From Cyanophora paradoxa CCMP329 (lineage: Eukaryota > Plantae > Glaucophyta): DNA of 64,000 bases. The stretch covers positions 186,001-250,000 of the forward strand of contig QPMI01000469.1 in the NCBI GenBank assembly GCA_004431415.1, in the 5' to 3' direction. The notes under the pieces are model-generated. The model was not told where the DNA came from. It made no database searches and saw nothing but the letters and a program-made list of their open reading frames with translations. Below are positions 1 to 64,000 of the stretch, in pieces (positions within the stretch are counted from its first letter, which is position 1; every line of letters starts with the position of its first letter). The position numbers and the translations under genes were made by a program.

Positions 1-1230
1 TCGCCGACAGGGCTTGCAGAAGGACGAGAAGGAGGGCGAGGCTCTTCTGGGAGCCGTCATTCTCGGTCGAGTACTTCTTGGGGTCCGATGCAGCGATGGC
101 ACGGCCGTCGTTGATATGGGTAATAACACCCTCGGGTTTGAGGGGTTGGCCAGGGCTGGTAGCGATGAGCCCCTCCGCAATCTTCACACGCGTCGGAGGC
201 TCTGCGTCGGCCCCGCCGCGGAGCTGCGAGGACTCCGCACGGGTGGTCGCCGCAATCTCGGCCGAGTCGCCGTACGCGTGCGTCGGCGCCGGGTTCCGGA
301 TGCGGGAGCCGCCGTGTTCGTCGCGGTTCATGTTGACGTCGTTGGTCTCTGAGTGATTCCGAAGACCGTCGATGAAGAGAACGCAGCCGCTACGTGAGCG
401 GGTGTGATCTGTAGTAAATGTCGGTGGTGATGGTCCTGAGAGCTGAGGTCTCCGTAGACGGCGACGAAGTCGAGGATGATCTTCTGAGCGGGGTGCTCTG
501 AAGATCGACGCACAGATTCAGCCGCTACGTGAGCGGGTGGATCCGTAAAATGATGACGGGGTTGATGATCTTCTGAGCGGGGTGCTCTGAAGATCGACGC
601 ACAGATTCAGCCGCTACGTGAGCGGGTGTGATCGTAAAAGTGATGACGGGGTTGATGATCTTCTGAGCGGGGTGCTCTGAAGATCGACGTACAGATTTCA
701 GCCGCTACGTGAGCGGGTGCGATCCGTACAGTTGACGACGGGGTTGACGTGATCTTCTGAGCGGGTGCTCTGAAGATCGACGTACAGATTCAGCCGCTAC
801 GTGAGCGGGTGCGATCTGTAAATAGATGACGGGGTTGATGGTCTTCTGAGCGGGGTGCTCTGAAGATCGACGACGCACAGATTCAGCCGCTACGTGAGCG
901 GGTGCGATCCGTACAGGTAGACGACGGGGTTGACGATATCTTCTGAGCGAGGTGCTCTGAAGATCGACGTACAGATTTCAGCCGCTACGTGAGCGGGTGC
1001 GATCCGTACAAGTTGCTCGTTTACGTCCTGCGTGTCACGTACGCGGCGTGTGCCGGTGTGTCCGTAACGTACTGCGTCGCGATCACGGCCGCCGTGTGGC
1101 CGGCTACGAGGGCGAGGGCAGTCGAGCAGTCACTGCGTGTCGTTGGCCGAGCTGCTGACAGTGTTGTCAACAGCTGCGGAGCTCTCAGCGCGCGTGCACG
1201 AGCACGACGATCACGACGAGCGGACGACAC
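1..1230 (-). CDS. Intronless ORF with ~32-aa tandem repeats, running off the left edge; probably belongs to a retroelement; frameshifted within the repeats
   Basis: The minus strand reads ..MNRDEHGGSRIRNPAPTHAYGDSAEIAATTRAESSQLRGG..KKYSTENDGSQKSLALLLVLLQALSA, open to position 1 with GC3-biased codons. Upstream repeat units read RIAPAHVAAEICTSIFRAPRSEDIVNPVV. Unlike host genes, it has no introns. Confidence 0.45.
384..1010. repeat. Tandem repeat, unit 89-95 bp, about 6 contiguous copies plus one detached partial copy
   Basis: The core CAGCCGCTACGTGAGCGGGTG starts at 384, 519, 608, 699, 791, 884 and 979. The rest of the unit (CTTCTGAGCGGGGTGCTCTGAAGATCGACG) is also conserved. Confidence 0.95.
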
Positions 1231-1774
1231 GACAGCAACAGCAACGTGCAGTGCAAACCGCGCACGGACCCACGTTGCTCTTTAGGCGTAACGAGCCGCA
1301 AGTCACGGGTCGCTACACGTAAAGGTCGAGTGATTTCGCCTCACTCTCTCCCGCACTGGGACAGCGAGCCGCAAGTCACGGGTCACTGCTTGCAGCGAGT
1401 GTACGATTCCGCTGCTCTGTACAGGGAGGCGGCGTTCGGTGCGGGCAGCAAGAGCAGGGCAAGAAACTCCGAGGCTCCCCGGCGATTGCGCGGTTACCGT
1501 CCTCCGAGATCGTTCGAACACGTAGTCTAGCCTCAGGATAGCGGGGAAACACGCTCTCGGCCGCGCGCCCGCGGGCCCACCGCCAGGTAGCAAGACCGAT
1601 GCTGCAGCTGATCGGAGTCGCTGGTCCAACGGGTCCCGGCGAGGGTCAGAATAGCTTAGATAGGTCCCCCGAGGGTCCCCATGTGCTCGGGCGTGGCGCC
1701 GAGTCGGCAGGAGCGCGTGGGCGGCGTGCGTGCAGAAGATGCGACTGGTCCTTCTGGGTACACGACTGAACAAC

Positions 1775-3672
1775 GGGGGGGGTACTGACCCAACCCGCTA
1801 CTAAGTACTAGCTACGCAACGACGTCAGCCCGTCTCAGCATGAATGATTGGCCAATGGCCCAGCCTAACTACTAAGGCAACACATGGTGGAGAGTGCGCG
1901 CGATCGCTGGACTACGAAAAGGAGGGACGATCGGCACGGAGGCCGAATCTTCAAAAGCGGAGGGAGGAGAAGAAGATGGCGATCCCAACCGCGACCGCAG
2001 CGATGTGCTCGTCAGCAGCAGCACCGGGTGATGCCCCGCGACCGGCCCTCGCTCGCGCGCTGGACCGCGTCGGACCGTCGGGTGATTCCCGTGCCGCCTG
2101 CAGCAGCCTTGGCAGCTGGGTGATTCCAGCGTAATCCGTGCGGCCTGATCGAGAGCTGGTGTTCTTTCCACGTCGATCAGCGCCATCGCGCATCGGAGGC
2201 CGGGTGATTCCGGCATGAGCCTCGGCTTGCGTCCCTCAGCGACCCAGCACGCCGCGCTCCGCGCGCGTGAGCAAGGGCGCCAAAGGCGAGCGCTGTCTGC
2301 GAGTGCTGCGCGTCCCGGGAGTCCGCCCAACCAGACCGGCGCGCACTTCAAAGGCTTGGCCGCGATCGCCCGGACCTGCGCGTACGGACTGGAGGCGGCG
2401 ACCAAGCTACATCTTCACGCTGAAGATACGCTCTCTCTCGTTCTTTCCGTCGCATTAGCAGCTCGCCCCCCGAGAGTCGCTCTTAGAAGGGAACCATCTA
2501 TGCGTGTCCCGCGACTCGGCTACCCATGCCAGTCGCCTTGAGAGTCTATGAGCTTTGAGAGTCTATCTTGCTTCCGACTGAGAGTCTGTCGCAACCGACT
2601 GGGAGTCCGGCCCCCGCGCCGTTCAGTCGTGACCCTTATCGCTGTCCGATGGCCCACGGATGATGTATCCGATGCGGCGTTGCCCCTTCCAATCCCGGAT
2701 GATGTATCCGATGAGTCGCATAGCCTGCCATGGCCCGTTGGAGCCCCGAAGAGAGTTGCCTCGCCGGTCCCGAGCTGCTAGCCTCCCGCCTGAGTGGTGG
2801 CCCCTGCGGAAGGATGGCTCTGACCGATCCCTCTTGCTGTCTTGCTCAGATGCGGCCACTCGCAATCGAGGCTTCAAGATGACCAGACTTACCTTGCGTG
2901 CCGCGCGTCACACCCGTCTTTACGATGGCCGTGATTGCCCGAGCCGCCCCTCCCCGTCGCTGACGTGCTGTACCCCGACGTCGATGTCCCCCGGGCTCTG
3001 CCCCCTTGCATCCTTTGCCGTTCTCCATTCCTCTTTTGAGTCTTCCATTTCCTTTCCCGTCGGGTGGTGGTTTTCTGCCTGGTCTCTTGCTGTGGGATGC
3101 AAGTGCCGGTGCCTCTCTGTATGGCCCCCAGGGTCCCATCAGTGGCTTGGCCTCTTCAGACCTCGTGCCTCGCTGCTGCCCTGGATAGCGGGTTCTTTCT
3201 CATCCCTGTCCTTTCTCGTGCAGTTCCGTAGTGGCTTCATCCTTACCAGTGAGGGAGATCCCCCCTCGGTAGCTTTCACCTTACCAGTGAGGGAGATCCC
3301 TGTACCCCTCGTTCCCTTGGCGTACCCTCGATCTTTCGGACGGCCTTTGAGTTGTACCCCTTCTGGCCCTTGGTTCACTGCCAGGCCTAGGCGTTTTCCG
3401 TCCCGGCCCCGACCACGCGGGCGTAGTCGTTGCCGTTCCGATGTGGACCACGTGGACGTGGTCTTACCAGTGAGGGAGATGTTGCCAGCCTGGTTTCCCA
3501 CTGAGTCGAGCCACTCGTACCATGTACCCCAGTCAGTAGTCTCGCTGTACCCTCCGGGACCGCACCACGGCTCCCAATACAGCCCCACCACCCCTCGGGG
3601 CAATCCCGCGTGTAGCGCACGGGCTGGGAGCACAGCTGGGCAGCCACAGCACAGCAGAGCGGGCCAACAACA
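1775..3672 (+). mobile_element. Putative polypurine tract plus long LTR-like segment of a retrotransposon
   Basis: G8 at 1775-1782 is followed by TG at 1786, and the segment ends ..AACAACA at 3672. It lacks introns and convincing coding signal. Internal direct repeats: GATGATGTATCCGATG x2 (~2659, ~2698) and CTTACCAGTGAGGGAGAT x3 (~3242, ~3280, ~3463). No second LTR or TSD is visible in the window. Confidence 0.3.
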
Positions 3673-3742
3673 CCAATAATACGACGTGCATTTGAACTGC
3701 GACGCCCACCCATGCTCTACGTGTCGGCCCCAGCTCCAGAGC

Positions 3743-6700
3743 TCAAGCCCTTGGGAGCTCGGGGGCTCGAGCTGGGGAGCTCCGCTGGAGGGGCTGGGGC
3801 GGGCCCCCCGGGCCCTGCAGGCGCCCCCGGCCGCGGGGCCGCCGGCTCGAGGCGCGGGCTGCCCGGCGGGCCGGCGCTCGCCGGGGGCTCGTGGTCGGCG
3901 AGCGGGGCGACCCTGGGGCGGCGGCCCTGCAGGCGGGGGGCCGGGGCGCGGGGAGGGAGGAGAGGAGGAGGGCGAGGGAGGCGTCGAGGCCGCAGGAGCC
4001 GCCGAGGGCGAGGCAGGGGAGCGGGAGAGGGAGTAGGCGAGGGCGGGGGGGAGGGGAAGGCGGGTACGAGGCAGGGGCGGAGGCGAGGGCGCGCGTCTCG
4101 GCGAGGGCGACGAGGTCGCGGAGCGCCTGCTGCGCCACCGAGGCCGCCGAGAGCAGCGCCACCAGGCACGCCGCCCCCGCCACCGCCCCTCCACCGCCCC
4201 GCCCCCGCCGTCCCGCCCCTCCACGAACACCCGCCGCCCCGTCGCCGCCTCGAGGGCCCGCCCACGCGCTCCGCCAGCTCCCCGTGGCAGCCGCCGTGCA
4301 CCTGGCCCGCACCTCAGCCGGCGCCCCGCGGGGGCGCGCGGAGGCGGCGCGCGCCACGACGGCGAAGGGGGCCCCTCGGGGCGGGGCGCGGCGGGGCCTC
4401 CTCGGGGCCTCCCCGGGGCGGGGCCGGCGGGGCCGGCTCGGGGTCGGGCCCGAGGAGGGCGCGCAGGCGCTCCCGCGCGAAGAGCGCGTCCCGCACCCCC
4501 GAGAGCAGCGCCTGCGCCGGACCGTCGGGGCGGGAACGGGGCGGGGCGGGGGCGGGGGCGGGGGCACGGCGAGGGGGCCGGGGCCGGGGGCGCGGCGGGG
4601 TCGGGGTCGGCGAAGTCGACGAACTGGCGGGAGAAGAGGAGCGCCTCGAGCTCCGCGTCCAGCGCCACCCGCTCCCGCCACACGGGGAAGATCGGGCGCC
4701 CCAGCTCCCGCGCCACCGCCAGCTCCTGTCCCGCCCCCCGCTCCGCCCCCGCCCCCGACCCGGCCCGGCGCGGGGCGGGGCGGGCTCGCCTTGCGGCACC
4801 ACTCGCTGCGGACGGAGTGCGCGCTCGCCACGAAGACGACCACCGACGCCCGCGCGATCGCTGCCGCCCCGCCCACTCGCCCCCGGCATGCGCCTGGGGC
4901 GGAGCAGGGCGGGGCACCCTCGGCGATCTCGGCGCGCCACTCGGAGCCGGCCTCGATGCCGCTCGCGTTCATCTGCGGGGGCCGGGGCGGGGGCGGTGAG
5001 GGGCGCGGGCGGAGCGGGGCGGGGCGGGCCTCGTCGAGCCAGCAGGTGACGCGGGCACGCTCGAGGGCGTCCCGCAGCGCCCGCGCGAAGGCCGCCACCG
5101 CCGCCGGCTGGTGCCCGTAGCTGATCATCACCTGCCCCGCCCCTCAGCCGCGCCCGGCCCCAGGCCGCGGGGCGGGGGAGCGGGGCGCACGTCGCGCCGG
5201 CGGGCACGCTGCTTGAGGGCGTAGCGCAGCCGCTCCGAGTCCTGCCGCCCGCCCCCTCGGCGAGGGCGCGGGGGCGGGGCGGGGCGGGGGGGCGGACGGT
5301 GAGGTCCAAGGGGGCGTGCCCGTCGGCGTCGCGGGCCTCGAGGCTCGCCGTGCGGGCGATCAGCAGCTCCGCCGCCGCCTGCTGCCCCAGCGCCACCGCG
5401 TGGTGCAGCGCCGTCCGCCCGGCCCCGCCCCGTCCGCCCCGCGCGGGTCCGCCCCGCCTCCAGCGCCACCCGCACCGCCTGCGCCGCCTCGGGGCCCGCC
5501 CGGCGCCGCGGGGCGCGCGCGGCCGGCGCACCTCCTCCGACCCACTCGCTGCGCACCCGAAGACTGCGCTCGAGAGCACCCGGCGCCCGTCCTGCGCCCC
5601 GCCCCTCGCCCCCCGCCCCCGGCGAGCAGGGCCGGCGGGGGGCGGGCCTTGCGGGTGGCGTTGGCGGCGCGCTCGCGGCGCTCGGGGTCGGCGGCGGGGT
5701 CGCCGGGACGGAGGAGGGCGGAGAGGAGGTCGGCGCGCCCCGCCTCCGCCGCCGCGTGCAGCGCCGTCGCCCCGTCCCCGTCCTCCGCCTCTGCGCCCCG
5801 CCCCGCTCGCCCCCGGCCCGCGGGCGGCACGGCGGGGGCGCGGGGGCGGGCGGGCCTGGGGGGCCCCGTGGGCGGCGAGGAGGGCGGCGCACTCCGCCGA
5901 GCCGGCCTCGACGGCCCAGCGGGCGGCGCTGCGGCCGGCGTGCGCGGCGGAGGCCTCGCAGCCGGCGGCGAGGAGCAGGCGGAGGGCGTCGGCGCGGCCG
6001 TGGCGGGCGGCGGCCGCGGCGGGCGGCCCCTCGGGGGTCTCGCAGCGCGCGTCGAAGGCGGGGTGGGCGAGCAGCGCCGGCAGCAGCTGCTCCCCGCCGG
6101 CCCCGCCGCGCACGCAGAAGAGCAGCGCGCGGGCGACGTCGGCGGGGCGGCCGGCCCCGCCTCAGCGCCCCCGCGCCTCAGCATCGCCGCGATCGCCCGG
6201 TTGTTCTCCAGCGCCTGCGCCCCCGCCTCAGCGCTGCGCTGGCGGGGCGGGGGCGGGGGCGGGGGCGGGGCGCGCGGCGGCGATGGCGCGGTTGCACTCG
6301 ATCTGCGCCGCCTGCTCCTCGCGGCTCGCCCGCTCCCCGAGGCGGGCGATGGTCGTGTTCCCCGCCGCGCACTCGAGCAGGCCGTAGTTCGCGCGGACGC
6401 CGGCGGCGAGGGCGCGCAGGCCGGCCGGCGAGAGGGGGTTGTCGGAGACGTCGAGGAGGGTGAGGGTGCGGTTGCGCTGGAGCCCCGCGGCGAGGGCCTC
6501 GGCCCCCGCCGCCCCCACCCGGCAGTTGTTGATGGCGAGGCCGCTGAGGGTGGCGTTGTGCGGCAGCGCGCCGGCGAGCTCGGCGGCGCCCTCCGAGTAG
6601 AGGGGGTTCCCGTTCAGCACCAGGCTCGTCAGCGTCGAGTTCACCGCCAGGGCGCGCGCCAGGCTGCGCGCCCCCTCCGCCCGCACCGAGCAGTTCCACA

Positions 6701-7195
6701 GCCCCAGGTACAGCACCGAGGTGTTCAGCGCCAGCCCCGCCCCGATTGCGACCGCACCCTCGTCCTGCGGCCCCGCCCCGCGCCGCTCGCCACGGGCGGT
6801 GGCCGGGGCGGGGGCGGGGGCGGAGGGACCGGACCTTCAGGCGGAAGTTGCCGCCGAGAACGAGGCGCGTCCACCTGCACGTCTTCTGCTCCAGCTGCCA
6901 GCCCAGAGACTTCACGATGCTGCCCGTCACCTCAGCCTCGCCTCCGGAGGCGCGGCGACGGCGGAGAGAGGGGACATGGCCAGCGCACTTGTCACTTTGG
7001 ATCTGCTTCCCGATAAGCTCCACGCCCGTCTGCGAGTATGTGCACGCGGTCAGTGAAATCCTGCTCGAGCTGGCGGCGCCGGAGAGCTGGCCGGCGGCAG
7101 ACCGAAAACGAGCCGGCATCCTGTTCCAGTGCCCGCTCTAGGTCCTGCGGAACGGCCGCCGACGTTAGCTACGCCGGGGGCTTCGGGGTGGCCAT
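3743..7195 (-). CDS. Multi-exon protein: RNI-like LRRs + ankyrin repeats + TIR (TIR_2-like) + second degenerate TIR
   Basis: LRRs: ALALNTSVLYLGLWNCSVRAEGARSLARALAVNSTLTSLVLNGNPL..NRTLTLLDVSDNPL (6250-6765). ANK: GATALHAAAEAGRADLL and GRTALHHAVALGQQAAAELLIARTASLEARDADGHAPLDL. TIR1: DVMISYGH..FARALRDALERARVTCWLDE..GIEAGSEWRAEIAEAIARASVVVFVASAHSVRSEWCRKELAVARELGRPIFPV. TIR2: AVAGAACLVALLSAASV..LRDLVALAE. Both ends are approximate. Confidence 0.8.
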
Positions 7196-7581
7196 GGCTT
7201 CAAGCGCTGTCGCCGACAGCCGGCCGGCCCTCGGAGGTTCAGCGCCCTGTAGGATGGGGCGCTGATTTTTTCAGCTAAGCTATAGAACTCACTTGCACGG
7301 AGAGACGCTTGTTCTTCGCGCGGAAAAGCTGCATCAATCCAGCTCAGCGAGCACGCCAGCGCCCTACTGCGGCTAGCTGGATGCAGTAGATGCAGCTACG
7401 TATGCAGTTGTTCTGAGCATTTGCTGCAGCTCTTTGAGCATGCCTTGATCGAGCCTGGTACCCTCTAGAAGTGGGAGGGGGGGGGGGAACAAACGGGATC
7501 AAATGTGGGTCGTCTGATCATGACCGCGCGCATGCGCATGCTCGCGAGCAGTGCAGAATACGGACGCCAGGCGCCATGGCC

Positions 7582-7586
7582 AAAAA
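7582..7586 (-). terminator. Pol III T5 terminator of the tRNA-like gene
   Basis: TTTTT on the minus strand, 6 nt after the discriminator base. Confidence 0.5.
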
Positions 7587-7592
7587 GAGTGA

Positions 7593-7667
7593 TAGCCCCG
7601 CGAGGACTCGAACCTCGCACCTCCGGCGGGTCGTGGATCCGGCGCTCTACCCATGAGCTACGGGGCT
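7593..7667 (-). ncRNA. tRNA-like Pol III gene with an aberrant anticodon arm (no assignable anticodon)
   Basis: The minus strand folds as AGCCCCG TA GCTC ATGGGTA GAGC G CCGG ATCCACGACCCG CCGG AGGTG CGAGG TTCGAGT CCTCG CGGGGCT A. Acceptor, D and T stems are perfect and the A and B boxes are intact. The anticodon arm is a 4-bp stem with a 12-nt loop. Confidence 0.7.
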
Positions 7668-8151
7668 TTCTGTTCAGGATCCGGCAAGTGATCGCTTTTA
7701 GACCACAGCCAGATACATATATCTGCCCAGGCGCGTGCCGGCCGCGGCCCAGCTAGCGCTAGCGCTTCGTTAGCCTCCGGTCCATTCATGATCACGCATT
7801 AATATTAATATTCGCGGCTGCGCATGCGCGGCGTTACGTGTACGTATACCGGCGCGCGCGGCGCGGCGACACCGCGCGCCGCGTACGTATACGCCCACTA
7901 GTACTCATGCATATATATGTACATCGATCCCGGGCCCCCATATGCATACAAATTAAATTAAATGCGCACGCGCGCGCATGGCCAGCTGCGTGATGGTATC
8001 GGAGAGCCTCGGAGTCGTTTAAGAACCGAGAAGGATCGCTACAGCTGCACCTACAATTACAGCCGCTGAGCTACATGTACAGCTACACCTAGCCCTAGCC
8101 CTGCTGTGCCTAGTTTCGAGCGCTAGCCTGTGTTTGAACTGGGTCGGCGGG

Positions 8152-10568
8152 TCACGACTCGACGTTGGCCGGGGGCGGGGAGGCTGCGGCGGGCCGCCCG
8201 AAGCGCGGGGCGTGCATGAAGCCGAAGAGGCCCCTGCGGGCCCCTGCCGGCGCCGCCTCGCGCGCACCCGCCGTGGGCCCCGCCTTCGCCTTCCCGCCCT
8301 CCGCGGCCGCCGCCGGGGCCGCCGCACTGCTCTTCTGCTGCTGCTGCTGCTGCTGCGGGTGCTGCGGGTGCTGCGGCTGCGCATGGCGGTGGCGGGCGGC
8401 GGCGGCCTCACGGGCCGGCCCCGCCGCGATGTACGCCTCTGCGCCACCCTCAGCGGGGCCCGCGGCCGCCGGGGCGGGGCGCCGGGGCGGACCGAGGGCG
8501 GCGATCTTGTCGCGGGCGGCGCGGAGCTCGGCGTGCAGCTGCCCGTTCGCCACGCGCGACTCCTTCAGCTCCCGCAGCAGCGTCTGCGGCGCGTCGCCCG
8601 GGCCCCGCTTCCGAGGCCGGCGCTGCGGCGGGGGCACCTTCTTGGAGCAGGCGGCGTCGAGGGGCCCGATGCGCCGGCCCCGCGAGTCGTACTTCCGCCG
8701 CTCCCCCAGCTCGAAAAACCGCCGCACCTGCCGCCCCGTCACCTCCGCCCCGCCCCGTCCCGCCCCGCCCGGCCCCGGCCCCCGCGCGCACCGCCGCCGC
8801 CGCCGCGTCCTCCGCCGCCTCCCCGTCGCCCCTCTCCGCCTCCTCCGGCGCATCCGCGCCGGGCTCGTCCGGGCGGGGCGCCGGGGCCTCCTCGAGGGGG
8901 GCGGGGGCGCGGGGCCTCGTCGGGGCGGGGCGGTCGGGCTCGGGGGCCGGCGCTCGGGCGTCCTAGAGCGCGGGCTGTTCCCCGCCGAGTGGTCTTCCGG
9001 CACCGGCGACGGGGCATCCCGGCGCGCCTCCCCGCCCTCCACCTCGCGGTCCCACTGCGCGCCGCGTCAGCCGGGCAGGGTGCGGGGGGCGGGGCGGGGG
9101 CGCCTGGGAGCGGAAGGTGCGGAGCTCGTGGCGGACGCCGTCCTCGGGCCGCGCGTACTCCTCCAGCCGCGCCATCAGCTGCACCACCTGCTCGTTCCGC
9201 GCCTGCGCGCCGCCCCCGCCCGCCTCAGCACCCCGCCCCGCCCCGGGCCCCCGCGCCCCGGCGGCGGGGCGGCGCGAGCGCACGTTCATCTCATCGGTGA
9301 GGGCGCGGAGACGGCGCCCGAGGCGCTCGCACTCCTCGTTCTTGAGGGCGCACATGCGCCGCACCTCATCCTCCGACACCGCCTTCTCCTCCCTCTTCCC
9401 CACGCCCTCGCCCCCGCGCCACCCCCGGCTCCCGCTCCCGCTCCGCCCCAGGCCCTCCGGCATCGGCCCGTCGATCGCCTCCTGCAGGCCGCATCAGAAC
9501 CGCCCGCGAGGCGAAGAAGCCTGCGCGCTGCACGCGCCTGCAGCTTCCTCATGTGCTCCGGCCCTCTGTGCGAGCGCGATGACGAGAACGGCGAGGGCGC
9601 GGAGTTCTTCCGCGGCGCAGAGGCAGCCTCGTCCTCTTTGAGCGTGATGAGCTGAAAGGCGGCGCGCTCAGGCAGCGCGCGGGATCGCGAGGCGGTGCGA
9701 TCGGCGCCGCACCTGCTGAAGCTTCGCCTGCAGGACCTCGTTAAGGATCTCGATCTGCCGCGCCTGCGCTCGGGACTCCTCCTCGAGCTCGCGGATGCGC
9801 GACTCCTTCTCCGCCAGGGCGCCTGGGCCGAGCGAGGTCAGCGAATAGTTGCCTTCACGAGCTGCGTGGATGCTTGCCTTGCGCGGACGTTAGCATGGCG
9901 TTCAGCACCGTTTGATTTCCGTCGTCGAGCGGCAAAGCCGCCGCACATTCCGCTTCATCGGAGCGGTCTGTCATGCGCAGAGCGGACTGCCCGCTCCTTC
10001 GCGTGCGCGCTCAGGGCCGTACGCCTCCAGGAGTTTGAAGAGCGTTGCGCAGGTGGTTCTGGACGCCGCCGGGGCAGTCGTGACTCCTTACAACACCGCG
10101 CTCCTAAAACAAGCCCCAATCACCTCCGACGCGCTGCGCTTCCAGCTGCCCAGACCTGAAGATGTAGGCCGCCGTATCTGCGTACCCCCTCTAGCGATCG
10201 ATCCCCTCCTGGTCTCTTGGGTTCCTCGATATCGATGCAACGCGCCTGCAGCTGCGGCGCTTGCGAGATGCATTCTAGATCTGGCGGAGAACCACCGAGC
10301 TGCAGCGCTAGCGGGAGCTGGCGAACCCGGTCGTAGCCTTGCGGACCGCAGCCAACTTAGACAAGGCCGCAGCCGAGGCCGCGGATCCGGGGCGGGAGGC
10401 CAAGCGCAGCGCCAAGCGGGCCCGCCCCACCTCGGAGCCCACGCGCGTCTCCCGCCGCCTGCAGAAGAAGAACCCCTGGGCCGGGCTGAGCCCCAGGGGC
10501 TTGGTGGCTTGAATTGGCGGCTACGTATACGTGCGCTTCGCGCCCGCTTCGACTTCCAATTCGCGCAT
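8152..10568 (-). CDS. Multi-exon coiled-coil protein of unknown function (5' end uncertain)
   Basis: Spliced exons read ALAEKESRIRELEEESRAQARQIEILNEVLQAKLQQ / MCALKNEECERLGRRLRALTDEMN / TLLRELKESRVANGQLHAELRAARDKIAAL, with a polyQ tract near the C-terminus and a stop at 8152. Confidence 0.6.
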
Positions 10569-10641
10569 CGATAGAGAGACTGTACACTTGACAAGTGAAG
10601 TTACATGCGGCCCGAAAGTGTGGCGCCAGGGACCGCTGGGC

Positions 10642-11557
10642 TCAGACGGCGAGGAAGGGCTGGGCGGTGCTCGTAGGTGGGCCCGTGGGGCCCTGCTTGA
10701 GGCTGCGGAGGCGCGAGTCAGCCAACGCGGAACCCGCCGACCGTGGACAGGGACAAACCCGATGGCAATGTGCGCTGCTCCGGCGAGCAGCATAAAGACG
10801 GATGCTGTGATGCACAGGCCGGCGGGATCTGCGGTCCCCATCTGTCCCCGGCCCAACCCGTCAGCCGTATGCAGGCTGCGCGCCGGGGAGGCAGGAGATG
10901 ACCAGGGGGATGGCCAGGCTGCGAATGCCAGGAGTCGGTGGGCGGGAGCGCGGCGGGTGATTGGGGGGTGGGGGCGCACATGAGGAACAACACGCCGCGA
11001 CCCACAAGACTTTGCAGGAAGGGCAGCGCCATGAAGACGATTGGGATGTTGAACTCAGCCAAGACGTTCGTCGAGGCCATCAAGGCAAGGTATATGCCAG
11101 CCTGCGAAAGCCCAGTGAGCCGAGAAGCCGAGCGCTCGACACAGGAGGGGCAGGAAGACACGCATAGGCCAAGAGTATCATAGTATACGTATAGCTAACC
11201 GTGAGGCTCAGTGATGGCGGAATGCACGGAAAGGCGGGGGTAAGGATGAGGGCATGGGATCGCTGTGGACGCCGGATGGCCCGAGGTCGCGACGGAGTTT
11301 CGATGCAACCCAAGAGCGCATACGCGCACGTGGGATAGCTAAGGAGGAGGGAGACAGGTATTAGAGCCATTAGAGCCATGGATTAGAGCCATTAGAGCCA
11401 GAGCCATCGCGAAGACGGACGCGGGCGGCGGCGGCGGACGAACCACGAGCGACAACGTCCACGACGAATTCTTTATAAGCACGCCAAGGCATGCGATAAA
11501 ATACAACGTCGTCGCCAGCAAATTCGCGAGGCGAAGGATCAAGGGCTGGTTGGACAT
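10642..11557 (-). CDS. COPI-associated (TVP15-like) small multi-pass Golgi membrane protein
   Basis: MSNQPLILRLANLLATTLYFIACLGVLI.. IYLALMASTNVLAEFNIPIVFMALPFLQSLVGRGVLFL.. GLCITASVFMLLAGAAHIAIG|LKQGPT..FLAV*. The E-x-FL-x-GRG-x-F pattern is typical of the family. Confidence 0.7.
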
Positions 11558-11757
11558 GGCGCCCGAGGTTAGCGATGGCAACGAGCTCCCAAAGCTTTGC
11601 ATCTTAGTACTTCGAAAACAAGCGCCGGTAAGCCGCTGGTCGAAAGTTTGTGGTCGGATTGGGGTAGAAAGTTTTCCTTAATTTGCTATACCCCGCTAAA
11701 ACTGAGCCAAAGTTGTCTGGGCTTACTCGAGCAAATCAGAACGCTATATTAGCGTAG

Positions 11758-14726
<2,969 letters not shown>

Positions 14727-15026
14727 CCGCCCCTCCCCGATCCGCTCCCCGCTCCCCCCACGTCCTCGCAGTCTAGCCACGTTCATTCATGCCGTCTTGA
14801 TTGCATGCGCGCGCACACTCCGGCCGATCCGCCCAAGGCTCAGGATGCATAGCGCGATCGGGCCGCGCCTGATCGCAACGTCGACACGAACAGTCCATAG
14901 ATAATTATCATATACACGCGTTAAGCACTACATGAAACGAATATTAATGGGAGCGCTGCACATGCCATGCGCACGAGGGTGTGTGGGGGGGCCGGCGGGG
15001 CGGGGGGCGGGGGCGGGGCCTGGAGC

Positions 15027-16634
15027 TCAGATGCGGAGGGAGCGGGGGGCGGAGGGGGCGGAGGGTGCGTTGGAGCCGAGGGAGACGGCGTCGTCGAGGG
15101 CGCCGCTGGCGGAAGTGCGGCGGATGGAGATCGAGCGGGAGTCGACGCGGCGCGGGGGCGCCTTGCGGGCCGCCCCCGTGGACTCTGCGGAGAGGCAGCC
15201 GGCGCCGACGACGGCGAGGAGGCTCCGCACGAGGCCGCCCACGAAGGAGGGCGCCTCGGCGCTCAGCGAGGGCCGCCGCGCCGAGCGCAGGAGCCCCGCC
15301 TCGGAGCCCTCCTCGGCCCCCGCGGGGGCCCGCCGCAGCATCCCCCCCGCCCCCTCTGCCCCCGACCGGTGAGCCCGGGCGGGGCGGCGGGGCGGGCTGG
15401 AGGGCGCACGGGGTGCGGAGTAGACGGAGCTGCGGGCGTCCCGCACGACGCTCGCCCCGGCGCCCGAGAACGATGCGGCCGCCCACACCGCCCCCGCCTC
15501 CACACGCGCCTCCTCCCGCCCCGCCTCCGCCCGCGCCGGCAGCGCCGCCGGCACGGCCGTCAGCGATTCCGATGACACCGGTAGCTTCGTCACTGTCTCC
15601 GCCGGTCCCCCTGAGGGGCAGTACACGAGCTGGAGGTGCAGCTTGCCGCCCTGCCCGCGCCCGCGGCCGTCGCGGTCGAGCCCCACCCAGAGGTTCGCGC
15701 TCTGCGGGGCGGTGAGGGGCGGCGGGGCGGGCGGGGCCGGGCGGGGCGGGGGCGGCACCCTGTGGACGCCGTTCTGGACGAAGATCTCGAAGTCGACGGC
15801 GACGGCGCCGACGAGGGCGCCCGTGTTGATGTCGAAGAGCTGGATCCGCACCATCGGCTCCAGCCGCTTCAGCCGGAACTCGAAGGAGAAGACTGCGCGA
15901 CGCCGTCAGCCCCGCCCCGCCCCGCTGGCGCGCGGGCGGCGCGCCTTGCGTGTCCTCCCACACCCAGCACGCCTGCTGCCGGTCGAAGGAGGAGGGCGCC
16001 GACACGAACATCTTCCCCGCCACCTCGAGCTTCACGTCTGCGCCGCCCGCTCGGCCCCCGCCCCGCCCCGCCCCGGGAGCGCTCGCGCACATGGGAAGAG
16101 TTTGCTCGGCGCCCCCGGCAGCTCGATGTCCCGCGCCGCCAGCAACCGCACCAGCAGCTGCGCGCGCGTCAGGCCCAAGCATCCGCACGAGCGCACGTTA
16201 TCAACGCAAACCTGCGCCTTGCTGCCAGAGCTCTTGCTTTCGTGCTTGGAGGACGACTGCAGGGAGTCCTGGCTAGCAATCTTCTTGTCGCTCGTCTTGC
16301 GGGACTTCTTGGGCGTGTCGGCGTTGTTGCGCAGGCTCAGGCTCGTCTCGTCGTGATCCAGCTGCGTGCTTGAACCGAGCACGCCGAGTGTCGGGGCCAT
16401 GTACTTCACCGATGTCGGAGCGCTTATAACGCTGGAGCCAGCGGACCTCGGCGCCCGAATCGCGCTCGTGAGCAGCTTCCCATCGATAGGCTGGCTCGCC
16501 GCCGAGAGAGTATCTGTGCTTCCGATGCGCGACACGCCTGCCGCTGCGCGAGCGAGTTGCCCGCTGCCGTCCGAGTTATCACCCCAGCTAATCTTGCGAT
16601 CGACCAGACGCGGCGGGGCCAGCTTCGTTGCCAT
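15027..16634 (-). CDS. C2-domain protein, paralogue A
   Basis: Spliced: LLVRLLAARDIELPGAPSKLFP|YVKLEVAGKMFVSAPS..WVWEDTQ|VFSFEFRLKRLEPMVRIQLFDINTGALVGAVAVDF..GGKLHLQLVY, a C2 beta-sandwich pattern. Ser-rich N-terminus. Confidence 0.75.
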
Positions 16635-18272
16635 TGTAGTCGTTGAAAAGACGGAGCGCTCACTGTGCCGAGCCTTCGTCAATCGGCCACTGCCAGGCTG
16701 CAAGCAAGGCTGCCGAGAATCTTTCCAACTGCCGCCGACCTCCTACACGGTCCTCTTTTCAACCGGATCGCAGCGCGAAGCTGTCTTTTCAATGGGATCT
16801 CTCCTCGACTTCGCGACGACCGGCTCTCGGATACCAGCCTGCATGCGCAGCTGCAGTGCAGCGGCTCCTGCAGCGCTGCTGCTGCAGCTGCAAGAGAGAG
16901 AGGGAGGGAGGGAGAGAGAGAGAGAAGCCAACGGACGCAAGCCTTCTTGAACTCCACGGAGGAGTTTGGGCTCGAGGCTCGAGGCCGCGGGAACTATACC
17001 CCCCAACCCCGAACGCCGCGGAACGCGTCGTCGCGACTACTGCTGAGCTCGCAATGAGCACGCAGCGCCGCGGCACCGGTCGCGCCTGCTGATGTGTCCA
17101 GGCGCCCGCTGCCCGGTCATCAACTAACGCGATCTTCGCAAGCTTCGAAACCGGTTCAGTCAAGCTAGCTATAGCGTGCCGCTCTATAAAATGGCTTCGG
17201 CTCAGCATCAGCATGCGGAGCTGCAGCAGGCCGAGCCCAACGCCCAGTCAGCGCTGCGAGACCTTCGTCTTCGTATGTCTGGGTGGAGCCCACAAAACTC
17301 CAGCAACGGTTCAGACACGAAGGCAACCACTGTTCCGGAGACGCTGTCCGAGAGCACGAGAGGAGCCCTCGTTCAGTCGGGCGCGCCGGCGAAAACTCCG
17401 GCAGCTCCTGAGGCGAGGCCATCGGCGCTTCGAGCGGCTACCAAGAACACTTCCAACGGAAGCAATCATGTTGGCGTCCCAACGATAGCCGTGCTCAGGC
17501 CCAGCTTCACCAGCGGGGGCGGGCAGCCCGAGGACGAGCTGAGCATCAGCGTGCGGAACAACGCCGACACGCCGAAGAAGTCTCGGGAGCACCGCGCGAC
17601 ATCGCGCGAGCGAAGGCACAGCCACGGCTCATCGCATGGCTCCTCCAGAGGCGAAGGGAGCTCCTCGCGGACCAGGGCGCAAGTGCGCCGCTTCGCGCAT
17701 GACTGGGGCGCGGGCCTCACGCGCGCGCAGCTGCTGGTGCGGTTGCTGGCGGCGCGGGACATCGAGCTGCCGGGGGCGCCGAGCAAACTCTTCCCATGTG
17801 CGCGAGCGCTCCGGGGGCGGGGCGGGGCGGGGGCCGAGCGGGCGGCGCAGACGTGAAGCTCGAGGTGGCGGGGAAGATGTTCGTGTCGGCGCCCTCCTCC
17901 TTCGACCGGCAGCAGGCGTGCTGGGTGTGGGAGGACACGCAAGGCGCGCCGCCCGCGCGCCAGCGGGGCGGGCGGGGCTGACGGCGTCGCGCAGTCTTCT
18001 CCTTCGAGTTCCGGCTGAAGCGGCTGGAGCCGATGGTGCGGATCCAGCTCTTCGACATCAACACGGGCGCCCTCGTCGGCGCCGTCGCCGTCGACTTCGA
18101 GATCTTCGTCCAGAACGGCGTCCACAGGGTGCCGCCCCCGCCCCGCCCGGCCCCGCCCGCCCCGCCGCCCCTCACCGCCCCGCAGAGCGCGAACCTCTGG
18201 GTGGGGCTCGACCGCGAGGGCCGGGGGCGCGGGCAGGGCGGCAAGCTGCACCTCCAGCTCGTGTACTGCCCC
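15615..18272. repeat. Large inverted repeat: 15615-16169 versus 17719-18272
   Basis: About 555 bp of near-identical reverse-complement sequence, including three introns. Confidence 0.9.
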
Positions 18273-18902
18273 CTGGGAGGGAAAGCGCAGGCGGTCGCGA
18301 AGCTTCCCGTCTCGTCGGAGGCGCTGGCGGCGCTGTCGGCGGCGCCGCCCGAGAGTGCGCGGGAGGAGGGGCGGGGCGAGGGGGGGGCCGGCGTCTGGGC
18401 GACCGCGTCGTTCTCGGGCGCCGGGGCGCACGTCGTGCGGGACGCCCGCACGCCGCTCGCCGCCGCACGCTGTGAGCCACGACCCGCGCCGCCTCTCGCG
18501 CCGCCCTGACCCCGCGCGGCAGACGCGGCGGCGCTGGAGCCGGGGCAGGCGGCGTCGGGGGCGTCGGGGGCGTGGCCGGCAGTGGCGCGCCGGAGCGAGG
18601 CTTCGGTGATCTCGCCGGCGCGGCTGCCGGCCCCGCTCCCGTCGCCGCGGGGGGAGTCGCTCGGCGATCGCCTCGGGCGCTTCCTGACGAACCTCTTCGC
18701 GTGCGGCGGCTGCCTCGTGGCGGAGCGTGGGGAGCGGGGGGAGCGGGGGGAGCGGGGCGGGGAGATGCCGCGGCAGGGGCCGCGGCGCGTGGACTCGCGG
18801 ACGGTGGCCGTGCGGCGCAGCTCGCTCCGCTCCGGCGACCGCTCCGACGTCCTCTCCCTCGGCTCCGCCGCCCCCTCCCACACCCGCTCCCTCCGCATCT
18901 GA
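17191..18902 (+). CDS. C2-domain protein, paralogue B (head-to-head with A)
   Basis: Same C2 exons and introns as paralogue A. Shares RNNADTPKKSR and the C-terminal PRRVDSR..RSLRI*. Confidence 0.75.
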
Positions 18903-19407
18903 CCCCGCCACCGCCCCGCCTCCCCCGCCCGCAGCAGCGCGACCGCCCCCGCCCCATCCCCCGAGCTGCACGGACCGCCCACGCCCCGCGATCAGATAGT
19001 TCGCCCGCGCCCGCGCCCGCTTCCCTGCTTCGCATTACGTACCCTACCTGCATCGCCGCAGCAGCAGTCCTGTCGATACGTACCGTGTCAACGGTTTCTT
19101 TAAATTTATATGTAGTGTAATGAGCCTTTCCAAGAGTATTATGCTCACGTAGCCTTATTCAGTGTATTTTTTTGCAGACATAGCCTTAATCAGTGTATTG
19201 TTGCTCAAAGAGTACGTTCCAACTAGTAAATCAAGCTTGCGAACTGCAATTTCAGCCTGTTTTCAATATCTAGCTTCAAAAATTATATCGACTGCGAAAT
19301 GTATCTACATTGTCCGCTCAGCGTCCCTCCCCCGCGCACGCGCGCGGCCGGCGGCAGGCAAGGAGGAGCTACGTGGAAAGAAAGAGTGCGGGGGGGCGGG
19401 GCGGGGG

Positions 19408-22112
19408 CTAGAGCTGGATGCCGAGGAGGCAGGCGTGGCCCTCGTCGTCGTCGGCGGCGCCGCCTTCGGGGGCCCCCTCCTCGTCCAGCGAGCGCAGCAG
19501 CTGGTTCATCATCTTCTCGGCTGCCCGCACCCCCGCCATCAGCTGGTCCCGGTCGCTCCCCGCCGTGATGCGGCGCTTGCCGCCGGCCAGCTGCCAGGTG
19601 ACCTGGACCTCGACGACGGCGTCCGCGCCCTCGGCGTCCACCTCGAGGACGCGCACCTCGTAGGCCACCGGCTTCGGGAAGGCCACCCCCAGGCACCCCG
19701 CGAAGCTCCCCAGCGCGTTGATGTACGCCGCGAAGCCCCCGACGCCGCCGGCCTCCACCCGGTAGCGCTTCCCCCGGTACCCCACCTCGATGGACGCCAC
19801 GCTCTCCCCCGCCAGCACCGACGTCACCGACACGTTGTGCATCTGCCGCCCCGCTCAGCGCCCCGGCGGCGCGGCGGGGCGGGGGACGGCGCTGGGGCGG
19901 ACCACGACGAAGTCCTTGCTGCCGAGCCCGAAGAGCTCGTGGATGCTGCGCCCCGCTCAGCCCCGCGACGCGCGGCGCGTGCGAGGCGCGAGGCGGACAT
20001 CTGGGGGAGGTCGCCGGCGGTGACGGTGTGCTTCTGGCCGCCGAGCTCCTTGATGCGCTCGAGGAGGCGCTTCTCCTGGTCGGCGTCCAGCGAGATCCCC
20101 AGCTCCGCCAGGTTCAGCGAGAGCGAGGCCTGCCGCCCCGCCCCGCTGAGCCGCCCCGCCGCCCCGCCCCCGCCCCGCGGCGCACCTTGCCGGCGAGCTT
20201 GCCGAGGGCGAAGACGCGGTCGCGCCCGAAGCGCTCCGGGGCCAGGTCCGAGGAGTAGAGGCCGCCCTTCTTGTCGCCGTCGGCGTGGATGCCGGCGGTG
20301 TGCGTGTACACGTCCTTGCCGACGATCGGCGCGTTGTGCGGGATGCGGCGTCCCGAGAAGGCCTCCACCAGCTGGCAAGCGTGCACCAGCTCCTTGTCGT
20401 CCACCCCCGTGTGCATCCCTGCACCCCCGCCCCGCCCCGCCTCAGCCGGCCCCGCGGCAGCCGGCGGGGGGCGGGGCGGGGGGGCGGGGCCGGGGGCGGG
20501 CCGAGCTTGTCCTGGAGGCAGGTGACGAGGGTCTCGAGGCAGGTGTTGCCGGTGCGCTCGCCGAGCCCGTTCAGCGTCGCGTGCACGCCCCGCGCCCCCG
20601 CCTTCACCGCCTGCAGCGCGTTCGCCACCGCCCTGCCCCCCAGCCCGCCCCCGCGTGAGCCCGGCGGGAGAGTCGCTGGCGGGGGCGGGGCCGGGGGGGC
20701 GCACAGGCCGTAGTCGTTGTGGCCGTGGAACTCGAGGAAGAGGAGCGGGTGCCTCGCCATGATGTCCGCCACGCCGGCCCGCACCTCCTCCGGCTCCATG
20801 ATCCCCAGCGTGTCCTGCCCCGTCCACCCCCAGCTCAGCGGCCAGCCCCGGGGCCGGGCGCCGGGGGACGCGCGGCGTACGGGGAGGATGACGCGGCGGA
20901 TGGGGAGCTTGACGAGCTCGTCGACCATCTCCCGCACGTAGTCGTTCTCGTGCAGGAAGCCGTAGGACCAGTCCTCCAGATACACCTGGCCCCGCCCTCA
21001 GCGGCAGCGGCGGCGGCGGCGGAGGTGGGCGGGTCCGGCGAGCGGGGCGCGCGCACGTTGACGTCCATACCGCGCTTCTCGACGGCGTGCTCGACGGTGC
21101 GCGCAATGTCGTCCAAGTGCTCCCGCGGCGTCTTCCGCAGTTGCCGCTCGCAGTGCCGCCGCGAGCCCTTCGTCAGCAGGTTGATCGTCCGCCCCCCGGC
21201 CTCGTAGATCCAGTCGGGCGAGGCCGTGTGGTCACAGAAGCCCAGCATCTCCACCCGGCGCTGGAAGCCGGCCTTCTCCGCCCACTGCAGCACGCTCGTC
21301 ACCGCACGCTGCTCCTGCGGCGAGACACGCGCGCTTGCGATCTCGACCCGGTCCACGCCCAGCCGCTCCAGCAGGAATTTCGCGAGGAAGAGTTTCTCAG
21401 ATCCGGAGAAGGACACCGCGTGCGTCTGCTCGCCATCCCTTAGAGTAGTGTCCTGCAGCCGCGATTAGATACGCCAAAGTTGATGCCGCAACCGGATGCA
21501 TGTTCGCGCCGCACCATGATCTCTATGTGCCGCGGAGGCCTGTTGGTCTTCTCGGCTTGCAGCTTCGACGCCGCGCTGACGTCCTCCACGGCAAACGACG
21601 CGTCATCCTGAGCTTGGACGGCCTCTGCGGAGGTGGGCGTGAGCTCCGGGGTGACCTCGAGCGTGTCCCTAGGATTATCTGGCCGCGATTCGAGGTGTGT
21701 GTGGAGCGAATCGGCAGCGGGCAAACATCGACGGCGCATATCTAGCACTCTCTCTCCGGAGCTAGAGCAATCACACACAAGCAGCTCGGGCAGGTCGCCG
21801 GCACGCGATCAACCGGCCAATCTAACACTTAAAGAGGCAGGCTCGGCAGCAGACGGAGGGCGTCGGAGGCTAACCTTGCGTGGAATAGGGCCGCGAGACG
21901 CTGATGTCCTCCGCCTTCAGCGAGAACTGTGCGTCGCCCCCGGAGCGGACGTGAAACTGCCGCCGTGGAACTGAGCCGCGTACGCCATGGCTGGATGACC
22001 AGGAGACGTCCCGCTTGCAGCTGATGGAAGAGCCAAGTGCTGCGCCGCGCTGTGCGGACCCACGCGATGACGAACTCTGAAGTCCGACGGGCGGCGAGGC
22101 CACGAACGCCAT
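19408..22112 (-). CDS. cimA: (R)-citramalate synthase, Leptospira/Bacteroidetes type (DRE-TIM + LeuA-type regulatory domain), with plastid transit peptide
   Basis: DTTLRDGEQ..SFSGSEKLFLAKFLLERLGVDRVEIASARVS..EMLGF..NLLTKGS..VYLEDWS..DTLG..EFHGHNDYGL..NGLGERTGN..TAGIHADGDKKG..PERFGR..ALGKLAGKAS..AAEKMMNQ matches my recollection of L. interrogans CimA along its whole length. The N-terminus MAFVASPPVGLQSSSSR.. is Ser/Arg-rich. Confidence 0.88.
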
Positions 22113-22280
22113 GACTGGATGATGCGTGCGCGCCACGAACGAGGCCACTGAACGAACACGGCGGCTGCGGTACGGGCGGACGGAGGTGCTGGTGGGGGGG
22201 ATGAAGTGAAAGGGCTACAGCACTTCCTTAAAAAAAAGAAGCTGCGAGCAAACGCTTCTCGCCAAGCGCTGCGGACCAGG

Positions 22281-24452
22281 ATGCTCGCCTTTCCGCCGGG
22301 CTCCTTGCAGACGGGCCCAGCTCCGCCGGAGCTCATGCTTCGGTGCGCGACGTCCGGCGACTCTTGCTCCGGAACGAGCACTGTTGCCGCTGCGCTCTTT
22401 GACAATTTCATCCCAGCGTTGACGTGCACGAGCTGCGGCGCCTGGCGGTCGAGCTAGATTTCGACTGGATGGCGGTCAGCGAGCGCACTGGTGGGCGCCG
22501 GGCACTCCTGCTCTGCGCCACACCTGTCGCATCTGAAATCCGTGCGCGGTCAGGGCTTCACCCTCTCGAATGCCGCCGCGTGTGGTACCAGCTGGAGTCC
22601 ACCGACTCGCTGCAATGGTGCTGTGCATTTCTTTCCGCGGCCGCACACCGCCGATGGGTCGCGCAGCGGGAGCGCGCAGTCGACGCCGCGCTCGACGCCG
22701 CGGTCCACGCCGCGGGAGCTGAGCACGCCGCGCGAGCTGACGCCGCGCACGCCGCGGACGGCTTCGGGCCCCTCGGCCCTCCCGCAGCTCCAGCACGTGT
22801 TCCCCGGGGCCCCCGTCGCTGCCGACGTGCCCCCGTCGCCGACCCGCATCCGGCGCCAGAACTCGGTGCGCTGGGACGAGCAGCGTCCGTGCGGGGCGCG
22901 TGTCGAGCCCGCGGCAGGTGTCCCTGGGCCAGCCGGGCGCTTCGCGGCCGCCTGCGTCGGCGCCGGTGGCGGTGCCGGGGGCGGGGCTCGGGGGGGACCT
23001 GCGGGCGCCCGGGGTGCTTTACAGCAGCAGCCCGACGACGCCGCGCACCTCCGTCCTCACCTCCGCCTCCGTGCGCCGCCCCGCCCCAGGCCCCGCCCCG
23101 CAACCGCCGAGCCGCGCGGCAGGCCTCGGCCTCGTCGTCGCTGCAGCACTCGCCGTTCGGGCTGGGGCGCGGGGGCCCGTCGCCGACGCTGCAGCAGCAC
23201 GCGGCGCTGCACCAGGGCGAGCTCGCATCGCTCGCCCTAGACAGCACCCTCGCCCGTATCCAGCACGAGATCGCCGCCCACCACCTCGCCCCCGCCCCCT
23301 CCTCCCCGGCCCGCTTCCCCGCTCCCCTCCCTCCTCGCCTCCTCCGGCCGCGGCACCCCATCGCCTGCCCAGCCCGCCCCTCCCGTCCCCACCCGCCCCG
23401 TACGCGCCCCTCGTCGTGCCTTCGATGGCCCCCGCGGGGCCGGGGCGACGGCGGGCCGGGCGGCCCCGCGGCGCCGGCGGGGCAGGTGGCGGGGCCGGCG
23501 CTGCGTACCTCGGGGCCGGGCTTCCGCTCCCCGCTGAAGGGCCGCTCGGGGCCCGAGGCAGCCCCCGCTTCCCCATCGACCCCGACGGGGCCCCCCGCTC
23601 GCCCACCGCCGCCCGCCGCCCGCCCTCCGCCGGCCCCCGCAGGCCCTCCTCCGGGGCTCCCGCCTCCCTGCAGCGGCGGCCTCCGGCGAGGCGGCGGCGG
23701 GGTGCGTGGCGGCGGGCCTCGGGGCGGCTGGGCGTGACGGCGGGGCGCAGGGGCGAGGAGGCGCCGGGGGAGCTGTGGGAGGCGGAGGATGCGGAGGAGC
23801 TGAGCCCGCGGGGCTCCCAGGAGGACGACGAGCCGGCGTTCCTGCCCCCGTCCCCCGCCCGCCCCGCAGGGCCCGCCCCGCCCCGCCCGCGGCCGCCATC
23901 CCGTCCGCCACCTCGCCGCCCTCCGCGCCGGCCGCCTCGCCGCCGGCGGGCCCCGGGCGGGCCCTCTCAGGTGCGGCTCCCGCGCCCTCTCACTGCGCGG
24001 GGGGCGACGTGCCGCCGCAGACGCGACGGACTCGGAGGACAACGGCCTCTCCGGTGCGGCCAGCGCAGCGCGGGGCGGGGCCGGGGCGGACCGGGGCGGG
24101 CGCTCTGAGCGTCCGGGGCAGACTCGTCGGTGTCGGGCTCGGCGCTGGAGGCGGCCTTCATGTCCATGACCTTGGCCGCCTCCGCACTCCCCGCCGCCCC
24201 CGCCCCCGCCCTCTCCAGGCCCGTCCCCGCCCTACCGCTCCCCACGGCTACGCACCCGCGCCGCCGTCGTCGTTCGCCTCTCACGCCCCCCGCAGCGCCG
24301 TCGGCCACGCCGCGCTCGCCTCTGCAATCGACGCCGGCCGCCGCCTCCGCGCCCGCCTCGCCTCGCAGCCCAATGGCGCCGCCGCAGGCGCCTCGCCAGT
24401 TTCGCCACCTCGCGACGCGTACGGCGACCCGCCCAGCCCGCCGAAGCCTTGA
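22281..24452 (+). CDS. Hypothetical Ser/Pro/Thr-rich low-complexity protein (multi-exon, boundaries uncertain)
   Basis: Exons read STPRSTPRSTPRELSTPRELTPRTPRT (repeated S/T-P-R sites) and LALDSTLARIQHEIAAHH, with splice-like junctions. No recognisable domain. Confidence 0.4.
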
Positions 24453-24617
24453 TCATGAGGTGAAGTTCCGCTCTCCGAGGCTCTCTCCGCTGTAAAGTAG
24501 GTGTAAATCCCGTTGTATGATACGAATTGCCACACAAGAGCGAGCTCTCTGTCACCTTCGAATTTGAATTCAACACCTTGCGCGGCCCGGGTACGAGGAA
24601 GAAGCTATCGCTTCGAG

Positions 24618-26875
24618 ATGCGTACGCGGCGGACCACGCGCCTTTGCGCGCCGCCGAGTGCTCTGCTGGTGGCGGGCCTGTTGGCCGCCAGCGCCCTGTG
24701 CTGCCTGGCTGCCGGCGCGTCGGACCCCGATGTCCCGTCCTCCGTAGTGATCCTCACCGACAAGAACTTCGACGAGCTCACGGCGACCGGCGCATGGATG
24801 ATCGAGTGAGACCTGTTCGCCGTGCGCGCTGCCGCTGGCTTGGCTGACCCTCGCCATCCAGGTTCTATGCGCCATGGTCCTTCCCCGCCGAACGCACGCC
24901 TTTGAAGCGCGCTGATGCGTAGCAGGTGTGGACATTGCAAGCGTCTGGCTCCGATTTGGGAGTCTGCCGCTTCGCGCTTGGCTGGCAAAGTCAACTTCGC
25001 CAAGATAGACGGGTGCGCCCGACAGCAGCGGCGCGCGGCCGTAACACGGGCTCGTTGTCGACCGAATGAGCGCGCATTGAGCTTCCCGAGCGCGCTCCTG
25101 CCGCGCGCAGCGGGCTGACGGCGGCGGGGCGGCGCGCAGGACGGTGGAGAAGGGCGTGACGGCGCGCTTCAACGTGCGGGCGTACCCGACGATCAAGTTC
25201 ATCCGGGACGGGGACTACGAGCACGCGAAGAACTACAAGGGCGGCCGCACGCTGGAGCGCCTCGAGGAGTACTGCGCCAAGATGCTCGGCCCCGCGACGA
25301 CACACGTCTCCCTCGAGACCTACGAGGCCGCCCGCGCCACCGCCCCCGTCTCCTTCATCCTCCTGCCCCAGAAGCCCGGCAGCACCGCCGAGGTGCCGGC
25401 GCCAGGGCCACGACCGGGGCGGGGGCGGGGCGGGTGTGATGGGGCGGGGGCGGCAGGACGCGTTCTCGCACGTGGCGCGGCACTGGCAAGACACGCACGC
25501 CTTCCTTATCTCGGACGCGCCGGAGCTCTCGCGCAAGCTCCACGCGGGGCCCCTCCCCGCCGTGCTCCTGCTGCGCGACGCCGGGGGCCCGGAGGCCTTC
25601 GACGGGCCCCTCACCAAGGAGGCCCTCGGCCAGTGGGTCAAGGAGAACCGCTTCCCCGTCATCGCCGAGCTCGACGACTACAACTGGCTCGAGCTCACCA
25701 CCGACCTCGGCCCGCCCCCGCCCCCGCCCCCGCCCCCCCCCGCCCCCCCCCGCCGCCCCGCCGCGGTTCGAGCGCCGGTGCAGGGCGGGTGACGGCGGTG
25801 GCCCTCGTGGACCCCGAGAAGCGCGACGAGAGCGCGCGGTGCCCCGGGACGCCGGGCGGGCGGCGGGGGGGGGGCGGGGCTCACGGCGGCTGGCAGGTAC
25901 CTGGACGAGCTGCGCTCCGTCGCCCTCCAGCGCAAGGGCCAGTTCACCTTCGTGCGCCCCGCCCCGCCCGCCCCCCGCCCCGCGCCCCGCATCCCGCCCG
26001 ACGCCCGACGCCCCGCGCAGTGCTCCATGAACGGCCAGAAGTGGAAGGACGTGCGCCGCCCCTCGCGCCCCCGCCGCGCGGGGCGCCGGGCTGGGGTGAC
26101 GGGGGGCAGTACGTGGGGACGTACGGGATCGCGGTGGAGAAGGGCGTCCTCCCCCAGCTCCTCCTCCTCGACATGGCCCGCCCCGCCCCGCCCCGCCCCG
26201 CCCCGCCCCGTTGCCGACGCCGCGCAGTCGCGGGACAAGTACATCTACCGCCCCGACCTCAAGAGCGCCGCTGAGGTGCGCCCCGCCGCGCCCCGCCGGC
26301 ACCCAGCAGGGCCCGTGCGAGGGGCCCGGGCACACCGGGCAGATGGACGCGCTGCTGGGGGAGGTGGCGGCGGGGAAGGCCTCCTTCGCGCGGCGGCCCC
26401 CGCAGGACTTCAACACCCGCCTCGAGTGCGCCCCCGGCCCGCGCCCCGCCCCGCCCCCATTCCTCCGCCCCGCCGACCCCGCCGCCCCCGCCGCCAGGTA
26501 CATCGGCCTCGACGTGAAGGCGAGCCCGCCCAGGGGCGGGGGCCGCCTGCGCGGCGCCTGAGCTCGCCGGCGCAGGACTTCGTGCTCGCGTGGTGGATTC
26601 CCCTTCTAATTCTCTTCGTCGCCCTCAACGTGGTCCGCCCCGCATGCCCCGCCCCCTCGCCCCCCGGCCCCGTGCTAGCGCTCACGCTCGCGTCCCGCGC
26701 TGGCAGCTCGGGGTCTGGTACTGGTGCGCAGAGCTGCCTCCGCCCCCGACGTCGACGTCGACGTGCCTGACCGGCCTCGCGCAGCTGCCTGAGCCCGCCC
26801 GCGCTGGAGCCGAGCCTCGCGGACGAGCTTGTGCGGGAAATGGAGGCCCTCAAGAAGGGCGCCAAGGCCCAGTAG
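24618..26875 (+). CDS. Membrane-anchored protein disulfide isomerase (TMX3/PDIL5-2-like)
   Basis: Signal peptide; VILTDKNFDE..WMIE|FYAPW|CGHCKRLAPIW..FNVRAYPTIKF; two redox-inactive thioredoxin folds; TM helix WWIPLLILFVALNV|LGVWYW; Lys-containing tail ..KKGAKAQ*. Confidence 0.9.
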
Positions 26876-27186
26876 CGCCCCCCGAGTCCCCGACCCTAGG
26901 CCGGCCGATGACCCTGATAGTCCGCGCGCGCTGGCCTTCACCTTCGCAGCGCGGTTCGAGCTCAAGTCATTGAATGAAATGCAAGGGGAGAATTGCAGCT
27001 TGGGCAAAGCGGGTGCGCGCGCGAAGGGCGGCTGGTGCGATGCATATGCGCATGCGCATGCGCGTGCCCTAAGGGGGGCGGCGGCGCGCTGCTGCAATGC
27101 ATGCCCCAGCCTGACAGCGCTAGGGGGGGGGGGGGGAAGTGCGGGTACACGATTCCAGTGGTGAGAGCCGCGTCCATCGCCTCGTC

Positions 27187-28702
27187 ATGGCTTCCAGCGC
27201 GTTCTGTGCGCCTGTGGCGCAACCTCTTGGCCAGTCGGCGGCCCCTGTTCTCTCCCTGAGCAGCCAGTTCCTCGGGTCGCGTCCCGAGAAGGCCACGCGC
27301 CGCCGTCAGCACGCCAGGCAGGCGATCCAGTTCGATGCGGCTCCCACTCATTGCCTTTTCATGGACGACGAGAGCCCTATGCCCATTCGGTGTGGCAGAT
27401 TTCGTACCGCGACCGCGGCCTGTCATTGATGGCTGCTGGGGCGAAGGGCTTCGCAGGTGGATCGTATCAAGAAGGCGGCTCTCGTGACCGCTCTGAAGAC
27501 GCCCTTCTTGAGGAACGGCCAGATCGACATTGACACCTTCGACGGACTCGTCAAGGAGCAGGCGAGGACTCCGGCCGTGACGCCGCGAAGCGTACGCTAA
27601 TCGTGGCGATTGGCAGATGAAGGCGGGCGTCGAAGGCCTCGTCGTTGGCGGCACGACGGGCGAGGGGCACCTGATGAACGAGAGTGAACTTCTTGACCTC
27701 ATTCAGCACTCCGTGGAAAAGTTCGGTGACAAGCTTGTCATCATTGGCAACACGGGTGGCAACAACACCTCCAAGGGTTTGCATCTGTCGCCTCGCGCTG
27801 CGTGCCGATCACGCGTGCTGATCCGGTCGCCCGCAGCTCTTAAGCTTACGAAGCAGGGCTTCGCGAAGGGGATGCACTGCGCTCTGCAGATCAACCCCTA
27901 CTACGGGAAGACTTCGGACGCGGGCGTCCTGGAGCACCTCGGCCGCCTTCTGGCCGTATGCCCTTTCGTCCTGGCAGGCGTCATTCGCGGTATGACGAGG
28001 TCGCCGCGCGCAGGAGGGACCCGGTATCGTCTACAATGTGCCCGGCCGGACGGGGCAGGACATCAAGCCGGCTGTCGTCGAGAAGCTTGCCAAGAACCCC
28101 AACCTCATGGGCATGAAGGAGTGCGCTGGCAACGACCGTATTGCAGAGCACATGAAGCTGGTGCACATTGCGTCCTAAAGTGCAGCATTCGGTTCTGAGC
28201 TCGCGCGTCGCAGGGCATCAGCGCCTGGTCCGGCAACGACGATCAGTGCTTCGACGGGAGGCACGCGAACGGCAGCGGCGTGATCAGGTACGCAAGTTTT
28301 CCTGTTGCACAAGAGCGCCTAGCTAACGCGTACGTGCAGTGTGGCTAGCAACCTGGTGCCGAGCCTGATGCGGACGCTGATGGACGACAAGAACGCGACG
28401 GGTTTGAACTCGGAGCTCGCGCCGCTGATGTCCTGGCTGTTCTGCGAACCGAACCCTATCGCGATTGACACCGTCCTCGCGATGACGGGCGCTGTCCAGG
28501 TCCGCCCCGGCGCCTGACTGAGCCCCTGGCGCCGCTGACGCGCACTGTGCAGCCGGTGTTCCGGTTGCCGTATGTGCCGCTGAGCCTGGAGCAACGGCAG
28601 AAGGGCGTGGAGCTGCTGGCGAAGGTCGATCGCGCGGCGATCGTGGGCAGCCGCCTCGAGGTGATGGCCGATGCCGATTTCACCCTCCTCGACCACTTCT
28701 GA
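27187..28702 (+). CDS. dapA: 4-hydroxy-tetrahydrodipicolinate synthase (DHDPS), plant type, plastid-targeted
   Basis: [72 protein letters not shown]; transit peptide [10 protein letters not shown].. Confidence 0.95.
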
Positions 28703-28954
28703 GCCCGCGCCTCGCCCTCGCCGGCTCACTTTCCGAGGCATCCCGCCCAAACCTGTGAATACGCTTGTACTTTCCGGTTCGATCGTTTAACTTAGGATCG
28801 TCTCTGATTTTATGCGAGTTCTTAGCTTGTCCCACAATACATGCAGTTCACCGCAGCACGCAACAATGTCGACAGGCCGACCCGGCGGGGCCGCGGAGCC
28901 TGATCGATTGGGGCTGCTGTAGGGGAGGGATGGACAGAGCGGGTATGAATTGCG

Positions 28955-29548
28955 TCACAACCAGCCTTTTTCGGCCCAATAGCGCACGACATCGTTAAAG
29001 CAGTAGTCTGTTGGGGCTATCTGGCTCTGATGGAGCTTTGGAGGGGATTGGGTGTCGGGGGATTGGTTTGGGTGTTGGGCAGCGGGTGCCACTACTCGGT
29101 GGCGAGACGAAGGGGGCGATGGCGCACGCGCCGGCGAGGCGCGGGGCAAGGACTTCTGGTACGGGGGCACCCACGGGGGCCGTTTTTCTAAGCTCCAGTT
29201 GCGTTCCTCGGCCGCGGATAAGGTGCGGCGCTGATCGCTGGGACTGTTGCTGCCGAGGCGCTGGGAAGAAAGCGAGCCACGCGGCGACATGTGTCCCGCT
29301 GTATCGCCGCGGACGACCGCTGTCACTGGCTGGCTGCGCAGCAGAGTTCTCGCTTGACTCAGTGCGCTGTCCGCTTCATGAAGTAAGGCGTCGAGGTCAG
29401 TACGAGCCGCGGGCCCTGCAGCGCCTTGGTGCGCTCTGCGCTTCAAAAACCTGCGAAGCTATCGGCTGCGGCGGGAGAGCATGCACGGCGAAGCGCACTG
29501 AAAAAGGTACGTGTTGCGCGGGCTCGTCTCGGTCCTCGTCAGAGGCAT
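28955..29548 (-). CDS. Hypothetical two-exon protein, divergent from MYB3R
   Basis: MPLTRTETSPRNT|FLKRRAHQ..DLDALLHEADSALSQAR..DYCFNDVVRYWAEKGWL*. A GT-AG intron joins the two exons in frame. Confidence 0.5.
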
Positions 29549-29725
29549 ATGCATACAGCCGTCCGGAAACAACGGGCGCTGGGGCCTAGGGCTGGCAGTT
29601 GCGATTAGGATTTCACGTGAATCAGCTATATTATATAGCGCTGGGGCCTAGCTACATGTCTGGCTTCGGCTGGCTAGCAAAATTCAAGAAGAGGGGGGGG
29701 TTCGGAGTTTACGGGGTACATTGAA

Positions 29726-29734
29726 CCAACGGTC
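29726..29734 (+). promoter_or_regulatory. MSA-like MYB3R binding motif CCAACGGTC
   Basis: AACGG core in an MSA-like context immediately before the MYB3R ATG. A single site, so it could be chance. Confidence 0.25.
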
Positions 29735-29735
29735 G

Positions 29736-32700
29736 ATGGCAACCCCGACAGCGGGTGCCGTGCCGGCTGCGCCAATGCAGCCGGGCGCGGTCCCTCCAGC
29801 GCCTCCAAACGCATATCTCCCAGTGCAGCGCCCTCCGCCCAGCGGCGCACCCGCAATGCACCCCGGCCCGGTCCCGGGACCACAGACAGCCGCGCCCATG
29901 CCTCCGCGGCCACCTCCGATGCCGATGCTGCCAATGGATAGGCCTGCGCCTCCACCGCATCGGTACTATTTGAGTTAAAGGCTGTCGACGAGTTCGGGTG
30001 TATCGTTCACACCACGAGGCGCAGACGCCCGGCAACCGAGGAAGGCATCAACACTCACCTCCGAAAGAGCACCAAAGGTGCGGCGGCGCCCCATATCCGC
30101 TCCTTGCCCTTCTCCGAAGCTCGCTTTGCTAACGGCAACCTCTCGTCTCGGTTGACTGCAGGAAAGTGGACTCCCGATGAGGTTCGTGCTCATTGTTTTA
30201 CGTTTCTTCATTCAACTACCATGCCTAAAGCGGCGCCCTCGCTTTAGGATCGCATGCTGCGGGACGCAGTCGCGAGGCACGGGGGTAAGAACTGGAAGAA
30301 GATTGCGGAATACTTCACAGACAGAACAGATGTTCAGGTGCGTGGCCTCTTGTCAGCGGTCTGCCAACCGGGCCGATCGATCAGCTCCTGCACCCTCGCA
30401 GTGCCTCCACCGCTGGCAGAAGGTGCTCAACCCGGTGCTTGTCAAGGGGCCGTGGACGAAGGAGGTCATTGCGGCTCTTCCGCGCGTCTCTTGCCTCCGC
30501 CCTGACCCGACAGTGCGCAGGAGGACGATACCGTCATCAATCTTGTTCGGCAGTACGGCGCGAAGAAGTGGAGCGAGATTGCGAAGCATCTTCCTGGCCG
30601 CATCGGAAAGCAATGCCGCGAGCGGTGCGCTCCTGCGCGCGCCGGCGCCGGTGCTAGAGCCTTGGTCAAGCGTTGAGCAGGTGGCACAACCACCTGAACC
30701 CGGACATTCGCAAAGGCGAGTGGACCAAAGAAGAAGAGGATCATCTCATTCGCTTGCATCATGAAATGGGTTCGCTTGCCAATTTGCTTTCTGCCGTGCC
30801 CCTTTAGTGACAGGCTCAATCGAAAGGAAACAAGTGGGCGGAAATAGCGAAGCACCTGCCCGGTCGAACAGACAACGCTATCAAAAACCACTGTAAGTAA
30901 TTTTCTCTCCTCTTTCGCAGCAGTCGGTTTCATGCGCACGTGCCTCAGGGAATTCGACGCTTCGGAAGCGATTGAAGCACCCCTTCTACCAGGGCAGCGA
31001 CAAGGAGAACGGAGGCTCCGACACCGAGTCCGGGAGCCTGCCGTTGGCTCTTCCGACCCCCTCGGGCTTCTCTCAGACGCCCGCCGCGAGCGTGCCCCCC
31101 GCCGTCCCGCCGGCCACGGCGCCCAGCGCTGCCCCAGCTGCCCCCGCTGCTTCGACGGTTCCTCCGCGCTACACTCGCGCCACCGCAGCGCACCACACTG
31201 CGGGGAAGGGTTCGTCTGAATGTATGCATCCAGCGTCTGTTGTCCCTGACCCACAGACGGCGCAGCAGGGTCGCAGGAGTCGGTAAAGGACGCGGCCCTG
31301 CTCATCTCAGAGCTCTCCATCCCGCGCGAGAGCCCCACGAAGCCCCCGCGCTCAAGCACCCAGGCGAAGCCAGCAACCCCGGCCCCCGCGCCAAAACCAG
31401 ATATCGAGAGCGACATTGCTGCGGAGCTCGTCGGGATGGCAAACAACACACGTGCGCTTCTTTTGGCTGCCCCGCCACGCGGCCGCCTGTTCCCAGCTGA
31501 CGGCCCGGCAGTCGCAACGAGATCCGCGGCAGCCACGGAGAGGTCAAGTGCAACAAAGTATGGCCGAACGCCTCCGAGCATCCTGAAGAAGAGGAAGAGG
31601 CCTCTGCTGCCACCGGCTGCCCCAGCGGCCCAGCCGACGCCGACAAACTCGACGGTCGTGCAGCACGAGCGTCCAGTCTGCATGGGAACGCGCCAGCAGA
31701 ACAGGATTCAAGCGGCGGCGGCGGCGGCGGTGGCGGCGCAGCAGGGAGCGGATGCGAGCGGTGACAGCAGCGGGCTGGAGGATGACGAGCAATCGGACGA
31801 GGACGATGATCTTGACGGCGGCGTGAGTGGACTTGACGCCGACGAGGAGAGCGACGAGACGCTCCCGCTTGACGGGGGGGAGCAGCTCGACGGCCTGCAC
31901 AGCCGTCTCTTCCCGGACAATCTCGACTTGCACGCCGCCATCTTGCCTCCGTCGCCAGGCGGCCTGACAATTCCTCATCCAGTCCCGTCCAGCAGCGTGC
32001 TCCCTGTTTCGACACCTCAAGCAAGTCGCCTTCCGAGCGCTGCTCTTTCCACGCCTTTGGCAGATAAGTCAAGCCCTTGGAAGCACTACATTATGAACTC
32101 GCCAGCCGTACACCCCACCGGATCTCCCTCTGGCTACCTCGCATCGTCTCCAGCGCCGGACGCGCCAGCATCCGACGCAGCGGCGTCGACGAAATCCGTC
32201 GAGGTGCTCGACGAGAACTCAACCTTTGAGCCGCAGCCACCGTTGGAGGCGCCGCGGTCCCCGTCCAAGAGTACGGAGGCGGGCGACACTCTGTCGACTC
32301 CGCCACCAGCGAGGCGATCGTGCCGGCAGCCGGGCGAGCCAGCCCCGGTTCAGACCGACGTCCCGTCTGTCGTGGTCACCAAGAACTCGCCGAGCGCGGT
32401 GGAGAACGAGGCCCCGAGCCCGTCGGCGGCACGGTCGGCGGCGCACACGAGCGGCCTGCGGCCAGCGGACGGCAGCGTGGCGAACCCGTTCTCGGCGACG
32501 CTGGCATCCGCGGCGGCGACGAAGAGCCTGCCGACACCGGGAGCGCTCCCGGTTGGCTCGCCGGCGGACCCCGCCAAGTCGGAAGACGTGTTCGGGGGCC
32601 TGATCTTCACACCTCTCAAGGGCTTCACGGATTCTTCGCGGCTCGATAGCATCGCGCTTTATCCCATGGACACGGCGGCACACTTGGACACGCCGGCCCC

Positions 32701-34381
32701 CCGCACACCGGCTATCTCCAGCATCACCGCCGGCGCCGCCGTCGGCAGCGCCCTCTCGGCCGCCGCTCCCTCGCTGTCCAAGGGCTCCAAGCTCCCCTCG
32801 CCCCCAGGCTCTTCGTTCAAGGTTGTCAGTGAAGGCGGCAAGCGGCTCATCCTGACGCCGGCAGCGGGGACAGCCCCGGAGGACGGGCAGTGGGAGCCTC
32901 TGCCGCTCCCGCCGGACTTCGACTCGGACGCGTTCATGGCGAAGAACCCGGAGGAGCAGTCGCGGGCAGTCGCCGAGATTCAGCAGGCCAGGGGTTTGCA
33001 CAGCCCGACGTCTGGGACCCGGCGCCGCCCCGTGGAGCTTTACAACGACGACGGCGTCGCGGAGCCGCTCTCGCCCCCGGCGCGGCCCGACTTCGACGCC
33101 GTTGCAACGGATGGAAACGCTGCTGAGGTGCGCATTGGCGCCCGTGCGAGGGCCGGGGCCCGTGTGACGCGGGGCGCAGTCGCCGCGGGCGGGGGCGTCG
33201 TCGCGGAAGTGCATGAAGCGGGAGGCGACGAGCTCCCCGGGGGGCCGCCAGCGGCACGCCTCGCTGCTCGACGACGCCCTCGCAGCCGCCGCCGACGACT
33301 CTGCCCCCAGCGCCGCTGCCCTCATGCCCCCTCCCCCGCCCGCCGCCATCGACCGCTCTGCCCACAAGCCCCACGTCAGCGTCTCGCGGACGCCGGCCGG
33401 CCCGTCCCGCCACGCCGGTCAGGGGGCGGACGGCACGCCGGGGCACGCGACCGTGCCCCGCGCGACGTCCAGTGCTGCGACGCCGGCGACCCCGACCGTC
33501 CGCGAGCGCTCCAACTCCATCTTCGCGTGCGCCCCGGTCGTCCCTGCGACCCGCATGCGATTCACGTCCTGACCGCCGTCTCCTGCAGCGCCTCCGGACC
33601 GGCGCCGGGAACGTACACGGGGCGCCACGCAGGCGTCGGTGCAGACGGCGGGCTATACGGCACGCCGTCGCCGTCGGGCGCGGGAACGGGACTGCGGCAG
33701 GTGGCAGCGAGTGGCCTCTCGCAGGGGTCGGGGGGCGGGAGCGCCTGCAAGCAGCACCTCGCCTTCCTGCACCGCAAGGGGGACGTGGCGGGCTGGGAGA
33801 GCCCCATCGGGGCCCTCTCGATGCCCAACACGCCCGGCGGCGCCCTCAAGCTCCTCCAGCTGGGCTCGGCCGAGCGCCGCGAGCTCACCAGCGCCGTGCG
33901 CCGAGTCCGGCCCCCGCCCTCTCGAATCTGACGCCGCGTGCAGGCGCGGGCGACCCTCTCGCAGATGCCAGTGTGCAATCTCAACGAGAAGTTGCAGGGG
34001 CTCACGGTCGTGAAGCGCGCGCCGGCCGCCCAGCTTCCCGCCCCGAGCTCCATGGTGCGTCCCCGCATGCAGGCGCCGGCCCCAAGTGGCATCCTCCGGG
34101 CTCACGGTCCGCCCCTGCTGCAGGCTTCCCCGCAGCCGTCGAGGCGAGAGGAGCCCGGAAGCGGTGGCCCGGCGCCGATGCCGGACGAGCTCATGGCGGA
34201 CGACTCTCTGCCGTGCACGCAGCCGTTGGCGGAGAGCGCATCGAGCGGAGCCTCGGCGGCCGTCGCCGACGGCGTCCCCTCCAGGGGCGTTGGCGAGCAC
34301 GCCGACGCCTTCCTCTCTCCTTCCTTCGGCCGCCCAGCGCTCGGCTGCTCGCCCCTTCCACCAGAAGCCCTCGCTTCTTGA
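29736..34381 (+). CDS. MYB3R: Three-repeat MYB (R1R2R3) transcription factor
   Basis: [121 protein letters not shown], with TPPSILKKRKR downstream. Confidence 0.92.
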
Positions 34382-34473
34382 TTTCGAATCTTTTCATGTG
34401 CCTCTCGCTGCCAGGTATTTAAACGTGTATCGCAGTTAGTAGGAATGTACATCGATATCATTTTGCTTGAATC

Positions 34474-35334
34474 TCAAGCAACGATGTCTTTATCTGTCTT
34501 TACAAAGCGTACTTCGACAAGCAGAGCGGGTGATGACTCAAGCGGGGTCGGGCTGTTCCGGGAAGAAGGTGCGGGGAAGGTGACCTTGGTAGCCGCTAAT
34601 TGTTTTTGTCCTGCGCCCGCGTGCGTCTCGTCAGGCCAGCGCGACGCCCGTTCGTTAAGGGGACGCACAGCGGACGCGGCGGGGGAGACGCGTGGCTCAA
34701 CTGCGCCTGCGTCGTCGTCGTGTAGGTTAACCGCCTGCGAGATGCTTTCGTTAGCAGCGCGGGATGCGATTGGCCGAGGGCCGCACCTCAAGCGCTCCGC
34801 GCGGTCCGGGTCCTCTGCGAGCGAAGCCGACACCTCGGACCTGCGCAGAGGCTCTGTCGGCTCTAGTGGGGTTCTGCGCTAGAGGACGCTACCGCGCTGA
34901 CCGAGCCCGCTCGTCCAGCAGCGCGCCCGTCGCAGGGAAGAACACGGGCGGGCTGGGCTGCATCGCGAAGCGCCCGATGTCCGCGGACGAGAGCAGCTCG
35001 TCGCGGGGGCCCTCAGGTCCGTTCGACTTCACGCTTGCCTCGCCAGATCGGATGGTCGCGACGAGTAGCTCGGAAGGCTTCCCGAATGCCTCGGCTAAGC
35101 CGGGCTGGTGGCCACTGTACGACGTCGGCTTCGGACACAGCGCCCGATCCACAGACGGGCCTGGCCCCTTCCTGCTGAATGCTGGACCCTGCTTGGGTGG
35201 ATGCTTTCCATACTTCGCGCTGCTGTCGTCGAAGATGAAAGCATCTCGGCCCTCGCCGTCTGCGCGCGCCGGTCATAGGAGAGCGAGTTGCGGCGAGCAT
35301 AGCGCTGACCTGGATAGTAGCGGCTCGGCGGCAT
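34474..35334 (-). CDS. Hypothetical protein
   Basis: MPPSRYYP|DGEGRDAFIFDDSSAKYGKHPPKQGP.. joined through a GT-AG intron, with further exons to the stop at 34474. Confidence 0.45.
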
Positions 35335-35655
35335 CGCACGCGCAAGCTTTCTTCAGACAACGCTTCTCGGAACAGCGCGGCTGATGGGACAGCTGGTGGG
35401 ACAGTCAGATCAGCGCGGGCGCTCTCCCTTCACAACTCGGCTCGCCGGCCTGCCTGCAGGGTCCCTGTGAAGTTGTGACTGTTTTGTCTGGCAGGTGTAC
35501 CCCCATCCGGCTTGGACCCCCTCCCTCCGTCTTTCCGCACGCGCACGCGCTGCGCGAGGTGCGCGACCGGCAGTTGCCATAGCACAGTAGCAGTCTAGAA
35601 TTCCCCACTGTTTTGGATGGTAACTGCCGCAGCACTTCGCAGCTTACATACTGGC

Positions 35656-36707
35656 ATGGCCCCCGCCGCAACTGGAAAGAAGCGCGTCTACGTAATAAGG
35701 CATGGGCAGTCCACGTATAATGCCGCTACAGACTCGGGCGGACCAGGTTCGCGCTGGTTTGAGTCGCTAGCGCTGCCAGCGCGCTGATAAACATCAGATC
35801 CCATGCTGTTTGACGCCGAGTTGACTGGAAAGGGTGCGCGCGCTGCTGGCTGCTGCGTGCGCGGATGATGAAGTAAGCGGCGGCGGCCGGTGCAGGGGTC
35901 CAGCAGGCGAAGGCGCTGCAAGCGCAGGTGAAGGAGCTCCCCATCGAGGTGGTTTTTTCGTCGCCGCTGCGGAGAGCCATCCAGACGACGCTGCACGCCT
36001 TCGAGAACCACCCAAACAAGCCCCCCGTCGAGATCGTGCCTTATCATCGAGAGTTCCAAGGCGCGCGGCCCGTCGGGGCCTTTTGCCCGCCACGCGTGCC
36101 CTCGCTCGAGCTCGGGCTCCCGGGCCTCTAAGCCGGCGGCGGCGGCGGGCAGAGAGCTCGTGCGACGTGGGGAGCCCGGCGTCGGAGCTGGCGGCGCTCT
36201 TCCCCGCCCTCGACTTCGAGCACCTGGAGGAGATCTGGTGGACGACGGGCCCCGTCGACCGGCGCCTCGGCTTCCCCACGGAGGACCGCCGCAGCCTCCA
36301 GGCCCGCATCCAGGAGCTCAAGAAGTTCATCGCGAGGTAGCGGGAAGCCGGCGGGGGCGGGCGGCGCCGGGGCCGGCGTGATGGGGGCGCACGCGCAGCC
36401 GCCCGGAGCGGACGATCGCGCTGGTGGGGCACTGGACCTTCTGGTACACCGGTGGGCCCCCCCCCCCCCCGCCCCCAGGGCCTCTCGGCCTCCACCACTG
36501 AGCCTCGCGGGTGCCACGAGCTCACCCCGCGTGCCCAGCCACCGGCCACTCGTTGAACAACGCCGAGCTCGCCGAGGTCCGGCCCCCTCTCCCCGGCCCC
36601 GCCGGCCGGCCCCGGCGGAGCTCCTAACTTGGCGGCTTGGGCGCCAGTGGAAGCTGGACTGGGACAAGCACGAGCGAGAGTACAACGCCAACGCCAACAG
36701 GGGCTGA
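35656..36707 (+). CDS. Histidine phosphatase superfamily (phosphoglycerate mutase-like) protein
   Basis: KRVYVIRHGQSTYN..DAELTGKGVQQA..VFSSPLRRAIQT..RE..SCDVG..IALVGH: the RHG, SPLxRA and VGH catalytic motifs. Confidence 0.87.
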
Positions 36708-36793
36708 CCCGGCCCCAGGACCCCTCTCCGACCATGTTTGCAAACACGCGTGCCTCGGTCCCTCGAGCTCGGGGCTGGGGGGCGGGAGGGGCG

Positions 36794-39700
36794 CTAGTAG
36801 CGCCTGCCGTTAACAGCCCCCGCGGAGCGGGCGTGGGCGAGGGGGCCGGCGGCTCCCCCCGCCGGCCCGCCGGCGGTGCGGGGCCGGGGGCGGGCGGGGA
36901 AGGAGGGCCGGAGGGGAGGGCGGGGCGGGGCCCGAGGCGCGCGCGCTCGCGGTCGCGGTCGGCGGCGTGCCGCTCGGCGGCGAGGGCGGCGCTCAGGCGG
37001 CGGATCTCCTCCCGCATCGCCACCTCCTGCGCCGCGAACCGGCTCAGCTTGTCGTACAGCAGCTGCTCCATCCGCCGCGCCTCTGCGCCCCGCCCGCCCC
37101 CGTCGGCCCCGCCGCAACGCGTGCCGGCGGGGCGGCGGGGCGGGTCGGACCCTCGAGCTCCATGCGCAGGCGCGTGGTCTCGTCCCCCGCCGGGCCGTCC
37201 CCTCGGGCGGGGCGCTGGCCCGCACGGGGAGCTGGGGCCGCGCGGCTGCCGCGGGGCCCCGGAGGCGGCCTGCGGGGCGTGAGGGCGGGCGGGGGGCGGG
37301 CGGGGCGGGGCGGGGACCGGGGAGAGCAGGGGCGCCCCGCTGGGGTCGAGGTCCCAGAGGGCCGACCCGCGCCCCTCCCCGCTCGGCACCACCAGAGGCG
37401 TCGAGAGCTCCTGCCCCGCCCGCCCCGCGTCGCCCCCGGCCCGGTGGGGCGGGCGGGGCGGGCGGACGGCGGCGCGGAGCTGGTGCTCCTTGGCGTGGAG
37501 GGCGAACTGGAGCTGCGAGGCGACCACCTGCAGCCGCACGTTCTCCTCCCGCAGCACCTGCCCAGCCGCCCCCCGTCCCCCGCCGCCCCGTCGGCCCGGG
37601 CGGCGGCGCGGGGTGGGGCGGGCGCACGTGAAGGCGCCGGCGCAGCCAGTCCGCCTCCTCGTCCACCGCCCGCGGCGCGGGGGCGGCGGGGCCACCGTCC
37701 CCGCCCCTGCCGCCCGCACCGCCGCCGCCCCGACCCGCGCGGCGCCGGGGCCCGTTGCCGGCGTTCTGCCCCGCGACCCGCGGCGACCCCGTGCCGCCGG
37801 CGCGCGCCGAGTGCGCTGCGGCGCTGCGCGGGCGTCACGCGGGGCGCGGGGGCAGCTGCTGGGCGGGGCGCACGGCGGCCAGGCAGCCTCGGGCTCGGGG
37901 CCGGCCCCCGCGCGAGCGTCCCAGCGCGCCCGCGCCGACTGCGGGCGCAGAGGCGCCGGGGCGACCGGCGGCGAGTTGGAGCGCGGGGGCCCCTGCGGGG
38001 GGGCACCCCGCGAGGCCGCGCTGAGATGCGTCAGAGGGGTGCGGAGGGCCGGAAAGCGGCGGCGAGCAGGCGCGCACGACGCGTCGTTTGGCGCCGAAGG
38101 CCTGTGCGTCACCCGCTGCGGGGCGGCCTGCTGACGGGGGCTGGAGAGGGCCGGGGAGGGAAAGCGGGGCGGGGGCGCGGGGCCGGGCGGGGAGGCCGGC
38201 TCGTTCCAGGCCCCGCGGCGCTCGGGGGTCGGGGCCGGCTCCTCCTCGTCGAGGCGGCGCCCCGAGCGGGAGCGGCGGAAGGGCTCGGGCAGCTCCGCCT
38301 CCCCGCGCTGCAGCTGCGCCTCCAGCTCCCGCTCCGCCCGCGCCGCCGCCTCCGCCGCCGCCCGCTCCCGCTGCCGCTCCTCCAGCAGCGACCGCACCGC
38401 CGTCTGCCCCCGCGCCCGCCCCGCCCTCAGCGCGGCCCCGGGGGCCCGCACCGCCGCCGGCCGCACCCGGCGCTCGTCCTCGGTCAGCGCCGGCGGCTCC
38501 TCCTCCGGCGCCGCCGCCCGCGGCCTCCCTGCAGGGCGCGCGGCGGCCGCCGCCGGGGCGGCGCCGGGCCGGGGCAGGCGGCGGCGGGGAGCAGGCCGCG
38601 GTGCGGGCGGGGCGCCGCCGGCGCGCTGCGGAAATCGGCCTCGCTGCGCGGGGGCGGGTGGGCTTGAGGAAGGCGGGGCGGGCGGGGCGGGGCGGGGCGG
38701 GGCGGGGGAGCACGCGTCGGGCTCCTCGCGGAGGGCGGGGAGGGCGCGCAGCGAGCGCCCCGAGCGTCCCGAGCCGCCCCCCCACGACGCCAGCCCCGCC
38801 ACCGGCCCGACGGGGGCGGCGGGGCGGCGGGGCCGGCTCCTCGGGGCGGCGGGCGGGGGCGCGGAGGCGCGTGCGCTGGCGGCGGAGAAGCTGCCGGAGA
38901 AGCTGGCGGGGGCGTCGGGGTCGCGCTGGATGGAGGAGGAGCGCTGGATGGAGCGGTTGCGCTCGAGCGTGCGCTCGTCGCTGCGGCGCTGCTCGCCGAG
39001 CATCCGCAGCGTCGCCTCCGCGCGCTCCTCGTCGATGCGCCGCCGCTCCTCCTCCTCCGCCTCGAGCTCGGCGAGCAGGGACCGCAGCTCCCGCGTCTGC
39101 TGCCGCGCCAGGAAGCCCCGCGCGAAGCGCTGGATGGTGACGACGGCCGCCTCGTCGGTGCTGGCGAGGGGCGGTGGCGCGGCGCCCGTCGCCCGCCGCG
39201 CGATCTCGCCCCGCACCTCCTCCCGCACCACGCTCTGCCGCCCCGCTCGCCGGCCGCAGCGCGCGGCGGGGCGAGCGGGCGGGGCCGGGGCGCACGGCGG
39301 AGGCGCCCGGGCTGGCGTCAATGTAGGCGGCAAGGCCGGCGTACTCCTCATCCCCGACCCGCCGCTGCATCGACGCCGACCGCACCTGCCGCCGCCCCGC
39401 GCCGTCTCAGCCGCGCCGCGCGGGGAAGTGCGGGGCGGGGCGGGCGGACGAAGTCGCGGTTGCGCTGGAGGAGGGCCTCCTCCTGCTGCCGCTGCGCGTC
39501 CATCGCCCGCAGCGTCGCCTCCGCCCGCTCCTCGTCGATGCGCCGCCGCTCCTCCTCCTCCCGCTCCAGGTCCGCCAGCAGCGTCCGCAGCTCCCGCGTC
39601 TGCTGCCGCGCCAGGAAGCCCCGCGCGAAGCGCTGGATGGTGACGACGGCGCCCTCCAGCGGGTCCTCCCCAGCCGCGGCCTTGCCCGCGGGGGCGGCGT

Positions 39701-40568
39701 GGAGCGCGGCGGCCTTGCGGGCGCGCAGCGAGAGGCTGTCGAGCTCCTCTCCGAGGGACTGCGCGGGGGGTCGGCTCGGCCGGCGGCGCCGGCGGCGCGG
39801 GGCGCAGGGGGGCGCACGCGGGCGGTGATCTCGCTCGCGGTGCGCGCCGACTCCTGCGCCTCAGTGATCGACGAGAGCTGCCGCGACTCGACTGCCGGCC
39901 GGCCGCGTCGGCGCGCGCGACGAGGGCGGCGGGCGGGGGCGGGCGGGGCGCACATGCGACGTGGTGCGGGGCGGCGGCGTGGAGCGGGCTCCCCGCGTAG
40001 CGGATGCCCACATCGAGCGCGCCGACGCCGACCTTGACGAGCTCCATGCGCTGCTCCCCGCTCGAGAGGCCCCGCAGCTCGATCGCCCCGCGCCCGATCC
40101 GCTCGTCCGCCTCGCCCGGCTCCACCAGGTAGACCTGCGCGCCCTTGCCTCAGGCGAGCGCCGGCCCCGCTGCCGCCGCCAGACGCGCCTCAAACTCGAT
40201 CTTGGAAGGCGCCGCGGTGTGCGAGCGGTCAATCGGGTAGTCCAGCTCGTCGCCCCAGACTGGCGAGGCCGACGCCGCTACGAGGCGCGTTTTCCTCTCC
40301 TTGCTCCCGACTATCACGCGGATGAAGAGCTGCATCTTATCTGCGGCGTCGTGCTGGATTAACCAACGACTTGGAAGCGCCAGCAAGCGCTCGCTCTGGC
40401 GTTACTGTGCAACGAGTGTGATGCGTATTCAAGCACAGGTTTCAAGTTTAGGAATCGCGCTATGCGTGCAGCTCCGCCCAGGCGAGCCCAGGGTCTAAAG
40501 GCACCATCGCGGCTGCTTGTGAACGGGAAGCCAGAGCCCCCGTAGACTTCGACCGTGAGGACGTTCAT
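36794..40568 (-). CDS. C2 domain + two IQ motifs + coiled-coil protein (3' end approximate)
   Basis: MNVLTVEVYGGSGFP..LFIRVIVGSKERKTRLVAASASPVWGDELDY..IEFE|VYLVE..DERIGRGAIELRGL (C2). AVVTIQRFARGFLARQQ occurs twice (IQ). Coiled-coil C-terminus. Confidence 0.72.
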
Positions 40569-40848
40569 CTCTCCTCTGCTTCAGCCGCCCCTCAGATCGT
40601 CCGTAGCGGTTGCCCTGCAGCTACTAAGCTACTGGTTCTGGCCTAGGCTACTCTCGCTGGGCAATATCGTTGTATTCTGTCAATTTCAGCCTAGCGGTGC
40701 CTGCTCAGCCCAGAGAATGTGCATGTACGGGAACAGTCGGCGGCCGGGTACAAGGCCGTCCCTGCCGGTCATGGAACTTTCAGTCGGAGCGTCGAGGATG
40801 TAGCTCACAAGTGCGAATAGCTAACGCGCATCCTGAACCGACGGACCG

Positions 40849-43800
40849 ATGGCGCCGTTCGCGGAAGCGCTCGCGGAGGCGCTCGTTCGCGGCGAGAAAG
40901 CGGCTTGGAGCGACGTAGCCGCCTCTGTGCGTGCGGATGATTGGAACGACGCAGCCGCCTCAGTGCTCGTACGCGCGCCACCCGCGCAGCGCGCTTGCCA
41001 CCTGACCGCACTGCAGGCTTCGCCGTTCGCGCGGGAAGGGCTGCCTGCAGCTGCAGTAGAAGCGCTTGCGCGGCGCCTGCACGCACTGGATGCTGCGAAA
41101 TGGGCGGCGTCGTTCGGTCAAGACATGCTTGTGAGGCTCATGGCGCACGGTGGCGGCCAGGGCGGCGGTGCGACCCAGAGCCGCACGCTGCAGCTGGTTG
41201 TGTGCGTGCAGCGGCTGCGGCGGGAGCTGGGCGTGGAGCCGGCGGTGGCGCCGCTGGAGCTGGGGCTGGTGCGGGAGATGCTGCGGCGGGGGCGTGCGGG
41301 TGAGGTGGCGGAGCGCGGCGTGCAACTCCACGTGCGCCGAGCCGCCTGCAGCGCCTCCCACGCACTTTCACCGCGTCGTTGAGACGGGCATACACGCAGC
41401 TGGTGGCGGCGTGGGAGGCGCTGCAGGCGGCCGGGGCGCTGGACGAGGAGGCGGCGGGGGACGCCCTCCGCGCCGCCGTCCGCTGGCTCGCCGAGCTGCG
41501 CCCCGCCCGCGGCGAGGAGGCGGCCGCCTTCACCCGCGACAACCTCCGCCTCGCGCGCGCCGCCGCCGCCCTGCTCGGCACCCCCGAGCGCGCCCGCCTG
41601 GGCCTCCACGAGCTCCTCGCCACCCTCCTCGCGCCCCGGAGCGCCCCGAGGGGGCGGCGGCGAGGGGGGCCGGCCCTGCAGCCCCTCGCCGCCCTCCTCC
41701 AGCGGCTGCCGGCCGCCCAGCACGGGCCCGACGCCGCCGCCTTCATCCAATCCGTCGCCCCCCGCCTCCCCGACGCCGTCCGCCCCCGCCCGCCCGCCCG
41801 CCGGCTCCCGCGGGGGCCGACGCGGCGGCAGGAGCTGGCGGCCGCCCTCGGCGCCTCCTCCGCTGGCCCCTCGTCCCCGCCGTCGGTGCCCCGCCGCCCC
41901 CGCGCCGGCCGCCGGGAGCCGCCGGGGCCGAGGGCGGGGCGGGGCGCAGGGGCGTGGGTGGAGGTCCTCGTGGGGGCCCTCAAGGCCGCCGCCCGCTTCA
42001 CCGCTCTCGAGGCCGCCGTCAGCTCCGCCATCCCGCCCCGTCCGCCCGCCCCGCCCCGCCCGCTGCCGCCCGTGGCGCCGGCGCTGAGCGGGCGGGGCAG
42101 TGCTGGCGGGGCGGGGGCGGCGGGGACGCGGGGAACGGCGCTGCGGCTCCTGGCGGGGGCGCTGCTCGGGGCCACCGGGCGGGGCCCGCCCTCTTCCACG
42201 CCGCCCTCGCCGCCCCGCCCTTCCTCGACGCCCTCCGCCGCCTCCGCGCCGAGCAGCCGCCCGCCCACGCCGCCCTCGCTCCCCTCCTCCACGCCCTCGT
42301 GCGCCCGCCCGGCCGCCCCGCCCGCCACGCCCCGGGGCGCGACGGGGGGCAGATGTACGCGCACCCGGGGCGGCCCGAGCTCTACGTGCCCCTCCTCGAC
42401 GCCTTGGCCCCCGAGGCCCGCACGCCCTCCCACGCCCCCGGCCTCCCGGCTCACACTCGTCCGCAGGCGCCCCCGCCCGAGGCCGAGATGCGCGCCATCC
42501 TCGCCGACGCCGCGTGGCGGCCCGAGCCGTGCCCCGGGGCCGCCCCGCTCGCCGCGCCGCTCTGGGCCTGGGCGGGGAGGAGGAGGGCCGGGGCGCGGGA
42601 GCCCGGCGAGCGGGCGGGGCTCGTCAACCTCGGCAACACCTGCGCGCCCCGCCCGCCCGCCCGCCCCGCCCCAGCCCTCCCGGCCTGACGCCCCGCAGGC
42701 TTCGCCAACGCCTTCCTGCAGGCCCTCTTCCACACCGCCCCCTACCGGTCCGCCCGCCCGCCCCGCACCCTTCCCCCGCCCAGGACCGCCTGAGGGCGGG
42801 CAGGGAGGGCGTGCTGCAGGCGGGGCCGCGGGCGGGGCCGGGGCGGGGGAGGCGGCGGTGGCGGGGCGGCTGCAGGAGGTGATGGCGCTGCTGCGGGACG
42901 GGGCGCGGCGGGCGGTCGCCCCGGGGCGCTGGTGGCGGCGCTGCCGGAGTGGCTGCGGGACGGGCGCCAGCAGGACGCCGCCGAGTTCGGCCGCACCCTC
43001 CTCGACGCCGCCGACGCCGCCCTCGGCCCCGCCGCCCCCGCCCACCAGGCCCCACCCGGAGCCGCCCCCGCCGCCGCCGGCCCCGAGGCCCCCGCCGAGC
43101 GCCCGCCCCTCCGCAGGAGGCTGCGTCGGGCTCGGGCGGGGCGGGGCGGGGCGGGGCGCTGGGGGAGGCTGTGTTCGGGGGCGTGCTGCGGACGGTGGTG
43201 CGCTGCGGGCGCTGCGGGGCGGAGTCGGCGCGCTCGCAGCCCTTCCTCGACCTCCCCGTCCCCGTCCCCGCCGAGGCCGGCCCCGCCCCCGCCCCCCTGG
43301 AGGCCCTGCTCGAGGCGGCGCTGGCGCCCGAGGCGCTGGGGGACCCCTACCGCTGCGAGCGCTGCGAGGCGCTCGTCCCCGCGACGCGGCTCACGGCGGT
43401 CGAGGCCGCCCCCGCGCACCTTCTCGTCACCCTCCTCCGCTTCGCCTACGACCCCGCCGCCGGCGAGCGCGCCAAGCTGCTCACCCCCGTGGCCCTCCCC
43501 GAGCGCCTGCGGCTCCCCGGGGCGGGCGGGGCCGCCTACGCCCTCTACGCCGCCGTCCTCCACTCGGGCCGTTCGGCGGCGCACGGCCACTACTACGCCG
43601 CCTGCCGCGACTCGGGCGAGCCCGGCGGCGCCTGGGCCCTCCTCAACGACTCGGCCGCCGCCGCCTCGAGCTTCCCCGCCCTCCAGGGCATCCCCGCCCG
43701 CCTCCTCGCCGATACCGCCTACATCCTCTTCTACGCCCGGGAGGACCCGCCGGCCCCCGCGGCGCCCCGCCTGCCCCTCCCGCCCCGCCTCGCCGCCCTC

Positions 43801-43950
43801 GTCGCCGCAGACTCCGCCGCCCTCCACTCCGAGGCCGCAGCCCGCCGCCGCGCCCTCCCAGGGGCCCGCCACCCCGCCTTCCCCCCGGGGCCCGGCCCGG
43901 GGCCCGGCGCCGGCCCCGGAGGCGGCCCGGGGCCCCGCGCCATCTTCTAG
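40849..43950 (+). CDS. Ubiquitin-specific protease (peptidase C19), USP35/USP38-like, with helical N-terminal region
   Basis: Cys box GLVNLGNTC|FANAFLQALF; QQDAAEF; Zn fingers CGRC and CERC; His box HSGRSAAHGHYYA..WALLNDS; TAYILFY. Confidence 0.88.
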
Positions 43951-44478
43951 ATCCAGCGCCCCCGCCGCCGTTCATCACGAATCGAAACAGAAGCATCGTG
44001 CGCTGCCGCAGCCTGGCAGTGCGGCATGCGCACTCAGGCATACTAGTGTATGAATTCGCACGCACCGAGACAAATGGCTATGAATAGAACTCTCGCAGTT
44101 TAGTGACCGGATCCGGGATCCATCTAGATCTGTTCAAGTCGAGAGATGCCATGATGAGCCAACAGGAACAAGCTTTTCAGACTCTGAGACGTCGAAGGCT
44201 CATGATCATGATCAGGGGCTGCCCCGAGGACTAGGTCTAGCGCTGCGCTAGGGGGAAGGGAGTGACTACCCGATCGAGGGCCGAGGCTAAGGTCTGTGAC
44301 TAGACCGACAGCTACGAGGGTGCTGGCCTCTGGGCGCCTCCGATGCGAACGAAATATAATGAAGAGAAGCGGCATCCAATAAATGATATAAAATATGTTT
44401 GGTGTGAAGCAGCGAGGAAAGAGAAGAAAGACGATATCGATAAATCTAGAAGAGCGGGCTCGAGACTGGCCGGCGCCC

Positions 44479-45050
44479 TCACGGGGCCTGTGGCTGGCCT
44501 GATTGAGGAGCGGAGGCGGCAGACGGTGAGGGAGCTCGAGGAGGAGAAGGCGGCGGTGGCAGCGAGCCCTGGGTCTCGGGCCACTGAGGGGGAGTCGGCG
44601 AGGAATCCGCTGATGGGAGCCGCTCCTTGAAAACGCTGATCTGTAGGCGAGAGAGCGGGTCGGCGAGCGTGTTCTCGAGGCCCGGGACGTGTACAGCGCG
44701 AAACTCGAAATGGTGGAGGGCGGAAAGGCGGTAGAGGGAGCGGAGGAGGGGAGCGAGGGCCGGCTGCGAAATGCGGCCGCCGGAAAGGGCATGGAAGCTT
44801 AAGACAGGTTTACAGTCGGTTTCAAAAATAATTCGCTGCTGCTGCCAGCTGGGGCCCCAGGTCGCCGCTGCGATGACGAGGGCCATCAGCTCGCGCCAGG
44901 GCATGCTGCGAGTCGTGCCCTCTGGCCAAGATCCGAAGGTCCACGAGCTGCCGAAAACTGCGCCGAAGCCGAGATTGCTGGCGTCGGTCTGGATTCGCAG
45001 CACCTTGGCCGACTGCCAGTCAGACGTGTACAGCGCGAAACTCGAAATGG
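44479..45050 (-). mobile_element. DIRS/Ngaro-type (tyrosine-recombinase retrotransposon) RNase H fragment
   Basis: Intronless IQTDASNLGFGAVFGSSWTFGSW..WRELMALVIAAATWGPSWQQQRIIFETDC..HVPGLENTLADPLSR. All four acidic residues (D,E,D,D) are present, in the spacing typical of DIRS-class RNase H. No RT or YR ORF is adjacent. Confidence 0.8.
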
Positions 45051-45148
45051 GCGAGGGCCGCGGGCCGCGGGCGAAAGGGGAAGCAGAGAAGCTAAATCTT
45101 CACTCGGTGAGTCTGAGCCACTCTCAGGCTCTAGATCTGTACACGCAA

Positions 45149-47720
45149 CACAGCGGTTCAAGAACCGGGAAGAAATTCCAGTGGAAAACCTCCGCAAGTA
45201 CCGTGAAAAAACTCGAAGGGACCTCGAAAGTACAAAGCGGGGTAGAGGCAGCTAAGGTACCGAGTTACTTCCGGCACCGAAACCAGGATCGGCCACCAAA
45301 ACAGCGTCGGCCCGAAGTCTTGTCCGAGGCCGTAGCTAGGCGCTCCCGCTGCAGCAATGGAGTCATATCGATCAATACAGGTGTCTCTGATGCCAAGCGC
45401 GCGCCCCCGAAGCGATTCAGGTGCAGTCCGAGCGAACTGCGTCGTCCCACTCGTTTGACGCACTCCGAACAGCAGCCAGGTCGCCGGAGAGTACAGGCAG
45501 TCCGAATGTGGGCTAATGGCTGTCGAGCAGCGCAGGCAGGTGCTGTTTTTCAAAGTTGCCGCTAACGGTCACATTGCACTGAGCCAATTCCGGCCGCAGG
45601 CAAGCTCTCCTGCTGGCTGAAACGCATCTAATGACACTGTACAGCAGGCCAGAGTGCTGCGCCGCTGCCGCCGCTGCCGATTAGGTGTGGTGCTGTCGCC
45701 GCCGCCGCCGCCCCACTCTTTTAACGTAGCGCAGATCATGCAGACCAGCTGACATGCAAGCCGTGTCGTCGGTAGAAGCAGATTCTGTCTTCTTGGCCGC
45801 CCGCCTTCATGGTCCGCCGCCCGCTTGCATGCTCTCGACCGTCGGACCGTCCGACTGACGCACGGCCTGCACCGATTGCAGCTAGCACGGCTGGCGGCAG
45901 CATGCTATAGCAGAGCTTTCTGAGCGGTGCAGCAATGCCGCGGTCCGTTCGGTTTCCTTTTTCCGGTTGTCCGCTCTGTCTCCGCCTGCTGACTATGATC
46001 GTACGCAGCCAGACGGTGCTGTGCCAGTGCTGTTCTGATGGTTTAGAAGCGGTTGTGTTGTTTCGGCGGAGCTGCTGCATCGACGAGCAGCCCGGCCGCC
46101 TCGCTAGCGCTCCGCCGGCCGGCCGGCCGGTGCTTCTCGAACCCTGCCGCTTCTAGCTGCTGCTTGCCCCGCACTGCTAGCGCTAGATAGCGTGGCTTTC
46201 AATATCACTGGAGCGCAACTACCGCAGCCAGGCCGCTCTAGATCTGCTGCCGTCTGGCAGGTCGCGTCCTGTGGGCGCTGTTCGGCCTAGCCTAGGATTC
46301 TGTGATCTGTTCGTGTTTTAGCGAAGAACACACTCTCACATCCAGTCTCAGCTCGCACGGCGCAGCTTGGGGCTTGGTTTGTTCTTTTGGGATCAGGGCT
46401 CTTGCATCCTGGCGCGCGTACGCGTACTGCAGCAGATCTGAGCATGCATGTGGGCATATTATAGCTTGCCCGAGCCTTGGATCACGCGGCGCCGCGCCCA
46501 GCAAGCCGAGGAAGCTGGTCCGCGGGGCCCGCACCCCGTCCACTTCGCACGCCGTCATTCAATGCCTGGTCCGTTGCGAGCCCTCCGAGGCCTTGCATTG
46601 AAGAGGGAACTCACTTTGACACCGCGCGAACGTTCCGGGGATGAGCTCCGCGACGTTCCCTTGACGCGCGACGCGCTGATCCAGTGACTCATGATCAGTG
46701 ACATGTGGTGCGGGGTAAGCGAGTTCGCGACTCGCGATCGGCGACGTGAAAGCTGCAGGCGAGCTGTATATGGCCTTATTTAATGGTATCATGCTTAGTT
46801 ATAGCTGCCGCCACACTTGCCAAGTTGCCAACTTCTCGACCTTCTTCCATTCTGAAATGGCAGGTCAGTTTCATGCAAGTCAGGTAGGCTGTTTTGAAAT
46901 ATTTTGATGCGGTTTTTTGGCAAATCTTCGGAGGCGGCGCGCGCGCTTCCGCCGGCTGCTTCTATGCATTATAGGCCGTAACTGATGTATTTTGGAGCTT
47001 TATAGGCTGCCGGGGCCGCGCGCGACCCTCGTCCTCCTGGCATTGGCACTGTCACTGAGCCTGGGAGCAGGAACGGTTTTCAGAGCCAAACATGGACATG
47101 CGGCGCGTGCGCTTCACATTACATCGTCATTGCACTGTTACAAAACTCTAAAAGCCCTAAAAGTGTATCTCGCCGCGCCCGGCCGCGCCCGGCCGCGCCC
47201 GGCCGCGCCTCTGCCAGCCTCTGCCACCCGCGCCGCGCCGCGCCGCCCCGCGTCAGCTCTTCCGTCCGCCGCGCGGCCTTAGCTTAAGCTTGTTGGCCTC
47301 CGCGCGCCAAGTCTAGTTTTTTTCGGGTTCGCGATCGCGTGGCGATCGAGTGGCGATCACACGCCGATCATCATAGCGGGAAAAAACGAAAATTTTTATC
47401 GGGACAATCGATAATTCCATCGGGACAACCCCACGTAGTTTGACACGCTGATCACGATGGTGCTAACCGCATGACCTGCAAAAATCGCTGTGGAGCTATA
47501 TAAATCGCCGAAGGATTCTTCCTTTCGCTGCGGCGATTTATCCCCGGGGTCGAACTGGGGGGGTTGGGCTCGGGATACGTGATTTGTTTTTGCAATTTTT
47601 TCGACTCGGCTTTGACGTCAATTTGACGGTTCGCCGGTAGCTCGGAGGCTTTTAGCTCCTAGACCCGGCTCTTTGCGGTAAGTGCGACTGGAGTTTTTTC
47701 ACGGTCCTTGAACCGCTGTG
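45149..47720. mobile_element. Non-autonomous CMC-like (CACTA/Mirage/Chapaev) DNA transposon, 2572 bp
   Basis: 34-bp TIRs CACAGCGGTTCAAG(A/G)ACCG(G/T)GAA(G/A)AAA(T/C)TCCAGT with 4 mismatches; 3-bp TSD CAA (45146-45148 / 47721-47723); no transposase ORF seen. Confidence 0.8.
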
Positions 47721-48458
47721 CAAGCTACGCGTACGGCCCGTCGTGTCGCCGGCACCGTGTCACGGCGGGCCCGGGGCGCGCGCCGCGGCTAGCGCTGGGG
47801 GTTCGCTCGTCCGGATCCGGACCCGGGATCCGGAGCGTGCCCGGTGGCCTGCATGCAGCTGGTAGCTATAGATCATGATCAGCTAGATCTAGAGCGGCCG
47901 GGCTCCGAGGCTCAGAGAGTCGGTTGAAGGCTAGGGTGGTCGGGGCTCAGTCATGATTAATATTAGTGAGTCGGAGAGAGGGGGGGGGGGGGGGGGGGGG
48001 AGGGAGCTGAGGATTCGGTGCGGGACCCGGGAGCTCGAGGGGACGGCCGCGGGGAAGGACGTCGACCGGGTCGATCAGGCAGCCGCGGTCGGGGGGGGTC
48101 CCGGGGAAGGGAGGGGGGGGGGGGGGAGGCTCGAGGTTCCAGTACTAGTGGCGCATTCCGCCGGGTTTCCAGCCACCTGTGGATGCACTGCGGCACTCGA
48201 GCTCCGTGACTGTCTCAACTTATGAAGCACGTATAAATCAAGTGTCTGTGCTCGAAATCGTGTAATATTAATTACTTTAAAGCACGGCATGGTGATACAA
48301 AGATACTTATCGAGTATCGAAATCAAATCAAGCCCAATCTTCAAGCTAAACATACTGCTGCCTGCATTGAAACTGTGCTGAAAAAAAGGGGGCACTTGGT
48401 ACTACGGTAATAGCTGGCGTTGTCAAAGGCCAGCGTGCTCAGCGGCTGGGGGCAGCGG

Positions 48459-49618
48459 TCAGGCGGCAAACGGGGGAAGGCGGGAGAGGCGGTGAGCGAG
48501 GGCGTCGGGGCTGGAACGGGCCCCGCTGCAGGCGCGCGGGGCCTGCGCGCCGGCCGCCCGCGAGTGGTCGAGGTCGCGCCAGTATCCGGCGGCCTCGTGG
48601 TCGGGGGCCGGGGCACGGGCCCGCGCGGGGCGGGGGCGGGGCGGGCGGGGGCCGGAGGGCGGCGTGGCGGGCCATGAGGGCGGCGTGGGCGCGCTGGGCG
48701 CGGAGGGAGCGGTCGGAGGAGGGGGCCGTGCTGAGGGTCGAGGAGCGCGAGGTGGCCCCCCCCGAGGCCTCGCTCTCCGCCGCCTCCGCCACCACCCCCT
48801 CGCCCCACGGCACGCAGTCCCCCGCCTCCCACCCCTCGTCCCCCGCCGGCACCGGCGTCTCCCGCGCCGACCCCTCCCATCCCCTCCCCGCCCGCCCCGC
48901 CCCCGGCCCCTCCTGCCTCCTCGAGCTCCCGCCCTTGGGCGACCGGCCCGCTCCCATCCTCCTCCGCACCGACAGGTACGCCCGGTAGTGCTTGTCTGCG
49001 GATCCGAAGGGTCGACGAGGGCCTTACCGAGGCCCGAGGGGGGACTGGGCGTCGACGGCGGACGGCGGGGCGCACCGAGCGGGTGCTCCCACTGGCTCAC
49101 GTCGGTCTCATCGTTGTAGAAGTAGAGGCGCCCCTGCCCGTCGTCGATCTGGCGCCACGGCGCCGGCAGCGGTGCGTCGTAGCTGCAGATGGATTTTATT
49201 GGCGCGTTGATCGAGACAGGACAATTTTGGTCGGTCCGGAAAACATACGCTTCTTCGGCGATGGAGAGCAGGTGCGGCTCCAGCTCAGGGTCAATGCCAA
49301 GCGTGTGCACTGCGAACGAGACTATCTCCTGCAACGCAAGGCTCAGCACGCTTGCACGAGCTATAGCTACGCTGAGCCGCGAGGGCGCACGTCCTCATAG
49401 TCGGCAGCCAGCCTCCGAACAACGGTGCGCTCCGCGGGAACCCCGGCATCGTCGACGGGCATCTCGGGTGTTAAGTAGTCTCTCTGCGTAGGAGACGTGC
49501 TGCTTCCCCGACTCGACGCCCAGCGGGCGGTCGAAGACGAGCGAGGCGCGCTTCCGATTCCGGCGCCGTCATCGGCCGCACCGGGCTCCCCCGACGCGGA
49601 TCTAGACGGGCTCGGCAT
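48459..49618 (-). CDS. CEP164-N-terminal-like WW-domain protein, paralogue 1
   Basis: RLAADYED|EIVSFAVHTLGIDPELEPHLLSIAEEA|YDAPLPAPWRQIDDGQGRLYFYNDETDVSQWEHPL|DKHYR. Confidence 0.8.
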
Positions 49619-50075
49619 TGCAAAGCTTGCTGCCTCCTTGAGACGCAGCTTGAGGGCGCGGGGAGGCGGCGCTGGTTTATTCCTGCACGATGCTTCCTCG
49701 GTTCAAGTTAGCTGTGGATCCCGGAGAGCTCCTCGCGAAGCTAGACCAAGGCGAAGGTTCGATGGATGATCTGCTGTTGCTTGCTGCTGTTGCTGCTGCT
49801 CCCGGAGTCCTCAGCTGCTGCTGCTCAGCTGCTGCTGCTGCTCATGATCATCAGCTGCATGTTGAGCAGCTAGCGCTTCATCGATATCAGTGTTGCTCTA
49901 GCAAGCGCTCAGGTGGCCATTGCCCATAGCCACGTACCCGGCAGTACTAGTACGAACGGCGCCGCCGCGCCGCTTTTGATGAACTATTATCATTATCGAC
50001 CCGCGGCCGGCCCAAATTATAATGTTATATATATACAATATTGAGTAAAGATTCAAAACACTTATTACATATACC

Positions 50076-50140
50076 CGCGCTTTAGCGCAGTGGTATAAGG
50101 TCGTGCTACGACCTCCCGGATTCCCGGGTTCGGTTCCTGC
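50076..50140 (+). other. Degenerate tRNA-derived sequence (A box/B box) in an AT-rich island
   Basis: A box TAGCGCAGTGG (50083-50093), perfect hairpin AGGTCGT-GCT-ACGACCT (50098-50114), B-box-like GGTTCGGTTCC (50127-50137). No acceptor stem. Confidence 0.35.
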
Positions 50141-50520
50141 TGTTTCCGCTACGTTGTACTTCGAATCCTTGTGATTCCCGATACCGTGACTTGTATCCTC
50201 GTTGTGTACTACGAGTGGGCACGCCCACCGTAGATCTTTAAAAAAAAAATTATTACATATAGCTATTTCTTATAATTATTTTCTCGTGCGCAAGCGGACC
50301 GTCAACTCGAAGATTCGTGATGAATCCGGATCGACCAGCCAGGAGGGTACAGATTAATTTTGTGCTATGAATTCGAAAAAACACACCGAAACATTCGCGA
50401 TTGGCGCACCGATTGCGAGCTTCACGGCTTGCGAGCTTGCAATTGCGATCGAGTTGGATCCGGAGTCGACGTCTGGACTCCGGGAATCCGGATCCGGAGT
50501 CCGGATCCGGACCGGCGCAA

Positions 50521-51092
50521 CTGTAAGGCTATTATTTTAGACGGGTACCGGTATTAATATAGACGCGGTATAATATAGGTAACCCGTTCGTCTAACTTAA
50601 TCCTGTGCCGAAGGGGGGTATATCATAGTACCGCCTGTATGGAGCAGGCAGCAGCTAGAGGTGGGGCTCGAGCCGGGCTGGCTCGAGCCGGGCCGGGCCG
50701 GGCCGAGGGGCCGGCCGGCTCGAGCCGGACCTCTGGCCACGCGGGCCGGCTCGAGCAAGCCGGCTCGAGGGGTATGGCGCGGCTGGCTCGAGCCAGGTCG
50801 GGTTTTGTTATGGGCGAGCCGGCGAGCCGGCGAGCCGGCTGGCTATTGTATATAGGTTTTTATTATATATATCGAATAATATATAAAACAAGGACTGTGT
50901 ACCCCCGACCTCGGGCCGGCTCGAGCCGGCCCGCGGCTCGAGGGGTGTCGGCTCGAGCCCGGCTCGAGCCGCCGATTTGCGCTCGAGCCCCACCTCTAGC
51001 AGCAGCTCGTCTAAATTTGTCCATGGCCACGTCTATTGTGGTGGGTGGGCAAACGTCTAAGTTTGAACCCGTCGATAATAATAGCCTTACAG
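50521..51092. mobile_element. Tc1/mariner (pogo-like) MITE, interrupted by a hAT MITE
   Basis: 26-bp TIRs CTGTAAGGCTATTATT(T/A)T(A/C)GACGGGT with 2 mismatches; right flank TA, left flank AA; internal CGTCTAA repeats. Confidence 0.72.
50656..50998. mobile_element. hAT-superfamily MITE, 343 bp
   Basis: Perfect 18-bp TIRs TAGAGGTGGGGCTCGAGC; perfect 8-bp TSD GCAGCAGC (50648-50655 / 50999-51006); many subterminal GGCTCGAGCC palindromes; AT-rich core. Confidence 0.92.
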
Positions 51093-51347
51093 TACCGCCG
51101 GGCCGGTACTTAGTAGGGTCGACGTACGTCGTAAACGGACGCGTAAACGGACCTCGGAGCTCGAACCGGTCGTGCGCATGCGCTCATGATCATCAAGCGT
51201 GACGCTGCGTGAGTCAACTCGATCAGCCTGTACCCAACAAAGGGGTCGGAGCTTGTGAAGGGTACAGCGAGGTGCAAAAAAACAAAACAAGGCGGGAGCT
51301 GCAAATCCCTCGACGCGAGCCTCGCTGGCCTCGTACACAGCACGCTG

Positions 51348-52113
51348 ATGGCGGGAGAAGGTGCTCGATACCGCTGCGAAGCCCCGAGCCCTGGGGCGCT
51401 GACGCTCCTGCGCAGGGACGAGAATCGTGCGTCGCCACGAGCGCTGTGGTAGCTACGCTCCGCCGCGCTGATCATAGACCGCAGCTGTCCTCGCTGCCGC
51501 TGCAAATCCTCATCTACTTCAACATCTGGTACGCGTTCATATACTTCTGGCTCAATGTCGCCATCTTCATCTACAAAGGTGAGACACGCCCGCGCTGCGC
51601 CGCCGATGGGCGCTCAGCTGCGGGGCGGCAGGCACCTGGCTGCCCTACCCGCCCAACACGCTCGGGTGGGAGATCGCCTTCATCATCGTATACGCGGTCG
51701 TGGAAAGCTGCAGGTTGTTCTTGGGTGCGACGTCGGCCTCCCTGCCAGGCTGCGCGGCCCGCTGAGGGGCGGCGCAGGTTCAAAAGGGAACAAGACGGAG
51801 CAGGTCCCGCCGATGGTCTGGTTCCTCCTCATCTCCGCAGCGATCGCCTTCGGCAACATCTACTACATCTACCTCCAGATCTACGTGTACGCCGCGCCGA
51901 GCGCCGCTTCTCGCCGTGCGCGGCGCGCCGACCTCGGGCCCCGGCAGGCTCCGGGTGGACGTCGTCATCAACGCCATCCACCTCTTCTTCGTCGGCTCGG
52001 AGGTCATCTTCGCGATATTCACCACGCTGACCTTCCAGGTCCGCCCCGCCCGCCCCCGCCGCCCCCGCCCCTCTAACCCCGCCCCCTCCCAGCGCTACCG
52101 TCTCTTCGTATAG
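51348..52113 (+). CDS. TMEM216: Ciliary transition-zone membrane protein (Transmemb_17 family, TMEM216-like)
   Basis: LSSLPLQILIYFNIWY..IFIYK|GTWLPYP..WEIAFIIVYAVVESCRLFL|GSKGNKTE..YLQIYV|LRVDVVINAI. Confidence 0.88.
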
Positions 52114-52374
52114 CTGTAGGCCGCCTCCCCCGCCACCGCACCCCTCCTCGGTCCCGCATTTTATCCCCGAGCCCGCGGCCCGCTTCCTCGCCCCTCCTGC
52201 AGGTCGATGCCGCGCGCTCTCTCCCTGCGAGCTCGCCGCGCTCCCGGGGGCCCTCGCCCCGCACCCGTCCCCGCGCCCCTCGCCCCCGGCCGCCCCGTCC
52301 ACGATCGCTCTCTGTTCCATAGGAGCGCACGTAAGAGGGCCTTGGCGAGGCGGGCGGGGGCGGGGGCCGCGGCG

Positions 52375-54392
52375 CTACTTGGCGGGGGCGAGGCTGGGGC
52401 TCGCGTGCTCGCCGGTCGTGCAGCCGGGCGCCTCGAGGCTCGGGCACTTCTTCTTGCACGCCAGCGGCTTCCCCTTCGTGCCCCCCGTCGTCGGGTGGTA
52501 CCGGCACACCCCCGGCGCGAGCTTGTCGAAGTACTGCCCCCGCGTCAATCGCAACCGCCGCGCGGGGGCGGGGGCGGCCCCGCGGGGTCTCCGGGGGCGG
52601 ACCTGCCCGCAGCCGGCGTTGGTGCAGAGGTAGGCGGGGCGGGCGATCTGGCGGGGCGGGGCGGTGGTGGGTGTGCGGGCGGGGCGGGGAGGAGGGGGGA
52701 GGAGGGGGCGGCGCACGAGGATGCGCTGGCCGACCTGGAGGAGTATGCCGTTCCCGTCGCTCGAGTGCGGCAGCACCTCCGCGAACGCCGGCATGCACCC
52801 CGCGCTCCCGCACCCCGCCCCCTGCACCCGCCCCTCGTTGCCGCCCCGCAGCTCCCGGATCGGCAGCACGACGCCCCGCCCCGCCGTGCGCGGCGTCAGG
52901 GCCCCCTCGGGGGCGCCCGCCGGCGACCGCGGCGCCGTCGGGCTCGTCGTGCCTGCGCCCCGCGACGGCTCGCGGCGGCGGCGGCCGGGAGGGGCCGGGG
53001 CGGCGGGGTGCTCGGGTGGAGGGGAGGGGGCGGAGAGGGCGCGGGAGGGCCCCGCGGGGAGGCGGGGCGTCGCAGAGGCGGGCGGCGAGGCGGGCGGAGT
53101 GGTGGGGGCAGGCGCATCTCGGACGTGAGGAAGTCGGGAGGCGGGGCGGGCATGGCGGCGAGGTCGGCGAGGCGGACGTCGGCGGCGGCGAAGGCGGCCG
53201 CGTGGCCCTCCAGCCCGCCTCCTCCAGCACCCGCAGCAGCGCCCCTCGCACCCGGCCCCGCCCGCGGCGTCTGCCGCGCCGGCGAGGCCACCCGGCGCCC
53301 CGGCGAGGGCCCCGCCGGCAGAAGCCCGTTGCCCACGGAGGAGAGCAGTCTGAGGATCTCCTCCTCGCCCCCGCCGGCCGCGCCGCCGGGGCCGGGCGGG
53401 GGCGGGGCCGCCGAAGCCGCGAAGATGCTCTGGAAGACGCCGACCTCGCCGGCCTTGGCCTGCTCCTGCACCCGCAGCAGCACCGACGGCAGCGGCGGCG
53501 GCCTCACCACCGGCCCCCGCCCCCCGCCGACGGCCCGCCGCCGCCGGCGCTGGCGTGGGGTGGCGGGAGGGGAGGGCCGGGCGGGGGCGGCGGCTTGGGG
53601 CGGGTGGGCGAGGGGGCCGGCTCGGGGGCGCCGTGGCTGCAGGCGCCGGCGGCGTGGCCGTGGGCGCCGGCGACTTGCTCGAGGGTGAGGACGGAGAGGT
53701 CGAGGGTGAGGCCGGCGACGGCCGCCGAGAGCTTCTTGTCGATCCGCATGAACCGCTCCGCGTACTTGCCCGCCTGCAGGATCCGCATCACGCCGCTGAA
53801 GAAACTCGCCGTCGCGTAGTCCTCGATCAGGGACACCTGGCGGGTAGCGACCAGAAATGATCAGACGGTGAGTCTGGGGTCGAGATACGACACACCCCGT
53901 CCGCAATCAGGCCCTCAAGATCCTTCAGCGCTTTGCTTGAATACCTGTGGGGGGTGGGCCTCAGCGCTTTGTACCCGCAGAGCTCAGAGACGCCGCTGAG
54001 GGGGCGGGGGCCTCTGAGACGCCGGCGCGGGGCGGCGCGGGCGGCGGCGCACGTGAACGTGCTCCTGCTGTTCGTGGACGCCGCATAAATGCGCTCCAGC
54101 GTCTCCTGCAGGCTTTGGAAGCGCGCCGCGAGGTAGCCGAAGTCCTGCGACGAAATCAGCGCAGCAGGACAGCACGTGTACAGTCTGGGCAGCGACAGCA
54201 GGTAGGTTTTGCCTGTGGCCTATAGTATACCACACATACCTCCTGGTTCTCCGTGGCTGTCCCTGCTTGCTCCACGACCCACTTCACACCTGCCAACGCG
54301 TTCAGGGGCTCGGCCGCGGGCGGGGTTGCAGGCGACGCCCGTGCACCTGTGATCACATGGCCCAAGGACGCTTTCGCGTCCTCCCACACCAT
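52375..54392 (-). CDS. MLKL-like N-terminal four-helix bundle + SAM-like + CHORD-like zinc-binding domain protein
   Basis: Spliced N-terminus MVWEDAKASLGHVITGVKWVVEQAGTATENQEDFGYLAARFQSLQETLERI..ALKDLEGLIADGVSLIEDY..RILQAGKYAERFMRIDKKLSAAVAGLTLDLSV. SAM-like LLRVLEEAGLEGHAAAFAAADVRLADLAAM..FLTSEMRL needs one extra G near 53214. C-terminal CTNAGCGQ|YFDKLAPGVCRYHP..CKKKC..PGCTTGEH. Confidence 0.7.
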
Positions 54393-54682
54393 CGCCGATG
54401 CAGCGTCGACCCCCCTTCAAACTGAGCAGCAGCGCCCGGCGATGAAACGCCCACGAAGCAGTTTCCAGTTCAGTTACGTCAGATGAGGCCAGACCGCGTC
54501 GACCAGTCGGACTATCTAGCTGCGCTCTCCCTTTGCCGCCGCGCTTGCCAGAGCTTCGCGGGAGAGCGGCTCAAGTTCTGCCGTTCGAGGGGGGTAGAGA
54601 AGACAACCGGTCGGCCACCCAGTTGCAGCTGCGGACGTTAGACTGCTCGATCACTCGACAAGTGCGAGCAGCCGCTGAGCAG

Positions 54683-56431
54683 ATGGCGTTCGCAGCGCCC
54701 TTGGCAACACGTGCGAGCAGCTGCAGCGAGCAGCAGAATGCAGGCTCATGCGGCTTCAAAGGAGCGGCGAGCGCCATCATCTGTGCAAGCGCGGTCGCCG
54801 CACAGCGCTGCAGCTGCTCAGTCGCAAGACCACGCGCGCCGCGGCTGACATGCACCTTCTTGGTTCGGCGCCGGTGGCTCGCAGCGTCGCAACGTGTCGT
54901 ACCAGCTCCGCTAGTCGCGGGCTCCAGGCCGCTCGCGCTGGCCGACGGGAGCGGCGGCGGCGGCGGCGGCGGCGGCGAAGTCGACGGCCTCTGGGAAGAG
55001 CTCGAAAGCGGCGCGGGCGTCGACGCGTGGAGCGAGGAGGAGCTCGAGGGCTACGCGGGGGCGGAGGACGCTCCGGGCCGCGCGCGCGCGGCGGCGGCGG
55101 CGAAGGTCGCGGCGCACGCGCACGAGAGCGAGGAGGAGCGGAGGACGCGGCTGCTCATCGAACGCGTTCGAGGTGCGCCATCGCCCCGCGGCCCCAGCTC
55201 TGCATGCGAGAGCGGCAAAGCTGACTCGTCTCCCAGCGGAGGCGACCCCGGCGGCGGCTGTGCTGCCGCCGGCGCCGGCCGCGGCGCGGCGGGGCCGGCG
55301 GCGGGGCAGCGGGGAAGGCGGCGGGGCGGGGCGGGGCAACCGGGTGCTGTCGCGGGAGAAGCTGTTGCGGGGGATGACGGGCGGGGAGGAGGAGCGGGAG
55401 GCGGTGGCGCGGGGGATTGACCTCGCGGACCGCGCGCTGGCGACGTGGAGCACGCAGCTCTCCGACTTCCTCTCCCCCTCCGAGGCCGCCGCCGTGCAGC
55501 GCACCCTCGCGCCCCTCGCCGGCCTGCAGCTGCTCCCCTGGGGCGGCTACCCCCTCGCCGAGCGCTGCCGCCTCGCCTTCGCCCGCGCCGACGCCGCGCC
55601 CCTCGAGGCCGCCGACGTGCGCGCCCCGCCCCCGGCCCCGGCCGCTCCCGGTGGCAGATCTGGAGGGGGGTCTCGGGGCAGGTGCCGGTGGCGCTGGTGA
55701 ACGTGTCGGGCAACTTCCTGTTCGACGCGGCCGGCCACGGCGACTTCCTCGGGGCCGCCCTCGGCGCCACCGGCCTCTCCCGCGCCAAGATCGGTGCGCC
55801 GGCCCCGCCGCGGGGGCGGGGCCACGGGGCCTCACGGGGTGGCAGGGGACGTGGTGGTGCAGGGGGAGGCGGGGGCGCAGCTCCTCTGCCACCCCGACGT
55901 CGCCCACGTCCTCGAGGCCTCCCTCACCCAGGCCCGCCCCCGCCCCGCCCCCGCCCCCCCCCGCCGCGCTCGAGGCGGCGGGGGCAGGTGAGGACGGTCC
56001 CGGTGCGGACGACGAGGGCCGAGCTCTCGGAGCTGCGCCAGCGGGAGGTCACCTGCAAGGCGCGGCGCCCGCCCCGCCGCGCAGCGGCGCGGGGGCGAGG
56101 CGGGGCGCGGGGCGCAGGAGGTGCAGACCGTGGAGGCCTCCCTCCGCCTCGACGCAGTCGCATCCGCCGGCTTCCGCCTCTCCCGCTCCAAGATGGCCGG
56201 CCCGCCCGCCCCCGCCCTCGTCCCCGCGCGGGGCGTGAGGCGGGGGCGGGCGGGGCAGGCCTGATCTCGTCGGGGGAGGTGAAGGTGAACTGGGCGGCCG
56301 TCAGCAAGGAGAGCAAGGAGGTCAAGGCGGGGGACACGATCGCCCTGCGCGGGCGCGGCCGGCTCGAGGTGCTCGCCGTCGCCCCCACCAAGAGCGGCAG
56401 GTTCCGAGTCCACCTCCGCCTCCTCAAGTGA
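54683..56431 (+). CDS. Photosystem II S4-domain protein (Sll1252/YlmH family), plastid-targeted
   Basis: Transit peptide MAFAAPLATRASS..; SDFLSP..WGGYPLAERCRL..GNFLFDAAGHGDFLGA..KIGDVVVQGE..EASLRLDAVASAGFRLSRSKM..VKVNW..VKAGDTIALRGRGRLEV. Confidence 0.9.
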
Positions 56432-56792
56432 CCCCCGCCCCCGCCCCCTCCGCGCCGCCCCCGCACGCCCCCCGGGGCCCCGTTGGACGCCGCCCGTCCC
56501 CGTGCAGCCCGCCGCCCCCGGCCCCCGCCCGCCCGCGGCCCTGGCGAGCACTCGTGAGCTTTGGTTCTCTTCTGTATTCGCAACAGATATCCTTCAAAGA
56601 AAAGGATGGAAAGCAAGAGAATAAGGAATAATACCAGATCCAGATACAGACCAGCTCGATCGAGCTGCATTCTTAATATAACATCCTCCGCGGGAGGATG
56701 CAAAAGAGCTAGGGCTCCAATAAGTACCAATAAGTACAGGGGGCGATCAATAGGGTGTGGGTTGTTTAGTTTGTGTAGCGGGGCGGGGGCGG

Positions 56793-58104
56793 TCAGCGGG
56801 GGGAGGGTGCGGGTGCCGGGGAGGCGGAGGGCGTGCGGGAGAGGGATGGGAGGAGGCGGGTGGTGTCGAGGTCGCGGCCCTTGGCGCGCGCGTCGATCAC
56901 GAGGTCCCGCACCCCCGCCACCGCCAGCGGCGACACCGCCCCGCCCCGCCCCGGCCCCTCCGACCACCCCTCCTCCCCGCCCGCCGGCAGCGGCGAGCCC
57001 TCCCCGCGCGCCGCCCCGGGCGCGAGGCGCTGCCACTCGGCGAGGGCGACGGGGAGCGCGGGGCGATCTTGCCGGAGGGGGCGGGGAGGGCGGCCGAGGC
57101 GGAGGAGCGGCGGGAGCTGAGCGAGGAGGCCGCCGCCGAGGAGGAGACGGTGCGGGCGGTGCCCGCCGCGGTGGCGCTCGAGGCCGACGAGGCGGTCGAG
57201 CGCGCCGTGCTCGGCTCGCTCACCGACGCCGCCCGCGGCCGCAGCGCCCGCTCCCGCTGCTCCCGCTGCTCCTCCTTGATCTGGAAGACCATCGCCTGCG
57301 CCCCGCCGCCACCCGTCGGCCCGGCGCAGGCGGCGGCGGAGGGGCCGGGGGCGGGAGGCGCGCACGCGGTAGTGCTTGTCGAGGGGGTGCTCCCACTGGG
57401 AGACGTCGGTCTCCTCGTTGTAGAAGTAGATGCGGCCGGCGGCGTCCTCCATCTCGGCCCAGGGGGCCGGCAGCGGGGCGAAGTAGGCCTCCTCCGCGAT
57501 GTAGAGCAGGTGCGGCTCCCCCGCCTCGTCGATCCCCAGCGCCCGCGCGAACTCCAGCACCCCCTGCCGCCCCGCCTCGCACCCGCCCAGCCGCGCCGGG
57601 GCGGGGGCGGGGGCCGGCGGCGCACCTCGTCGTAGTCGGCGGCGAGGCGCTCGACGTGCGTGGCCGGGGCGGCGTGCCCGGGCGCCTCGACGGGCCGCTC
57701 CTTCGAGGGCGAGAAGTGGCCCCGCCCCGAGGCCCCCGTCCAGTTCGCGGCGAGCAGCGGCGACCGCGTCGCCTCCTTCGAGATCAGGAGGCTCTCCGGG
57801 GCGGGGGCCCCCAGCGAGTGGCTCGCCGGCTTCAGCGCGCGCGGGTCCGTCGGGCCTCTCCGGTGCCGCACGGTGAGCGCGTGGCCCCTCGGCACGGCCT
57901 CGCGCCCGCCCTCCGCCTCCTCCACCTCCTCCAGCGTGTGGAACTCTTGCTCCGGCTCCAACGCCAGCCCGCCCCCGCTCTCCAGCGAGTAGCTTTCCCG
58001 CAAATCCTGCCCCCGGCATCGCTCCCCATCAGCTCCCTGCCGCCCATCTCGTTCGAGATCCGGCGGCTGACCTTGGGGGGCCTTGCTCCGAACAGCTTCT
58101 TCAT
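56793..58104 (-). CDS. CEP164-N-terminal-like WW-domain protein, paralogue 2 (3' end uncertain)
   Basis: VERLAADYDE|GVLEFARALGIDEAGEPHLLYIAEEAYFAPLPAPWAEMEDAAGRIYFYNEETDVSQWEHPLDKHYR|AMVFQIKEE. Confidence 0.8.
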
Positions 58105-59002
58105 TGTGCCGCTCCCCTTCCTTTTCTCGGCGAATGCAACGGTCTAAGGCACGATCCGTGTCACAAATGCAGCAGTCGCTGCTGGGAAGGACGAGAAGGC
58201 CGGCACCTTGCAGAGAGTCTAAAAGAGGCGAGAGCCCTGCGCATCCACAAATCAGCACAGTTGGGCATGATCGGGGTTGCACAGAAGGAAGGAATGGAAA
58301 AGTCAGCTAAACCGGGGAAAGATGCGCTGATCGGGACACTTCGCGTAGTAGCTAGTTCCGGGCTTCAACACGCACAGGCGCTAGTCACAGGAGCTAAACC
58401 TAATCAGTCTCACCTTATCAGCCCGAATGCGTGCACACGCCGCTAACTGCCACACGCCAGCTGGCACTTGAAGGCGACCAACGCGCAGCAAGAAGTAGCT
58501 ATTTAGCTGACCGAAGTCGTACTGCTCGAAAGATGCAATTGCAATGGCTAGAAAGTAGGACAGTGCCGCCGGTCAGGTTCTTTTTCGGAAACCCGGGTAC
58601 GGCGGCTACAAGGGGGGGGGGGGGGTCGAAGAGGACTGTTCGCCACGCGATACGTAGGTGTACGATGTGGCGCGCGGGTTCAAAAAACGGTTCGGCGCCG
58701 CTTCTCGATCAGTCTCGATCTGTATACGTATACGTATACGTACTGCGGCAGCTACGTTTACAGCCTGGCAGCATGCAACATGATCATGACCCATCATGAC
58801 TTCTCGATCAGTGATCAGCTGCGCGCATGATCATGAGGCAGTGCTTAATGACTCACTGAATCAGAAAGTGAACCAGGGCCTGGGCCACTGCGGCAATGCC
58901 GGACACAGACACGCCCCAGCGGGTGCAGGCATAGAGGTGCTCGGAATCGACTAAGAGCACTGGAAGCATTGGAAAGGAGGGGCGGGCCTCGGGGGCCTGT
59001 AG

Positions 59003-60300
59003 CTAGGGGCTGGACTCGCTGTGCGGGCCCGGGCCCGGGGGCCGCTGGGAGGGGGGCCGGATGGAGTCGAGGAGCTCGCCGAGGTTCTTCGTGCTCTGCG
59101 ACATCGAGGTGAGCTGCTGGAGCATCTCCCGCAGCTCCTCCTGCGTCATCCCCTGCCCCCGCCCGTGAGCTTTGAAAGGGGGCGGGGGCGCGGGGGCCGG
59201 CGCGCCCGCGTGGAGACGGTCTCGGAGAGCTCGTCGCGGCTCCAGACCTCGGCCCTGGCGGGGCTCTTGGGGCTCGCCCCCTCCCCGCGCCCCGCCCCCA
59301 TGCCCGCCCCGCCGCCCGTCGCCACGGCCTTCACCGGCGGCAGGGGCGGCGCCCTCGGCGGCTGCAGGGACGCCGGCTTTGTCGGCGCCTTGGGGCCCGT
59401 CGGCGGGCGCTTCTTTATCGCCGCCTCGGCCTTCAGCTGCGCGAGGCTCAGCGCGGCCCCCGCCCCCGCCCGCGCGGCGCCGCGCGGGGCGGCCAGGGCG
59501 CGCCTTGAAGACGAAGGCGCGGTAGTGCTTGTCGCGGGGGTGCTCCTGCGCGGCGCCCGTCGCCCTCGGGGGGAGCGCCTTCTCGAGGCGGCCCCCAGCG
59601 GCGCGCACCCACTGGCTGACATCCGTCTGGTCGTTGTAGAAGTAGATGCGCCCGTGCCCGTCGTCGATCTGCCGCCACGGCGCCGGCAGCGGGGCGTCGT
59701 AGCTGCGGGGAGAGGCTACCGTGAGCACGGGCCTGGGCCAGGCGGGCTGCCGCCTGCGCACGCTTCCTCCGCCACGGGGAGGAGGTACGGCTCGCGGTCC
59801 GGGTCTGGCGGGCGCGTCGAACACGGGCGGCGGGGCGGCGGCGACGGGGGGCCGCACCGATGCCGAGGTGCAGCGCGAAGTCGAGGACCTCGTCGTCGTA
59901 GTCGTCGACCGATCGCTGCGGGCCCATGTACAGGACCTTCCCCCGCGCAGTAGCTTAGCTACATGGACGCTCTGACTCAATGAAACGAATTCGAATTGTT
60001 ACCTCCTCCACGTTCGACACCACCGCTGGCTCCGGCGACGGCTCCCGGCTGCTGGCGACCGCCGGCTGTTTCGTCCAGTTCCCCGCTAGAAACGACGTGC
60101 TCGGCCGCCTCGTCCCTCGCTGCGCGGTGCGCGGCGGGCGCATGCTCCTGCACAGCTGTTAGCACAGCTCGCTGCATCGGGCCCGATCATCGCCCGCACC
60201 GTGTCGTTGCAGGGGGCGGTTCATCGGTGGGAGCGGGCGAGCGAGGTATCGGCGCGACGTCCGTGTTCGATCGTACCAGAGGAACATCGGGCTTCGGCAT
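59003..60300 (-). CDS. CEP164-N-terminal-like WW-domain protein, paralogue 3
   Basis: DDYDDEVLDFALHLGI|DPDREPYLLPVAEEA|YDAPLPAPWRQIDDGHGRIYFYNDQTDVSQW|EHPRDKHYRAFVFK. Confidence 0.8.
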
Positions 60301-60820
60301 CTCTCACGTCGCCAGGATCAAGAGCGCTGTGCGTAAAGCTCTGACCGGCCCTGGACTCGGGCCCGCTCAGCTGGACCGTCGGCTGCCGCCTGTAGCTAGG
60401 TGGCGACCCAAGGACCTCCGCCCTCCGCCGCCCCCGCCCGCCCGCTGCACTGCGGCTGCACTGCGTCTGCAGTCGATCAAACCTCTCGAGGATCAGTCGG
60501 AGCCGCGACGATGAAGGCTTGAAGGGGTAGAGAGTTTCTCGAACCTCTAGCCTTGCCCCGGCCCTGCAGCGTGCACAACTGATTGACGCTACATTTCGGC
60601 TTAACGGCGACGTTACTGACCAGCAGCGTCCGCCAGCAGCGTCCGAACCGTCCGTCAGTGTCCCAAAGAGCTGGCGCCAGATTCTGCTGTTTGAAACATA
60701 TCAGCACAGATAGCTTGCACCCCGAATGAGCTAGGTTCAGCAGCAAACCAGCAGCCCGATCGGCACCTTCAGGCACATTTGATTTGAGACAATTCCGGAC
60801 AAGCGGGCCAAGGAGCAAGG

Positions 60821-62079
60821 ATGAGGTCATTAGGGACACGGCGTTCAAAGGACTTCCACGGAATTGCTCTGGTGTCTCCTATAGTCCCGAATGCGACACA
60901 GGAACTGCCAGCTCGAGCGATTCGGAGGCGTGCAGAAGTGAGGAGCCCCAGCGCAGCGCCGACGCTCGTGTTTGGAGCATCCAGACCGCCGGACGATGGT
61001 GTCCCCGCGGATTCGGTTGAGCAGATCGACTCTTGGTTCGCCGACGAGGTGCTGAGCCGTCATTCCTCGATCTGCTCTGTCGCCGCCCGCAACTCACATC
61101 TGCGACTCATGCAGGAGATGATGGAGTTCGCGAGGCACTTGGGCATCGGTGCGCGGCGCGCACTGCGGCTCCTCGCGCAGGCGCCAGTCCGCTGCGTGCT
61201 CTGACCGGGGAGGCGGGGGCGGGGGCAGACCCAGAGACGGAGGGCCACCTGATGCATCTGGCGCTGGAGGCCTGGGAGGCCCCTGTGCCCGAGCCCTGGC
61301 TCGAGGTGCGCCCCGGCCCGCCCCGGCCCCTGCGCCGACGCCTCCACCCACACGCCGCCTCCGCGCGCCAGATCGACGACGGGCAGGGGCGCATCTACTT
61401 CTACAACGAGGAGACCGACGTGAGCCAGTGGGAGCACCCGCTCGGTGCGCCCGGCAGCTCGCCCTGTCACTCCCTGCCACCCGCACGATCGCCGCTGCCC
61501 TGCGTCCCTCGCGGCGGCGCCTGGGCCGACGGGGCGGCGCAGACAAGCACTACGCGGCGATGGTGGCGCGTATGAAGGAGGAGGGGGCGGCGCAGCGCGT
61601 GCGGGCGCGGCGACGGGGCAGCACCGCGTGGGCCGACGACAGCCTCGCTCCCCGCGAGGAGGTCTCGCCCCCCGAGCGGCCGGCGCCCGCCCACCCCGCC
61701 TCCTTCTGCGCCGGGCCCGAGTCCTTCTCCCCCTCGGGCGTGCGCCACTTCGCGCCGCGCGCGCCGCGCCGCTGGGGCGCCTCTGACGGGGCGGGCGCAG
61801 GCGTGGTCGCCGCTGCCGACGTCGCCGTCGGTGGCGGGGTGGACGGTGGAGTCGGAGGGGAGCGGCCTGGCGGCGACCCCGTGCCCGACCCTCTCCTCCG
61901 CCTCCCGCTCCTCGACGCCCTCGCTGCCCTCGCGGCGCGCCAGCAGCCGGTGCCCCTCGCCCAGCCCCGTCTCCTCGCTGGCCCAGCGGATCGCCGCGCT
62001 GGGGGCCCTCGACGCCCGCCGCTCCGCCTCCTTCGCCGGCCCCTCTCTCACCTTCACAGAACTCGCCCTCCCCCAGTGA
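60821..62079 (+). CDS. CEP164-N-terminal-like WW-domain protein, paralogue 4
   Basis: WFADE|EMMEFARHLGI|DPETEGHLMHLALEAWEAPVPEPWLE|IDDGQGRIYFYNEETDVSQWEHPL|DKHYAAMV. Confidence 0.8.
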
Positions 62080-62283
62080 CCCCGCCCCCTCCCCCCCAAC
62101 GGCCAACGCCGCAACTTTGGCCCCCTTTTTCAGTCCGCAGCTGCAGTTGCCCATGCACGTGCATAATGTTTCAATGAACAGCAGACTAGCTCAGTGAAAC
62201 CCATTGCGAAATAAACACCCCTCGAGCGGAGGCCGCTATCGCTGCGCCGTCGCCCCTGTTGCACTCTGGATAGCCCTAATGTG

Positions 62284-64000
62284 TCACTCCTTCGCCTCCC
62301 CGTCAGCTGGCGCCTCTGCCGGAGGGGCGTCGGGTCCAGGCTCAACCGCTGCCTCCGCTGCGGGAGCCACCGCCGCATCCGCTTCCGCCTCGACCGCCGG
62401 TGCAGACTCGGCTGGCGCCTCAGCCGCCGGCTCAGCGGGAGCATCTGCCGGCGGAGCCTCTGCCGCTGGCTCGGATGCCGCTGGCTCGGCAGAAGGCTCT
62501 GCTGGTGCTTCGGCCACTGCAGGCGCGTCCGGCTCGGCTGCTGCTGCTGCAGCCTCTGCAGCGGCCTCGGCAGGCGCAGTGTCGGCGGCTCCTACCGCTG
62601 CTGCCGGCTCCTCATCTTTCCCTGCCTCGGCCTCCACCGCCGCCTCAGCTGCCTCCGTCGCAGCCGGGGCTTCCGCCGCCTCCGCGGCCGCTGCATCTTC
62701 TGCGGGTGCACTCGCCGGCGCAGCTTCGGCGTCTGGCTCTGCCGCAGGCTGCTCTGCCGCAGGCTGCTCTGGCGCTGGTGCATCCGCTGCTGCTGCCTCG
62801 GAAGCCTCCGCTGGCGCTGCAGCCGGGGCCTCGGCTGGCGCTGCCACCGCCGCCGCCTCTTCAGAGGCGTCCGCCGCCGCCGCCTCGGCAGCCGCCTCTG
62901 CCGCAGGCTCCTCCTTCGCCTCTCCCGCGGCCTCAGCCGCAGCGGCTTCTGCAGGGGGCTCGGGGGCTGCGGACTCTGCAGGGGCCTCGGCCGCCGATTC
63001 CGCTTCCGGAGGAACGGCAGCGGCCTCCGCCGCCTCCGCTTCCGCTGCAGCCTCGGGCGCTGATGTCGGCGCCGGCTCGGCTGCTGCTTCGCCCGCAACA
63101 TCATTTGCGGCTTCTGCGGGAGGCTCCCCCGCTGCGGCCTCTGTCGGCGCGTCTGTCGCAGGGGGCTCCGCAGCGGGCTCTGCGGGGGTCTCGGCCGGCG
63201 CCGCCTCTGCCGGGGCAGGGGCGGGGGCCGGCTCGGCCGCAGCGCGGTCGGTGGGCGGCTCGACGGGGGCGGGCTCCTCGGGTGCCGGGGCGCCCTGCAG
63301 GCCGGCCTCCTCTTCGAGGGCGACGTCGGCCTCCGCGGGGCCTCGGGCGCCGCGGCGGGGCTTCGGGGGCGGCCACGGGGGCGCCGAAGGCGGCGGCCGA
63401 GCCGGCGGCGATGGCTTCCAGCACGAGGCCCGCACCGCCCCCGCAAGCTCCGCCTCCTCCCCGCTGACAGCCCCCCTCCGCCTCTTCCTGCCCCCCACCG
63501 CCCCTGCCGCCGGCTCCGCCTTCGCCGCCGGCTTCGCCTTGGCCCCCGCCGCCGCCGCCTCCTCCTTCTTCGCCGCCGCCGCCGCGTCCGCCTCCGCCTG
63601 GACGGCCAGCGTCGGCCCCGCCCCGCCCCGCCAGCACGGGCGCCCCGGGCGGCAGACCTTCTTCTTGGCGGCCGCCTCGGCGTCGGCCTTCTTCTTCGCA
63701 GCCGCCTCCTCCGCCTTCTTCTTGGCCGCCGCCTCCGCCTCCGCGTCGGCCTTCTTCTTCGCCTCGGCCGCCTCCTCCGCCTTCTTCTTCGCCTCGGCCG
63801 CCTTGCGCTTGCGCTCCTCGTCGGCCTTCTTGCGCTCCTCGTCGGCGCGCTTCTTGGCCGCCGCCTCCTCCTCGGCCTTCTTGCGGTCCGCCTCGGCCTT
63901 CTCCGCCTTCTTGCGGTCCGCGTCCGCCTTGCGCCGCTCCGCCTCCTCCTTGCGCCGCCGCTCCTCCTCCGCCTTCTTCCGCTTCTCCGCCCGCTGCGCG
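62284..64000 (-). CDS. 3' part of an Ala/Glu/Lys/Pro-rich low-complexity protein (start lies outside the window)
   Basis: Charged helix-like repeats (EEAAEAKKKADAEAEAAAKKKAEE) followed by an acidic PAAE-rich tail ending ..ADGEAKE* at 62284. Confidence 0.65.
   Translation of the reverse strand, partial: AQRAEKRKKAEEERRRKEEAERRKADADRKKAEKAEADRKKAEEEAAAKKRADEERKKADEERKRKAAEAKKKAEEAAEAKKKADAEAEAAAKKKAEEAAAKKKADAEAAAKKKVCRPGRPCWRGGAGPTLAVQAEADAAAAAKKEEAAAAGAKAKPAAKAEPAAGAVGGRKRRRGAVSGEEAELAGAVRASCWKPSPPARPPPSAPPWPPPKPRRGARGPAEADVALEEEAGLQGAPAPEEPAPVEPPTDRAAAEPAPAPAPAEAAPAETPAEPAAEPPATDAPTEAAAGEPPAEAANDVAGEAAAEPAPTSAPEAAAEAEAAEAAAVPPEAESAAEAPAESAAPEPPAEAAAAEAAGEAKEEPAAEAAAEAAAADASEEAAAVAAPAEAPAAAPAEASEAAAADAPAPEQPAAEQPAAEPDAEAAPASAPAEDAAAAEAAEAPAATEAAEAAVEAEAGKDEEPAAAVGAADTAPAEAAAEAAAAAAEPDAPAVAEAPAEPSAEPAASEPAAEAPPADAPAEPAAEAPAESAPAVEAEADAAVAPAAEAAVEPGPDAPPAEAPADGEAKE

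Follow-up and report, generated by a model that had tools for sequence, protein, structure and literature searches.

A Leptospira-type citramalate synthase homologue with a transit-peptide-like leader, encoded by an expressed nuclear gene of the glaucophyte Cyanophora paradoxa

In the textbook scheme for plants and algae, isoleucine is made from threonine via a plastid threonine deaminase. A gene of the glaucophyte Cyanophora paradoxa CCMP329 raises the question whether a primary plastid may also obtain the isoleucine precursor from pyruvate, by means of an enzyme of bacterial type. The gene lies in a stretch of 64,000 nucleotides (contig QPMI01000469.1, positions 186,001 to 250,000), here called the window, in whose own numbering all coordinates are given. 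The original prediction, made from the sequence of the window, held that it encodes a Leptospira-type citramalate synthase (CimA) with a plastid transit peptide. Our reading is that this is an expressed nuclear gene of bacterial origin, encoding a homologue of Leptospira-type CimA preceded by a transit-peptide-like leader, and that it serves a plastid route to isoleucine; to this reading as a whole we assign a probability of roughly 0.68.

The coding region occupies 19408..22112 on the minus strand, as do all features described below, and the bounds originally proposed coincide exactly with the start codon (ATG, 22112) and the stop codon (19410-19408). It consists of ten exons and nine introns, and splicing of the window coordinates yields a coding sequence of 1932 nt with a single open frame for a protein of 643 residues. 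The 5' UTR (22113..22205) measures at least 85–93 nt, as transcript contigs extend to 22197 (run X1) and 22205 (run X5), and a reading of its sequence revealed no upstream ATG. The 3' UTR (19173..19407, about 235 nt) runs into an AT-rich stretch, the X1 contig continuing for 177 nt past 19350. In the transcript contigs, which are 2252 and 2254 nt long in runs X1 and X5, with further pieces in X8 (three studies in all), eight of the nine introns are spliced out at the modelled positions, and the ninth joint, that of intron 3, agrees with the spacing of the transcript record. Contigs of the DNA run X15 retain several introns, which are read through unbroken. An alternative acceptor for intron 1 at 21678, which would give a protein of 661 residues, was ruled out since the transcripts show the acceptor at 21624. 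One of the nine introns, intron 6 (20501-20419), is of the GC-AG type. The GC content at third codon positions is 0.93 and that of the introns 0.78, in a window with an overall GC content of 0.705 in which the gene is present as a single copy. The citramalate-synthase-like gene is thus confirmed as an expressed, intron-bearing nuclear gene of the alga, the splice joints in the transcript contigs bearing out the prediction of an intron-containing nuclear gene.

Like LiCMS, the Leptospira enzyme known from catalytic (3BLE, 3BLF, 3BLI) and regulatory (3F6G, 3F6H) structures, the algal protein combines an HMGL-like TIM barrel with an HCS_D2 subdomain and a LeuA_dimer domain. The NCBIfam model for (R)-citramalate synthase CimA of Leptospira, NF042433, was the top model for all seven searchable exons, and the match is collinear over positions 12–513 of its 514. 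Exon 2 (21515..21624) encodes an acidic linker and the start of the mature enzyme (up to RHIEIM). The first half of the catalytic TIM barrel is encoded by exon 3 (21057..21452; model positions 12–142, 160 bits), which contains the motifs DTTLRDGEQ, VDRVEIASARVS, EMLGF and NLLTKGS as well as the equivalents of Arg16, Asp17, Leu81 and Leu104. Exon 4 (20881..20985; positions 143–177) carries VYLEDWS, with the equivalents of Tyr144, Glu146 and Trp148, and exon 5 (20705..20814; positions 178–212) carries DTLG and HGHND, with Thr179 and the metal ligands His207 and His209. The barrel ends in exon 6 (20502..20632) with GLGERTGN. The post-barrel subdomain HCS_D2 (PF22617) with HADGDKKG and ALGKLAGK is located in exon 7 (20186..20418; positions 260–335, 108 bits), followed by a linker subdomain in exon 8 (19999..20129; positions 336–377). 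Exon 9 (19903..19945), with 14 whole codons and a split codon, is too short for a search of its own, and both its end joints are found in transcripts. Exon 10 (19408..19842; positions 398–513) encodes the LeuA_dimer regulatory domain (PF08502, 45 bits) with a remodelled effector pocket, and closes with an acidic tail, some 25 residues long (EEGAPEGGAADDDEG...). All motifs listed in the original prediction could be located, i.e. VDRVEIASARVS, NLLTKGS, VYLEDWS, HADGDKKG and ALGKLAGKAS, the last of which crosses the joint of exons 7 and 8 after ALGKLAGK.

Summed over exons scanned separately, and hence not to be read as a whole-protein score, NF042433 reached about 488 bits, compared to about 170 bits for the highest-scoring LeuA model; TIGR00977, the model for citramalate synthases of the Geobacter/cyanobacterial type, matched three exons with a total of about 91 bits. 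These three exons scored 24.8, 41.3 and 25.1 bits on TIGR00977 versus 160, 55.6 and 107.8 bits on NF042433. Neither the LeuA models (TIGR00973, NF00208x) nor TIGR00977, with its cut-off of 450 bits, were best-scoring for any exon or reached their cut-offs. For exon 3 alone the E-values were 7.5e-47 against NF042433 and 6e-39 against LiCMS, a resemblance far beyond chance. The equivalog cut-off of NF042433 is 950 bits, well above the algal exon sum, so that automatic naming as CimA by NCBI's rule would fail. However, eight of eight bacterial members of the clade from outside Leptospira scored 500–641 bits, equally below 950, which suggests that the cut-off is tuned to close relatives of Leptospira. 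A true LeuA scored 183 bits on NF042433, compared to 889 on the model for its own family. To our knowledge, the Leptospira enzyme is the only one characterised in the NF042433-like clade. The nearest solved structures are likewise those of LiCMS: exon 3 matched 3BLE with 136 bits and exon 7 did so with 76, while exon 10 matched 3F6G with 59 bits; against IPMS structures exon 3 scored about 32 bits; a search of the ESM Atlas returned generic HMGL-like clusters only. Profile scores, structure matches and the trees described below agree in assigning the protein to Leptospira-type CimA rather than to LeuA, as had been proposed.

By hand count from the alignments, identity to LiCMS is about 53% in exon 3, about 58% in exon 7 and about 39% in the regulatory domain. 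Both proteins have the same catalytic and metal-binding residues (Arg16, Asp17, Glu146, Thr179, His207 and His209) and the same pocket formed by Leu81, Leu104 and Tyr144, which are reported to be the pyruvate-pocket residues of LiCMS (Ma et al., 2008). Column counts showed no variation at the equivalents of Leu81, Leu104, Tyr144 and Trp148 among 75 clade members and the alga, while 13 LeuA sequences have Ala or Cys, Phe, Ser and Gly at these positions. The prediction that the specificity residues are retained therefore holds for the two leucines and the tyrosine; the threonine of DTLG, also named in it, is indeed present, but as it is conserved in LeuA too, it does not discriminate between substrates. 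Over the catalytic domain, the alga is 52% identical to the bacterial clade, compared to 53% between bacterial phyla, i.e. the catalytic core is conserved to the same degree as between phyla. In contrast to LiCMS, the algal protein is encoded by a nuclear gene with nine introns and has a leader of about 105 residues and the acidic tail mentioned above.

The closest full-length relatives are CimA-like proteins of Sumerlaeota, Bacteroidota, Lentisphaerota, Gemmatimonadota and other groups (e.g. P0010, P0122, L001, L005), with 46–50% identity and in the same clade; in BLAST comparisons this range was found with Sumerlaeota, Bacteroidota and Lentisphaerota proteins, and 28–32% with LeuA of Burkholderiaceae. 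These bacterial proteins share the hallmark residues of the alga, and are without leader and introns. Many of their database entries carry the name '2-isopropylmalate synthase'. In trees of bacterial CimA-like and LeuA sequences, in a sampling that does not extend to Leptospira, cyanobacteria, archaea or plants, the algal protein fell inside the CimA-like clade and apart from LeuA (SH-aLRT 100; UFBoot/SH-aLRT 100/100 in a second tree), and the grouping with LeuA that would have contradicted the original prediction was not seen. The algal sequence is nested in none of the sampled phyla, and its branch is long (1.4–1.6) with a position that shifts from tree to tree. An exhaustive comparison of exon 3 with 1.84 billion representative sequences gave no match above 63% identity, and a word search with exon 3 over lengths of 73–231 residues none above 64%. 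Those exon 3 matches that bear a source name, a minority, are all bacterial. The matches among the representatives that had long N-termini turned out to be a fusion of LeuD and CimA from bacteria, along with chimeric calls, rather than eukaryotic proteins. A full-length Sumerlaeota query matched only its own close bacterial relatives, and an exact look-up of the exon-10 open reading frame returned no record. The gene would derive from a bacterium carrying a Leptospira-type CimA, and its residence in the nucleus would have been long enough for nine introns and the codon bias of the host to be acquired.

The leader is encoded largely by exon 1 (21875..22112), for which no Pfam match was found. 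It has no counterpart in the bacterial proteins, to which BLAST alignments begin at residues 95–116, and it is rich in Ser, Gly and Arg. The protein starts with MAFVASPPVG, with a Phe at position 3, and the first 60 residues contain 15 Ser and 7 Arg, the earliest acidic residue being at position 35. A Phe among the first 10 residues, an abundance of hydroxylated and basic residues, few acidic ones and an N-terminal extension are the features of transit peptides of the glaucophyte/rhodophyte type. Published cyanelle transit peptides of Cyanophora start with MAFV or MAAFV and are up to about 100 residues long (PMC4510345). The predicted Phe-containing N-terminus is thus present in the spliced protein, and by its resemblance to the published examples the leader looks like a putative plastid transit peptide. 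The published cyanelle proteome, which covers only 262 proteins, does not include this protein; it does include IPMS, LeuD, KARI, DHAD and the AHAS small subunit (PMC4510345).

The regulatory domain has diverged much further than the catalytic one, with 30% identity between the alga and the bacterial clade, compared to 45% between bacterial phyla. Residues that are near-invariant in the bacteria are replaced in the alga (D431A, L451P, D453A, I458V), T464A is a further replacement, and the bacterial PPGG(K/R)TDA loop, PPGGKTDA in LiCMS, has become LEVDAEGADA. The different loop noted originally, VRVLEVDAEGADA, is therefore real and is accompanied by further changes. The equivalents of Tyr430, Leu451, Tyr454, Ile458 and Val468, which are reported to form the isoleucine-binding pocket (Zhang et al., 2009), are Phe, Pro, Tyr, Val and Val, so that relative to LiCMS the effector pocket carries Y430F along with D431A, L451P and I458V. 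The LeuA_dimer domain is nevertheless still recognisable over its full length from the PF08502 and 3F6G matches. Given the loss of several near-invariant residues of the allosteric domain, feedback by isoleucine is probably weakened or altered.

Two alternative explanations of the locus could be rejected. Bacterial contamination or an assembly artefact might be suspected from the fact that the closest relatives are all bacterial, but it is practically negligible in view of nine spliceosomal introns missing from the transcripts, third-position GC that fits a host window of 70% GC, a leader of eukaryotic type, and at most 63% identity over exon 3 to any bacterial sequence among the 1.84 billion representatives. 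A paralogue of LeuA acting on 2-oxoisovalerate in leucine synthesis would have the same domain architecture and would agree with the '2-isopropylmalate synthase' labels on many bacterial clade entries. We consider this very improbable, as LeuA models reach only about one third of the CimA model score, identity to true LeuA is just 28–32%, the tree splits the two groups at 100/100, the three pocket positions are those of CimA, and the cyanelle proteome of Cyanophora already has a separate IPMS of cyanobacterial type.

The two others concern the origin and the role of the enzyme. The gene may have come with the plastid, from a cyanobacterial ancestor possessing an NF042433-type CimA that has since been lost or replaced in the sampled cyanobacteria. 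Isoleucine synthesis via citramalate does occur in cyanobacteria (PMC3187577; PMC11450739), and the algal branch lies deep in the clade, in a tree without cyanobacterial sequences. The exons, however, score about 91 bits on TIGR00977 against about 488 on NF042433, and no cyanobacterium appeared among the named matches of searches that were biased by peptide pattern, query or length, which makes an endosymbiotic origin quite unlikely. These two results lend indirect support to the horizontal acquisition from a non-cyanobacterial source that was originally proposed. The citramalate synthases of the Geobacter/cyanobacterial type would catalyse the same proposed reaction in the same pathway as the algal enzyme, from a different branch of the family. 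Alternatively, the protein could be a working citramalate or 2-alkylmalate synthase whose main role is other than isoleucine supply. If insensitive to feedback, it could serve 2-oxoacid elongation, an outlet for excess pyruvate and acetyl-CoA, or accumulation of citramalate, like the citramalate synthase derived from IPMS in ripening apple. This is consistent with the near-invariant residues lost from the regulatory pocket, with the faster evolution of the regulatory domain compared to the catalytic one, and with the feedback-free plastid enzyme of apple, MdCMS, which contributes both to esters and to isoleucine (PMC7826400). A functionless domain should disappear in time, as happened in apple, whereas the LeuA_dimer domain persists in full, and we regard such a role as unlikely.

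Our main reading remains a plastid route to isoleucine. The mature protein would be a dimeric metallo-enzyme of the DRE-TIM type, converting acetyl-CoA and pyruvate to (R)-citramalate; this would be turned into 2-oxobutyrate via plastid LeuCD and LeuB, and 2-oxobutyrate would enter the shared branched-chain pathway to yield isoleucine without threonine deaminase. Taking an enzyme of CimA type together with a plastid-style leader, we propose that the alga can probably make the isoleucine precursor from pyruvate in its plastid, instead of or besides from threonine. A more far-reaching version, in which plastid isoleucine is made mainly or only via citramalate, a non-cyanobacterial CimA has replaced that of the endosymbiont (xenologous replacement), and the allosteric domain no longer responds to isoleucine, is rather doubtful; if true, a 'bacterial' threonine-independent route would have been kept by a primary plastid ever since it arose, with a new kind of regulation.

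A search of the literature found no paper joining 'citramalate synthase' with Cyanophora or glaucophytes, and none on CimA in algae. The only characterised citramalate synthase of a eukaryotic plastid that we know of is that of apple, a recent offshoot of plant IPMS. Like the proposed algal protein, MdCMS is a chloroplast-targeted eukaryotic enzyme that functions in isoleucine synthesis and 2-oxoacid elongation and bypasses the control by threonine deaminase, but its regulatory region is missing altogether (PMC7826400), whereas the algal protein has a bacterial CimA ancestry and has kept a diverged regulatory domain. A bacterial-type CimA in the alga would mean a second, independent acquisition of the pyruvate route by eukaryotes, in a lineage that serves for inferring ancestral features of plastids, and it bears on the share of non-cyanobacterial genes in plastid amino-acid metabolism. 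In the bacterial relatives, D431, L451, D453, I458 and the PPGG loop are all near-invariant, and the CimA-type allosteric module is already in use for isoleucine biosensors (PMC13381585); the regulatory domain of the alga represents a natural variant of this module.

The coordinates of the original prediction, 19408-22112, match exactly the start and stop codons of a gene on the minus strand, which was modelled by reading the three minus-strand frames and joining exons at GT-AG borders. Its ten exons (22112-21875, 21624-21515, 21452-21057, 20985-20881, 20814-20705, 20632-20502, 20418-20186, 20129-19999, 19945-19903 and 19842-19408) form a coding sequence of 1932 nt with a single open frame of 643 aa, present as a single copy inside the 64-kb window. 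Intron 1 is 250 nt long and introns 2-9 are 53-83 nt; eight introns have a GT donor and intron 6 (20501-20419) has GC. Public runs from the same organism were compared with positions 19350-22250. Eight of the nine introns are absent, at the exact model borders, from contigs of 2252 and 2254 nt (two studies) and from pieces of a third study, and for intron 3 the spacing of contig pieces is consistent with removal. Contigs of a 2012 DNA run are unbroken across several introns, and alongside these the intron-less contigs are transcript-like; the label of the runs as RNA is a guess by the database tool. In the transcript contigs the 5' UTR spans at least 85-93 nt and contains no upstream ATG; the 3' UTR is about 235 nt long. 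The predicted intron-containing nuclear gene is thus present and transcribed.

The GC-AG intron 6 has the donor GCCCGC, and its removal at these borders is seen in transcript contigs from three runs. Introns 3-9 (19843-21056, minus strand) have 78% GC, and their sense strand is rich in G, as in the run GGGGCGGGG. Their donors are mainly GTGCGC or GTCCGC, and each contains a CTGAG, CTCAG or CTCAC motif, 12-25 nt upstream of the 3' AG, that looks like a branch-point consensus. In the DNA run mentioned above (X15), summed contig depth at 20126-20222 and 20417-20513 is 142-251 for intron repeats versus 14-31 for exons, with many loose ends, suggesting that the G-rich intron sequence resembles a genome-wide repeat that breaks short-read assemblies there. 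The window has 70% GC except for about 220 nt of AT-rich sequence (19080-19300), in which the transcript 3' end lies and which separates the gene from the next GC-rich coding-like region (17466-19050).

Family membership was assessed by exon-by-exon searches, with scores summed over the seven searchable exons. The Leptospira CimA model NF042433 ('(R)-citramalate synthase CimA') is the top NCBIfam model for all seven, with collinear, non-overlapping matches (12-142, 143-177, 178-212, 215-256, 260-335, 336-377 and 398-513 of 514) that sum to about 488 bits, versus about 170 for the best LeuA-type model and about 91 for TIGR00977, which models the other type of bacterial citramalate synthase. Pfam identifies HMGL-like, HCS_D2 and LeuA_dimer domains, with no match in exons 1-2. 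The top solved structure for exon 3 is the catalytic domain of Leptospira interrogans citramalate synthase (LiCMS, 3BLE; 136 bits, versus about 32 for the best IPMS); exon 7 scores 76 bits with 3BLE and exon 10 scores 59 bits with the LiCMS regulatory domain (3F6G). The equivalog cut-off of NF042433 (950 bits) lies above the algal sum, but eight bacterial proteins of the CimA-like clade also score merely 500-641 bits, and a true LeuA (Caballeronia) scores 183 bits, against 889 on its own model. The algal protein is therefore at the low end of the score range of this clade and far from LeuA, and the cut-off seems tuned to close Leptospira relatives.

LiCMS numbering was derived from HMMER alignments (native residue = 3BLE index minus 12, or 3F6G index plus 389), the 3F6G offset being verified against the K463/T464 insertion site (PMC13381585). 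When 75 CimA-like proteins were aligned with 13 LeuA-like outgroup sequences, most of them Burkholderiaceae LeuA, four residues proved invariant in the CimA-like clade and the alga and different in LeuA: Leu81 (Ala/Cys in LeuA), Leu104 (Phe), Tyr144 (Ser) and Trp148 (Gly/Ala). The first three reportedly form the pocket for the methyl group of pyruvate (Ma et al. 2008). Both groups conserve Arg16, Asp17, Glu146, Thr179, His207 and His209. Of the pyruvate-specificity residues originally proposed, Leu, Leu and Tyr are retained, but the Thr of DTLG, also conserved in LeuA, is a general catalytic feature and not a specificity mark.

When one genome per prokaryotic species was scanned with a peptide pattern, 25 loci in Sumerlaeota, Bacteroidota and Lentisphaerota matched exon 3 at 52-62% identity and 15 more, mostly Burkholderiaceae LeuA, at 30-35%. 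Nothing above 63% identity was found by an exhaustive phmmer search with exon 3 over 1.84 billion cluster representatives, and nothing above 64% by a word-index search, whose named partial matches are from Gammaproteobacteria (including Methylococcales), Omnitrophota, Gemmatimonadota, SAR324, Thermodesulfobacteriota and Bacteroidota. Full-length identity of the algal protein is 46-50% with the best bacterial proteins, compared with 28-32% for LeuA. Two trees, of 81 rows and of 38 rows with bootstraps, sample neither Leptospira, cyanobacteria, archaea nor plants; in both, the longest branch divides CimA-like proteins from LeuA (support 100 and 100/100, respectively) with the algal protein on the CimA side, in agreement with the predicted Leptospira-type CimA rather than LeuA. 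The algal protein belongs to neither the Bacteroidota group nor the Sumerlaeota-containing group (both well supported, at 100/99); its branch is long (1.4-1.6) and shifts from tree to tree, so the trees single out no donor. No eukaryotic relative was recognised among the exon 3 search matches; those with a long N-terminus are chimeric gene calls and a bacterial LeuD-CimA fusion. This fusion (P0144, a metagenomic protein of 711 aa on a 78-kb contig) consists of a LeuD small subunit (Aconitase_C) fused with a CimA-like synthase and groups with a Parabacteroides sequence in the tree; it provides a link between this clade and the LeuCD reaction.

Bacterial contamination is ruled out by the nine introns and the host-like composition (GC3 of 0.93 for the gene and 0.96 in its mature part, intron GC of 0.78, window GC of 0.705), which also point to long residence in the nucleus. 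A cyanobacterial gene, inherited with the endosymbiont, is a less likely origin, since the algal protein matches TIGR00977 poorly (about 91 bits) and we take this to be the type of the cyanobacterial citramalate synthase. A citramalate route does operate in cyanobacteria (PMC3187577; PMC11450739). A bacterial source carrying the Leptospira-type CimA fits the data.

Bacterial homologues start 5-20 residues ahead of DTTLRDGEQ, and the algal protein is about 105 residues longer. This leader begins with MAFVASPPVG, bearing out the predicted Phe-containing N-terminus, has 15 Ser, 8 Gly and 7 Arg in residues 1-60, and lacks acidic residues before position 35. It resembles precursors from the Cyanophora paradoxa cyanelle TAILS study, which start with MAFVAPIVAV, MAAFVASIPA or MAFVGTPVAA and whose mature forms start as far in as about residue 100; that study describes Phe among the first residues as the hallmark of transit peptides in glaucophytes (PMC4510345). 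A plastid location is thus plausible. The 262 proteins of the published cyanelle proteome include cyanobacterial-type IPMS, LeuD, KARI, DHAD and the AHAS small subunit, and list neither the CimA-like protein nor threonine deaminase (PMC4510345).

We propose that the algal enzyme is most likely a plastid citramalate synthase feeding isoleucine synthesis. The mature enzyme would condense pyruvate and acetyl-CoA to (R)-citramalate, which LeuCD and LeuB would convert to 2-oxobutyrate for entry into the common branched-chain pathway. This route to isoleucine is established for Leptospira, methanogens, Geobacter and cyanobacteria. No paper connecting citramalate synthase with glaucophytes or other algae was found; among eukaryotes the closest precedent is MdCMS of apple, which is IPMS-derived and has no regulatory region (PMC7826400). 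The algal protein would represent a known kind of enzyme in an unexpected host and, putatively, compartment.

The remodelled regulatory domain is the most distinctive feature of the algal protein. Catalytic domain identity is 52% between the alga and the bacterial clade and 53% between bacterial phyla, versus 30% and 45%, respectively, for the regulatory domain. As predicted, the regulatory loop differs: PPGG(K/R)TDA of bacteria is replaced by LEVDAEGADA, two residues longer. Further near-invariant positions, counted over 61 bacterial clade members, have changed as well: D431A (Asp in 54 of 61), F433Y (Phe in 60), L451P (Leu in 60), D453A (50 Asp, 9 Asn), I458V (Ile in 60) and T464A (Thr in 51). 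The isoleucine pocket is reportedly lined by Tyr430, Leu451, Tyr454, Ile458 and Val468 (Zhang et al. 2009). Tyr454 and Val468 are unchanged in the alga, and position 430 is Phe, as in a quarter of the bacteria. Since the domain is recognised by Pfam and 3F6G, it probably still folds and dimerises; from the substitutions, isoleucine feedback is likely to be weakened or retuned. The regulatory domain is followed by some 25 C-terminal residues (EEGAPEGGAADDDEGHACLLGIQL; 19411-19485, minus strand) that are acidic, of low complexity and without counterpart in the aligned bacterial homologues.

Follow-up and report, generated by a model that had tools for sequence, protein, structure and literature searches.

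A transcribed Cyanophora paradoxa gene predicted to join an MLKL-type four-helix bundle to a candidate SAM-like segment and a compact CHORD-like zinc module

Animals, fungi, and plants have a membrane-attacking part of regulated cell death in common, the MLKL/HeLo/RPW8 four-helix bundle (4HB). The human MLKL bundle is basic. Fungal HeLo/HELL proteins of the HET-S type carry a helical membrane-attacking domain that is activated by a self-assembling C-terminal partner, and SARM1 relies on SAM-type oligomerization to present its executor domain, a TIR NADase. What controlled the bundle before kinases and NLRs assumed that role is a question on which a protein of the glaucophyte Cyanophora paradoxa may bear; a bundle coupled only to self-association and zinc modules would give a minimal, testable system, and the protein would extend the bundle family to a third Archaeplastida lineage.

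The gene lies on the minus strand of a 64,000-nucleotide stretch of C. paradoxa CCMP329 DNA (contig QPMI01000469.1, positions 186,001 to 250,000), hereafter the window, whose numbering is used throughout. An initial annotation, made from the sequence alone, had placed it at 52375-54392, and the ATG at 54392 and the stop codon TAG at 52377-52375 were located at exactly these limits. RNA-derived contigs from three runs (X1, X2, and X3) of two studies (P1 and P2) confirm both transcription and splicing: the four GT-AG introns of that annotation appear as joints in contigs from all three runs and are retained in DNA run X11, a contig of which is colinear with the window over 53820-54900. RNA contigs also support two further GT-AG introns of 69 nt, 52716-52648 and 52602-52534, with a 45-nt micro-exon between them, and all six introns are seen as joints in contigs of the three RNA runs. 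The 5' UTR contains no upstream ATG from 54576 to 54393. The features of the locus are as follows.

54393-54576, minus strand: 5' UTR of about 184 nt (RNA contig ends: 54576 in X1 record 4, 54573 in X3 record 21)
54347-54392, minus strand: coding part of exon 1, with the ATG at 54392 (joint 54286->54344, cut +3, in X1, X2, and X3)
54290-54346, minus strand: intron 1, 57 nt, GT-AG (joint in three RNA runs, absent in DNA run X11)
54240-54289, minus strand: exon 2 (RNA contigs)
54145-54239, minus strand: intron 2, 95 nt, GT-AG (RNA joint and splice sites)
54053-54144, minus strand: exon 3 (RNA contigs)
53945-54052, minus strand: intron 3, 108 nt, GT-AG (RNA joint and splice sites)
53896-53944, minus strand: exon 4 (RNA contigs)
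53837-53895, minus strand: intron 4, 59 nt, GT-AG (RNA joint and splice sites)
52717-53836, minus strand: long exon 5 (RNA contigs cover 53602-53832, 53064-53518, and 52717-52916)
52648-52716, minus strand: intron 5, 69 nt, GT-AG (RNA pieces 52717-52916, 45 letters, and 52321-52533; splice sites)
52603-52647, minus strand: micro-exon 6, 45 nt, bearing Cys 1 and Cys 2 of the zinc module (RNA contigs, splice sites)
52534-52602, minus strand: intron 6, 69 nt, GT-AG (joint 52533->52603 in X1, X2, and X3; splice sites)
52375-52533, minus strand: last coding exon, stop TAG at 52377-52375 (RNA contigs)
53699-54362, minus strand: MLKL_N-family four-helix bundle, residues 11-125 (Pfam PF22215; introns 1-4 lie inside the span)
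53060-53246, minus strand: candidate SAM-like segment, about 62 aa (RNA-supported insertions; helix pattern by eye)
52405-52626, minus strand: compact CHORD-like Cys6His2 module, P0001 residues 397-447 (motif; intron 6 lies inside the span)
53504-53506, minus strand: TGA in the exon-5 frame, read as a false stop (GC3 frame switch, RNA colinearity)

The last part of the 4HB falls in exon 5, together with a Pro-rich linker and a short helical stretch, then the SAM-like segment and another linker; the reading frame of this exon changes in the window because of homopolymer deletions. The initial annotation had suspected a single missing base near 53214, and an extra base is indeed present behind 53213 in all three RNA runs; at least 10 further extra bases, absent from that annotation, occur in G/C runs of the RNA contigs. 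The RNA contigs carry at least 11 extra letters, nine of which are listed, at eight sites: behind 53103 (two bases, seen in X3 only, the sole listed contig reaching there), 53135, 53142, 53147, 53213, 53241, 53255, and 53420. The two unlisted bases fall within 53351-53507. Every listed letter lies in a G or C run, and the contigs are otherwise identical to the window, with no substitutions. As the RNA contigs add bases in G/C runs, the window contains homopolymer deletions and not a broken gene. The case of a real frameshift in an unexpressed gene is likewise answered by the RNA contigs, in which the base near 53214 is restored and the gene is transcribed. The Cyanophora genome was assembled from PacBio RSII reads with Canu and corrected with Illumina data (PMC6704402); over 53213-53313 the depth of DNA run X11 drops to zero.

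The coding signal leads to the same reading. Across exon 5 the GC3 frame track runs A->B->(C,A)->B->A->C with GC3 of 0.93-1.0 across frames and without a gap, giving one continuous open reading frame of about 524 aa. The exon-5 frame meets an in-window stop at 53506-53504, on which the initial annotation was silent; at this TGA the GC3 signal moves from frame A to frame B, undiminished. The stop would be bypassed if one base were missing in 53519-53601, a stretch without RNA contig coverage that holds five G/C runs of at least 4, and we infer the frame changes in 53519-53601 and 52917-53063 rather than see them in reads. An intron beginning with GTGAGG at 53507 and skipping the stop is ruled out: the RNA contigs are colinear through 53504-53518, and therefore no intron starts at the TGA.

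A non-canonical 85-nt joint, 52989->53075, occurs in X1 and X2 and would supply the needed frame change. It was not adopted, given that one side comprises just 23 letters, that the contig depth differs, and that an X3 contig runs colinear past it.

Were the frame breaks real, the locus would instead comprise two genes or a decaying one, with a 189-aa 4HB-only protein ending at TGA 53506-53504 and the rest belonging to a separate or non-coding downstream transcript. Such an arrangement would account for the in-frame stop at 53504-53506, for the failure of the listed RNA contigs to bridge 53519-53601 and 52917-53063, and for a DNA contig (depth 20.6) that covers 53135-53147 without the extra bases, although this contig may derive from another locus. 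It is nevertheless very improbable, since coding GC3 persists at the same level in the shifted frames, no ATG precedes the SAM-like part in frame B, and the extra letters of the RNA contigs restore reading through the SAM-like segment in a sequence free of substitutions. We therefore consider it highly probable that the frame breaks are homopolymer deletions of the PacBio assembly; that the locus is one transcribed nuclear gene of seven coding exons, encoding a protein of about 524 aa with an N-terminal bundle, Pro-rich linkers, a central SAM-like helical segment, and a single compact CHORD-like zinc module, and without a kinase, NB-ARC, or transmembrane part; and that the middle of the public 456-aa model is incorrect.

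That model, tig00020780_g13805.t1 (P0001), sidesteps the frameshifts with introns for which the RNA contigs give no evidence, and the SAM-like segment is thereby lost from it. It agrees with the RNA contigs and splice sites on the intron-5 donor at 52716, and its residues 1-127 and 330-456 correspond to the RNA-confirmed product; the ends of the spliced protein were accordingly searched via P0001. The public Cyanophora assembly thus contains clustered homopolymer deletions in very GC-rich stretches, masked by predictor introns without RNA contig support, and other Cyanophora genes may lose domain content likewise.

Of the first 130 residues or so, which the initial annotation had likened by eye to the N-terminal domain of human MLKL, about 125 belong to the MLKL_N/RPW8-like four-helix-bundle family. 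Pfam MLKL_N (PF22215) matches P0001 residues 1-130 with 32.2 bits (E=8.9e-8) against a curated cutoff of 27, over residues 11-125 (115 residues) and profile positions 2-111 of 142; the score is 28.1 bits with the whole protein and 17 bits with exon 5 alone. An AF2 single-sequence model (pLDDT 70.5, pTM 0.62) predicts four helices at residues 3-23, 28-58, 66-92, and 105-121. The ten best neighbors in a language-model feature search were all MLKL_N, MCAfunc, or RPW8 clusters (top score 0.94, with 194 of 256 features shared), and DUF7792 and MCAfunc, both related plant 4HB families, were among the nearest. As these two are non-death families, a non-death role is also to be reckoned with. Pfam detected no MCAfunc, RPW8, or PLAC8 match in P0001, and the pseudokinase that the initial annotation had found lacking is indeed missing, with no kinase family turning up, even at E values as high as 10, when P0001 and in-frame pieces of the window were scanned with Pfam. 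Overall the bundle has an acidic character (pI 5.1), and a basic cluster (R97, K103, R107, R110, K113, and K114) lies on helix 4.

Structural comparison was less decisive. Human MLKL 4HB, the executioner domain, was the first Foldseek match, and NRG1.1 CC-R was the second; the human MLKL match was not significant (E=0.17, TM 0.49, 19% identity over 116 columns). VIA structural Z scores for MLKL and NRG1 (10.3-11.4) are at the level of unrelated helical bundles: 34 of 48,161 representative chains reached Z>=8, six of which were MLKL, Rx-CC, NRG1 CC-R, MLA13, and AtMLKL3 chains, an enrichment of these families, and similar values (10-11) were obtained for sperm microtubule inner proteins, IncA, and designed bundles. 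In phmmer searches of the PDB, the 130-aa N-terminus found no MLKL and gave a chance match to enolase as its sole result, exon 5 likewise found no MLKL and gave only chance matches to proteasome alpha-4, and an ESM Atlas shape search returned unrelated rows only. These results would suit a generic helical-bundle resemblance with no lineage tie to MLKL, HeLo, or RPW8 proteins. Such a reading is nonetheless quite improbable, as the Pfam profile match stands above its curated threshold along the whole 115 residues, exon 5 by itself already matches that profile, and the ten best feature-space neighbors come solely from the MLKL_N/MCAfunc/RPW8 clan. Judged from the protein sequence, the MLKL resemblance of the N-terminus appears to be more than chance.

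The central segment is continuous only with the RNA-supported insertions behind 53241, 53213, 53147, 53142, 53135, and 53103. Once corrected, its helix and hydrophobic pattern is SAM-like by eye only, and we regard it as a candidate SAM-like segment on the strength of that pattern. A 37-aa in-frame piece covering part of it (53103-53213, minus strand) had no match in Pfam or the PDB, and the middle helical piece and the pre-zinc exon had none in Pfam.

The C-terminal motif C-x4-C-x11-C-x2-H-x12-C-x3-C-x7-C-x4-H of the initial annotation occurs exactly, at P0001 residues 397-447, and comprises six Cys and two His, that is, eight candidate zinc ligands. The likeness to a compact CHORD noted there is borne out, CHORD being what it most resembles: the PDB sequence matches are CHORDC1 (2yrt_A, E=3e-4) and RAR1 (2xcm_E, E=0.01), and CHORD clusters head the feature search (score 0.87). 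Pfam CHORD (PF04968) nevertheless scores below its cutoff, with 16.9 bits against 24.6 (E=0.01), although profile positions 2-63 of 63 are aligned. The invariant zinc ligands of RAR1 are C159, C164, C178, H181, C196, C197, C213, and H218, and its invariant His188/Asp(Glu)189 loop contacts HSP90-bound Mg-ADP (PMC2935968). Seven of the eight ligands align; Ala stands in for the leading Cys of the adjacent pair, and there is an extra Cys four residues downstream. The His188/Asp189 loop falls in a gap of the alignments to 2yrt and 2xcm, and no His, Asp, or Glu occurs in the 12-residue spacer that separates the His from the Cys after it. Neither P0001 nor the window contains a second CHORD-type module, so the module is single and not tandem. 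The chaperone gating proposed in the initial annotation is weakened by these findings, namely the score below the Pfam CHORD cutoff, the single module, and the lack of the invariant His-Asp that contacts HSP90-bound ADP (PMC2935968). The C-terminal fold model is of low confidence (pLDDT 55.7) and gave no Foldseek match, and is uninformative on fold. An interpretation of the last exon as a Btk motif (BMX 2ys2, E=0.4) gave way to the full-module CHORD alignment.

Searches for relatives returned little beyond the gene itself. With 66 aa of exon 5 as the query, an exhaustive search of 1.84 billion representatives recovered nothing except the public model of the gene and a repetitive, spurious protein of 1033 aa (P0002, eight stretches); word-index searches, limited by query length and word sharing such that orphan status is not proven, recovered the gene alone, and tblastn detected no paralogues within the window. 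Searches so limited revealed no homologue sharing this architecture, and conservation therefore cannot support function. The literature search gave no paper joining MLKL-type domains with CHORD, SAM, or Cyanophora, in line with the earlier view that the arrangement was undescribed; the combination would then be a new arrangement of domains within an effector family already known.

A mechanism may be proposed by analogy. Self-association of the SAM-like segment would bring several bundles together, the basic cluster of helix 4 would engage anionic lipids, and the bundle would open, making a membrane permeable or building a channel in the manner of MLKL, NRG1/ADR1, and fungal HeLo proteins. The zinc module, for its part, would more likely be a protein-binding or a sensor/autoinhibitory end than a canonical HSP90-ADP clamp. 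That the protein is such a kinase-independent, oligomerization-driven membrane effector is a tentative reading, to which we give somewhat less than an even chance, and its cell-death function is putative. The gene architecture and the membrane-effector explanation taken as a whole seem to us evenly poised between right and wrong. A more specific proposal, that of a glaucophyte death or immune executor independent of kinases and NLRs, in which an MLKL/RPW8-type bundle is armed by SAM-type polymerization and held or triggered via a minimal CHORD-derived zinc module, is unlikely. If it were true, an early-branching lineage of Archaeplastida would have its own way of uniting the 4HB executor with the CHORD co-chaperone, which in land plants reside on separate proteins.

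The protein might instead be a non-lytic, membrane-associated adaptor or regulator, a possible if doubtful alternative in which the 4HB, like that of plant MCA channels and other MLKL_N/DUF7792 proteins, serves as a lipid- or protein-binding regulatory module and the SAM-like and zinc modules assemble a signaling or trafficking complex, with no cell death. Several observations are compatible with such a role, including the MCAfunc and DUF7792 clusters in feature space, the acidity of the bundle, the presence of the transcript in the RNA runs examined (culture conditions unrecorded), and the flanking genes, which are housekeeping (a TMEM17-like gene and one for an S4-domain protein) and not immune-like; MLKL itself has non-death endosomal roles. 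Against this, Pfam favors MLKL_N over MCAfunc and RPW8, the PLAC8, ARM, or U-box partner domains are absent, and the helix-4 basic cluster together with an oligomerization-type partner fits the logic of an executor.

The membrane-effector reading can be set beside several known systems. MLKL, the vertebrate necroptosis effector, and the plant MLKLs (AtMLKL1-3 and wheat Pm13) share the N-terminal Pfam MLKL_N bundle with the Cyanophora protein, and mouse MLKL superposes on its bundle with a Z of 10.9 and an rmsd of 2.5 over 97 residues; the Cyanophora protein, however, has no detected brace-plus-pseudokinase, its bundle is acidic, and a SAM-like segment and a zinc module accompany that bundle, so that the protein is not an orthologue of MLKL. 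In language-model feature space the nearest neighbors are plant MCA1/2 and further MLKL_N/MCAfunc/DUF7792 proteins, yet the partner domains of those families (PLAC8, ARM, or others) are absent from the Cyanophora protein, as is a Pfam MCAfunc match. The CC-R domains of NRG1/ADR1 and RPW8/HR proteins have the fold class in common with it (NRG1.1 CC-R, Z 10.3-11.4), and the NRG1.1 crystal is of a mutant with K94-K110 changes, according to the entry title, the helix-4 basic cluster of the Cyanophora bundle lying at the corresponding place; unlike helper NLRs, the Cyanophora protein has no NB-ARC, LRR, or Pfam RPW8 match. With the CHORD-II modules of CHORDC1 and RAR1, the zinc module aligns at its start (C-x-N-x-G-C-G-Q-x-F-D ... 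C-x-Y-H-P) and at its end (G-C-T-x-G-x-H). CHORD proteins (RAR1 of plants; CHP-1/CHORDC1 and melusin of animals) are tandem, whereas the Cyanophora module is single, about nine residues shorter, and without a CS domain, and in place of the adjacent Cys-Cys pair of CHORD it has Ala-Cys and a further Cys four residues on (C-x3-C). The likeness to the HET-S type is one of concept alone, as the trigger in Cyanophora would be the SAM-like or zinc module and not an amyloid prion-forming motif. The logic of SARM1 is also alike, with the effector in Cyanophora being a 4HB rather than a TIR NADase and its SAM a candidate only.

The MLKL-like gene occupies 52375-54392 on the minus strand of the window (G+C content 70%), and its five exons join in frame once 54346-54290, 54239-54145, 54052-53945 and 53895-53837 are spliced out, giving a predicted product that begins MVWEDAKASLGHVIT. 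The same four joints, with GT-AG ends, are present in contigs of three sequencing runs from two studies (X1, X2 and X3), in exact agreement with the four 5' introns proposed in the initial annotation. These runs are labelled just as probable RNA; since the contig of a 2012 run, X11, is colinear over 53820-54900, X11 is identified as DNA and the other three as cDNA-derived. Two more introns of 69 nt each (52716-52648 and 52602-52534), separated by a micro-exon of 45 nt, occur in the X1, X2 and X3 contigs, and the leader, measured to the point where transcript contigs stop (~54576), is 184 nt long and devoid of an upstream ATG. No substitutions were seen between the run contigs and the window, so the same strain was apparently sequenced in these runs.

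The frame breaks that interrupt this gene in the window are assembly errors. Relative to the window, RNA contigs carry extra letters behind 53135, 53142, 53147, 53213, 53241, 53255 and 53420, the fourth of which accounts for the missing base previously suspected near 53214; two extra letters behind 53103 come from X3 alone, which supplies the sole listed contig extending that far, and contig and window lengths place two further letters somewhere in 53351-53507. A G or C run is present at every listed insertion site, and in total at least 11 bases are missing from the assembly in G/C homopolymers across ~400 nt (53103-53507), as judged against the same-strain RNA contigs. With the RNA letters inserted, in-script translation reads without a break from LLSSVGNG, across the SAM-like part, to past 53060. 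Third-position G+C (GC3), followed in the three minus-strand frames A, B and C, stays at 0.93-1.0 throughout while moving from A (to ~53570) to B, briefly to C and A, then to B, to A and, from ~52940, to C, the pattern expected of one ORF read through deletions. For two of these changes, which fall outside the listed contigs, we infer positions in 53519-53601 (A to B) and 52917-53063 (A to C); both stretches, with five and eight G/C runs at least four bases long, respectively, are probably also short of bases. The real mRNA therefore most likely does not read the TGA at 53506-53504 in frame, and the lack of an ATG in frame B upstream of the SAM-like part argues against a second gene. The Cyanophora genome was assembled by Canu from PacBio RSII reads, with polishing by Quiver and Illumina reads (PMC6704402), and the zero depth of X11 at 53213-53313 would explain missing short-read correction there. 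As a caveat, 53135-53147 is overlapped by an X11 DNA contig (depth 20.6) that does not contain the three extra G's of the RNA contigs; it probably represents a short match from a different GC-rich locus, and the three insertions taken together leave the frame unchanged.

An 85-nt non-canonical joint (TG..CT, minus strand; 52989-53075) was also observed in X1 and X2 contigs. One side of the joint has just 23 letters, and its contig depth exceeds that elsewhere in the gene. The joint would yield exactly the A-to-C frame change needed here, but an X3 contig is colinear past 53075; a repeat artefact, an alternative form and an assembly duplication are all conceivable explanations.

The public gene model conceals these breaks. 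When 66 aa of exon 5 were searched exhaustively against protein sequences, one true match was returned, the 456-aa model P0001 (EukProt Cyanophora paradoxa P014314, tig00020780_g13805.t1), of which residues 1-127 and 330-456 are identical to the RNA-confirmed product. Residues 128 to ~172 and ~263 to 329 are readings in other frames, reached via introns absent from the RNA contigs, and the SAM-like segment is skipped entirely; the real protein should be ~524 aa long. The same mis-modelling may affect further very GC-rich genes in the assembly. Relatives of the same architecture, for which a search had been proposed, were found neither by the exhaustive search nor by word-index searches, and no paper connects these domains or reports a gene of this kind in Cyanophora.

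On the strength of sequence profiles, the N-terminal domain very probably belongs to the MLKL_N family, as the initial annotation had proposed. Exon 5 alone matches Pfam MLKL_N weakly (E=0.004), and spliced residues 1-130 reach 32.2 bits (E=8.9e-8), exceeding the curated cutoff of 27; the top ten clusters of a language-model feature search were all MLKL_N, MCAfunc or RPW8 (best score 0.94). The predicted structure is compatible with this family but non-discriminating: AF2 without an alignment gave the anticipated four helices (pLDDT 70.5), and Foldseek placed the human MLKL executioner domain at the top, followed by the NRG1.1 CC-R domain, but neither hit was significant (E=0.17, TM ~0.49, 19% identity). 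Likewise, in a VIA-align comparison with 48,161 representatives, 34 chains reached Z>=8, six of them from MLKL, NRG1, Rx-CC, MLA13 and AtMLKL3, whose Z values of 8-11 were level with unrelated bundles. Overall, the domain is acidic (pI 5.1); helix 4 carries a basic cluster.

The central segment is somewhat more likely than not a SAM domain, an assignment offered as a lead. Its corrected in-script translation contains five helix-like stretches and a hydrophobic pattern that looks, by eye, SAM-like; the 37-aa in-frame piece, the sole piece with a reference, had zero matches in Pfam and the PDB.

Downstream, the gene converges on a TMEM17-like neighbour:

51555-52113, plus strand: TMEM17-like membrane protein gene, convergent neighbour (Pfam Transmemb_17, E=5.8e-8)
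52039-52092, plus strand: its GT-AG intron of 54 nt, RNA-confirmed
52111-52113, plus strand: its stop

A single RNA contig (X2 record 14) connects this gene with the last exons of the MLKL-like gene, and the 3' ends therefore abut or overlap within ~260 nt. Transcript contigs of the divergent neighbour, an S4-domain protein gene, begin at ~54609-54624, and those of the MLKL-like gene end at ~54576 (54573-54624 region); a very short region apparently serves both genes as a bidirectional promoter. The window contains neither an immune-type gene cluster around the MLKL-like gene nor, by tblastn, a paralogue of it.

The Cys/His spacing originally described for the C-terminal module is exact in the sequence, and the best PDB sequences in pairwise comparison were CHORDC1 (2yrt, E=3e-4) and RAR1 CHORD-II (2xcm, E=0.01), with CHORD clusters as feature-search neighbours (0.87). 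The Pfam CHORD alignment runs end to end at 16.9 bits, under the cutoff of 24.6. Just upstream, a second C-x4-C is followed nine residues later by a His (P0001 residues 358-373; ~52698-52745, minus strand), possibly what remains of a first half-CHORD or of another zinc site.

The anatomy is compatible with a kinase-free membrane effector armed by oligomerisation, and equally with a non-lytic membrane adaptor. RAR1-type CHORDs chaperone NLRs. Given this role, and the need for HSP90 in mammalian MLKL oligomerisation (PMC4816171), the fusion of a four-helix bundle to a CHORD-like module is suggestive. In the RAR1 CHORD structure, an invariant His188-Asp189 loop contacts HSP90-bound Mg-ADP (PMC2935968); the Cyanophora module is without this loop, which weakens the HSP90 link and, with it, the earlier idea of a chaperone-gated executor. 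Together with the sub-cutoff score and single copy, the missing loop means that HSP90 binding by the module cannot be assumed from its sequence. Of the eight CHORD zinc ligands, seven align; Ala-Cys stands in place of the adjacent Cys pair, and a further Cys lies four residues downstream. Known CHORDs are paired, whereas the Cyanophora module is single (PMC2935968); by sequence it is best described as CHORD-like, and is perhaps CHORD-derived, but it falls short of the CHORD family in several respects.
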